NCBI RefSeq assembly: GCF_052425735.1
Contig: NC_135761.1
Coordinates: forward strand, 36,208,001 to 36,272,000
Direction of reading: 5' to 3'
DNA from: Oculina patagonica
Lineage: Eukaryota
DNA: 64,000 nucleotides
In this document: piece by piece, positions 1-64,000 of the stretch
Layout of the letters: each line of letters opens with the position of its first letter
How positions within the stretch are numbered: position 1 is the stretch's first letter
Notes under the pieces: generated by a model
The model's database searches: none
What the model saw: the letters and a program-made list of their open reading frames with translations, nothing else
What the model was told of the DNA's origin: nothing
Translations under genes and position numbers: made by a program

Positions 1-1957
1 AATTCTGAACGCGTTTTGGAAAGGGGGGGATTTTCAAAACGGGGGGAATTTTTACTTCTTGTGCGTGTCCGTTGGCTTTTTAAAAGTGTCCGTTGTCCGT
101 CTTAGAGAGGTGTCTTACAGAGAGATTTGTTACAGAAAAATGACTGAAAAACGGCAGGGACCATCGCCAGGTGTCCGTCTTATGAAGGTGTCCGTTCAGA
201 CTGAGAGAGTTGAGTGTAGTCTTTTAATAAAGTAGCCTCTGCCATAAAAAAGACAGCCAAAATTTAATTCTTGCTAAAAGTACACAAAATGAAAACGGAA
301 ACTCGCTCCAAGCGAGTAATGGTTCTCCTTTCTTGCAGTAACCGCCTTTCGTATCAGTGTAAATCTTGTCAAGCTATATTCTGAGATACAGCTCTTGTTT
401 TTTTGTGTGTCATTACGCGTACAAAACACTCGCGTACAAACTCTTATTTTTTCCAAACATGGTACTTGGCAAAACTGAATACCAAACGCTGTGGACTGCG
501 AGTTACATGTTTCAACCCTTTGTGAGTTTCGTCAGTTTCTGTCGAAATACATTTTTCATTGACTTGTTTTGAATTGATCTTTAAGAACTCAGAATATACG
601 AAATTCATTTAAATATATAAGGAAGGTTATTTGTTAATGGGGGCTTTTATTCGGAGGAGGGGGAATAAGCGAAATTTTACACCTTGCAGGCTTGCACACC
701 CTGAAGTTTGTTAGTCGGGAGGAGGAGCGAAGACCAGCGAAAAAAGAAACGATGGTCTAGCGAGTGGCGAAAGAACCCCTCGGCATATTGTAAGGGAGAA
801 AGCAAAGGCAGAAAACAAATTAAGATACAAACAAACCAACACAAAATTTTAAAAACAAACAAAAAAACAAACAACAGCGGAGCTACTGTTGGGGTTTTGA
901 CGTCGCACCCCACGAGACCACGGAGCCCTGGGTTCTAGATTGCACGAGGGGAATATTTGTGTCTTTTACATAATGTACTTGCTCCAAAAGCGGGTCTTTC
1001 GGTTGGAGGTGTGCCTCGAAATCAGCTGTTTTTGAAGACACTTTGCAGTGTTTGGGCGTTCTGGTAAGCTGTTATGTCTTTATCCTGTCCCGTATTCTAG
1101 TGCTTCAATATACTGCAAAGACTGTTTAGGCTTGGTTTCATTCAGTTAGCCTGTTGACTCGAAATTTATCTTCGATACGATGAAAATATGTCTTCTTGGG
1201 ATCAAATGACATTCCAGCTTCACGACCGCTTGTTTCATATTTTGCGCTTTGTATTTCTAGGAAATTTATAGAGTCTGGTGCAAATTTCCGAAGTGCCTTC
1301 GCTACAGCGAACGAAAAGCAGTGTCTTTACGACGTAAATTATCTAATTTTTCCTCTTATACTTTAATAGCATAGCATGTACATGTTTATAAGCGATCACC
1401 CGCTTAATAAGCAATCACAAAATTGACTTCCACCCCGGTGAAAGAATTTGCTGTCGTTTCGCCCGAAGATTGAAAGTCTGTTCGCCCAGACTATTCCTTA
1501 AACGCTATTTAGAAAGCAGTTTCAATCACCATCGCACAATTTCAGCCACGATCGTTTGCAAAAAGAGTGGAGACCCATTTTCACCTCAAAAAATTATACC
1601 CTGCTCTGAATGCACCTCCCTCCCCATTCAATCAAATATGTTGTCTGCATTTCAGGATTACATCCAAATCTTTAAACAACAACTTCGAAAGGGGAGTACG
1701 GTTCAATATAATTTGTTTATTTTGGCAAGGAAGGCTTGCAGGGCTCATATAGGTCATGGAAAATCTGGAAAATCATGAAATTTTAGAATGCAGACTCTGA
1801 CTGAGCAAATGTATTCATCTAGAAAATTTTGCTTCATGCAAATTAAGAAACTCTGATTTTAATGACATTGGATATTTAATTTATTATTAGTCTTGAGTGT
1901 GGCATCTTGATGATGCCAACACGTAGACTTACATCTATAATTATCGTTATTGTCATA

Positions 1958-2249
1958 CCGTAATGATTCGATTTAGCGCCCTCCTTCCAATAAGTGCCCC
2001 CTTCCGAATAAGGGCCCCCCTTCGAATGTGTTTTTGTAAATAAGTGCCCCTATTCCAATAAGCACCCCCATTCTTATTAGCGCCCCCATTCAGATAAGCA
2101 CCCCTATTCTAATGAGTGCCCCTATTGTGGATAACTGCCCCTACTGAAGTCACTGACCTCAACTAGATAAACTTCTGACCTTTCACCGTACAGTTTATGT
2201 ATATATATTTTTTTTTTTTCGTTGGAGGGATAAAAATAATGGAAATTAG

Positions 2250-2296
<47 letters not shown>

Positions 2297-2299
2297 GTT

Positions 2300-2334
<35 letters not shown>

Positions 2335-2552
2335 TATTTACTGTTAAAATGAACAATTATTTTAAAAGTAACTGAACTTTTAACCATTTCTAACTGTTAC
2401 AGTTCCTGTTATTGTTTTAGATACATTTGTTTGTTTCTCAAAAAATTAAATAAGCGCCCTGTCCCGAATAAGCGCCCTGTCTCGAATAAGCGCCCTCCCT
2501 TGCGGTGCAAAAACTAAATAAGCACAACAGGCGCTAAATCGAATCATTACGG
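1958..2552. mobile_element. pogo/mariner-type MITE
   Basis: TA|CCGTAATGATTCGATTTAGCGCC...GGCGCTAAATCGAATCATTACGG|TA with tandem AATAAGCGCCC-like motifs. Confidence 0.85.
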
Positions 2553-2558
2553 TAGTTA

Positions 2559-2559
2559 C

Positions 2560-2605
<46 letters not shown>

Positions 2606-2612
2606 ATTATTA
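2559..2612. repeat. (TTA)n microsatellite
   Basis: Directly visible. Confidence 0.95.
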
Positions 2613-2837
2613 TTTATGGGAGAGTGCGAGCTTGTAGCTTGTAGCTTGATTCAGGTTTTTTTCCCTATAATCAGTTTTCTTCTTTACAAACACTAGAACA
2701 AATGTCAAAGGACATGGGACACTCCTCTGCCGGCACAAATGCACTGAATCTTATAAAGATGGTTGGACAGCTTTGATACAAGCTGGCATGCTGGGTTAGC
2801 TGACAAGTCTCAATGACAGTAGGTAATTAAAACACAT

Positions 2838-3360
2838 TATATGGCTACAATAGTACGCGCGCTCTGATTGGCTGCTGAGCGGGCATTATTTTCTTGTAAT
2901 GACCGGGCATTATGAAAATTTTCTCGGCTCAACGGTTTGAGTTGTGAGAAAGCACAGATAGAAAAGGGCATTATGAAAATTTTTCTCGGCTCAACGGTTT
3001 TTTGAGTTGTGAGTAAAAGCTACTAGCGAGGGGGCAAAAACAACAAAAAATGCCGACAAAAATGTAACTACCTTTTCAATAACTGAAAGAAAACCGATAC
3101 TTCTTTAGTATGAGCGACGAAGAAAGCCACAGAGAGCGAGAGCAAGTTTTACCTCCAGTGTTTTCTCCCTTGATTATACTCTTTTTTGAATAGTGCTTAA
3201 AGGCCATATAATAAATAACTTATTAACCTTGTCCGTTCGGTCATTACAGGGGAATCTCAGACCTCGACCTTGATGTATTGACCTCGCTGTCGCGCGGTCA
3301 ATACATCAAGGCCTCGGTCTGAGATTCCCCTGTAATGACCTCACTCTCGGTTAATAAGTA
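2838..3360. mobile_element. Non-autonomous Crypton-like element with terminal hairpin
   Basis: CGCGCTCTGATTGG motif at the left end and a long imperfect palindrome at 3218-3358. Confidence 0.5.
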
Positions 3361-4977
3361 GTATGTAATGGATAGAACCTTGGATGTGCAGAATACATTC
3401 ACAGTTGTTCATTTAAAATGTAGTTGATATTTTGACTAACTTAGTTTATGAATTAACCAATCAGATTTGAAATGCATTTTTAATTAGATCTTGGTAAACT
3501 AAGTTTATGGATCGACCAATCAGAACGTGTATGTAATCTGAACCATCCTTTATATAAACTAAGTTTATGAACAAACCAATCAGCTTCAAGAATATGTAAA
3601 ACATCATTTCTAAATTTAGGTTCATCTGTCTTATTTAACTCAACACCATAAAATGCAGACAACAATGAGTAGAGCTGCCTGAGACTATTTATCTCCAATG
3701 TTGTTCCTTTTAGTCATTATTATATTTTTAAGATATTTTAGCTGGAAATCCCACAAATGAACCTTTATTTCTGTATCAAAAGCTATGCTATGCACTTTTG
3801 GTATGTTAATGTCTGGTTTGTTTATGACGTTGCCATTGATGTGGTGATCGAAGTAGTACACAACGCACAGGTTTTGTAACCCTGTTTCCATGAACAGAAG
3901 TTGTTTCATTTGAATTTGACATAGGCTATTTTTTTAAGTCCATGAGTGAACACACCAAAATATGTGGTCGTTATGCTTACTAGAACTATTATTCTCTTTT
4001 TCGGACAGAACTGACAGGTCGAGGGTCACAGTAGTGAAAAGTGTAAAAGTGCTGTTCCAAAGTCAATTTCTCTTTCTGCAAGAAAAACATAAAAAACCTT
4101 TGTACTAGTGTCCATTTCACATACATTTATCGACTTAATTGAAACAGCTAATGTTAGACACCTACATAATTCTCACTATATTATATAGACTATGAATCAC
4201 CAGTTTGTGAGTAAAAGCGATGTAGGGACTAAGACCTTAGCACCAAAGGCATTTGGTTGAGGTGATGCGACGCAAGTAAATTTGGTACGACAGCTGCAGT
4301 GTCATTTCCATGTCCATTCCGAGTTGAAGAGGTCGATGAATCGAGGTCTTGGAGCCAATAGTCACTGTGCCGGAATTTGATTGCGTCATTTTGGCCACAC
4401 CTTGAATGATTGGAACGAAATCATGCGGCCAGTCTATTGATCTCTTAGCACATCACTGAGAGGCTGGCTCGGTGACTTGCTCATCGAAACCTTCAAGCGT
4501 GTTTTCTTGGGGGTGTTTCGGGTGGCTCAAACTGGGAACTTTGAATTCCAACTCAAGTTTTTGAACTTGCTGATTGTATGTGAGTAGAGATGATGAATCC
4601 TGTAGAGAAATTGGCGGGGGCGGAGCGGCAGGTACCGTAGCTGCTTTGGATTTGGATGATTTGGATTGTTTTGTTGACTGAACATGCTGGACCGTATCAC
4701 CTTTCTCCTCTAGATCAAAATCCTCGTGAAATAATGAGCTTGAAGGAAGATATTAGAGAAAATCAGGATCAAATACTTTCTTGGATTTACATTTTGGGCA
4801 TGCGCCTGCGGAGAGTGCCATTGAGAAGAGCTTGGAGAGCAAAACAATGTGGATAATACCGTAAAAACCTGCAGATAAGCCGCACCTTTTTTCAAAAAAT
4901 TTTTGGGGGGGGGGGGGGGGGGGGTTGTGGGGGGGGAATGTGGAAAAAAGGAGAGTTTTTTTTTTTTGATTGTTATT

Positions 4978-5358
4978 NNNNNNNNNNNNNNNNNNNNNNN
5001 NNNNNNNNNNNNNNNNNNNNNNNNNNNNNNNNNNNNNNNNNNNNNNNNNNNNNNNNNNNNNNNNNNNNNNNNNNNNNNNNNNNNNNNNNNNNNNNNNNNN
5101 NNNNNNNNNNNNNNNNNNNNNNNNNNNNNNNNNNNNNNNNNNNNNNNNNNNNNNNNNNNNNNNNNNNNNNNNNNNNNNNNNNNNNNNNNNNNNNNNNNNN
5201 NNNNNNNNNNNNNNNNNNNNNNNNNNNNNNNNNNNNNNNNNNNNNNNNNNNNNNNNNNNNNNNNNNNNNNNNNNNNNNNNNNNNNNNNNNNNNNNNNNNN
5301 NNNNNNNNNNNNNNNNNNNNNNNNNNNNNNNNNNNNNNNNNNNNNNNNNNNNNNNNNN
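4978..5358. other. Assembly gap
   Basis: Run of N, preceded by low-complexity G/T runs. Confidence 0.99.
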
Positions 5359-6449
5359 GGATCTTACGCTGTAGAATGCACAGTCGATTATAAGAGATAT
5401 TCGATACCCATGTAACTAGTTAATTAACCGTCATTAATAAATGATTTCTCCATTACTGTCAGTTCCTCACTATCAAAATGAATTTGCTATTTATATTGGG
5501 TTTTTTCACATCTGAGTGACAACTTTAAGGATTGCTTTTGAGTTTTTCTTAGGAACCCTTGGTAGCAGGATGTGCAATGTACAAATTAACAAATTTTTCG
5601 TAAAAAAATTAAAAACCATTTAAACTTTATACTATTACAGTGTCACATCTTGCAGTGGGCACTTTCTTCTAAACAGAGCATCTTGGAAATCCACCAATTC
5701 ATTTTTTGTTTGTTTGTCTTATTTCTCATTGGGAATGATGTGTTTCCCTGCAACCTTTCTCATCGTTTTTTTCCTTGTTTTTGATCATTGAAGGCCTTCT
5801 TAGTCAATTGTACCTGTGTAGTAAATGACAACGCTCCTGAGATTAAAAAAAGCATCGTACTTAACAGCTTTGATCAATTCCATTTAATACAGTATTCAAT
5901 GTGTGGGGAATCAAAATTTATTGAAAAATTTAAACTGTTTCTTACCGTAATAAACTAAACCTTGTTAATTTCTTATAGTTGACACCACACTTATGTCAAA
6001 GTGAAACATCTCTAATTTAAAATTGGATTACCTGAACTGCAAAAGTAAGAACCTATTAGGAGATTTGCTTTGTTTTATGCATCTATTATAAAGACTTATT
6101 TAGTTTGTTTTACATATGACTTTAAGTAGTAGTCCAAACCAAGACCTGGTTGGGATTGAAATACCTAGTTATCTGGCTTTAGTCCTGTTCTAACAACTCA
6201 ATAGACTCTCTATCCAGCACTCTGGTTAAAATTTTTTGTACTGTTTCTGTTTGAGTGGTATATGCCTGAGAATTAGCTTGCTGAAACAACAATCTCATTA
6301 TTCTCTTTGCAATGCAAGTACCGGTAAAAGCATGCTTACTAGTGAAAAAATGTTATTTTTTCTCAATCAATGCTTTCAGTTCCTTCTCTCCTTTTTTAGG
6401 CCCCATCATAGTTTTCAGTGTTTTGTTATACAGGATTAAAATTTCCCAT

Positions 6450-7950
6450 TGCCAAAAGGATAAAATAAGCACCAGTTGCTTGATAGTCACTTTAAGTTGT
6501 CTCTTCCCACTGGCCCCTTCTTTTTCTTTCTTCCTCTACAATTTTTTTCCACCAAGCTATTTCACCTGGCTTCATTCGCACAGAAATGTGCTTTAGTGCT
6601 CCTCCATCATACCTGTTGTTGGGCATTTGGAATTATCTGGTCATTGCAGCGACGTTGTGCCTTCTGGTAGCTTTTCTAGTACAACAAAAGGGCTTTCGCT
6701 AGGCAGCCACTCCTTTTTCTCAGCCGTAGCCCAATTCCTGTATGTCTACATCTCCAGTTGACCCTGCTCATTCAGTTTAAAATGGAACGCACAGGGATGT
6801 GGCTGTGCAAGGGTGAAGCCACTACTTAATGTCAAATGTTTTTCTCTGTATACAGTGGATGGAGATGAGGTATAGCAATTGTGTATAACGTTTCTGAAAT
6901 GTTCTGGACAGTGTCATGTTTTCCGTCCTTCTCAGTGCTTTAGCGATCCTGCTAAACATCTGAATAAAAAAATGAATGTTTTTGTGCCTTGGGGTAGGTG
7001 CTTCAAAAATATACAAATGTGTTATCATCATCATAATCATTATTATATTACTATTATTGACTGGTTAACTGCATTTTTAATCAACACTGAAATTACTAAA
7101 AAATTTACCTGACTGATGTCCTCGTGTGTGTCCAACCATAAGATATAACAAACAAACCTATCAATATTTTTTGATAATAATAGTAAAAAAATTAAGGATG
7201 AATTAACCAAAAAAGTAAAGTAGGAACAAGAAAAAATATTGTATTTGTGGAAAAAATATTTTGGAAGCTAACTAAATGAACATTTTTTAAACAATTTAAT
7301 TTTGCATTGTTATAAAAGAGAGTTTTGCTACAGCCCCTTTTTGTTGTCATGCTATCTGTTTTTAAATGCTCACTGTTCAACTCTTTTTAGACAGACACTA
7401 TATTAAATAAACAGTTACAGTTTACTTATTACCATTTTTAAACACTCTGGCCTAAGGATGTGTATGCTCTTACAATTCCTGTAACAGTTATCCAACTGAA
7501 GGTAAGCTCCCCCTCTTTAAATGAAGTAGCAGATCATAATACACATTAGTTTTAATATTAAATCCTATCAGTAGAGGCCTTCATAGAAAGTTGAAATTAA
7601 AACAAAAATCACTTTCACCTTAAAGAGTACCTAAAAGTTCAAGACTCAACATGGAGTTAAGAACATTTGCAGAGTTGAAACAAAATGCCCACTATTTTGT
7701 CTTCCTTGGGAAATAATCATGTTTGCTGTTGCTGAGGCCTTTAAAATTTTCCATTTCATTGTTTTGGAATTCTGTGAACAGCATCTTATGTATCAGCTAC
7801 ATGTATCTTTACATTATATGCAGATACACCTGTACAAGTATCCTGTACATCCATTCACCAGTTCATGGTTTTTCTTTCAAGCTGGAGATGGTCTGCACAG
7901 TTCATGGTTTCTTCAGTGAGTTGATCTGATCTTTCAAAGTTTGAATGTAG
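6450..7950 (-). pseudogene. Decayed, intron-containing Sola1-type transposase remnant
   Basis: Frameshifted YLMVGHT/HEDISQ near 7110-7145, then MFSRIAKALRR...FDIK and HFKLNEQGQLEM*TYRNW...WLP, resembling the Sola1 GHTHEDIDQ.FS region. Confidence 0.55.
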
Positions 7951-8139
7951 TATACCTTACTAAAACATTAACTCAAATAATCAATTGGTGAGCCCAGTAA
8001 ATTAAGGTGCTATAGAATTCCCCTACTCAAAATAGACTAAATACAGCAATATAAATCAGCAATATAAAAAGCTAAAAGATCAAAAGCCTTACCTTGGTTT
8101 CAGTGTAGCTCCTAATGAGTTGGTCTTTGAGGACGCGGT

Positions 8140-9285
8140 TGAATTTAAGGAGAAACTTTCGCTTGTGCCTGCAAGTTGATACAAGCTCATTACGTTTGTT
8201 AATGTTGCCATGTCCGGTTTGTATGAAAGAATTTTTCGGTATTACATAGATTACATCGTTTGGAAAGATTAGTGTAAGATCTGGCCTTGGCTAGAATTTC
8301 CACGTGATTTTAAAGTCTTTCTTATGATCTTTCAGCTGCCATAAATGTTTGCTTAGTTCAGTGTCATTCTTTTTGTTTTCATGTTTAAATGACGTTTGGT
8401 GATTTCGCCACCTCGTTTTGAACTCTGTGGCGGTAAGGCCTACGTACATCTCAGTGCTTTCAGCTGTAGTGATTGTGGCTTGGTATACTACATCTTTGAC
8501 CAAGCACTCTCCTTCCAAAGGGCATTTTTCTGGCTGGCGGCAGTTACATGTTTTGGGTTGTTTTATCAGGAGGCATGTTCTGTCTTAAAACGGTTTTGTT
8601 GTGTCCATCGATGATTTGTTTAACATTAGGTGAACAACTGTAACTCAGCTAAACATTATTTTTGTTGAAAAGTTTTCTTAGTTTATGGTTGGGTGGGAAG
8701 CAGTTCTTGATCAAATATAGAAATTCACTACCTTTGTTGGTTTGTACATTTTTACTAAATGGTAGGTTGAACCATATTATGTTTCGCTGCCTCTTTCTCT
8801 TGTCGGTGGCTTGTTCAGGTGGCTGCTGTTGTGGTGGGTTGAATTTGAGGGTGTATGAATAACTGCTTTTCTGCCTCTTGGTGGGGTGCTGTTGCTTCAT
8901 TGAAGGTTTCCTCGTCTGATGAGATCTCAGATAACCTTTTGGTAATTGCTTCAGGGATGTTTTTTATTATGCTTGGGGGGTGGTTAGATTTGCTGTGTAC
9001 ATAGAGCAGAGTTGTTGTTGGCTTTGAATAAGGCTTGTGCTTTTCAGTGGTTAGGTCTAGTGTTACGTCAAGGAAATTTACGACTTTTTTGTTGGCTTCA
9101 ACTGTGATGCGTAGGTTGTTTTTGGCGAACACTTTGCAGATTTCTTTTTTAATTTTTTCAATTTTTTGCGGGGTTTGGCCCAGGACTGCTAAGCCGTCAT
9201 CTCTGTTAAGCCCAATTTCCATGTCGTAAGGGATTTCTTTGAGCTGTGAGAGTATCTAGTTTCCGACTAATTTGCATGTTTCTGA
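8140..9285 (-). mobile_element. Penelope-like retroelement fragment (RT C-terminus and GIY-YIG endonuclease), degenerate
   Basis: [36 protein letters not shown] and VVYQ...YVGLTATEFKTRWRNH motifs across several frameshifted ORFs. Confidence 0.85.
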
Positions 9286-12200
9286 TCTCTATACATATAT
9301 AAAATATATGCATTACAAAGCCTAAATATTCAGTTAAAAAAACAAGAAAACAAATTCAGTGTCTTTTATGATTAAAACTATGATAACTTGAGAATAGTAT
9401 GTACAGTTTAAAATATTTAATTCCAAATATTTTTTTAAGAACAGTGAAATAAAAAGAGATTTACCAGACATGCAGATTTTTTTCTAGTCTGCTGGCATCT
9501 GTTATATTGACATTCTACCATACTTATTTTATACCTGTACTTAAATTCTGGGTTTCTCATCCTGCTCAAGAGGGACAGTTTTGAGGCAGAGGCCTGCTGG
9601 AAACATGTTGCCCAACAACTTGAGATACCTTGGCAGCAGTTCTCTTCTGTCTGTTTGTCATTCTGGACTGATACGTTTGGTCTAAAACTGCTTTGAGGTT
9701 TTTTTTAATTTCTCTTTCCCACTTTAGTGGCTTTACATGTCTTGGAGGGAGGGGGGGGGGCAGTTGTTTCCTCTCCTTCACCGCTCTCCTCACATAAAGT
9801 TTAACAAGTTTAGAAATCCTACATTGTCCTTCCTTGATCACATTTCACAATAAAAAAAATGAAATTGTAAAACAAAGTTGTTTAATTAATTGATTGACCC
9901 AGAAATGAACTGTATGAAATGTAATTGATTATGACCTCCAACTTTTTAGAATGGTCCAAAAGCAAAAATTGACAGAAAAGAATACCTTGTGGAAGGGCAT
10001 TTACTCCCGCAAACACCTCTTCTGTCAAAACAATCTCTTTTTCCCCAACTGAAACATTGCGCTCAAGGACAAAAATCACTGCTTCCTTTGTCAAATCAAC
10101 AGTGCAATTTCTGGTATAGGGGCTATAAAGGAAGATGTCATTTTCCGATGGAAGATTAATGTCAGTCTTGTTTAAATGAGGGTGGTGTTGATTTTGGACT
10201 ATGGTAGAGGTAACAACTCTGAGGAGGAAAGGTGAGGAAAGAGCTTGCCAATTCCTTGGAGTCAAGAACACGAAGAAGGATCTTAACTTTGACCTGAAAT
10301 GATTCTTCTCTGTACACCTCAAATATGTTTATGTGTGTTAGACACAGCAGCTCATCAACAAGAATTTAAAGGTAATGCTTAAGGTTGAAAGCTTCCTTGC
10401 CATCCGCTTGTGCTAGAATATTACCAACAAGAATTAGAACTACCGGTATTGGCCACATGGAGGGATTTGTTTTGATTTTGCTCCAAGGATTTAAACCATC
10501 CAGACAAAGTGTTGAAAACTGTGAATAATATCCAAAACATGTAAATAAACACTAAAAAAATAAATTCAAAAATACACATAAATAAGAAAAGAAAAACATT
10601 TGATTGGGTCCGAAATTCCAATGGGCCCGAGGCAGGCAGGTAGTGAGTCTGGACCGAACACAACGACGACAGCAAATGCGCAACAGACCGCACACTGCTG
10701 GCCCGCCAGACAGAAGTGCGTGCAGTAGGCGCCACGCACGATAGTGGACGGGAACATACGAGGCCCGAGGCCGAACGCCGTGAGTGCCCAACACCAACCG
10801 CAGCACTGACCCCCTTGAGCAAGGGTACATTTCTCTGTCTCCATTTTCCTAATTCTTAAGTAAAGCTTCGCCCCTTGCAGAGTGAGGCTCCAATTAAGCT
10901 CAATCCTTGAACTTGTCCTCATTTATAGTTGTCATGATGGTGGCACTGGTAAATTTTGTTGGGTTTTCTCGAACCATATTTTGTTTGATAACATTCTGGC
11001 TACACACTAGAGGCAAATTTGTCTGAGGCTGTTCAGGGACCTCCTGGGTAAGCTGCATGTTTAAAAACAATGGCTGGTTAGGCTGTTTGGGACATCCCAG
11101 GGAAAATGATCTATAACTGGATTTAGCAATTGGTTGATGCTTCACACTAATAGCTCTTGGGATTTGTTAATTGTCTTAACTAGGTTAAGAATAATTAGAG
11201 GCCCTTGAGCTAGCATTCCAGGAATATGGAGGTCCTTCTCTTACCACAGCACTGTAAGATGGTTTTGGTAATCGATAACTTACTAATATATCATTTTTCA
11301 TTATATCTAATCCAATTAATGAACCAACCTTTATCACAATGTTGCCCGTATTTTCTTCTTTCACCTCAAGCTGACCGCTGACTGTACAAATATCTTAATT
11401 TGCTAAGAATGTTAAAGGAACAGAAGTTAAAGCATTTGTAGCTGTGGAGTTTCAAAGAGGAGTCAGACTGACGTTATTTGATCTTACTTGCTGAACATTC
11501 CCCCCTGTGATCTCCTGTAGCCTTTGACACTGATATTCTCAGCCGGCTGCATCTCATTAATAGCATCCAGAAGTCTCCTCTCCTTGATTTGATTCTGGCG
11601 TGCCACACTTCTGCCATTTTGAATATAAAATTTCCCGTTCAGATCCAAATCCTTTTTGGCTTCTTGATTATCTGAATTTGGTGGTTCATCAACTTCTCTT
11701 ATTGGGATGGGTGGACTGGAAAAGTGAAGTCACACAACTTCGTCACTACTCATGCTTCCTCTGGTCCTCTTTGCTTGATTAACTGCTTTGGCTTTACCCA
11801 GTAAATTACTGTTATAACTCCTTATGTACTAACAGCTTTCTGGGTCTCAATTACTTTCCGCAAAAACATGCTCCTTCACAGCCTCCCTCTACCATGCTTT
11901 CCCTTCGAATATGTTATTGTCACAACAAGAATTTGGAAACTGGTGCCAATTTAAAATGGAGTGTATAAAGGGCTCGTCTTGGGCTGAAATTGCTTTGAAA
12001 AGTTAGTTTTTCCACCTTAATTAACAAACCATTAAAGAATGAAATAAACTGCAAGTTCAAAATGTGAAGTAATTATACGAATGCTGTGATGTGCTTTACT
12101 CTTAGAAATAGAAATAAAATAGAAATAGCAACAGAATGACAATTAAGCGAAGAGAATCAAAAAACAATTCAAAACAACTATAAGCTCACAACATGCCCCC

Positions 12201-13639
12201 CTCAAACAGCACGTCCCGAGCCAAAAAGAGAAAAAAAAAAAGGAAAATGAAACGAAAAACTGAAAAAAACAAGGAAACACAAAATGAAAAGAACCAAAAA
12301 ATGCCAGTCAACACCGCGCAAACGACCAAAATGCAAAGCCCATCAACACCAGTCCCATGCAAACGGTCAAGACCGGGACAAGAAGGAGGAGGGAGAGGCA
12401 CCCCCAAAACCAAATATACCACAGCACAAAAGAAGAAGAGGAGAAAAATGACATGTAGCTGGCAGAGACAAGGGCCAATGCAACATAAGGCACAGTACCT
12501 TAACTAAGGTGATCAGTGTGGCAGGAGTGCGGTCACGTGACAGCCCAGGCCCAAACTGCAACCCAACCCAAAACAACCCTAACCCCAACAACGTAACCCT
12601 AACCCTAACCCACAGCCCTGACCCGCAACCCAATCCAACACCATATAGGCGCCCAGCCACTCCATGTGTCCGTGACCCATTCCCCCCCCGAGACTGACCT
12701 GGGACAGCGCACGACGGCGAGCTGCCACGGGCCCCCAGGGGAGAGCGGGACGAGGACCGAGGCCGGCCGCGGGAAGGCGCGGGGGAGGGTTCATATTTCG
12801 TTTTCAAAATACAATAATTACCAAATTTCACAATAAATTTAATTAATTCAGTCTAAATAAATACTTTTCCATAAAAAGTCTTAAAAAAGTTTCATAACTT
12901 CTCCTATAATCTCTTTTCCCATTTTATGGACTATCTAGCTCGTCAGGCTCATTTCGCTGTTCCTCGTCGACTGTAGCGAATCGGGACACGTAAGGGAATT
13001 GCCCGTGGGTTCAAGGCCACAGCTAGGGCATAAAAATTAGCTGACTCTTTACTCTCTTTTCTCCACCGTATCCACATTCATCAATTGATGGTCTTCCAGA
13101 GATCCATGCTGTTAGCTAATATATTTACAAAATTGAATTTTTAAATAAATGATGAGTTCTATATGTGTAGGTATATAAAATAAAAGGAGTATTACTAGTT
13201 TGGTTACGCTCAAGGCGTAGACTAGTCAGTTGAGAAGGTGTCAGTTTTGTTCAATTCAGGACGTTGGAGCGACGCTTCCTCTGATTGTTGTTTTGTGCGG
13301 TTTGTTCAGCTCGGATTTTTGTTTGGAGGTTTGCGAGTAGATGCAGTTTCTACCAGGTTGCAGGAGGGTCCTGTTGCTCTTGCCCTGATGATGGCTTTGT
13401 CGATTTTCTGTCCTTAGTCAGATGTGTTTTGAAGTAAGTGTATGTGAGTGGGGAAGAAGTTGTGATTTTGTTCGTGATTTTTTTGAGATCTAGTTTCGGA
13501 AAGTAGGTGCCCGGAGGCTTGTTCTCGTGAGGTGTAGTGATTGTGGTGATATGTTGCTGTTGTGAGCTGCTACTAGGTTTTTTGTCTATGATTTGTTGTT
13601 GAATATGTGTAGGTATATATATATCTTAATATTTGACAA

Positions 13640-13905
13640 TTCTTTTAAACCTATTGAGATCTTTCGTTTGTTTGACTTCCACGGAAAGTGCATTCTATGC
13701 TACCAGTCCTTTATAGGCGTGGCTCCTTTTAAGAAACTCAGTGTTTGGTTTTGGGACACATAGGTTTATATGGCAGCCTATAGTTTCATAGTGGTGAATC
13801 TCTCTAACTGGAGCGAAGTTTCGTGCCAACGAGTGTGGTGCTAAATTATTGACAATTTTATACATAGTTGCTACTTCTTGTTGGTACCAGCGATCTTCTA
13901 CTCTG
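13640..13905 (-). mobile_element. CR1/L2-type LINE 3' fragment
   Basis: MYKIVNNLAP...LCVPKPNTEFLKRSHAYKGLVA*NALS...FKR. Confidence 0.7.
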
Positions 13906-14049
13906 CATTATAAATGTGAAATAAAATTTCACCTCACATGTGTTACAGCCAACATAATCTGGTAATATTTGATAAATTAAAGAACCTTTTTAGGAAGAAA
14001 ACGTACAGAGTTAGAAAGGTCTACAGTGATTGTAAGCCTTTCCTCTACT

Positions 14050-15130
14050 TCCCCTAAAGAAAACTGTAGAAGCTGCAGTCATTGAAACCCTTTACAGTTG
14101 CCTCAAACTGGATAGATCCTCTTCTGATTTGCCACAAACTTCACTGCTTGGATTGCTTGACATTGTAACTCACCAGTAACCAGCAAATGACTACATTATT
14201 TTTTGCCGAAGAAACAATGTTGAAAGAGGAGGCTGTAAATACCTCTTCTTTATAAAGATGTCGTCAATCTAAAAGCCCACCATTTTTCAGTTTGGAGGGT
14301 TTAACCACTGCAAATTCGTTTGGAAAGATGGAGACCAACAGGCTGCTTGACATTAACTTTCTAACAGGAATGCCGCATATCCTTGAATTGAGGAGATACC
14401 AATTTTCTGAATGGCTAAACGAGTGCAGCATTTCAGCCTTTCAAATATTGAAGAGCTCTATGATATACAGCACCCGATCGAAATGAGGACAAATTTCCCG
14501 CTCTACTGAGCAATGTCTGAAATTCAACTTCAAGGAATGTTCTTTATCGTATTATTATCACTTACCTGGGTCAGGTCATCGGATATTTTCTCCCACTTCA
14601 TCTCTTGAAAACTCGCGAATTCTATTGTTTTCTACATTTTCCAGGTTCTGACGAGTTACTTTATCTTCTGCAGTGTGTCAATTCTCACACTAGACAAACA
14701 TATATTCTCTTCAACCCCCCCCCCCCCAATTAGGGAGAAGAGACTACGAGCACGGTACATGTCCAAGATTTTTTGTAGCCTTTAAAATTGTCATTACAGT
14801 TTTGCTGGTAACATGCAAGCTGCCTGAGGATAAGCGTTTTAAGGAGAAGAACTTCCCATTATTAGATAAATATCTTAGGATGCTAAGGGAAGTGAGTTTA
14901 CAAGCCAAATATTTTAGCGAAATTATAGTGAAAGCCAAAGGACTGATGTAAGCACTCACAGTCGCAGTTCAATAATGCGAAGAAGCAAGGGTTTGAGTAG
15001 ATTTTCCTTCCATTCTTTGCAAACCAAGTGAAGTCGAAACCTTTTTTTGATTTGAAGGAAACTGAGTATGAACAAAACCAGCTCCAGTGGGAGAAACAGA
15101 ACATAGACATTTCTAATACAATAAACTGTG
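14050..15130 (-). pseudogene. F-box (probably F-box/LRR) gene remnant
   Basis: LPLELVLFILSFLQIKKRFRLHLVCKEWKE fits the F-box consensus; leucine-rich broken frames follow. Confidence 0.6.
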
Positions 15131-15829
15131 TAACGAAAGTAATCAATCAATCAAACTTTATTTTAGAGGGCACGTAATAGTTTTACAACTAATAAATTTG
15201 TGGCCCCTCTAATGTACTAAAACTGAATATTAATAACTTATTATATCTATGTTTCACATAATCTGTTACGAGTATGGTTATATATGTTACACTCTGTGTT
15301 CATATACAACCTTTGCGCCTGTTTCAAAAGTTTAGGCTCAATAAGTTCTTATAAAAATGGGTGTTGGCATGATGACAGGAGGTTGACTAAGTGCAATGTC
15401 GACTTGGATGGCTCCAAGAAGAGCTATATATCAAGAAGATTGAGAAATTGAAGATTTTTATTAACAATTTCACGAATACCAACGAATGCCAGGGAAAAAA
15501 CCTGGCCAACTCTTCTTGCATGCTTTAAACTACCCCCCAAGACAGCCTTCATGTACATTCTGGCCAAAGCCACACAGAAAGAAAGATAAGAAAGTAACAG
15601 ACATAAACCAAGGCTTGACTTTAGTGAACATTTACCCAAACCATAATGGTGCTCTGTTACATGTTATCCTTTAGCATTTGTAACAAACTCTTAAAGGGGC
15701 AGTATCACGAGAAGTCTTCTAATTTTTTGTGTAAACTGTGATAAAATTCTGAGGGAGCACTCAGTGATCAACATCATTACAACAAAAAGAAAGGCATAAA
15801 TTCATTCTCCATCATGCGAATAAATGTAA

Positions 15830-16639
15830 TAAATTGTTTTTATTTTTTTCTTTGTTCGTGAGCGGGCGGTATTCTACAAATCCTGCGATCTGATTGGTTC
15901 CGGGAGCGGGCGGTATTCTCCAATCCGGCCCTCGACAGCGGGCGGTATCCGTTGCGAGATGAATCGTCGAGTGTACTTTCCGCGCGAAATCATTTTGCAG
16001 CGTTGTACGAACGAACACATGAAAGATTTGCTCAGCAAAATCGAAATAGCCGCTCACCAACTGTTGTAAATGCGAAAAGACAGAATAGAAGTGGAATTAA
16101 AGGCCTCGAAGTTCTTCTAAAGGCGAGTGTTGATTTTGTTTATGGACAAATTAAGTTCTAGTTGATAGTTTGTTGAGTTTGTGGTTGTTTGTTGTCTGCG
16201 CCGGTTTTAAACTTCAATTTTGAGTTAAAACTGTCTTTTTATCGACCACTTCTTTGCCAAAACAAAACACTAGTTGCCATCATTCAAGAAAATGAGATTC
16301 CTTAATTAAAAACAGCCAAAATAATTCTGACAATATTGTGCCGTACGTCCAAGCTTCGCATTTCATTTAGTTTCACTTTCGCACTGTTTATCACAAAATA
16401 ATTATGCTGGGAATTAACGCAGAGCTTATTAATTCGTTAAATACAAGTGTGTATAGCTATACCGAAACTGTCTTTCCGTCAGATAGTTTTTTTTTTTCGG
16501 GAAATTCTCAAACTTAGCATCCTGCGAACAGAGTTCTTTATCAAAACATTCATCGGGAAGCCGGAATCGGCGTTTAGTTTTGTCAATGATAATGCTTTGG
16601 CTCGATTTTACATTTATGATATATTTACTACTTCAATTT

Positions 16640-16671
<32 letters not shown>

Positions 16672-19600
16672 AATTGCAAGACACAAACAAGTTACATAAC
16701 ATTACATTACATTACGGTAAGAAGCACTACTTACAACCATTACTTACATTACTTAACTACATCACTTACATTATAATGCTTACACAAGGGCGCTACTTAC
16801 ATTACTCTACTTAACAATGCTCTGCTTACAATATGGTGCTTAGATTACTTATACATTGGTGTTTACAACAGTTACATTTTTTCGAAGAACGTTTACCATA
16901 ACGACAGCAAAAGTGAACTTACATCTAAGCTTGAATATAATTGTCCAGAAAAAAAAAAAAGAGAGAAGGAGCAAAGATAAATTACAGAATTTTACCCCAT
17001 AAAGACAAAAATATTTGCAGTTTGTTATTGGCTGTGAAACTTTGTTTTAATATTTGTATATGGTTCTGAAGGCGGAGGAGAAAGCTTTCAAAACATAGTT
17101 TGCCGTCGCATGAGCTTGTTGAGAAGATGTGGTACTTTGCAATGAGGAGAGTGACATTAAGTGCCTGCTTGTTTTGAATATTGTCATGTAATCCGTATAG
17201 GACAGTGCTTTCTGTTAAAGAAATAAGCTGTGTAAATTTTAAAAACCACCAGTTGGTGAATTTTTCCCAGAAAGCTTTAGTTTCAGAACAGTGGAAGAGC
17301 AAGTGGTTTATAGTTTGTTTTTCAGTTTTGCAGAAATTGCATGCAGCACTTTCAGTAATTCCGGCTCGAAAGAGGCTTGATTTAGTTGGTAATATATGGT
17401 GAATAACATTATACTGAAATGCAATTAATTTAGAATCTTTGGTTATCGCAAATGGTAGAGTGTACACTTTGTGGATATTTTCTTTGGTGAAGCCGTAATT
17501 TAAAATTCTGATTTCTGATGTTGGTGGATTCACTTGGTTGATTAGAAGAGCAGAGTAGGCGGTTCGGGTTGACGGGAGGTCCTGAGAGGGGATTACAGTT
17601 TGCAGTAAATTGAATTCATTTCTTAATAACTTCTTCCATTTGGTTGGAATAGCCGAGATGATGCCATAGTAAACTGTGAAAGGAATGTTAATGTTGAACT
17701 TGCGCGAGAGTTCGTCCAGTGAGAGAAAATTTTGATTTTCTTTAAGAAAGTGTTTAACTCGGATGATCTGAGCTTTGAACATGGTTTTGTTAAATATCGG
17801 TCGACCATTAACTAGGATGCAGCTATTATTCCAGATAATTTTATTTTGAATGAGGGATTCGTCTGAGAATTTGTCGGTGTTATATTCTTGCCAATATTTG
17901 AGAAGAGTGTGGTAAAATGGTGGTAGGTTGTCTTGGTGTAGGTACTTGATGTCGTATTGACATTCTGTTAAAAAGGAGAGACCGCCATAGTGCGCAGCTG
18001 CGAATTCTGGGATTACCTTCCAGGCTGCATCGACGTTTTCAGTAATTCGCTTGATCCAAGCAATTTTGAGAGCTTTGTCCATGAGTTCAAAATCCATCAT
18101 CTTTAGACCTCCTTGCTTTATGCTACTAATAATGGTCTTTTTTTTTTATTTTTGCTGGTTTTCCTTCCCATATAAAATTGAATGTTAATTTGTTAATTTC
18201 TTTCACGTAAAACTCAGGAATTTCTAACACAGAGGTGTTGTATATCAGCTTCGATAAACCTAAAGTCTTAACTATTTTTATCCTACCATGCAGAGTAAGT
18301 TTCCTTCTTTTCCATCCATTGAATGTTTTTTCTAACTTGCGGATTTTCTCTCCAAAATTCAAATTATTTGCTTCATCGGCATTGTAGGAAAAGAAAACAC
18401 CGAGGGCTCGGATCGGTTCTTGGGGCCATCTGAAGTTGTATGGTGTATCCGTTTTGTTTCTCCAGGCGCCTAGCCACATTGCCTCTGTTTTGCTTGTATT
18501 GATTTCTAGACCGGAGGTATGTTTTGATCACTGAGACTTGATCGTTTACAAACACCGTGGTGTCGTCTGCGAATTGCGTAAGTTTTATTTCTTTCTTGCC
18601 GACGTTGATGCCTTTGATGGACTCGTTATTTTTCAAGGCTCTTGCGAGAAGTTCAATGCCGATCACGAAAAGGACACCTGATAGTGGGCATCCTTGCCTG
18701 ACGCCTCGATGCAATTGAAAAAAAGGCGAAGCGTGACCGTTGTTCAGGACACAGCTGGATACATTTTGATAAATAACTTCTATCCATCTTTGAATGTCTG
18801 GTCCGAAATTAAACATTTTGAGTGCAGATAGCAAGTAGTTCCATTCAATTGTATCAAAAGCTTTTCGAAAGTCTAGAAAAATAGCAATTCCAGGTAAGTT
18901 CGCATTTTTCGTAAAAAAATAACATCTTGAATCAGTCTAATATTTTCACCTATGTAGCGACCCTTCACATAACACGTTTGGTCGGGGTTGATAATTTTAG
19001 GCAAAACTTTTTCTAGTCTCTTCGCAATGACTTTTGTAAGTATTTTATAGTCTAAATTTAGTAACGAGATCGGTCGCAAGTTCTCTAATAAGGATTTGTC
19101 TTTGTCTTTTTTGGGAATGAGAGAAATTACACCGCGTCGTTGACTAATCGACAGTGATCCGGTTTGAAAGGCGAAATGAAAACTTGACAACATTTCAGAT
19201 CGTAGCTCGGGCCAAAAGAATTTGTAGAATTCTACAGGAAAGCCGTCGGTTCCTGGCGTTTTGTCTTTTTTAAACCCGTTGATTGCATTTAGACATTCAG
19301 CTTCCGTGATGGGACCGTCGCATAACTGTTGTTCGTCGTGTGATAATGGTGTTACATTTTCGGCTTTAAAAAACGAGGACTCTTGGGAGCTGGTATTGTC
19401 GGTTTCTTTGGATTGGTAAATTGATTCGTAGAACTTTTTCTGTTCGTTTAGAATTGCAAATTGGTCGTAAATATATGTGTCGTTTATTTTTAGTTTGTGG
19501 ATGGTTTTTTTGGTTTGACTACGTTTTTCTAAGTTGTAAAAATATCTGGTGTTGCGTTCGCCTTCGTCGTACCATCGTACTTTGCTTCTAAGGATTGCTC

Positions 19601-20520
19601 CTTTTGTCTTAAAGTGCATTATTTTTTGTAAGCGCAATTTGGCTGCATATAGGTCATTTAAATCATGATTATTTTTCGGATTGTTTGCCAATTTTTGCTG
19701 AAGTTCATTTATTTTGTTTTGAAGTTCTACTTCTTCACTTTTGCGTTTTTTTGCTTTCGTTTTAGCATACTTGACTGTAAAACCTCGTATTTCCATTTTT
19801 AACAGATCCCATTTCAAGCCTTTGTCGTCAATGCTTTCATATTTGGTTTTATACACATTCATGTTTTTGCGTAGATCATTAACATAATCTTCATCTTTTA
19901 GTAGTGAAGTGTTAAACTTCCAGAATCCCGGGCCCCTCTTTTGTTTGTTGATTTCAGCTTGAAGGTGTAATGAGATCGCAGAGTGATCAGTTTCTGGAGC
20001 ATGAAAAATTTTATTGGACGCGACAATGCTTGTGAGCTCTTCTGAGATTAGGAAGAAGTCTAACCTGCACTGAATTTTGTGTGACTTGTTTCTCCAAGTA
20101 TAAGATTCTAATTCGGGGTTTAAGCGACGCCAGACGCACTTCAATTTCTTTGATTGAATCTCTTCAGTGTTAATTTAATATGCTGAACCTTTCTGTAAAT
20201 GCGGTTCATTTAATTTATTTCGAACTAAATAACAAACAGCATTTTACACTCTTGCTAACCCGTCGATCGACTCAACATTGAAATTAAATGGCGCGCGTAT
20301 ACAAACAAAGATTTTGTGACACAATCTTTCTAGGTTTCTTTTAAAAACAAATAAAGTGGGAAAAAAATAAAAACGTTATTCACCAGCCTAGGTCGGTCCG
20401 TATTGGGAAAAACTGTGCCCTTGGTCTTGGAACCGCCCGAGGCCGCAGGCCGAGGGCGGTATCCAAGACCTCGGGCACAGTTTTTCCCAATACGGACCTC
20501 CCGGCTGGTGAATAACCTAT
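15830..20520. mobile_element. Non-autonomous element with palindromic end (Crypton-like), split by the LINE insertion
   Basis: CTGATTGG/GAGCGGGCGGTATT motif near 15860-15920 and a long hairpin at 20376-20518. Sequence on both sides of the LINE TSD is contiguous. Confidence 0.5.
16644..20137 (-). mobile_element. 5'-truncated L1/Tx1-clade LINE (end of endonuclease, RT, C-terminal Cys/His region), frameshifted
   Basis: ORF pieces contain YTW...RLDFFL, PGTDGFP, LRPISLLN, GVRQGCPLS, QFADDT and CNFC...HLLFHC. The poly-A tail appears as poly-T at ~16641-16671. TSD ACTTCAATTTCTTT at 16630-16643 and 20138-20151. Confidence 0.92.
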
Positions 20521-21586
20521 ATTTAAGTGATGTTCTTCCAAGTAATATTGTCAAACTTGAAAACTTTGGCCAGACGTTTTAAAGTTTAAGCTACTACAGT
20601 CCCATCCATCTGTATCCAAAGCAGTTTTCATGACTAGTACAGTTTGTTAGAGCAAGGCCAGTCCACTATTAGATTTCCAATAAATACCAACACCTTCATT
20701 GCATTTCTAAGTAGCACTTAATTCTTGTTACACTGTCCTTACAAATTTAATAAACACTCACATAAGTTTTAGTGAGGAAATGATTACAGAAGTGATGAAA
20801 AACTGCAGATTGTACTTTGCCATAAATTAAAAAAATATCATAGAGGAATGTAATTATTATTCAGGCATACAGTTTACAAGACTTGCTAGCTTTTTACATG
20901 TCCTCTCGATAAAAAACGTGTAACTGAAACTTTCAATAGTTTGGTTTGGTAAGTAAATTTGGCCACCATACCACTTCAAGTTCACATGTAGCTCTTTCTT
21001 CTCTCTCCTTGCAAATCACCTTGCAGAAAGTCTGTCAAATGAGCAGACCTTGGCATCACTTTTCTTTCTTCCATAGACGCACCTGCTCTGGCAACAGAAG
21101 TGCTACTAATGTTCTACTTAACCAATACTTTCTCCAGCAGTTCAAGACCTTTATTGTGCAGCCTTTCAGGTAGTTTTCAGTCATAAAGAGATGAGTACTT
21201 AAAAGTATTTCCGTAATCATTTAAGTACCTCTCAAAGCCATTCAGAAATGATGGAAGCGACATTTTTCATTGTCACATGTAGAGGCTGCTCCTTTACATT
21301 CTTGTATCCCTTTCATGCTTAAACACCTAAGTTCGTCTGTGCTGCTTGAACCGTGTTTTACTACTTGTAATTTGGTTCTGGAGTTATCCTGGCAGAGTAG
21401 CATCTCAAACCTGCCACAAGTTTTCAAGGGACAAAAAAGCCTGAAGTAAGACAGAAGATTGGAAATTGCGTTACTCCAGACATCCTCCACACGTCTTTCG
21501 TTGCATCAGTGGAATTTGAACTTTTCTCTCCCCAAGGAAAGGTCCAGCCAGCAACTTGATATTGTACATTTTGTATGAAATCTTAA

Positions 21587-22478
21587 GAGACAGATTCTGA
21601 ATTTTTCGAGAATCGTCCGACAGAAAGGGAATTTCAATTTTATTTTTATTTGCCCCAAATAAACCTTTTAGTAAACTATTTTCGAAAATGACATTAAACG
21701 GTTCAGTTTCCTTTAACTTTTTTTAAAATTTAGAAAAGTTAAAAATTCGAAAAGCACATCCACCGTGGCGACCATTTTGGATGAAATTTAAGGTGTTTTC
21801 ACGACACTCGTGTATACATACCAAACAACTACTCAGTATACCCTTTACACAGCTGTTTAGGTATCTCTTAAAGTTTATTTTCAGATATATTTTGTTTGAA
21901 AATATCACGTTTAAGAAAAGTTACGATCTTCGACAACCGACCCATTTCTAGAACATAAACGACAGGGCGAATATTAGCTAACTTCAAGATTGTCAAATGC
22001 GGTCTGGTATATTGTTTTGGAGTTAAAAAACAACACCAAATTGAAGCTAAACCTTTCTTCGCTCTGTCTGAAAAATATTACTGGTAGCCCGTAAAAACTG
22101 TTCCGCTGAGAGAATTAACCATAAAGGCTATTTTCGCTCTGACTCTCTCTATTTATAGTAACTATTTGTGAATTTGTCCCGAAATATAATTCTTCCTAGC
22201 GGCTTTTGTACCGTAAAGATCCCGATTAATGCCACGAAAGAACTTGAACGTTTAAACAGGTTTTAAAATTCAGTGTGCATCGGTCTTGGTAGTTGCCCTA
22301 GTATGAAAGAACAGCTTTCGTTGCGGGATTAGTAATTAGGAAGATGTACGTTTCGGTCTCGACATTCTGTCTGGATGTGAACGGCGTGGTATAAATTAAA
22401 TTAAAGGCAAATCACGATTCTCATAGATAGAACAAAATAAAACATAATCCGACCCAATTTACTTAAAACATGTTCATG
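21587..22478 (+). repeat. Left terminal inverted repeat of the Sola3 element
   Basis: Reverse complement of 29173-30064; about 5 substitutions seen by eye over 892 bp. Confidence 0.95.
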
Positions 22479-23124
22479 CTACAAAATCCTTACGTGTGAG
22501 AGCGTGATATGATGGATAAATTTATAGAAAAGAGCCACAACTAATCATGAAACAGGAAATATTATCTGTTTGTTTATTTCCGCTTCAATAACTTGAGAAT
22601 TAGTTAAGGCATTTGTTACTGCGTAGCCGTCCTGCTTTCTTTTCACATCGGTCAAAAGAATGATCATTTATGCTAAAAAAAAGTTGAATCGATCGATTTT
22701 ATATGAAGAAAAAGAAAGTGACAAAATCCTTCGATACAACGATTTTCCGTAAACATTGTCATCACGCAAAATTTGTCATTCACAAACATCGTCTTCATTT
22801 CCTCGACTTTAATTTAAATACTTCATTTTCAGGCAGATGATTATAAAGCTTTAACACGTACCTTAATTCTTCCGCAGTGCATAAAATGAAAAGGACCCGC
22901 TTCTCGCCGATTATTAATTAGAGGGAAGGGACTTTTACACCTAAAAGTTTTTTGTGTTGCGTGACAAAAACGCCAAAATACATGCATAGTTAATTAGATT
23001 CAGGAAAACAGTACGCAATGTTTTTACGCTGTGGTCACATTTCGCAGAATTTTTACTCTTTTTTGTGATCTACTTGTGAATGTTTTTTAACAACAAATAC
23101 TTTTCGATATTATTTCTCGCCATT

Positions 23125-26100
23125 ATGGCGTGCTGTAGCTATTCGGAATTGGTGAGTGGGGATTGTGGATCAAGCCTTGATAACCCAACTAACATCAAAT
23201 GTGTTACTTTACGCGAGTGCACGAAGGAAGTCTACAGTCACCTAGTTTTTTGCAAAGTTAGCGACGACAGCGAGATTGATACTGAATGGAAGTTATTGCT
23301 TGCAAGAGCAGGTAATGTGCAAAATTCGATGTATAATGAGACTCATTTTTACAATATTTCACACTAACAATAATTCCGCCGGCAACAACAAGGAAATAAT
23401 ACCAAGTTTGTTGTTGTTTAGGTGTATTTGAAGTTGATGAATCTCACCTAGCAATGAACATATGCCCTCGTCATCGGGACTTGTTTGGTGTGCGCTGGAG
23501 GTCTTCTAAGACAAACTGCACCATACCAGATGAAATAGCTTCCCACAAATCAAAAGCGAAAGGCCTTTGTGGTTTACGGAGAAAGCAGTCACAATTTGTC
23601 TACCACAGAACCCAAAAGCTTATTCCAGTAGGGTCCAGTGAGTACCATGATGTTTTAAAGAAAACCATATATACGTACTAATTCAGTGGTGTTGTTTTAA
23701 AGTTAACCATATACACGTGCTTATTCAGTGGTTCAGTTGACCTGTTGACGGTTTAATTAAAATCCGGACAACAGACGATACAGCGCCTGATCATTGTAGT
23801 CCAGTCTTAACTCCTGTCACCCTGGCAATGTTATTATCACACCAATAGGAAAATTTAAATATCCGTTATATATCTAAAATTGTTTTTGTACTTTATTAGA
23901 AATTTGCAAGCGATGTAAAGAGCATCTCACAGGAAGTTTGAGCATTGACGTAAGCTTTCAAAGTTTTCACGATCAGCCAGAGCTAGTGACACCAAATGTG
24001 ATAGAGGAGCCCACTCCAAAGTCTCTAACAATTAAGGTAAGAATTTGAACAAACGGAATAATCATGCCTAACAGAATGATAGTTGTTATCTTAAGGCCAT
24101 TTTCAGTGACAAATTAATATATCAACCATGATAATAAAAAGAGGAGCTTAACGCGGTTTTCTTTCTCATTTGCAGGCACGTAAAGAAGTCTCAAGCTCGT
24201 CATCTGATGAATTAACCGAAGGCATCAGGGGCATTAAAATTACTGACGAGAGCTACTTACTTTCCTCTGATGCTGGAAGCGAGGTGTCATCAACAACCGA
24301 TGCGAGTGGGGCCTCTTCTGACGATTGCGCTCGCCGTCAGAAATTAAACGTGTTCTTAGAGGAGTGTGGAATCCAACCACTTGGAAGGGCGTGGCTTGCA
24401 TGGCGTGAAATTAGCGAGAGAACAAAAGAGAGATATCTGAAGCAGACATCAGAGATCGTGTCCTCAGTGCTTAGGGTAATTTCTTCAGAAAACTCCCCTG
24501 ATCTGTGGAAAGAACTGCAATCTTCATGCATTGTGAACGATATGCTGGGCATAAGTCAAACAACTCTTCCCTCCGAGGTGGCCTACTTGGAAGCTCTTGC
24601 GGAGGCGTACAAATTGGCGAAGAGCTGGGATACCCGCCGACAAGTATTGTCTACCATGGCTGGTGTGGCAAGTTTTAAGTCTATTTCAGAATATATCCCA
24701 GGGCTCACACGATACCGTTTTACTATGGCTAACCTGCATGGCCTTCAGCATGGCCGGGGCGCCCAAGTCCCAAAGAAGAGCACTCCACATTTTCGAATAG
24801 ACAGACAGCAGCTTGACCACTTTCTAAGTTTCATCACGAGCCCACATTTAATTCAGGATCTGCCTTTTGGGGAGAAGCACTTACAGTTGTCGAATGGGAA
24901 AGTGCTAACAGTGCCGAACGTAATCCGCACTATGATTCCCAGTCGAATTGTGTTGCAGTATAAGCGTTTTTGCGCCGAAAGCAATTTCAAGCCATTTAGC
25001 GATAGCACTATGCTTCGAGTGTTATCCGAATGCAGTGCATCAGTGCGAAAGTCGCTACAGGGTCTCGATTATTTAGCAGCTGATGGTTCACGCGCCTTTG
25101 ATACCCTGGCAGAGATAATAGAGGTAGTCTCCTCCAAAGCAGATGGCGGCAAAAAGTGGGCAGATGAGATGCGAGAGACTCTAAAAGAGGGAAAATTTTA
25201 TTTGAAAGGAGATTATAAGGTAAGGTTTGGCCTAGTCAGTTCCGGACTCTTTCTAGTAAGGGCGAGCGAAAAAGCGAACTTTTCCCAACCTCGCATCTTC
25301 GCTCACCACCAACTATTGATAGCCTGGAATAGACTATTTTCCAGGTAAATACACATCTCATACATATATGTTTGGATTTATCAAAACCAGGTCAAGGAAA
25401 GTTTCACCGTTTTAAGGGCTAGTGCAAATCGCTGTAAACGCGTTTTTTCTCGCCAGAATCTCCAAACTCGATGATATAAAAACTAAAGGGAATGTCAGTC
25501 TTTTTTTCTCTTCTCCTCTCTCTTCTCTACCTTTCAGCGCTGTATTTCTTTTTTTTTTCCTTTCTTGTGGCGTTTTAAGCCAATTCCCGCAGTAACGTAC
25601 TTTTTCAAGAATACTGACGTCAGACATATATATATCCATTGTTTGACTGTAGGTTCATGTTAATGATCAGTCACATGTGGCAGACCATTGTACTGTGTTC
25701 GCTTTGAGTGACAAATCTGATGCAGACTTCAGAAAGGAGTGTGACCACAGTCACGACGAGGTATGTGACCAATGTGAGGCCCTCAGTGCTGCAATAGAAG
25801 ATATCAAGAGAGTTGTTCAGAATGCTGCTTTTGATTCAATTGACGACAAAGAGGAGTATTTATACCTGTGTCACACCGCTGCGCATGCAATACAAGCGTG
25901 GAAATGCCACCAGTTAAGATCCGTCCGTCAAGACCAGGCTCGCCTAGATGTAATTGAAAGTTTAAATGAAGAAAGAGTGTTTATAGTGAGTGATTGGGCG
26001 ATGAAATTTCTTCCACAAATGTTTCGAGAATCCCAGCAAGATTGGTTTGGTAAAAGGGGGATATCTTGGCATATCTCTGTTGTGTTTCGTCGCCTAAGTG

Positions 26101-28084
26101 GTGTTCTACAGTCACAAGCGTTTGTTCATGTAATCCAATCTTGTTCACAAGAAAGCCACGCTGCTGTGATGATAATGCAGCACGTTCTGCAAACGCTGAA
26201 AATTGAACACCCAGAGGTAACCCAGGCATTCTTCCGCCAAGATAATGCCGGGTGTTACCACTGCTCCAACACAGTCTCGTCTCTAGCACAAATGGAAAGG
26301 GTGGTTGGCATCAAAGTTATAGGCGTGGATTTCAGCGATCCTCAGGGTGGCAAGGGGCCAGCTGACAGGCTTGCTGCCACCTGCAAATGCCACATCAGAA
26401 TTCATATTAACGAGGGTCACAATGTAACAACCGCACAAGAAATGAAAGAAGCTTTGCTCTCACATGGAGGAATTGCAGGCGTAAGAGTAGCTGTAATACC
26501 TTGTATAGAGGAGCCCTCGGTGCTGGAGCAGAAGATACCTGGGATAAACAAGCTTAACAATTTTGCATTCACTGACGATGGGCTCCTGGTCTATCGCGCT
26601 TACGGCATTGGGCCAGGCAAAAGCCTCAGTTTGCACACCGACTCAGGTAAATGGTTTACATAGTTCGTATTATTATTTAAAGAACAAGGACGGCAGCAAT
26701 CATTTTACATTTAATCTGTAACAAATTAGATACACATTTACGGCACTGTGGACAGTCGTTTTTCACCCTTGTGTAAACACGTGTTCTTACGCGGGGACTG
26801 CGCAAGAAAAATTTGAGTGGGGGGGGGGGTGGCTGAAAGTCGAACCCTGGAGTGACTCAACTTAGGGGGGTCGGTAGGAGGACAGGGGCATGCTCCCCCG
26901 GAAAAAAAATAAAAAAATAACGCTACTCACTGACCTTCAGGGTCAGCATTAACTTTTTTTTTTAATGTTAGTAACTGCCGTTACTTTCGTCCTTTACAAA
27001 CTAAATCAATAATATGGCTTCCAGAAACAAAATATTTTCAGTGATTTTTCGTTTGTTTTTTATTCATTATATTTTTTTCTGTTACTGTAAAAAAGTGGGG
27101 GGGGGGGGGGCTAAAGCCCCCTGGCCCCTCCCTTTGAACGGTCCCTGTTACGTTTGCTGTTCTTTGTTGACAGGCGCTGTTACATCCATCTCCACTCCAT
27201 TTTCTGCTGGTGACTTCAAAGAAGTGGCGCAGAAGCCAGTTAATACGCAAACCCATTGCTCTACATCTGAGGCGGCCGAAAATGTCCAGGAGTCAGATTC
27301 AGAAGGATCTGGAGAAGCTGCTGTGTTTTCCTGCCCGCAAGAGGGGTGTGTTCGCGTTTTTCAGCGACTTTCCTCGCTTGAAAAACATCTTTCACTTGAA
27401 TCTTGCACCAAAACACTGGAGAGACAGTCTTTATCAGACATCGCTAAGATAACGTATGCCTCTCTGCTGCAAGAAGGCGCGGCACCGATTCCAAGTACGT
27501 GTCCCACGTCTACTGAACACCGCGTTGTTTCCTCGTTTATTCTTTCAGAAGGTTGGGCCCTTAGAGCCCCAAAAAAATCCTACAGATTTAATACAAAACA
27601 GAAGGAATATTTGGAGGCCAAGTTCAATGTTGGTCAAGTTACTGGAAGAAAAGTGAATCCCGATGTTGTCGTTAAAGACATGCGACGCGCAAGAGACGAG
27701 GGCGGAGAGAAACTTTTTTCTAGTTCCGAATTCCTAACGGTCCAACAAGTCACTTCGTTCTTTTCCCGTCTTGCTGCAAAAAGGCGACAGCAATTAGCCA
27801 CTGAAGAAGACGTATGTGCAGCAACAGAAGAGGAAAACTTTTGTACGGCAAGAGAATCTGTTCTGTCGTCCTTAGATCTGCAACATCCGATAACATATGA
27901 CCAATTCAACATTTGTGCATTGGTCCGGGAGAGCAAGCTCAATAAGTTAAAAGTTGCTATGCTTCAAGTAATTTGCGAAGCTCTCAATTTGGAAACACCT
28001 GTACCAGCCGTCAAGAGAAAAGCTCCTTACACAGCTTTGCTGGTTGATGCCGTAAGCAAGTGTTCCTGTAGCGACACTGGTTGA
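23125..28084 (+). CDS. Sola3-type DDD transposase, 6 exons (23125-23311, 23422-23637, 23900-24036, 24176-25219, 25653-26646, 27174-28084), 1,162 aa
   Basis: All five introns are GT-AG with matching phases (1,1,0,0,1). The spliced length is 3,489 nt with no internal stop. Catalytic-type motifs VSDWAMK, RQDNAGCYH and GKGPADR are in exon 5. There is an N-terminal Cys/His cluster (ICPRH...ICKRC) and a C-terminal zinc finger (CPQEGC...H). Confidence 0.85.
26792..27147. mobile_element. Small non-autonomous element (MITE) inside intron 5 of the Sola3 transposase
   Basis: Imperfect TIRs CGGGGACTG...CGGTCCCTG, internal G-runs, flanked by the 5-bp direct repeat TTACG (26787-26791, 27148-27152). Confidence 0.6.
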
Positions 28085-29172
28085 GTTGACGTCATCCATG
28101 TCATGATTGTTATCATAATAGTCGTCCCTAGAAATTAACTGTTTTGTTGTGTTATATGACACTGTGTCATCTGACAAGATTTAGTAGAATACGTATTTTC
28201 ATATTATGAGGCCCGAAGTATTACTTTTTCAAACCTATTTTATACCCCACCTGTTTCTCCACTGATCTGCCTATTTTTATGCCTTTTTTATCGAGAAGGT
28301 GGTGGTAAGAGTGGAGGGTGATCGAATTTTGTATGAATTTTACCAACTGGTGCACCCTCTCATTGGGAGATTAAAATGTAATTTAGATTCCATTCGCTTT
28401 GCCCCGCCGCACCTCCCCTGAGGGAAGTTTGTAGGGTGATCAGACGCAAGGGAAATTACCGTGACTGGGGCTGTGTCACGTAATTGCATTCCGTGAGTTT
28501 GCGCGCGAACAAACGGTTGGTAACAATATCACACACCAGGTGCTGTTTATAGAAATGTTATATAGTGCAGAATCGTTTCACTTGTTAAAACGTCGAGTTT
28601 GGAGACATTTCTGCCGCCCAGTTGATCATTTCTAGCGGTTGTTTAGTTTGGTTGGTTAGGAACATTGTAGACATTTATGTAAGTATATTGTGTGTACATT
28701 TAAGAAGTAATATTTATAATTTATGATCACAAACAAGCCGCAGTTTCGTTACTATTTATGTTAACACCGAGGTTATCTTTGCATTTATCGTGATGGTTAA
28801 TTCAGTTATTTTTAAACAGCAAAGGTTCAGGACGAGACAAATGCAAATATTAGCCGTCACGAAACTGGAAGTTTTAAATTCGTTTGAGTCACGTCCAGTA
28901 GGGTCAGCAATGTTCAAATAAATACGTTCCCCCTTAAAGAAAATAATGTTAAACATTAATAGATTTAAGCACATAAAAGGTGATTTTAACATCACACAAC
29001 CGTAGTTTTGCACAATAAGACAACCTGAACTATCATTGAAGGGACGCAAATGTTTACTTTTCTCTTTTCCTTCTGTAAACACGCCGACGGTTTGATTTAT
29101 TCCCGGGTAGTTTTTCTGTGATTTAATTAAGATAAAGAAATACTTACGCTCCCATCATTAAGGACTTTATAC

Positions 29173-30064
29173 CATGAACATGTTTTAAGTAAATTGGGTC
29201 GGATTATGTTTTATTTTGTTCTATCTATGAGAAGCGTGATTTGCCTTTAATTTAATTTATACCACGCCGTTCACATCCAGACAGAATGTCGAGACCGAAA
29301 CGTACATCTTCTTAATTACTAATCCCGCAACGAAAGCTGTTCTTTCATACTAGGGCAACTACCAAGACCGATGCACACTGAATTTTAAAACCTGTTTAAA
29401 CGTTCAAGTTCTTTCGTGGCATTAATCGGGATCTTTACGGTACAAAAGCCGCTAGGAAGAATTATATTTCGGGACAAATTCACAAATAGTTACTATAAAT
29501 AGAGAGAGTCAGAGCGAAAATAGCCTTTATGGTTAATTCTCTCAGCGGAACAGTTTTTACGGGCTACCAGTAATATTTTTCAGACAGAGCGAAGAAAGGT
29601 TTAGCTTCAATTTGGTGTTGTTTTTTAACTCCAAAACAATATACCAGACCGCATTTGACAATCTTGAAGTTAGCTAATATTCGCCCTGTCGTTTATGTTC
29701 TAGAAATGGGTCGGTTGTCGAAGATCGTAACTTTTCTTAAACGTGATATTTTCAAACAAAATATATCTGAAAATAAACTTCAAGAGATACCTAAACAGCT
29801 GTGTAAAGGGTATACTGAGTAGTTGTTTGGTATGTATACACGAGTGTCGTGAAAACACCTTAAATTTCATCCAAAATGGTCGCCACGGTGGATGTGCTTT
29901 TCGAATTTTTAACTTTTCTTAATTTTAAAAAAAGTTAAAGGAAACTGAACCGTTTAATGTCATTTTCGAAAATAGTTTACTAAAAGGTTTATTTGGGGCA
30001 AATAAAAATAAAATTGAAATTCCCTTTCTGTCGGACGATTCTCTAAAAATTCAGAATCTGTCTC
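29173..30064 (-). repeat. Right terminal inverted repeat of the Sola3 element
   Basis: Reverse complement of 21587-22478. Confidence 0.95.
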
Positions 30065-31759
30065 TTAATTGTGCTAGCTTTCCAGGTAGTTTCCGCTTCT
30101 TTCAAAACACTAATTTCTGAAGGTATTATTGCAGAAAGTTTAGGTTGGTGTTTCCTTTCATTTTCTTTTAACAGTTCCCCTATTACCTTCTGTGTGCAGA
30201 GTGTTAAGACCGGTGTTTGATTAACGGTTATGTGGTTAGGACCAACTACCCTTTGCAGTCATCTGTAAGCTTTCCACTGGTCTGAGTACACCAAAGAACT
30301 TAATTGCACTTTTCTGTGAATAGGTAGCTGTATTTCACCTTCTCACAAGCTGTACATAAGGTCTAGCAGGTAAATACTACATGTTAAATACCCAAGAACC
30401 CACTTTTTTGTTTTCTTTTTAAGGTTGATGTCCCCTATGGTACTAAAGAATACAAACAAAAGTTAACGATGAAAAAAGAATTCCATACTCATATTTTAAT
30501 GGTCAGGTGAATTCGTTCCTGTTAAACAAATGTTCAACAGTGACTAGATTATCGCAAGGCTGCGGTAATCTTGACAGATGTTTTGAAAGTTGTGGAACAC
30601 CTTTTAAACGAAACTATTGTAAGGAAGTTTTAAGAAAGTTATTTACTAGGATTATGTTGTCAAATGGACCACCCTACATTTGAACATGAATAGGATCATG
30701 GGAGCGAATCTTTGTGATTTCCTCTATCACCAATGTATCTTGCAAAGTTGCTTCTGGTTTGAAAATTAGTTTTTGCTCAGATTGGAAGAGGCAGGTTTTA
30801 CAAGGCTTCAGTGGTCATTGTGACTTTTCTCCCAACGAAAACTCATTGTCCCATTTATGGTAATTATATTCCTGCTCATGTATTGCAGGGCTGGATGCTG
30901 GCCCATTAAGGCAACAGAGCTTTTTAAATATTTTTTCAATTTTTTTAGGATTGCCTTTTTGATTTTTTATATTAAAACATAATATATACAAATGTACAAA
31001 ACATGCAGTATTGTAGTATTGGAAGAAGAGGGCCATGATGTTATCCCAATTTCGACATCTTTGCCTGGAAGATCAGGTTTAAAAAATGATTTGATTAAGT
31101 ATGCAACGCCTAATTTGCGACCAAAGGCGATTTTTGATTTGTTTTTAAAAATCATTGCTTCATTACAATTTGCCCTCGTCTTTTCAACATGTTTAGGTCA
31201 CACCCATATTTTTGTCTTCTATTACTGCAGCATATGCTTTAATTTTAGTCGCTCATAGGTCCACTTGATAGGCCCCATGTAATGACATGTTCGCATTATT
31301 ACATTGCCCCTGACCATCATGGATCACCTCTGCTTGGTTCATTTGAGGTCCACTGTTATGCACAAAGGAACAGAAAACGAATCCTTTCTTGTCATGCCAT
31401 CTTCACAACAAATGTGATTAACTTATCTTTTGAATTTGAAATTCTTCAATGCTCAAGATACAAGCAAAATGAGCTGCTACAATAGAGTCTGCAAAATTAC
31501 TTGCACAATGGGAGAATTTCAAGTTTGAAATGGCGGAGATGACATTTTTTGAGAAGCTCATCGCACTGATGTTTAAAACCTTTTGAATCCATTTGCCTTT
31601 TTGTTTCTATGATCTTTGAGGTGGAATTCACATGTCTTGATCCTGGATTTAACAGCTTCGCTTTAAACGGAGCACAGTCCAGTAGATTCTTAAACCAGAG
31701 TAAACAGTGAAATATGATGTTAAAGTTATGTCAACATGGTGGATCGTTAGGTGACAAAA

Positions 31760-32350
31760 GGATTATTATCTATGCCTTCATTGCCACCAGCACCACTAAC
31801 ACCACCCTCATCTATGACAGTCAACTGCAAGTCTCGTTGTAATGACAGCAGTAGTTGTGGGTTACTCTTGTTCACATATGAGTAAACGTTGATAAGCTGG
31901 TTCAGTGACCACCTGTACTGGCTGAACCAACAGTTCTTGTCCCTTTGGTCAGGTCTTTTTGCATTCAATGTACTGTATGTGCGTGGGAGTAGGTAAGGCG
32001 TAAATCTACAGTTGCTTCTTTTCTCTACTTTGTTGATCAATTTATATGTACTTCATAGTCACCTTGAATTATGCCAACTAGTAGGAGCCTTCCAAAAAGG
32101 TACCTGACTTGATAGGTATTTTCAATATGTCCAATTTTATTGGCCATGTTGAATACGAGGTCTTGTTCTTGTTGAAGGGATTTCTTCCATCTGTAGATGT
32201 CTGCAGCAGAACTGTTGACGAACCCTGATAGGGTTCACAGTGAAGATTGTTGAGAATCACCCATAACTTCAATCTGATTGAGATCTCTTGCTGACTGCAC
32301 CACTTGGGCAAGTGATGCAGTGCTATAAATTCAACCAAAAGTGGGCCTGA
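31760..32350 (-). pseudogene. CACTA/EnSpm transposase fragment
   Basis: LQTSTDGRNPFNKNKTSYSTWPIKLDILKIP followed by LLVGIIQG matches the Transposase_21-like TDG.NPF...YS.WP motif. Confidence 0.65.
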
Positions 32351-33214
32351 GTAGAAAATAAACAAAATACTTTCTAGTAATGCCCTTACTAAAAAATTGG
32401 TTAGAGCAATATTTAGGGATTTTGTCTAGAAAATTGTACGGGACAGGAAACTGCAGCTGAAACTTTCAATAGTTTGATTTGTTAAGTAAATATAGCCACC
32501 ATATCACTTCAAGTTCACATGTAGCAATTTCCTCATCTTGTTCATGGGAATAGACATTCTGGACACCCTGCTTGTTAATTATTAGAGACCTGTTAAGCAG
32601 GTCTCTAATAATTAACAATTATTCACCGAAGTGGAGGTGAATAGTACTTTGCTAATCACCTCCGAGTTAACCAATCAGCGCGCGCTAAAAGCACTTTTCA
32701 CTTGGGTGGTATATACTAACATTGTCTGTTCCCTGAGCGGTTGTAATGCTGCCACAATAACAATCGCTTACAAAGTGGCTCACTTTGATCAAAAAGAATG
32801 TTCCCATAAGAAGTGAATTCTTTTCCTTTAAAGCCCCTCTAAAAGTGTAGCATCTAGTGACCTTTGCGCTTAAAGCACCTTTGCAGTTAACTTTGGTGTT
32901 GGCAAACGCGATATAGCTGGCTGTGTATATTTTGGTCTTAACAAATTTGTGTAATAAGTTTTTTGTAGATAGTTTCCAATACAATTAAGATGATATATAT
33001 CGATATAGTCTCAATCACGATTTTTTTTAGAATGAAAGTAATAAACTTTGGGTGCGGTAATCAAATAGTTCTCTTTTGTTCAATAGTCAATGTTGTTGGA
33101 ATTTGTGCTTCTGGCCATATTTTCATTTTTTTTGCCAGCCAATATGCAATTTATAGCTTACACAAACTTGTCTAATACTTTTCGCGCCAACATTACGGTT
33201 GCTTATTACTTTAC

Positions 33215-35000
33215 CTGGTCAAGGATTCTTCTCTGTGTTGTAAAGTACTGGCAGAGAGCAATGGCTTGTTTAAGTGTTGTTATGGTGATCACACCAGGCG
33301 GTGGGGTGAGGTCCTCTCCTCTTAGTGCCTTTTTCAATTGGTCGTAAAATACATGCAAGACAGCTGTAAGTCTGAGGACGTGTCTGTCGTCCTTTGAAAC
33401 GTCGTCATTGCACAGGTTCCGTTGCCATTGACTATTGAGAGATTCAGCGATTGCATCAATAAATCCCTCTCATGCTGCATTTGCCACGCCGTCAAGTGCA
33501 TATGAAGCAGGTCCATTCTCAGAGTGTGAGAATCCATATATGGAAGAGTAAACGGCCCTGAAATACAGAACATTGATTTCAGATTTGTACTTTACACACT
33601 TCGATATAAGGATAGGTCCCCTCACATTTAAAAAAAAAACATTCGCTTGTACAAGGTACTTACATTGGACATTTTTTCAATACATTTCAAGTATAACGAG
33701 TCGAGAGAAAGAACTTTCATTCCTTTGCATATAAGAAAGCCCAATTGTGTAGTCTGAGCTCGCCCACAAAGAAATGGTAACCCCTTCGGAGCATTTATAG
33801 TAGACAAATTCTTCTCCAGATAAGTTAAAATCCTCTTTTAATTATCTGTTTTTAGTTTACCCCCCCCCCACCTGAAAGAACCCTACTCTTTTGTATAAAA
33901 AGAAAGCCTTACAGGCAGAGCTCTCCGTTTAGTTTATTATGGAGTACCTATAGTGCCTAAGGGGGGGGGGGGACATTTTTTAAGTGATTCACTGACTATT
34001 GCAACGTTTCCCAAGATTTTCTTACAGCAAGGCGCCCAAAAGTGTGACCACTTTTAATTTATTCACATTCTTTCGTGCAGATTTAATCCAATCAGAAGTC
34101 AAATGAAAGCTGTTCCCGGCTTCTGATTGGATTATAACTGGACGGAAGAATGTGAATAAATTAAAAGTGGTCACACTTTTGGGCGCCTTGCTGTAATTAT
34201 ATAAATTGCATAGTATACATTTATAGCAAAATAAAAATACTGTTATAGACATGCTTTTTTACTGTTCTGAAATTCTTAGCAAATAAAAAAACAATAAAAT
34301 AATGTGCCTCCACTTTTTGATAATTTAGAAAATAAAGTAAATTTTAGTCTTGCTTAATGCGAAATAATTGTGAATCTCAAGCCGGTTTTGAACCTATAAT
34401 TTACCTTAAATCCTTGACCTCAGAAGCGTTCAATCTTGTTATGAATTCGCGTGTCTGGTTAGCAGTTAACCGGTGTGGCATTGGTTGGTACATTAAGAGC
34501 CGGTCCACAGCACCATCCCGTCGTTCTTTTAGCTTCATGTAAATCGGGAAGAACCTGTTCGGTTGGCTGTAGCCACTGAGAGAGGCTCCCGGGCAATCGA
34601 TAACGCGGCGAGCATCTTTGCTAGTACCACTTGTGTAGACCCACGTACTCCCATCATAGAGCTGGATCAGACGCTCGACGTCAATCTTGCTTTTCTCTCT
34701 AGAGGCTCCCAATAACTGGTCGAACAGCTGAGACACTTCTTCTTTTCCAATGATAGCCTTATGTCCCGGTGCTGTACTCAGCTGGCGAAATAAACCTGCT
34801 TCGGTGAATTCGTCCACAAAAAGGGCTTGCTGTTGCTTGGTCTCTACATGTAGCCTGATTGGCTTAGCGCACCCGTGTTGAAAAGCTGGCGATTTACCCG
34901 CACCAGGGTCACATAAGACAGATAATGAAAAGATTCACGGCTTCTCCTTGAAGTCGGCATTTAACTGAAATTGTCGATGGCCCCATCAGACAAGCAACAC
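33215..35000 (-). pseudogene. Spliced DUF3987-like P-loop NTPase gene, inactivated (exons ~35000-34405 and 33557-33215)
   Basis: Walker A DPGAGKS is in frame with DEFTEAGL, EEVSQLF, LIQLYDG, SGYSQP and DGAVDRLL. The GT-AG intron keeps the frame (KDLR|AVYS). In-frame TGA at 33472-33470 and upstream frameshifts. Confidence 0.7.
34025..34193. mobile_element. Near-fully palindromic Tc1/mariner-type MITE in the DUF3987-like gene intron
   Basis: TA|CAGCAAGGCGCCCAAAAGTGTGACC...GGTCACACTTTTGGGCGCCTTGCTG|TA. Confidence 0.88.
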
Positions 35001-35351
35001 TCGGTAAGACACTCGCTAGCAAAATATCTCTTGTGTTGTTTGCTTTGGCGTAGGTTTCCATCCATTCCGTGTGTTGTACCTTTATTACTTAGATATATGA
35101 GAAAAATAATAAGGTCCTTGTTTACTCTGAAATCGTGCAACTGTTGTCAAAAAACACATCAGTAATGCTCAAAAAATATATTTGATAGTTAATAACAAGT
35201 AAGCCAACCTTAATTGTTTAAAACGAAATATGGAAATAAACAAAAAAATATATAGCGGGCGGGAAGGAGGGTTATTAAAAAAAGGAGCAGCTACTCGGCA
35301 TATATAATTTACAAGGGGCTTGACGCATTAACTAGGAAACTATTTATCCAT

Positions 35352-35518
35352 TAGGGCCGTACGTAGCGGGGGGGGGGGGGGGGGGCAGTTGCCCTCGACT
35401 GGAAAACTAAAAAACTAAGAAAACTAAAGAAAAACAAGAAAAACGGAACTAAAAAAAAAAAGTTGACGCCGCCAGGAAAAGTTGCCCCCGCAGACAAAAC
35501 ATCCTAGGCATGGTCCTG
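35352..35518. mobile_element. Small G-run MITE
   Basis: TAGGGCCGTAC...GCATGGTCCTG ends; near-duplicated flanks TCCAT/GCCAT; same design as the MITE in the Sola3 intron. Confidence 0.45.
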
Positions 35519-35687
35519 GCCATAGCTTGTGTCAGTTTATGATTAATATTTTTCTAATGTCTAAGTGTTTACAACGAATCCAAAGTAGCTTTATTTGTAT
35601 GAACATAAATAATCGGAAAAAATAATCATAATATGAACATAAATAATCGGAATCATGTAATAAAAAGAAAAACGAAATAGTAATTAA

Positions 35688-36536
35688 GGAGGCTCGATGT
35701 AGTTTTTTTAGACTAAGGGTGGTTGTTTTGAAAATTAAAATTACCTAGGAAGCCAATGTTCGATTTTTGCCAAAATACACCATAATGATCAAATGTGACC
35801 AAATTTTAATTTTTTACCCGTCACTTAGTCACAACGGTTACCATAGCAACGATTGACGTTTTCTTTTGTTCTCAAACAAGCTTGATTTTCTTGAAATCTA
35901 GACTGACACTTGGTGTTTATTTTTTGATATGTTAAAGTTTAGTAGATTGATTAACTGTTGACGAAATTTTAGAAAAATCTGTAAGAGCGTTTTCAAGTAA
36001 ATCAAGAATGAAATTTTCAGAAAAACACCGTTTTAATATAAAATAGGCGCCTTAAAATTGTTTCGTATTATTTGAGCACAGTTTCTCTCACTGAAAAACA
36101 AATACTTACACCACTGAAATACCATTAACTAAAAGCGAAAGACTTTTTGCTTTAATTTGTTAAAATATATCGACTGCCGATTGTAAGAAATTATAAGAAA
36201 ATACCAAAAACTTCATTCTTGATTTACTCTAAAACGCTCTTACAGATTTTCCTAAAATTTTGAGCAAAGGTAGTAAATCTACTGTACTTGAACATATCAA
36301 AAAATGAATACCAAGTGTCAGTCTAGATTTCGAGAAAACCAAGCTTGTTTGAGAACAAAAGAAAACGTCAATGGTTGCTATGGTAACCTTTGTGACAAAG
36401 TGACGAGTAAAAAATTAAAATTTGGTCATATTTGATCATTATGGTGTATTTTGGCAAAAATCGAACATTGGCTTCCTAAATAATTTTAATTTTCAAAACA
36501 ACCACCCTTCGGCTAAAAAAACTACATCGAGCCTCC
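35688..36536. mobile_element. TTAA-targeting non-autonomous DNA transposon with ~330-bp TIRs
   Basis: TTAA|GGAGGCTCGATGTAG...CTACATCGAGCCTCC|TTAA. Confidence 0.88.
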
Positions 36537-36564
36537 TTAAGGTACATCAGTTCGATTTGATATC

Positions 36565-37170
36565 AGTTTATTCCTCTGTGCTCACTGTTCCTCTGTGCAT
36601 TCTCTGTGTCCACTGTTCCTCTGTGCCTACTTTTTCTCTGGGTCCATTGTTCCTCTGTTCCTCTGTGCCCACTGTTAATCTGTGCCCTCTGTTCCTCTGT
36701 GCCCACTGTTCCTCTGTGTCCAGTGATCCTCTGTGTACACTGTTCCTCTGTGTACACTGTTCTTCTGTGCCCACTGTTCCTCTGTGCCCACTGTTCCTCT
36801 GTGCCCACTGTTCCTCTGTGTCCAGTGTTCCTCTGTGTACACTGTTCCTCTGTGTACACTGTTCCTCTGTGTCCACTGTTCCTCTGTGCCCACTGTTCCT
36901 CTGTGCCCACTGTTCCTCTGTGTCCAGTGTTCCTCTGTGTACACTGTTCCTCTGTGCCCACTGTTCCTCTGTGTCCAGTGTTCCTCTGTGTACACTGTTC
37001 CTCTGTGCCCACTGTTCCTCTGTGCCCACTGTTCCTCTGTGTCTAGTGTTCCTCTGCGTACACTGTTCCTCTGTTTACACTGTTCCTCTGTGTACACTGT
37101 TCCTCTGTGCCCACTGTTCCTCTGTGTCTAGTGTTCCTTTGCGTACACTGTTCCTCTGTGTACACTGTTC
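36565..37170. repeat. 17-bp minisatellite (CACTGTTCCTCTGTGCC and variants), ~35 copies
   Basis: Directly visible tandem array; explains the overlapping repetitive ORFs. Confidence 0.95.
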
Positions 37171-37289
37171 AAAGTACATCCTTTATCATCACTTCACGGC
37201 AACAAAACGTTCAATAATTGGCAACCATCTTTCTCGCTTACTTCTGTTGGTTTCAAAACGTTGATGCCAAGTTGACTTCTAATGCTCAT

Positions 37290-38640
37290 AAGCTTTCGTG
37301 TGCTCTTGGTGCTATAATAATATGTTTTCCAAAGTAGTTGTAGCACCTCATAAACAGTATTAGGAGGTGGCAGCTTCTTTGCATTAAAGCCAGCTCTAAA
37401 TGATGTGGGAGGTAGTGGAAGTCAATAATGCCGCAGTAATGATGACACTCCTCCTTTCTAACCAATGATGACAGAGGCACCGTTGGAGCCCAACGCAGGT
37501 GATGCAGCTGACATAGAAGTATTATATGCGCATAAAATATATATTACATAATAAGATATAACGACAGTTAAAGATAAACACTAGGGCTGTGACGTCTATT
37601 CTGATGTCTGCTACAGTCGCTAACAATTAATAGTGTTGCTAATTTGATAGAATTTAAAACTGTTCGGTAAAACGATTTCAAGCCTAATGAATGTGCTTAG
37701 CTTGTGCATGTGCATGGGCAACCTTTTTGTGCCCCACTAGGCGATTCACTTGCTGCCCATCCTTTAGAAAATGATAGTACACCGTCTTGTTTTCTTTATC
37801 GGAAGTGTCAACCGCATCATCAATCATGAAGCTTAGGTATTTTTTTTCGTTAACTTTGCTGGCTAGTTCTTCTGTAAACACAGAGCCCACCAGTGATACC
37901 AGGGTGTTTTAGCTTTTCTCGTTGGCATAGGTTTGGCTTGTGTGTAGACCATTTTTTTTGAAGGGCTAGTAAAGGCCCATATTTACTAAAGGGCAGTTTC
38001 TCCTTTGCTATCAGATAGGCCGTATTAATTTTCGCAGCAAACACTTTTCTACTTTGGTCTTTGACGATTTGTTGACCTTTTCGCAGGCTTTCCTTGCTGT
38101 TTGGCAAGTAGTGCATCACGGGTGCGCAGATGTCCACCAGTGATGTTATGCTTTTGCAACGTCTCCATTTTGAAAGTCTGAGAACCAGTAGGGAAATTAG
38201 TTTTGCCAGCAAATTCCTGCACAGCACAGCAAATCTCGCAGGACTGTAGCAATTTTCCTGCATAACCTGCAAGACCTGAACTTGATGTTCCTGAATGCTT
38301 ACCCGGCTGTGATTGCTAACACGACTGCCATCCCTCTGCTGGTGCTGCTGCTGTTGTGCGGGCTGCTTGCCTTTCTTGCTAATTGTTTTGTTTTAGCTGT
38401 TGCACATTTGCCCTCAATTCTATAATAATTTTCTTGACATTAACAAGGCACCTCTCATGGTTTTTGACAACCTCGACCATTGTTCTGACCAGGTATTAAA
38501 GCCAAGTTTTTTGGCCTCTTTTCTCTCTCTCCCGAGGCTACCGTACCATCTCTTAGTCTTGGTCTTGGTTGTGCTTTTGAAATTCAGTTGACGACTTTGC
38601 TCTCTCCCTTTTTTTTCTGCTGGGGCCACTCCTAACACAA
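37290..38640 (-). pseudogene. Degenerate hAT transposase (ZNF862-like)
   Basis: CEICC...FPTGSQTFKMETLQKH, INTAYLIAKEKLPFSKY, LSFMIDDAVDTSDKE, LGSNGASV and HHLELA, in shifting frames. Confidence 0.75.
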
Positions 38641-38806
38641 ACACTGCCGCTTCACACCACTAAAGACACCACACTTGTTTTTGCAATGAAACATGGAGTG
38701 GTCGCCGCCACTCACAGTACAGTTGTGAGTTCTCTAAGACATATCGAATTGGAGTTTGGTTTTGCAAACTACCTTTGCAAAATATAGTTGTAGCTATCTA
38801 ATTTGA

Positions 38807-39613
38807 AAGATCTTGACTTCGCCGACGACATTGCCCTTCTTTCACATAACCACAGGAGCATGCAATCCAAGCTAACAAGACTGGCAAAGATCTCAATGCA
38901 GACGGGCCTTAGGATCAGCAAATCCAAGACAAAGGTGATGAGGGTTAACACCAAGGATGCAGATAGGATAGAACTAGATGAGGATGAAATCGACGAGGTG
39001 GAGGACTTTGCGTACCTTGGAAGTAACATCAGCAAGGACGGTGGATCTGATCAGGACATACGAGTGAGGATCGGAAAGGCAAGAACTGCATTCACCATCT
39101 TGACACCTGTTTGGAGATCAAAAGTGATTTCCAGAAAGACCAAACTACGGTTATTTAATACCAACGTAAAGTCAGTCCTCCTTTACGGCTCTGAAACGTG
39201 GAGAGTAACAAAAGCGAACTCCGCCAAACTGCAGACCTTTATCAACAAATGCCTGAGATCCATCATGGGCATCCACTGGCCAGAGGTCATAACAAATGAA
39301 GAGGTTTGGACAACAACTGAGCAGGAAAGGATCAACATCCAGATAAGAAGGCGAAAGTGGGGTTGGATTGGGCACACCCTCAGGAAAACAAACTGCAATG
39401 TCACCAAGCAGGCACTGAGATGGAACCCACAGGGGAAGAGGAGCCGAGGCCGTCCTAGAAACAGCTGGAGGAGGACGGTAGATGACGAGGCGAGCAAAGC
39501 AGGCTACACCTGGAGGCAGATTGAAAGGACAGCCCAAAACAGAACACGGTGGCGAGCAGTGGTTTCCGTGGACCTATGCTCCATGGGGAGCGAAAGGGTT
39601 TAAGTCAGTCAAG
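38807..39613 (+). mobile_element. 5'-truncated RTE-clade LINE fragment (RT C-terminus)
   Basis: DLDFADDIALL, YLGS, WIGHTLR and WNPQGKRSRGRPR motifs; short TAAGTCAGTCAAG tail; 12-bp TSD TATCTAATTTGA at 38795-38806 and 39614-39625. Confidence 0.92.
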
Positions 39614-40079
39614 TATCTAATTTGAGGAGATGTGGAATTTTCTAGAAATTTCTAGAAAATGACAGTTTTTATTTCAGAATCAATTCTAGCTTTCTTTCAG
39701 ATTTTGTTTTTCCAGTTTATGACAGTTTTGAATTCTGTCAGAAGCTGGAAATATCTGAATTGTGATGTAGTCTTTCATTTCTTGCAAGAATTACTGAAAA
39801 GTGCATAGCTATGTAACTCCAAGGTCATTGACATTATAAGGAATAAAAGAAATTTTCAGCTTTTCCCAGTTTTGGTGGATAGTCTTCTCTGAAACCTAAA
39901 TTAAAAATTTAAAAATTAAGTGCTTAGTATGCATAATTTGAAGCTAAGAAAAAATTTAAAACATGGTAGTGCAACATGTGATAAAAAATTAGGATTATAT
40001 TTTTCAAGTCAGGGACAGATATTTCTGATACCTTGTTACTTGTTTTGTCGGAGGGTTGACAAATTTGGGCACATAAATC

Positions 40080-40550
40080 TGGTGCCCTAGCCACACAAAG
40101 GTGATTTGAATTCGCAGAAAAATAAATACTTTTTCAACTATGCAATCCACTGGCACAATAAAGTACCTATTATCTTCTCTGGTAGTCATCAACAAATGCC
40201 TTGGTTTTTTGTGCACCAGAAATAGTTTATCAAAATCCAGAAGAAGACGCTTAACAAAAACAATTTCTACATCCCTTTCACACAAAAAGCACTCAACAAA
40301 GGCCATGTAGTTCCTTCCATTGTTCTCTACTAGAGCTGCCAATCCAGTGTGTTTTCATCCTCTCATAAGGTCTGGAATAAATGACATGGCCATTGACAAT
40401 AATGCGCTTTGTTTGAAGAAAAACTGGCCTTTGTACAAAATTTGGGCGAAGCAAAGAACATGCTTGGTTGTATATTTCATCACCACTAGTCCACTTTCTA
40501 AGAGCACCAGGCTTTTTTTCTCTGGAAAGCATTTGCTGTACAAATGCCAT
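40080..40550 (-). pseudogene. Possible C-terminal region of a CACTA-type transposase
   Basis: RIIVNGHVIYSRPYERMKT...AFVECFL...IVPVDCIVEKV pattern; weak. Confidence 0.4.
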
Positions 40551-40559
40551 TACTGACTA

Positions 40560-40900
40560 GTTCATCAGATTTAATGAGGAAACAGTGAAAGGTGCAATGG
40601 GGTGGAAAATAGTATGGAGTGGTCTGCATCTTCATGTCAAAACTGGCTATTCCAGTATGAAACAGGATGTAATCGACACCTTGGATGTTAATGACCATCA
40701 GCTGTTTGGCCGATTTAGCATAAGTAAAGTCTGACAACATCACCTTGGAGCTTACCTTGAGGACGTCACACACTTCACCATTATTATTGACATGCTTTAC
40801 AGAAATTCCATCAGTATAGGGCTCAACTGTGTTTGAAAACCAATATTGTCTTCCAATATTGGCACAGTGTTTACCACCCATGATCCTCCATCACTGGGAT
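40560..40900 (-). pseudogene. Alpha-kinase domain fragment
   Basis: VEPYTDGISVKHVNNNG...LSDFTYAKSAKQLMVINIQGVDYILFHTGIAS resembles the alpha-kinase SHFTY...LMVLDIQG...DPEIAS motif, with decayed key residues. Confidence 0.6.
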
Positions 40901-41864
40901 GCTGTTCTCATAGTGAGATTTTGGGAAGCATTTGTTCAACATTAGGATGGCAATTTTAAATGCCAATTTTAGAAAAAGGATGGGTTAATAGATAGAATAT
41001 TTCTAATAACTTTTTTTCTGCCAAAAAGTACACAATTTTGAAAGCAACTAAATTTAAAACCTCAAGAAATTGAGATCTGATAGTTTTCATGAGACTTTCA
41101 TTGTTTATAAGGTATGAATCGCAAACAGAAAAACCAGTGCTAACAGAGTCATCATCACCATCCTCATTGGCCGCTTGACTTGTAATTGCAATTGTATTAT
41201 TTTTAGCCACCTGTGATAGGCAACCACCTAAGGTGTGTGTCAACACAAGCCGTCTGTGACCCTCTTAATTATGTCTTACAATCACAACTGAATACATAAA
41301 TTTTGCAAACAATATATGCTGAAAATAATGAACATAACAGTACAACTGAATAATAACTATAAACCTCACAATATTGTACAATATAAATACAACAACATGA
41401 TAAGCTAAAACTAAAAAAACACATCATCCTTTTCCATGAGGTATTTACGTAATTTAGAGGGTGAAGATGCTGCCATATGACTGGAATAAATATAAATGAC
41501 TTAAACCCAATATATGTACCAACACCCGACAAGTGAGGCATTGTAACAAAATGCCGCATAATATCCCCGAGACAAGGTGATGCAATCAATAATAAATCCA
41601 TTTACTACTGTCTAACAACATGAGCTTCATTGACTTGCTATGGCACAGGTCTTTTTGGAATAACAGAGTTCGTTAGCATAAGTCTCTAGTGTTGGTTTTT
41701 TAGCCAGGCTTCAGGAGACCTGTAAATTACAGAATATTCACTGTTTTTTACTCGATTACGCTTACTATCCTCAATTGAACTTAAGTTAGCCACTGTTATG
41801 CCAACCTCCTTCAAATGAGACACTTGCTTGTCCATTAGGCTTATCAAAGGTGAGACAACAACCA

Positions 41865-42800
41865 CGATATCAGGCCAAGAAGCGGTTGGAACAAACTGGT
41901 TTTTCCACTGATTGCATCACCAATAAGACATGGAACCTTTTCTTTGTGCTTCTTTTGTTTATGATTAAGAAGCCTTAAAGAGTCCTCGCAAAACGCCACT
42001 GTTTCCTCTTTGGTGAGGCTGTTTTCCAAGATCTCGCAAAAGTATTTGAGATCTGGTTCCTTGGTGGCATTGAATGGCGAAAACGCTCTCGGCGTTACAT
42101 GGCCAATTTCTCTTTCGTCGATCGCATTCTCTATGAAGCGTCATTCCTTAAGTGACCAACACAACCCATTCAAGACTTCAATTAGATTGTCATCCACAGT
42201 AAGGGGTCTAATGACCTCACAGTAGGGGTTTGCAAGGTTGTCGATGATTTTCTTCATGTCTTTCAAAAGTCTACCTTTAAAAAGCTCATTTCCCGCTAAA
42301 CCGTGTATAAATGCCTCAACATCACACTTGTAGGTGTATGTGTACTTGGCCTTCTCAAATTTCTTGTAGACTTTGCAGTTGTAAAGAGCGTAACCCAACA
42401 ATTTCATTGCGATACTGATGTCATTAACAAGTACTGTGAACTTGTCGGATAACCTTGCCTGCTCTTTGACAGTTTCAGCTCCTCCTATTTAGATTCCTGT
42501 GCCACCATCAAGTTCAAAATTAAACTAGTTGACGACCAATTTTTTATCTTAGAGTTTGCTCAAATCCCACGACAGACTGCCTTGGAAAGAAGGATTGACT
42601 GGTGTTACCCAGACAACTTTATCAGTGCCACAATCTTCGAGATCCATTAGACCAATTTCACCGACGAAACTTTCAAATTCATCATGGAAGTAGGAGTGAT
42701 ACAACGAATTCACAAGCTCCTCCATAAATGGGTTCTTATGGTCTTTAATGCATTTAAACAATTCTTTCTTTGAGCCGGCTTCTTTACCCTCGTAAAAGGG
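41865..42800 (-). pseudogene. D5/SF3-like helicase (virus- or transposon-derived) remnant
   Basis: ORF 42407-42141 reads through one TGA into ORF 42029-41844, which carries VPCLIGDAISGKTSLF (Walker A). NLIEVLNG...PRAF upstream resembles a D5_N-like region. Confidence 0.6.
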
Positions 42801-45309
42801 GACCTAAAATTCCGAAAAGCCAGCAGTTTAATCAATTATCTATAAAGGTATCTATATTTATATAATATTTGTCAAAAATTCATTCCAATGAGTGTTATTT
42901 TGGTATGTATAGCTATGTCGCAGTGGACAACAATAAAAAAGTAGCAAAGAGGCTTTCTTTAGAAGTTGGTCATCATTGCTCTCTTCGTCATCTCTTTTAT
43001 CCTTTGCGTTCTTTTTTCCACGTTTTTCCTTTAAGCTTTGTGTGCTTATGGCAATGAAGAAAAATGCTACATTCTTCACTCCTACAAAAGAGATTGACAA
43101 ATCTTTATCAATTGATTTACTGCAACCCAAAGAAGCCGAAACTTGCAAGAAAGCCAACTAAACAACAAACTTGCAAGAAAGCCAACAACAAACCTTTAAG
43201 TTTACTGTTGCAGGCATCCCTTGAGCGGCACACGTACTTCCAAGCATTTTCAAGACCTTCTTCGTCAATTTTACACATGCATTTTCCCATAAACACTGGA
43301 CTTAGATATGCTAACGCTGCACTTTGTATCGTTTTGCTGTTTAGATGTCCACACGGATAACGTGCTCTCTGCATCTTCAAAGGTGAAATGTAAATTAGTC
43401 TTCCGCTTTTATAGAAGACAGAATTTCACGGGTAATTATAATGATACAAAGATGAATCTAATGTTAACATTGTTCTCACTAACCAAGCAATCAGCAGCTA
43501 TTCATTCTAAGGAAACCACCAACTTTGAGCTAATTGTAATAGCTTTGCCATAAAGAAAAAGTGTTCCATTCCAGAGCCAAAAAATGTTTCCAATGGTTCA
43601 ATAACGACCCATGGGAGAATTATGGCTAAACCAAACTTCCCGTCTTGTTAGCCTATTGACTAATGTGATGAAACCATTGTTTTCCCTGACAATTAGGAAA
43701 GTTAGCAGACAGGCTAGATTATTTCATTTAAGGTCAAGATCAAACTTGACAATTAGAAACAAATTAGCTGACAGGCTAGATTGTTTCATTTAAGATCAAG
43801 ATCAAAATTAAAAAAATAAAATGTAGCGTGTGGATTTGAGCACAGTTTTGTGCAGTTAAAAGAAAAGAATTTCTGTAAAATCCGTGGAATCCCTCTTTTC
43901 CACTGTTATCGGGAAAACATTCACTCACAGCCCACTCGAGCTGGAAGTTCCCTGCCTAAGGTTTTCCTCAAAAACAGCAGAAAAGACGGATTGTTACGGA
44001 TTTCGTGGAAATATCTTTATTGAATAAAATACTTCTCTTTATAATATAGATAGGAGTCTACATGCGCTCTGATTTGCTAAAAACCTATGTTTTATCAGAG
44101 TATAAAACATAGAAAAATCATGTTTTATTGTTTTTCGTCAGCTTTCCTCGAGTGCTTCGCACATCGTTGACTGCTCGTTGGCTATAACCACTCATATCCA
44201 ACAAGGGCGAATAGAATAAATATTTTATTAAATTCCTAGTATAAATCCACTGGATATTTCATTTTGATGTAAACGAAGTGACAAGTGTCAAGAAGCGGGA
44301 AAAATTGCGACACTGTGTTCACTTCTTGAGTTGAATGACACTCGCAAGGAAACCGAGCGAGAGAGTTTACTTTCGAAGTTTTTCTTCGACAATCTCCTTT
44401 TAAATCTTCTATTAATGCTAGAAAATTGTGACAACAATTCAGGTTTACGGGAAGATCTGAGCCAATAGCTTTTCTGGAAATTATACGCCTTGTTCAAGTC
44501 GAACGAAGCAAGGGACGGCTGTCATTGAGACTACTATATTATGCTGAGACAAAATTCACTCAGTCGGTGAAGTTTATTGAAGTTCAAAAAGACAAGATCA
44601 AGATTGAAAGGTAACAAACTTACCTGAAATGTCGAACACTGAATGAAATTGTGTCAGTTTTCTGGTTTTCCCGTTTTTCATCTTTGTTCGCATGCAGCTC
44701 ATGTTTTCTACATTTCCCTCTTTTTCTCAAATGCCTGTCGTGTTTTATGACAGAATAAAACATGGCTTAGGCTTCTTTATGTATAAATATAAGTTAGTAT
44801 AAATATAATAAATTGAAATAACTTACTACTTACAGTTTTTAAGAGAAGAATTATATTAAATCTTATCATTTTCGCAAAATGAAAAACTGAAAACGTTCGA
44901 GGGAACAAAAATTTTAGGAAACAATCCTCCCTCCCTTTCTTCCTTCCTTTACATTTCCCAAAACTTTTCCAGGGTTTATTTTATTTCTTATTTTTTGAGA
45001 ACATCAAAGTGCTCTAGATTTTGAAGCTTGCTTCTATTTTACCTAAACTTTTAATAGATGCTTTTTTAGCTTTTAAACTGAACTTGTTGGTTTATTTTTC
45101 ACGTATTTTAAGTTTTTTCGGCTGTTCCGATATTTGTAAAGGAACGTTCCTCTAGGATCGAGTGTTCCTCATTTTTGTGTTCCTATTAACCTTACGAGGA
45201 CCAGCTTTTTACAGAGTAAGAACATAGCGTTCCCTGTAAAGTAAGACAAGAACATTTTGTTCCGAGTTGTCAACTGCAAGTGGAACACTGTTCCCAAATG
45301 AGTGATTTT

Positions 45310-45675
45310 GGACTGTATTGTTCCGAGTTCCTATTTGTGCATGGAACACATTGTTCCTAACTTGATAAATTAGGACTGTTTTGTTCCGAGTTCCTATTTG
45401 TGCATGGAACACGTTGTTCTTAACTTGATAAATTAGGACTGTTTTGTTCCGAGTTCCTATTTGTGCATGGAACACGTTGTTCCTAACTTGATAAATTAGG
45501 ACTGTTTTGTTCCGAGTTCCTATTTGTGCATGGAACACATTGTTCCTAACTTGATAAATTAGGACTGTTATGTTCCGAGTTCCTCCTATTTGTGCATGGA
45601 ACACATTGTTCCTAACTTGATAAATTAGGAATGTTTCGTTCCGAGTTCCTATTTGTGCGTGGAACACTTTGTTCC
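45310..45675. repeat. 63-bp minisatellite, ~5.5 copies, with degenerate flanking units (~45140-45940)
   Basis: Unit TTCCGAGTTCCTATTTGTGCATGGAACACATTGTTCCTAACTTGATAAATTAGGACTGTTTTG. Confidence 0.95.
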
Positions 45676-46469
45676 GAAATTAATATTCCGATTTTGCTAT
45701 CTGTGAATGGAACATATTGTTCTGAAAACGGTAAATAGGAACAAGTTTTGGACTTCATTGTTCAATTTTTATATCTGCTAATGGAACATTTTGTTCTAAA
45801 AGTGGTATTTCGGACTTTTTTCTTCCTTGATTCCATTTGCGTATTGAACATAATGTTCCCAAATTGATCGGTCAGGATTAAAGTTAGGACTGTTTTGTTC
45901 TGATTTATCGATCCGTTAACTATGTATTGTGTTGTGTCCCTGATTTGAAAAAGGTGCGTACAGACCTGATTGGGCAAGTTTGGGTTGTATCTCACTGTCA
46001 TGAATTTTACACAATAGTAATGAGCGTGGGCAAGCAAGGGCATGTTTTGGCAAGTTGAAACGTCCTTTGTTTCGGCTAAGATTTAAAGGCGATTGTGTTA
46101 GCCACATGTTGTTTAAAGAAAGAAATGAGCAAGAAGTGCAAAGTCAATTAGTCAGATGTTGTGGATCTGGATCTGGATCTGCGCTATCTGTGGGAAGCAA
46201 TGCTGCATGCTCTTCTAATAATTCTTGCCTGAGAACATAGAGTTGCCTTTCTCGCTCAATCTGGTCATTCTTTCGCGCTTATAACATACTGGTAAGTTGC
46301 TGTTTTCGGAGGGTGACTGGAGAACATAGTTGGAGTGCACTTCGCAAGTTTCTTATGTCCGTTTCGTCATTGAATTCCAGTTCGCTTCCATTGTCGCCTC
46401 TCCAGTGTCATCACATAAAACCTCTTGTAATGGACTGCCTGGGGATCCACGACCCCCCCTCGTCAACCC

Positions 46470-46680
46470 ATTGGATGCAAATGGTTAGTTGTTCCTTGTT
46501 ACTGACAACTGTGTATTCGTCGCATATGATAGAGAAGAAGCCACCACTAATTTCCGATACCAGAAACAGGTGACATGACTCGCCATGATGGCAATTATTT
46601 CATTTTGATTTTCGTGTGAGGTGTATCTGTCTTCTTTCCTTTCTAACCATTTTAAAAGATGACTTTGATGAAACATACCT
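46470..46680 (-). pseudogene. hAT transposase fragment (ZMYM1/DUF4371-like)
   Basis: WLERKEDRYTSHENQNEIIAIMA followed by FFSIICDEYTVVSNKEQLTICIQWVD. Confidence 0.75.
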
Positions 46681-48636
46681 GGTTAAACTCCATTGTCTTT
46701 TTTCACCAGGTTTAGGTCAATTTATTTCCAGCTAAATGGTCTATATATGAATCAATAATGAAGGCATAAAGTGTTACTTGTTTAAAGATGTCATTAAGCA
46801 AAAATGCCTTTTAAGCTAGTAATTAGTTACAAAGCTTCAAGCTCTATGCTTTGAGCTACAAGATATGTGGTACTTTGCTCACTTTTGTGAGGTTTCACGC
46901 CAAAATAATTAGTATAGTGAATGACAAAGTACTTTATGGGCACGAAAGTACTACTCCAGGGTCCTTGCAAATTAAGTTGTAAAATCCTAATATTTAACAT
47001 AATACTAAAAGTGAAATCAACTCTTCAATAACAAAAATAACTCGATTAGTAGTAAAAAAGGCAAGTTACGTGTGGAAAAAAGGTATCCGAATTCAGATAG
47101 GAAGGGAGGCAAAGGAGATAAAAAAGCCTCCCTCCCTCCTCCCCGTTTGATTCCTGATGATGCAAATTGGGTACTGTATAAACCCATTTCAGAGACTAGA
47201 GATAAACCGTCAGACTGAAGATCCTAATGGGTGCGCCTTTGGGTGACGTTTTGATAAAAATCTTAGCATCTAGCAACCAACATTTGGAGCAAACTATCTC
47301 TTTACATCTTGCTTGATTTGTGCACTACATAATGCTTTTGATTTGTCAGTTTTTCAATTATGAAAATACAGTCTTAAGCTCCTGGTACATACACAGGGCA
47401 CTTTGAAAAAATGCTTAACATCTTTACTTTCTTAAAATTCTCTTAATTCCGTTGGCCTGATCATCTTGGCCCGTTTGGCTCGTTTTAGACAGTCAGCCAC
47501 AATGGTGGACTTTCTTTGAGAACGCTTTTTGGGTGGCATAACTTACAAATATAAAAATTTAATGTACAATAAGGCAGCATAAGACAACAATAGAGAATTG
47601 CGAAATCTACTTGTTGACAGGAAAATTAACCAAAGGGGCGCACCTCACTCGACAATTGTTTTCTGGAAAAAACCCAACAGGTAGAGAGAGGCTAAGTTAA
47701 GATGAATGGAGAAAAATATAAACAGATCATGTGATGTCGATACATTAAACGCAACTTCTTTCAAAATGTAAATGGAAATCGTTTGCACAAAGCGAAAATT
47801 CAAATCTAAATAGAAGTTCATAATAGGTAAAAAACACGAGAGAAAAAGGAAATAAAAATGCCAAGTTCAAGAGGACAAAAGTGCGAACTGCACAATAAAA
47901 ACTAAATACTTCATTATGTTACTGAGTGCCATTAAAAATACGATACCAAGATCCTGAATATCGTGGTCCACTGGACCGATAAAACAAGAAGCTTGCCAAG
48001 TGGGAAAACCCACAAATAACAATAAAAAAGAGGCAAGGCAAACACACAGAACAAATCGGCTTGGTTAAACAAATATGAACTGGCAATGAACGTATAACAA
48101 AATGCACTGCTCCTCAAATACAATGCTGATCAAGCAGCCCCCAATAGAGCTCTCCAGCATCTGAAAATAGCCCCCCTTAAACTGCGTTAGAGTTTGTAAT
48201 GACCTAAACTATTAAGGTGAATACCACCACGATGGTAAAAATCAGATTTGGACTTCCAAAAACCCCTGTGTTGCCAGTAAGTAAGGAAATGGTTCCAAAA
48301 CTACTTAAAGGTATCTCGTCAAAGATTGACCTGTTTATCAAACAGGGCCACGTTTACCCGGTAGATTGTTTGGCAGACACATATCCTTTGCACATTGTAA
48401 GTCTTGTATAATAAACGAGCAAGGTCCTCGATGGAAGAACCAGTTTTCAAGTCATTTACTTTAGCTACAGTTCTACCTCCTATCCCGTGCCATTTGAAAA
48501 TAAGATCATCGCTCAAGTTAAAATTGTTAACAAAATTGCAACCATAACGAGTAAGAAGAAACGTATGTAAGTGATGTTCAAAAGAGTGACTGAGAATAAG
48601 TTGGTGCCATTATAGTTATAAATATTAAAAATAAAA

Positions 48637-48671
<35 letters not shown>

Positions 48672-49029
48672 CCTTTTCTGCCTTATAAAAATTAAAAAAA
48701 AATTGTGTATGAAAATAAAACTGTACAACAACAGCTACTGAATAAGAAACAATGGGGAGATAATCAGCAAAATAGGAACTTGCCTGAAAATGAGCTTTCC
48801 TAGCGGAATGACAGAAAAAGAATTTTCTTCAGCACTCAACGTTTGAATGGCGTGGGATGGAAGGACGAATTACCCAAGTGTCCCTGCTTTTTACATAGGG
48901 AGCCCACCCCAAAATCCTATTGGTTGATCTTTGTACCTGGTACGAACCTCCGAACGGGTTATCATGTAACATGCCTCAACATAAAAAACTTTATGTCTAG
49001 ACATGTAATGTTTGTCTATTACCATGATT

Positions 49030-49290
49030 AAAAATAAAAAAAATTAAAACATCCTTAATTGACTGACATTGCAGTAAAAAGCCCTGGAAATTAAAACTTA
49101 CAATTTTAAACATAAAACTTCGAACCTTGTGGATGAAATCCTTAGTTCCAGCTAAGCTGTGTAAGTTCTCAGGAAGCACATTCCAGTGTTTCATGGTGTA
49201 ATAACTAAAACGCTTTAGGCTGTATTTGGTGCTGTTCACCTAAGGTTGGGACAAGACATTTACACTTTGCAGATTGTAAGTACTCCTTCT
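49030..49290 (-). mobile_element. CR1/L2-type LINE 3' fragment
   Basis: YNLQ...VNSTKYSLKRFSYYTMKHWNVLPENL. Confidence 0.7.
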
Positions 49291-49299
49291 GACATTTAT

Positions 49300-50220
49300 A
49301 AGATGTTCAATTTTTGCCGGTGGTCTACCCTGAAATTAACTGGATAGAGGGTCACTAGCCTTGCATCATTGTCCTCAAAGGTAAGACGGTTGCTTAAATT
49401 GATGTTCACCTGCCCTAAAATGTTTTTGGCAAGCCTGTTATTCTGTTGACTTTGGAGATTCTTTGTGGCCTCTTGTTGGATGATTTCAACAAAACTTCTA
49501 GAGTTGCCACTATAACAACAACCACTTTCCCCCATCCCATTCCCAAGAATGGTTGCCATCTCTTGAACATAATAAGCAGGAAAAGTGAACTTATACTTAA
49601 TTCCTGAGCTATGGCCTGGATTGGCTTTCAAAAACTCATTCATTTCTGTGGGATGTTCACTAGAAACATTTATTGGTTCCATGATGTTTGATTACTTGAT
49701 ACACTGGATTATTTCAAAAACTAAAAACATCCAACGATCTACTTAAACAGAGAGTTGTCTTTATGTTCTCGAAAACTTTGAAATGCCCCAACGATTTTGT
49801 GCCATCTAAAGTTGAAACCAAATAATAATGAAATCTACTTGTAACGAATGTGAAAGCATAAAAGTAACAAACAAAACTATGCTGTATAGAAAAAAAGAGA
49901 AACAAAAAGATATTACATAACTAAATATTCTCAAGCATAACATGATGTGAATTTAACTAATGAATTCAATTTTCTTGTGTCCATGGGATAACCAGCGAAA
50001 ATCATGATCGCCTCTCTCCATTGCTGCTCCCATCAGTTGGTTGATAGCAATTCTTCCATAATCAACACTTGTGCTTCTTGGGGTTAGAGGATAGGCTTCA
50101 CCAATGAATAACGTGCTGCCCTTTGCTTCTCTGATTTTTTTCATTAGCCAATGAGGTTTCCTCTCTGGACATCCCCTACTTTCCTCTTTTTAATTTTTTC
50201 CTCACTGTGCAGGAGATCTG
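49300..50220 (-). pseudogene. CbbX/CfxQ (SpoVK)-like AAA+ ATPase remnant
   Basis: VQRGNLIG, REAKGSTLFIGEAY (decayed Walker B), DYGRIAINQLM, EMNEFLKANPG..S.IKYKFTFPAY and GNSR. Confidence 0.72.
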
Positions 50221-51899
50221 CAAGTGAAAACATGAAACAAAAGGTATTGCTTCATAAACTGTTATAGTGATCGACTATCAACTACACATACTGCACCTTG
50301 CTTGTGTTGGTAATGCTGATGTATTGATTATAGCTACATCAAAGGGATGAAAACCTTGGTATTAGTTTCACAGGCGTCCTTCTAAAGGAACCCAGACTAT
50401 ACACATAACGCATTTTTTGGCCAAATGTGAAAAGTGAGTCTTGAGAAACGTGGATGTTTCATTTTGAGAAATTATGTTCCTGCCAAAAAGAAACAATGAT
50501 GTGTATTGTAAAAACAAAAGGAAGGAGTAAAGTGGTTCTTGTTTGAACAAACGCAGGTACAGACATGACAGCATAAAAATTATATACAGTGTATGAAATA
50601 TTCCTTTTTATTACAAGGTTAATATGTATATTTTATGTCAGTGTTGTACTTGGGACAGTCAGTGAATATAGAAATTTTAGAGACTGCTGTATTCCAGCCT
50701 CATTTCCATCCTTTGAGGTCACGTGACCACTAATTAAATAAAAATCCAGCAAACACCAATTGAGAGCAGAGAATGACATATTGTGGGCAAGTTTGGTAAG
50801 TAAGGGTCTTTTTTCATGTTACTTATATAGCAGATATTACACTGTAGCGAGGTATTGTGTTTGCCACGAGAACATAAAATTCATATCTTTAAGCCAATGT
50901 GTAATGTTCTTTTTATTATATGGAGACAAAATATCTGAAATTGCTCATTTTATTCTTTCCAAATTGTATGTTTTACAAGTACAGGTGGGCTTCGATCATA
51001 GAAAACAGAAAGTACATTGAAAAATACAAAATACCTGGTGCCAAGAATCCAACATGCAGCTGTACTGTGAACTAATTTCAACGAAAATGTCATTTACTCT
51101 GACTTGAGTCATCAGAAACAGTGATCTTTAGCCTTTTCTCTCAACGAATCTTTGAACACTTTTCAGTACAACTGGGCTGATACACTTGCCGTTAACTGTC
51201 TTGATTTGGCAGTGTTCAAATAAGCTTCTGAAAGGTGCACCCGCTTAATAGCTTTCCGACTACTTTCTCCTCAACAGAGATTGAAAATTTCTCATTCGAC
51301 GCCATGTTTATATGTCCTTTAGCCGTAAACAGCAACGTTGTAACATGAATTTGTCGTTAATACTCCGCCATCATATACAAATGACAAACGATCGTGCTCG
51401 TCACGCTTTCCAGTTCTCCTAGAGGGTATCTGAAGTAATTATTGATCATAGCCCCCTATTGAAGGCAGTTTCGAAAGGAAATCTGGGATTGTTTATCATG
51501 TCGTGAAAACTCGACATCCGCACTCAGAGTCACGAAATGAGATGTCGAGTTTTCTCGACAACCACACCGAAAGAGTTAAAGGCAGCCAATCACAACATTC
51601 TGTTCTCACGGCAATTAGTTAATGTCATACAAGACGCGTTCCTTCAAAGAGATGAGGACCCCGACTTTTTTGCTGCGAGTCTCTCAGAAAAGCTTATTTA
51701 TTTAACCTATGTTTTGTGATATTAAAGAAAGTTAACATTTGTTTAATTTTGTAAACATATTTTTCAACAGGCGATTTTACATAGGACATGACACATCGCA
51801 GTCCAACCTGTTTGTGGTGTATATCGCCGAACAAAATCTTTTTCATACCTTATGGAACTCTACTGGTGTTGAAAATTAAATATCGCTGCCCCTTAACCA

Positions 51900-52269
51900 C
51901 CTTAAAATAATCTATAAAAGATTAATTGCACACTTATTTCGAACTCTTCCTCTGAAAGCTCCGAGGACGACATTCCGAGGCGGCGTTTAAGACTGCGCTG
52001 TGCGACCGCTGTACGCAAATGTTTTTTTCTGCTGACGTTTCTTCGAATTTTCTCATATTCTCTTTTATTCTTTAAAGCAGAGGAGAGGACTATGTCACAG
52101 ATATTAACTGATTTTTGAACCGCCAAAATTTACATTGGTGTAGCAGAAAACGGCCTTTCTGCTTCTGAAATTTGAAAGACCGACTAATTCCGGGATTTAG
52201 GATTCCGGGCCTTGTTTTCCGGGTTTCCAGCATTCCAGGTTTCTACCATTCTCGGTTTTAGGACAACCT
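51900..52269 (-). mobile_element. Opposite end of the same MULE-like family
   Basis: TTCCGG/CATTCC repeats ending GGTTTTAGGACAACCT, followed by the same 9-mer GAAGATTCA (52270-52278). Confidence 0.55.
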
Positions 52270-53697
52270 GAAGATTCACCACAACAGCGTTATTGTTGGT
52301 CTTATGTCCTGGGACGCTCAACAGTGGCTGTTGTCCAACTAACTTTAATTCTGCTTTCACACTTGTTCTGGAAGTTTCAGCCTATGTATAGAATTAGATC
52401 GAAAAAAGGCCGAGCAAAAATTATAAGTGCTGTTTTTCAAACAAGACCATGATCAACTAACTTCAATTCTGCTTTCATATTTGTTTTTGAGATTTCAATT
52501 TTAATTTCAATTTCAAACTGTCCCAAAAGATAGAATACACCTCTTTACGCATGCCATTGCCATCTGCATTTGACGTTCCCTTATTTCTTGGCGTTCTATA
52601 GATGTTCCAATCAATCCATCCATGGAACGTCCGCAGGTGTCATCTGGTGAAGGTAGTTTTGCCACGCTAAATATATGTATAGTTGTTTTTGGCACATACG
52701 TCTTTATCAGTTGACAGATTGAGGTATTAAATAAATTATATCACCTCTCTTTGGTGTACTTTAATCTACATTTAGTTTATATCAGACCAGTACAAATTTA
52801 CACCATTTCATACATTTCTTCAGTTTTTTCCAATTTTCGCTTCTTGTTGTCTTTCTTCTTGTTCTGTTCTTTCTTTTTTCTGTACTTTTATTTGTGTACA
52901 TTCAAGAGCCATAGTTGGTCATGTACACCTCCACTAGCTTTTCCACATTAGCAAGTTAGCTCTGAACCATTTGCTTTGTGTCCATAAAAGCTATCTTAAG
53001 TGGGTAGTAGAATTCATAGTCCTCAGATTTATCTGTTTAAAACAATGGTGTTTTTTTGAGTGACCATGGAGTTTGTTGTGCGGTTTCAACTGGTATGCTA
53101 TATAAAATATTCATTTAGTATTTGGACTTTTCACAAAGATTTTTATAGTGGAGACTGTGAGCACTGTGTATGCCTCAAAACTGTATATATAAAAATATCT
53201 GCATCCTCCCCAGCAACCAGATTTGCCAGAATGTGTATACCCCCTCCCCCAACACCCCCCCCCCCCCCAAACAAATCCAGATTTTAACTACACAGTTCAC
53301 CAATACAAGCCAAGCAAGATTCCCTACGAATTTGACATTTCCTGTGGGTCCTATAGCATCTTGAATGGTCATCTCTACAGTTTCTTCATGTCCAATTATA
53401 GTATAGCATTGGCTCTCAAGGGAGTCCTTGAACTCAACACAACTTTCATAGTCAGCTTTTTTACCGTTTCGTTTGTTAAAACTGTTACAGTTGGGAACCT
53501 TTCTTGTAAATTGGAAACAGTACCATAAGTACTATTCTTTTGTAATAGGGTGTCCATCCTTGATTGTTCTTTTCTAAAGCTAAGAGCAAGGAGATTAGCT
53601 TTTTGTGTTCTTTTCTTGCTCATGTCTCGCATTCTCTCCGATACTTGAATTTATGCTGTTGTGATTTCCACATTTAAAGCACAAGAGTGTTGCTTAA

Positions 53698-54062
53698 AGG
53701 GACCGTGTCACGGATTTTAGCCAAACTTAGGCATAGGAAATGACCATCAAATTCGTTTAAATGTATAAAATAACCTCTTAAAACAATATTAAGATAACAC
53801 ACAAAATGCAAAAGAAGGTATGGATGGCCAAAAGTGTCGATGTGGGCTTTTGAAATATGGTCCGGCGGAACAGTTTTCAAAGTTAATCTTGTCTGCTTGT
53901 AACTTTAATTTATGACGCCCGGGAGACACATTTAGCTGCAAGGAAGCTATGGTTTTGTCATTTAGTATCAAATAATTGATTTCTTTGCAAACATTTAGTT
54001 TCATAGCGATTATTTGGCACCATTTAATAACATAAGATTAACTTAGCCGTGACATAGTCCCT
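53698..54062. mobile_element. Kolobok-like MITE
   Basis: TTAA|AGGGACCGTGTCACGG...CCGTGACATAGTCCCT|TTAA (short TIR, RR..YY ends). Confidence 0.75.
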
Positions 54063-54200
54063 TTAATATTTGAACAGGATTTTGAGGATTTTTATAGTAC
54101 ACGTTTGCCCACATTTTAGCTGAGTGACATGTTGGAATAATAACACTTTTTCTACCATCACGTGTTGCAAGCAAGCTTTGGAATGCTGAAGGAAGATTCA

Positions 54201-54900
54201 GGGTTGTCCTAAAACCTGGAATGCCGGAAACTCGGAATGCTGGAATGCCGGAAACCTGGTTCTAAATGAAAATAAACTGACATGAATAACTATGTTCCGA
54301 ATTCTTTTCTCAAAACATTTACATGAAGGTCAGATAGTTTTCCCTAATCACTCTCGGAAATTTCGATTTGATCCACATTCAAGTGCTTATTTCTCTTCAG
54401 CACGCATTTCTTTTTCATCTCATAGTAGCAATTGTGTGGCTTAAATGAGTAGGTTAGTTCTCCTCCTGGTTTGTGGTACATTCTCAGCTCTTCTCTTCGT
54501 AAAACAACATCAAATGGTGCTGGTGGTAGGAACTCTGGTGAGTTGGCTGGCGGCTTACTGTAGGTTGGATTTTTCTGTTGCATTCGTAGCATACATGGAT
54601 TTTTGTTCCCTGAAGCCAAGTAAGGGTATACTTCTGTGGTACAGTTGGTTCTCCTGTGTTCAATTGATAGGAGTACAATGTACTTATAAATACAATGGCT
54701 CGATTTATACTAGAGATGGATGATCCGTCTGGACGAACTTACATTTTAATTAGGCGAGCATTTTTTAGTTCGTGCAATAATTCGTCTGTGTATATATACG
54801 GGCAAACAGATGGATTATCGGTCCAGACCAACTATTTTCATAATTCGTCTGCCAAGACGTGTGCATTATGTAACAAAGGGTGCAGCATTTAGTAATAAAT
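54201..54900 (-). mobile_element. 3' end of a MULE-like element with decayed ORF C-terminus
   Basis: TIR GGGTTGTCCTAAAACC with GGAATGCCGGAA repeats, preceded by 9-bp GAAGATTCA. Cys-rich remnant VCYECNRKI...PPAPFDVVL...NCYYEMKKKCV. Confidence 0.55.
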
Positions 54901-55949
54901 CCAACTTACGCATTTTGTAACAAGGGCTGTGCTTATACTGCATGTCTGGGCTTGAGTCGCAATATTTGCCTACGAAGCAGGCGCCTGTGAAGTCAATGCG
55001 GGACTTGTAAAGTTACGTTACGTTTCCTTTCATAACAAATGCCATCCATCTATGCGGTCGCATATTTGTAAAGCGCGGCAACGAAGAGGGTGTATCTTTC
55101 TACAAGCGTTTATAGAACGAGGTATATGTTGTAGTTTAATTTTTACCTCTGGTTTAAATTTTTTCAAACCAGTTTGAAATTTTTAAACTGGTTTCAATTC
55201 ATGTACTTGTTTTAATTTTTCCAAATGACTATGGCTATCACACAGTAACATTTGAGTTAAGATTTGCAGTAATGCTTCTTTACCAAGACTGAGGCTCTGC
55301 AGTGTCTGACATTAGGGCCATTGTTTATGCTTATTAGAGTTAACCACTTATTTGAGTCATTTGGGTTAAGCACTCAGTTTAGTGATTAGGGTTAAGCACT
55401 CATTTTAGTGATTAGGGTTAAGCACTCAGTTTGCTTGCAGTTAGGTTTTATTTGAGGTTAGGGGCACTACACACTAAAGTCACCCTATGCTTTTTCAGCC
55501 AGTCACTAAAAGCAACAGGTATTTAGACATTTGATTTTTGTGTTTATTCAAACAAAAATGTAAATCATAAATATTTTACATGCTAACAAAATGCAAAACA
55601 AATTCCATTTGTTCAAGATGAGTTCATAATAAATAACTTTTTATGTTCGATTCGAGTTAAATTTGTAAAATCCTCAATTTTCGCAAATTTTGTAAAATCC
55701 AGTGCCGCTCTGCTGATGTGTTGTTATTAACATAACAAAGGGCCAAACTTTTTGTAAAATCCGCAACTTAGCGCAGTAACGAAAAATCATAAAATTTGTA
55801 AAAACCGTAATTGCGTGCATTTCTGGACATAAGTGAGAAAATAAACTGCAAGAAAAAGAAGTACACCTAGACTTTTACAATATCATATGTGAAGCAACTG
55901 CTTTAAAATATTCACTTGCCTTCTTTTCTCGTCCATTCACTCACTTTAT

Positions 55950-56764
55950 TCCACTGCCCATACAAGCGTTTCATCCATAGCTACAATGCAAAAAGGCTGA
56001 TAGTTGTGTTGTTGCGAAAGTCGGCAGACATGAAGGATGTACAATATCAGTTTATCGATAGCTCAATATGGGTCTTGTTGCGCAGTAGTTGTCTTCCTTC
56101 TCAGTGAAAGTCCATTTCAAAGCATAAACTTCTGAAACCAGCCGTCGGTCACCTTAAACAAGTCTTGTTCACCTTCCGGACATCTCTCATCATACAGGTA
56201 CTTTGCCTTAACCATTATTAGCTTGCGGAAACTCTGAGGCCATTTGCTGTTCGACCATGAATACATTCAAGAATTATTTCTTCAAGGTTATCATCAATGA
56301 CTATTTGTCCACCTTCGTCAAGACTTTCCCTTCCTTGCCCTTTGCGTTTTTCTTTCGATTCTTTGATTGACTCTTTGTTCTGGCGCCACTCTCAGATACA
56401 CTTAACATCGACCTTGATGCTACAAGGCTACGACAAACTGAAAGAAAGTTGCTGAAATATTGAGTACTGAAATTAAGAAGATAAAAGAGCGCTATCCGTA
56501 CTTCGAGCTTGAAATTGAACAGGATGCAATTCGGAAGCCATTACCAACCAAACAAGAAAGAAACTAAATAACGTGTGATTTAAAACTCTTTGAAGCGTTT
56601 CCTTGATTTTTGAGGCGATTTGGGGGGGAAGTTGAGTGGGTGTCTTTTAGAGACGGGGCGTTTATTAGAGAGGGGCATTTAATACAAACCTCACACCTCA
56701 GGGGAGGCGTTTATTAGATAAGAGGCATTTATTTGAGGGGGGAGGTTTATTAGATCATTTACAG
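55950..56764 (-). mobile_element. 5' part of a pogo-family (Tc1/mariner) transposon with decayed transposase
   Basis: Terminus TA|CTGTAAATG with AATAAACGCC repeats. Minus-strand translation gives FKVTDGWFQKFML*NGLSLRRKTT and IVAMDETLVW (CENP-B HTH and first catalytic D). Confidence 0.8.
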
Positions 56765-56895
56765 TATATCGGTTGGAAGGCAATTTATTTTTCTTCTACT
56801 TGCCATTTTGTGCTTTTAATATTTAAAATGAGGACTGCTGGAACGCGGAATTAGCCAATTAAATTCAAGGATTTATGGCTCCAGACCGCTGAAAC

Positions 56896-57065
56896 GGGGA
56901 GCAGGGGGTGGCGAAGTGGTGAGAGCGCTCGCCTCCCACCAATGTGGCCCGGGTTCGATTCCAGCCCGGTGCCATATGTGGGTTGAGTTTGCACGTACAC
57001 ATCGACTCAACGAGCTCTAAGCTCTTCGGTGTCACGTGGGTAAATAAATTACATTTTTTTTTACA
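56896..57065 (+). mobile_element. tRNA-derived SINE (internally deleted)
   Basis: A box TGGCGAAGTGG, B box GGTTCGATTCC, and AT-rich tail GTAAATAAATTACATTTTT. Confidence 0.8.
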
Positions 57066-57358
57066 AATGCTTCAGAAAAAACCCCCCGATAAATATGATT
57101 TGAAAAGGACTAGGCCTTCATTATCTTTTACCAATACTTTACAGAAAGCCTAAAACTGTTAGCATAATTATCTTCTATCATCCTGGCAGGAAGATTCATC
57201 CAGATTCTTCACTTCTCAAACTTCACAGAACACTTAAAAATATCTACCTTCTTTGAAGCAGGGAAAATGCGGTTAAAACCCACATATACCAACGAAGGTC
57301 TTCTATTAAAATCCCCAAAATTAATAAACAAATTGTTTTTTATATAAATTGATTTAAG

Positions 57359-57940
57359 GAGGCTCATAACGTTTTCCAGCACTTTCCAGTTCTTATACTT
57401 TGATGGGTCATCACTACAAATATTGATCAGTTGCTCCAAAAATTATAATATCAAACAAATGTCCAATTATTGCTGAGTTGTGGTTTTTTTCATTACGTCA
57501 CTGGTAACTATAGCAACAGCAGAGTATGTTAAAATACCCTTAATTTCTTAATTTTTGCTTCAAGTTCGATTTAAGTGCTTACAACTCAAAAACGAGCTCA
57601 GTGACCCCCATTTTTTATGATGGAATAATGATCACCATGTTGAGATAAAACTTTTGACAAAGTTTAAAAATTTATGTATTGCGGGTTCAGAGCCACCTAA
57701 AGTGTTCGAAAATTTAACGTGGCTCTGAACCCGCATTACAGAATTTTTTTAAAACTTTGCCGAAAGTTCTATCTTAATATGGTGATCATTATTCCATCAT
57801 AATTAATGAGATCACCAAGCTCGTTTTTGAGTTATAAGCACTTAAAATGAAAATTAAGGGTGTTTTCAACAGGATATACCATTGCTATGGTAACTTGTAA
57901 TGTCAAGAAAATAATCACAACTTGTTCACCAGTGATTGGG
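57359..57940. mobile_element. Decayed palindromic TTAA-type element
   Basis: TTAA|GGAGGCTC start and an imperfect palindrome at ~57500-57900 centred near 57710; right terminus not seen. Confidence 0.6.
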
Positions 57941-58266
57941 CATCTGATTAATCCAACACACATGTATCAACTTAAATAGTCACAGTATTGATGCTGAAAA
58001 ATTTTACTTTGTTTTCTTGGTGTTTAATAGGCATAAAGGGCATTAAAAGAAATGTGATAACCTAGAATAAGGTTTGTTTTTCCTTTAGACTACATTCATT
58101 TCGATATATTTGTATGGATATTTTATCGAAACAATAGACTATACCAATATTCTATGAGCAGCAAGCACCTTTTTGTCTTCTTAAAGTAAAAAATTATAAC
58201 ATGAAAACCATTTTAGTCTAAATTAATGCAGGTTCTTATAACTGGGTTTTCATGTGCAATTATAAC

Positions 58267-58425
58267 TACTTATTAACCAAGAGTGAGGTCCAAACGGGAA
58301 AATCTCAAACAGAGGCCTTGCAGTATTGACCAAGCGATAGCAAGGTCAATGCGGCAAGGCTGGGGTTTGAGATTTTTCCGTAAAGACCAAATGTTCGAGG
58401 TTAATAAGTTCCTTATTATATGGCT
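58267..58425. repeat. Hairpin of the same Crypton-like family
   Basis: ACTTATTAACC...GAGGCCTTG..GTATTGACC...GGTCAAT...GGTTAATAAGT, related to 3218-3358. Confidence 0.55.
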
Positions 58426-58674
58426 TTAAAAATAACGAATTCAAGCGGATTATCACTTTCCATCCGGTGTTGTGCGTGCTTGTCTGTTCATTCATTTAAA
58501 ACCGCACAAGTCAGGTGAACTAATGGTACTCCATCAAAAAATATATTTACATGTAGTTTCAAGACGAATGATTACTACACAGTCGTAAAAAGTCAACCAA
58601 ACAAGTTATTTATATAATACAAATTTAGTTTGTATCTGATCTTAAAATCGGTTTAAAAAGGTGGTAAAAAACGT

Positions 58675-58925
58675 ATAAAACTGAATTTTTGGCAACTCTC
58701 TGTTACCTTCATCAGAGTTAAAATTGGTTCAGTTTTTGCATAGTAAGTTTTTATACACCGCCGGTCTCTAGGGATGTTCCCAATGTTAAATAAACTTGTG
58801 GGAAATCCACATGCTCATTCACACTCATTCACTCATTCACATGCTCATTCACACAGTTAATGTCCTGGATAGAATGTAGCACTTCTAGGAATAGGCGTTG
58901 TTGCCTATTGTTGACATTTCTTTCT
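58675..58925 (-). repeat. Inverted pseudo-LTR (3' end copy) of a Penelope-like element
   Basis: The minus strand encodes RQQRLFLEVLHSIQDINCVNEH...VDFPQVY, typical of a PLE GIY-YIG C-terminus, followed by a hammerhead motif. It abuts the plus-strand PLE body. Confidence 0.75.
58678..58720 (-). ncRNA. Minimal type I hammerhead ribozyme (one core substitution)
   Basis: Minus strand reads AACT-CTGATGA-A-GGTAAC-AGAGA-GTTGCC-AAAA-AT-TC-AGTT: stem I AACT/AGTT, stem II GGTAAC/GTTGCC, palindromic AATT stem III. The conserved GAAA reads AAAA. Confidence 0.7.
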
Positions 58926-58929
58926 GGAA

Positions 58930-60755
58930 ATACCTACGTCTGCTCATTAGCCAGTGTCATCACAAACTTAAAGTTCTGGACAAAGTTCAGGAATCACTTC
59001 GGCAGAAGTTTGAAGATCGCATTGAGAAAACGCTCTACGGCACTCTAACTCAAGTCGTCAGGCAACGTTGCAAACACATTAAAACGGACGTTGAGAGGAG
59101 ATATCAGAAGAAACTAGCAAACCCATCAAACTGACAGGAAGAGGCAATTAAGAAAAAGTGGGTTGTAAACATCTCCAACAGAGAACTGGACAAGAATGAA
59201 ATATCACTCCTTCGAAAAGGCCTTAATTTCGCCATTACGCCAAGTAGTGTACCAACAAAAGAAATACTCGCTTCTGTCGAATCAGCTATCGATGGTCTGC
59301 CAAAACAATGTCAGAATATCATCCGAAGTGAAATCTGTAGCACTCTTAAACAAGCACACACCCCGAGACAACAAAATTTAACTAGGGAAGAACGAAAGCT
59401 TGCAAGGCTCTTAAAGAGGATGAGAGCGTTTTGGTTATAAAAGCCAAAAAGGAAACTGTACTGTTGTTATGAACAAGACGGATTATGACAACCAAATCCG
59501 TATACCAACCGATCACGGATAAAAGGCGAAATCCAACCTCAAGAACAGAGTCAGCCCTTAACAGAAGAAGCTTTTGGATCTCAAAAAGCAGGGAAATTTG
59601 ACAGAATCAGAGTAATGGAGACTCAGGCCATCCGAGTCTACACTAGCAGCCTTTTACAAACTCCCCAAGATACACAAGGTAAAGCTGGAGCACAAAGAAG
59701 ACCACTTTACTCTGCCAAAAGAAGCAACGCCTCAAGTTCCAATAAGACCAATTAACAGCTGTATTGGCATTCCGACAAACCAGCTTTCCAAGTCTTTGGC
59801 GTCCATCTTAAAATCCCTCCAGAGCGAAAGTGGCTTCCCTGTCAAGAACGCTAAAGAATTTACAAACTTTATAAGCAGCCAAGTAGTAGCCGAGGACGAA
59901 CAAATTGTGTCTTTCGATGTTGTATCTCTCTTCACTTCAATCCCAGTAGATTTGGCGATAAATATTGTTCAACGTAAACTTGGTGAGACAACTGAATGGA
60001 AAGCCCTTACAATCTTAACACAAGCTCAAGTTCTCGATCTACTCTCCTTCGTACTTAACAACAGCTATTTCTCATCTGAAGGAACTCAGTACCACCAAGT
60101 ATTTGGCTGTGCGATGGTATCGCCTGTCAGTGCAGTGATCGCCGAATTAGTCATGGAAGAAATTGAGAAAAAGGCCTTAGCCTCGGCATCAGTAAAACCG
60201 TGCTAGTGGTGCTGCTACGTTGACGACTCTAATGCGTGCCTAAAGAGTGAAAGCATCAGAGTTTTTCATAACCATCTGAATTCCATTAACCCACATATCC
60301 AATGCACGATAGAAATGCCAACTACAGGCGCGGAAGGCCAAACCATAGCTTTCCTTGATACACATAATGCGGTATCTGCGAGTGGTCAAGTGAAAGTGGG
60401 CGTGTACAGGAAACCCACGCACACAAACAAATATCTTGCCTTCGAGTCGCATAGTCACACGCAAAGCAAACGAGCTGTAGTAAAGACACTAATGGACCGT
60501 GGCAAAAATCCTCCCTCGATCTCTGAGTGGAAACAGAGCGAAAACCAACAAGTAATCGGTGACCTTAAAGTCAACGGATACCCCCAAAGTTTCATCGATG
60601 GCTGCCTTGTTTCGGCTCAAGAAACCATACAGCCAGAAAACCAAGAGAGTCCAAGGGGTTACGCTTCAATCCCTTACATAAAGGGTGTTTCAATGAGAGT
60701 TCGACGTTTGCTTAGGAAAGAAAACATAAGAACCACTTTCAAGCCTGTCAAACAT
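58930..60755 (+). mobile_element. Penelope-like retroelement body (RT), pseudogenised and 3'-truncated
   Basis: KGLNFA, FYKLPKIHK, VSFDVVSLFT, GCAMVSPVS, YVDD, FLD, VYRKPTHT and IPYIKG motifs, with stops and frameshifts. Confidence 0.88.
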
Positions 60756-61467
60756 GTACATTTCTAATTTGCATAATCCGTAATCGGCCCATGGGCATTA
60801 CGGGAGAATAATTCCCTTGCACTTAGCCAATCAGAGCGCACATTATATCGGCTACAAGCGCTAGCCATATAATAAGTGTTATAAATATCTTCATTCGGTC
60901 TGGGATCTACTCAATCAATATTAGATACCAAAAAGATTAAGTTAAACCTTTTTAACTTCTGGTGCCTTCACAAGGCCTTTCTAGAGTGATTATTGATGCA
61001 TTGATGGTTATTTGTCACATGAACTCCAGTGGTATCACACCCTTGTTTAAATTACGCACGACTGAAATGGTCTTTTAAAAAAAGTGCAAATGCAAATTAA
61101 ATGGATACATCACCTTGTTTTTCTACCCTTATCTTAATCGAACAATTAACAGAACATGTGGTCCCATCTAGATCGATAGAAAGACAACTTTCTATCTATC
61201 TCAGGGTATATTGTAGCAAGACAGATTAAAGAAGAAGGGCTATATGCCAAAGTCTTTGCAATTGGTTCTGTATGGTTTATTCTCGGCTGATCTTCAGTTA
61301 CAAGCTGTGGTCTTCAAGTATTTGAAGTGAATTCTAGGTAACAATGTAGCTCTATTATTGGAATCGCTTAACTTAATTACTGTTCTGCAAGGTAAGGTGC
61401 TATTCACATGCGAAAAGAAGGTGTTTCCATGTCCTATCTTTCAAGGGCAAAGGAATTCGAAATGATA

Positions 61468-61649
61468 CCGTATTTATTTGATTAAGCACCCAACCTCAAA
61501 TAAGCCCCCACCTCGAAAAGGGGCCACCCTGTAGGTAAGAGAAGTTAATAAGCCCCCAGCCTCGGATAAGCGCCCACCTCAAATAAGCGCACACCCTCAA
61601 GGTCCAAAAATTTAATAAGCGCCCAGGGCGCTTAATCAAATAAATACGG
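61468..61649. mobile_element. pogo/mariner-type MITE
   Basis: TA|CCGTATTTATTTGATTAAGC...GCTTAATCAAATAAATACGG|TA with ATAAGCGCCC repeats. Confidence 0.85.
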
Positions 61650-62433
61650 TATGATGTTTTCTTTGTTCATGAAAATTTTTGTTAAGTCGAAAAAAGAAGC
61701 GGTTTCCAAAACATAAAATCAACTCACTAGATCGAAAGCTAATAACTCAATCAATTTTCGACAGAAAGGATTTTAGCTTATTGTTGAGGAAGTAGGTGAA
61801 ATTTAAACGAAAAATGGTTCAGCTGCAATAAAAAAAACTTGAAGGTGTCAATTCTTGCGAGCAGACTTACTTTTTAATGAGTTTGGGGAAACAAGGTACG
61901 CGAGGATTGAACAGCAAATGTGTTCACAGCTGAAAACACCTTCTAAGGAAAGTATTAGTTTTTCAGTGATAAGTAAGCTAATTCCTTAGAATACTTATTG
62001 TCCTTAATTTACATTTCTTCTAGAATTCTTTATTTCCGAGTTTTCAGGATTAAAAATACATGTACATAACCATTTTTTGTTTTGAAACTAAAGATAAAAT
62101 AAGGCCCTTGCAAGGACTTTCTCGACCAGCTAGATTAGTGTACATATTTCAAACTAGTTTTACTGGAAATCAAAACTCTGACAGAAGAAAGAAGAGGAAG
62201 CGAAAAAAAAGAAAAAGAAAACCCAGACAAATATAAACCTATAAAGAACCAAAAGAAGGTCGTCGTGTTTTCACACCTACATTGTAGCTGATCAATTCAA
62301 CCCTTGCCTTTGCAGAAATGAATGGATCTTAAGCGTATATATGTGTGGACACATGTTTATATATATAAACTGTATATGTTCCAACTACAGTATTTAGTAA
62401 GCATACAATTTAAATTCAAAAACTTCAGGTTAA

Positions 62434-63326
62434 GGTGGCTGGATCGGATTTTTTAGTGACGATACCTTTCACTTTTGAGCAACTTGTACGCCACCGTAAA
62501 CAATCCGACCGAAAATCGATCAGTACAGCTGTACTAAAGAACCATGAAAGTTTCGAATGAGATAAGTTTCATCGAGATCGGAGTAACCATAGGAACATAT
62601 GACGTCACCACCCATTTTACACCCATAAGTAGGCAGCGATCCGATGTAGGGTGAAAAACAGCGCAATGTTTACCTGAGTTAAGGCTTTCAATTAACTGCC
62701 TTAGAATGTTTCAATTATTTTGAAAATCATACATTTCATTATGCACCTCTTCTACTTTTTGAGTGCCAAGTTAAAGAAAATTTTATCGAGTGATTTTTAC
62801 TTTGCGTTCATTTTAGTAAGCGAAGGCCCTTTTTCGATAAAAGAGCAAAAAAACACTTCAAGAAATCAAATGAAACGATTTCTCTGAGATTTTCTCCCAA
62901 GGTAATTAGATAGTACAAGATTCACTTAAGGCCACAATGTTACTTGATCGGGCCTTGTGACCGTTTTCTCAATGTTTTAACACTGCTTTGTTTTTGTTGT
63001 ATTTTAGCACCTGAAAACTTTATCCAAAATTTTCTCGAAAACGCTCTCACAGAAATTCTTTAAATTTCGCAGACGTTGAGAAAACTATGTCAAGTCCAAG
63101 ATCTAGAAGCCTTTTTTTAAAATTATCCCTCTATTACAAGAAAATCGGTCTCGTGTAAAATGGGTGGTGACGTCATTATGTTGTTATGGTTACTCCGATT
63201 TCGATGAAACTTTCATCTTTCTTTAGTACAGCTGTACTGATCGATCTTCAGTCGGATTGTTTACTGTGGCACACATGTTGCTAAAAGTTGAAAGGTATCG
63301 TCACTCAAAAATCCGATTGAGCCACC
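62434..63326. mobile_element. TTAA-targeting non-autonomous DNA transposon with ~190-bp TIRs
   Basis: TTAA|GGTGGCT.GATCGGATTTTT...AAAAATCCGATTGAGCCACC|TTAA. Confidence 0.88.
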
Positions 63327-64000
63327 TTAAAATCCGACCAGAGAAAATCGTGAAAAGGAAAACATGAGAATTCAGATAACTTGCCAGATGTTATGTTTAC
63401 GAATACAATTCACTTACAAATTGATAAGTGAAACCGACCAATAGACTGTTGTTTACCTAATCAACAAGCTCGTGGAATTATGAGACCTTTATCAACCGGA
63501 TGACTTCATTATTTCCCTTGTCAGACTCTACACTAAAGTACAAGCGAATAAATATTAAGCGAAATTGTAAAGCAAATAAATGCTTCGAAATCCGACTGCA
63601 AAGCGTACGTGGAGGCAAAAGGAAGGCAGACACGGATCATTAATTCTTGTTAATTCCACCAATTGGAGTATTTGTTTGGCTTAGGAAGCTACTTCTTAAT
63701 TCATTACTGCGGTCCTTTCATCTTACACCTCGCTTAGCTTGAGCTAAAATATCGGAGAGATCAAATATTTTAAAAGAAAAGAAAATCTTATGTGTTTTCT
63801 TGTTTTTAATTTTTTTGTTTGTTTCAGGTTTTTAATTTTTTTTGTGTATTTTTGGCTAAGTTTTGTGTTGTATAAGCGTGTAAATATCAAAGCTGAAGTT
63901 CGTAGCTTTCTGATGAATAGCAAATAGAGCAAAAACGTATCCTAACAATATGCTTTGAAGTTAAATATTTAACAATTATTCTGCGAAATCGCGCGGAATA

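Follow-up and report, generated by a model that had tools for sequence, protein, structure and literature searches.

A 64,000-nucleotide stretch of the genome of the stony coral Oculina patagonica (here called the window) contains, between positions 21587 and 30064, a multi-exon gene enclosed by long, near-identical arms. This arrangement raises three questions: whether the locus is a complete transposon, to which group it belongs, and whether it could still move. The best explanation, and one that we consider very probable, is that the locus holds an autonomous DNA transposon with a complete structure, belonging to the Sola3 group of the Sola superfamily. The element is of an already known kind, in a group that has been little studied. 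The founding description of the Sola superfamily, including the Sola3 group, is said to be that of Bao, Jurka, and Kapitonov in 2009.

A preliminary description, made from the sequence of the window, had reported a perfect TTAA duplication, GAG/CTC ends, and long terminal inverted repeats (TIRs), all of which were borne out. TTAA directly abuts GAGACAG...CTGTCTC on the outer side at both ends (Table 1). The estimate of about 5 differences in 892 TIR positions proved exact in a global alignment, in which the first 892 positions of the arms have mismatches at arm positions 21, 145, 284, 753, and 831 and arm-to-arm similarity falls off past position 892. We found no sub-terminal direct repeats within the arm that were convincing as binding sites. 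DNA and protein searches of the window detected no second copy of the element, whole or partial, and no paralogous empty site, with the two flanks joined, was found in the window or in the loci that we fetched.

TABLE 1 Coordinates of the probable Sola3 element and its parts in the 64-kb window
Feature	Positions	Strand	Basis or remark
Left TTAA target-site duplication copy	21583..21586	.	Read directly
Whole element, 8,478 bp, 5'-GAGACAG...CTGTCTC-3' termini	21587..30064	+	Homology to other copies ends exactly here
Left terminal inverted repeat, 892 bp	21587..22478	+	5 mismatches/892 vs right arm
Exon 1, aa 1-62, Cys-rich N-terminal domain	23125..23311	+	Alternative in-frame ATG at 23080 adds 15 aa
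Exon 2, aa 63-134	23422..23637	+	Rebuilt gene model
Exon 3, aa 135-180	23900..24036	+	Rebuilt gene model
Exon 4, aa 181-528: disordered Ser/acidic linker, then conserved helical domain	24176..25219	+	
Exon 5, aa 529-859: His/Cys cluster, long helix, RNase H-like catalytic core (predicted), beta domain	25653..26646	+	
Codon of D642, predicted first catalytic Asp, strand beta-1, motif SDWAMKFLP	25992..25994	+	At least 90% in A1, invariant in A2
Codon of D725, predicted second catalytic Asp, after strand beta-4, motif DNAGCYH	26241..26243	+	At least 90% in A1, invariant in A2
Codon of D766, predicted third catalytic Asp, start of helix alpha-4, motif GKGPAD	26364..26366	+	Invariant in A1, at least 90% in A2
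Exon 6 and stop codon, aa 860-1162: C2H2 zinc finger (27326-27397), conserved helical C-terminal region	27174..28084	+	
3' internal noncoding segment	28085..29172	.	In the sister subfamily, part falls in the longer 1.4-kb arms (L001, L005)
Right terminal inverted repeat, 892 bp	29173..30064	-	Found independently; arm alignment
Right TTAA target-site duplication copy	30065..30068	.	Read directly

The gene model, which we rebuilt without the coordinates of the preliminary description, gave the same result: a transposase of 1,162 amino acids with a single terminal stop, encoded in six exons that are separated by five GT-AG introns of good consensus. Two public annotations place the junctions in the same way, and homologs from two other phyla bear them out. 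KAL9977402.1, from the public annotation of O. patagonica, matches all 1,162 residues without a difference, and XP_078364087.1 differs from it only in starting at the upstream ATG, which adds 15 N-terminal residues; the gene had been annotated already as a hypothetical protein. The junction between exons 4 and 5 is backed by a continuous alignment with amphioxus and Nematostella proteins, and in one alignment the Oculina transposase shared 39% identity with P0006 of amphioxus and 45% with P0005 of Nematostella. Pfam searches with each exon and with the full protein returned nothing above threshold.

Residues D642, D725, and D766 are clearly predicted to form the catalytic triad of a compact, integrase-like RNase H fold. 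Their conservation was read from two alignments, A1 (60 sequences) and A2 (43 sequences), and the AF2 model of exon 5 (pLDDT, 92.4) has the canonical order of strands and helices. In searches of solved structures, retroviral integrase cores ranked at the top of the best 50 matches listed per search (Z, 10 to 11.8), followed by Mos1 (Z, 9.7), while Hermes ranked lower (Z, 8.2). Retroviral integrase and Tc1/mariner cores are the closest solved folds among the matches listed (Z, 9.6 to 11.8), but their sequence similarity to the Oculina protein is undetectable, and their flanking domains, target sites, and element structures differ; a PDB sequence search with the transposase retrieved nothing meaningful. 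The triad is spaced D(82)D(40)D. The 40 residues that separate the last two acidic residues make a short interval, similar to that of integrase and Tc1/mariner enzymes, and Sola enzymes are reportedly DDD, according to Bao et al. in 2009.

A TTAA target, GAG/CTC ends, and long TIRs are the defining features of Sola3, for which the Repbase entry Sola3-1_HM, from Hydra, serves as a reference. In the classification of RNase H-like proteins by Majorek et al. (2014; PMC3985635), Sola3 is family E.13, and the supplement prints the cores of Sola3-1_HM and of C. remanei CRE_08425. The Oculina catalytic core agrees block by block with both (PMC3985635 supplement), sharing D[YW]..K.[LI]P....E.Q...[FY]GK.G.S.H, then DNA..YH, and then a third block that contains GK. 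Our comparison was made at the level of motifs, with short patterns from these two reference cores. All three patterns matched (aa 642 to 668, 725 to 731, and 754 to 762), and the Sola1 and Sola2 patterns had no match in the Oculina protein. The assignment of the transposase to Sola3, as the preliminary description had it, is supported by the motifs that it shares with these two published cores. The Oculina element further resembles the group in its all-Asp triad, 4-bp TTAA duplication, multi-exon transposase, and occurrence in cnidarians and amphioxus; no feature contradicts membership, and the protein follows the Hydra reference core in each motif.

Further copies of the element exist, and its family occupies at least seven loci in O. 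patagonica. We examined eight further independent insertions; their sources were the same genome, a subfamily of 83% identity, a family at 54%, and amphioxus. TTAA adjoins the GAG/CTC ends in all eight, and the six that are complete have arms of 0.9 to 1.4 kb. TTAA with GAG/CTC ends was observed in four lineages, the termini of which read GAGACAG, GAGCGAG, GAGCTAT, and GAGCAAA, with arm lengths of 0.88 to 1.41 kb. Five close copies are 98.65 to 99.18% identical in pairwise comparisons, and their variable sites comprise 211 singletons versus 6 shared sites; the Sola3 family in O. patagonica is young, multicopy, and star-like. Two of the five, the window copy and L007, are coding intact, while a frameshift, a deletion, and an insertion affect L004, L008, and L003, respectively. 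The window copy carries 61 private changes in 8,263 columns (0.74%), the highest number among the five.

Between subfamilies, the transposase is under purifying selection. Exons are 91% identical and introns are 61% identical, and dN/dS relative to the sister subfamily is 0.11 at a dS of 0.32. The 3' internal segment is 82% identical (versus 61% for introns), and we found no conserved unspliced open reading frame (ORF) in it, as every frame either stops in the sister subfamily or aligns briefly. The best-conserved part of the arm between subfamilies is its outer 543 bp (87%). In the window copy, exons carry private changes at one-third the frequency seen in the remaining internal sequence (p = 6e-4), a deficit that was not seen in the broken copies and that points to selection on the lineage of the window copy during part of its divergence. 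The six private amino acid changes (A152V, N436S, K581R, S712I, S981F, and A1026V) all lie outside conserved columns; any of them could impair function.

The arms have a history of their own. Four private changes of the window copy are present in both arms, within a 133-bp tract, and arms within copies are 97 to 99.4% alike, while arms of different subfamilies differ by 13 to 20%. We infer that the two arms evolve in concert through some form of arm-to-arm homogenization, so that their near-identity does not provide a clean date of insertion. In the window copy, this near-identity appears to be due in part to homogenization and not to youth alone. The proposal that the element was recently inserted therefore holds only in a relative sense: the family is young, but the window copy has the most private changes and the likeness of its arms is partly a product of homogenization.

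Other superfamilies share some of these features. Kolobok transposons also have TTAA duplications and purine-rich/pyrimidine-rich, 5'-RR...YY-3' termini (PMC9587614), which the GA...TC termini of the Oculina element fit, but the same features fail to discriminate Kolobok from Sola3. Kolobok, hAT, P, MuDR, and Dada have in common a C/DxxH motif that lies past the second Asp and before the last acidic residue (PMC9587614), whereas residues 726 to 765 of the Oculina protein contain neither CxxH nor DxxH. The interval from D725 to D766 is only 40 residues, whereas Kolobok enzymes have a long segment at this place, and neither the THAP domain of the latter nor any other Pfam domain was found in the Oculina protein. 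Its core matches the Sola3 reference motifs, and its structural neighbors are integrases and mariner, with Hermes lower among the matches listed, all of which makes membership in the Kolobok superfamily highly unlikely. We regard it as even less credible that the element is a divergent transposon of the piggyBac type, the classical TTAA-specific family, for which the TTAA duplication is the one argument. Strict TTAA targeting, a 4-bp duplication, and an RNase H-like DDD cut-and-paste enzyme (predicted in the Oculina element) are common to both. However, PF13843 (DDE_Tnp_1_7) was matched by neither the exons nor the full protein, and neither search of solved structures listed a piggyBac enzyme in its top 50 matches. 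The termini of piggyBac are CCC/GGG, whereas those of the Oculina element are GAG/CTC, with arms of about 0.9 kb. The piggyBac enzyme has a large insertion domain between its second and third Asp, for which the D(82)D(40)D spacing leaves no room in the Oculina transposase, and the two enzymes are unrelated at the family level.

The ordinary protein-coding annotation of the gene and the purifying selection between subfamilies would also be expected of a domesticated, immobile host gene of transposase origin. Such a gene would hardly be enclosed by near-identical arms and a TTAA duplication, and near-identical copies, some of them broken, lie at other loci with different flanks; domestication is almost certainly not the explanation here. 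A stronger rival, which bears on mobility only, is that the window copy is a genuine, intact-looking Sola3 element that is now dead or silenced, the burst of its family being over and its own movement being prevented by its private substitutions or by host silencing. We give this an about even chance of being correct. It is favored by the private changes of the window copy, the most of any close copy and including six amino acid replacements, by the breakage of three of the five close copies, and by the fact that the closest pair of copies is no nearer than 99.2%. It is opposed by the exon deficit of private changes and by the fact that the reading frame, every one of the ten splice sites, the catalytic residues, and the termini and arms on both sides are intact.

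As for the mechanism, the zinc-finger and helical domains at both ends of the protein probably recognize the long arms. The compact RNase H-like core, with D642 in beta-1, D725 after beta-4, and D766 in alpha-4 and without an insertion domain of the piggyBac, hAT, or Kolobok type, would excise the element and attach its 3' ends at a TTAA target; joining at positions staggered by 4 bp would generate the TTAA duplication. Arm-to-arm homogenization of some form would keep the two arms alike. We tentatively suggest, as a possibility that is on balance doubtful, that the family may still be active. In that case, TTAA-specific cut-and-paste transposition would have evolved a second time, independently, in Sola3, with a compact integrase/mariner-like core instead of the piggyBac architecture and with kilobase-long arms that are kept identical by transposition-coupled or intramolecular conversion.

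To our knowledge, no Sola transposase has been tested biochemically, and the Oculina transposase has no solved relative by sequence search and no Pfam model that covers it. Because the gene model is intact and cDNA ready, the ends are defined, two coding-intact natural copies are available, and the catalytic residues are predicted, a first activity test should be straightforward, and the Oculina element is a good candidate for the first such test in the Sola3 group. If it is active, comparison with piggyBac could address how a different enzyme architecture reaches TTAA specificity and whether the element excises seamlessly. The concerted evolution of long arms that we propose is a caution against dating DNA transposons by arm identity. 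For genome annotation, at least seven O. patagonica genes that are listed as encoding an "uncharacterized protein" are transposase genes of a single family.

An Rfam search of the whole window returned nothing. The transposase gene had been described as the only long intact reading frame in 64 kb, which is partly right, as it is not the only long ORF in the window. Other long ORFs encode 372 and 423 amino acids (16982 to 20144, minus strand) and 266 to 280 amino acids. The 280-amino-acid ORF matched no family, and reverse transcriptase-related domains were found in three of these four ORFs.

The element at 21587-30064 is a well-preserved member of the known transposon group Sola3. Reading both ends placed TTAA directly outside the left GAGACAG and the right CTGTCTC, which fixes its bounds (8,478 bp) and bears out the perfect TTAA duplication and the span given in the preliminary description. 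An inverted-repeat search reported a sole pair of arms (terminal inverted repeats; 21583-22505 and 29146-30068, 99% identity). Global alignment of the two arms gave exactly 5 mismatches in the first 892 positions, in line with the preliminary description, with rapid decay of similarity past that point.

The transposase gene was rebuilt from scratch by comparing stop-free segments with full-length relatives (tblastn) and then enumerating frame-compatible GT..AG pairs. All five introns have good consensus splice sites, and the 1,162-aa product has one stop, which is terminal. GenBank KAL9977402.1 from Oculina patagonica has the same residues throughout, and RefSeq XP_078364087.1 adds 15 residues from an upstream ATG at 23080; two public annotations thus picked the same junctions, and the gene is already public as a hypothetical protein. 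Junction 4/5 differs in models of a damaged paralogue and is backed by gap-free alignment to amphioxus and Nematostella proteins. Identity to a sister subfamily is 91% in exons versus 61% in introns, the pattern that would be expected of real exons. The intact six-exon frame claimed earlier therefore stands on the independent rebuild, both annotations, and the alignment of relatives.

Features of the element and its protein, and private changes in the five close copies (window positions, or residues where marked aa)
Feature	Position	Remark
Left TTAA	21583-21586	read in sequence
Right TTAA	30065-30068	read in sequence
Exon 1	23125-23311	
Exon 2	23422-23637	
Exon 3	23900-24036	
Exon 4	24176-25219	
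Exon 5	25653-26646	
Exon 6	27174-28084	
Cys-rich N-terminal domain	aa 1-152	suggested by full-length model
Disordered Ser/acidic linker	aa 153-227	suggested by full-length model
Helical domain	aa 228-530	suggested by full-length model
Catalytic region	between helical and beta domains	suggested by full-length model
Small beta domain	aa 805-853	suggested by full-length model
C2H2 finger	aa 911-934	suggested by full-length model
Conserved helical C-terminus	past C2H2 finger	suggested by full-length model
Mirrored arm pairs	21998/29653, 22061/29590, 22086/29565, 22130/29521	
Window copy		61 private changes (0.74%); coding-intact
L007		47 private changes; coding-intact
L003		40 private changes; 345-bp insertion in exon 4, after position matching window 24440
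L004		35 private changes; two 1-bp insertions, and 1.18-kb insertion after position matching window 28671
L008		28 private changes; exon 6 deletion of ~150 bp (alignment gives 151-156 bp)

An exhaustive HMMER search returned 3,592 relatives of the catalytic exon. Named relatives come from corals, sea anemones, amphioxus, and a crinoid and are nearly all uncharacterised; two bear automatic retrovirus-related Pol names. The RNase H-like cores of Sola3-1_HM (Repbase) and Caenorhabditis remanei CRE_08425 have been printed as family E.13, in a classification that places Sola1 in E.10 and Sola2 in E.12 (Majorek et al. 2014, PMC3985635, supplement). The window protein agrees block by block with these two Sola3 cores: three patterns built from them match it at residues 642-668, 725-731, and 754-762, and those built from Sola1 and Sola2 cores have no match on it.

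Judged on DNA features alone, Kolobok is a serious rival, with a TTAA duplication and RR...YY ends of its own (PMC9587614). In Kolobok enzymes, however, the stretch from the second Asp to the last acidic residue holds a C/DxxH signature (PMC9587614); in the window protein this stretch is only 40 residues long and lacks the motif. piggyBac (PF13843) is excluded because no Pfam model matched any part of the window protein, searched as exons and in full. The proposed Sola3 identity thus holds at the motif level; the original observation is confirmed and its interpretation essentially right.

The proposed catalytic triad (D642, D725, and D766) is at least 90% conserved in each of two alignments, one of 60 catalytic exons and one of 43 full-length proteins, with D766 invariant in the first and D642 and D725 in the second. 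K762 is invariant or nearly so, and a His/Cys cluster just upstream of the triad (H540, C541, C558, H562, C566, C569, and H614) is likewise conserved. The AlphaFold model of exon 5 (pLDDT 92.4) has the canonical order beta1-beta2-beta3-alpha1-beta4-alpha-beta5-alpha and puts D642 on beta-1, D725 just past beta-4, and D766 at the start of the next long helix. In this predicted structure the fold resembles retroviral integrase and Mos1 cores. Integrase cores rank first in Foldseek and VIA-align (Z up to 11.8), followed by Mos1 and Metnase (Z 9.7) and, lower, Hermes, Sleeping Beauty, and Tn5; no piggyBac structure is among the matches listed. A PDB sequence search found no sequence-related solved structure for the window protein, and AlphaFold DB clusters carry uninformative names only. 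The full-length model has a pLDDT of 76.

Four more close copies were found in O. patagonica, all with different flanks and all with TTAA adjoining the same GAGACAG/CTGTCTC ends: L004 (CM126642, 98-99% identical to the window copy), L008 (CM126643, full length), L003 (unplaced contig, left end cut by the contig start), and L007 (CM126648, ~2.34 Mb). The L007 copy (L007:4459-12926) is the second coding-intact one, encoding a 99.05% identical 1,162-aa protein (KAL9950403.1); it lies antisense within a large multidomain host gene (1,749 aa), presumably in an intron. The domains of that gene are of the F5/8 type C, TSP1, C-lectin, fn3, and ion-channel kinds. The sister subfamily, in ENA ERZ25067872, is ~83% identical overall, and its three insertions (L001, L005, and L002) have TTAA adjoining GAGCGAG/CTCGCTC. 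Two more distant families have the same layout. In one from O. patagonica (L009, protein 54% identical), TTAA adjoins GAGCTAT ends and the arms are 0.88 kb long; in an element of Branchiostoma belcheri (L010, protein 41% identical), the ends are GAGCAAA, again beside TTAA, and the arms measure 1.1 kb. Among the insertions examined, the clade is therefore uniform in its TTAA target, its GAG/CTC ends, and its kilobase-long arms. No paralogous empty site (the two flanks joined) was found in the window or fetched loci.

Complete sister-subfamily copies (L001:4669-13903 and L005:4231-13919) have 1.41-kb arms that take in sequence single-copy in the window element (3' internal segment 28414-29145), so arm length has changed between subfamilies. 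The B. belcheri arms (L010:5875-6771 and 12727-13562) contain tandem sub-repeats of ~185 bp, which appear as many staggered inverted-repeat pairs. O. patagonica also has at least 5 or 6 more Sola3-like transposase lineages at 32-56% identity (proteins P0301, P0302, P0303, P0309, P0321, and P0341), several in clusters of 3-23 members.

Variation among the five close copies is star-like, with 211 private-change columns versus only 6 shared in 8,263 ungapped columns. Private changes are most numerous in the window copy, which is therefore not the youngest. The large insertions in L004 and L003 are probably nested mobile elements. Between the window copy and the sister subfamily, dN/dS is 0.11 at dS 0.32 (exons 4 and 5), so the transposase has been maintained functional. 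Private changes of the window copy are threefold rarer in exons than in other internal sequence (0.36% versus 1.07%; Fisher p = 6e-4; six synonymous and six replacement exonic changes), a deficit not seen in the broken L004 and L003. The deficit points to some of the window copy's divergence having arisen while its lineage was still selected, i.e., still transposing.

A secondary point worth following is arm homogenisation. The two arms evolve in concert, differing by 13-20% between subfamilies versus only 0.6-3% within any copy. Within a 133-bp tract (21998-22130/29521-29653), the window copy carries four private changes that mirror each other across the arms, a signature of arm-to-arm conversion. 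Arm identity is thus not a simple clock, and the five unpaired differences give only the age of the last homogenisation.

To our knowledge, Sola3 has been the subject of no experimental work to date. The window copy is a clean candidate for testing the function of a Sola3 transposase for the first time, with L007 as a second intact copy for comparison. Its neighbourhood is full of retrotransposon remains. ORFs of 372 and 423 aa (16982-20144, minus strand) and 266 aa (38803-39603, plus strand) contain reverse-transcriptase pieces (zf-RVT, RVT_1, and DUF6451), and a 381-N run at 4978-5358 is an assembly gap or masked stretch.
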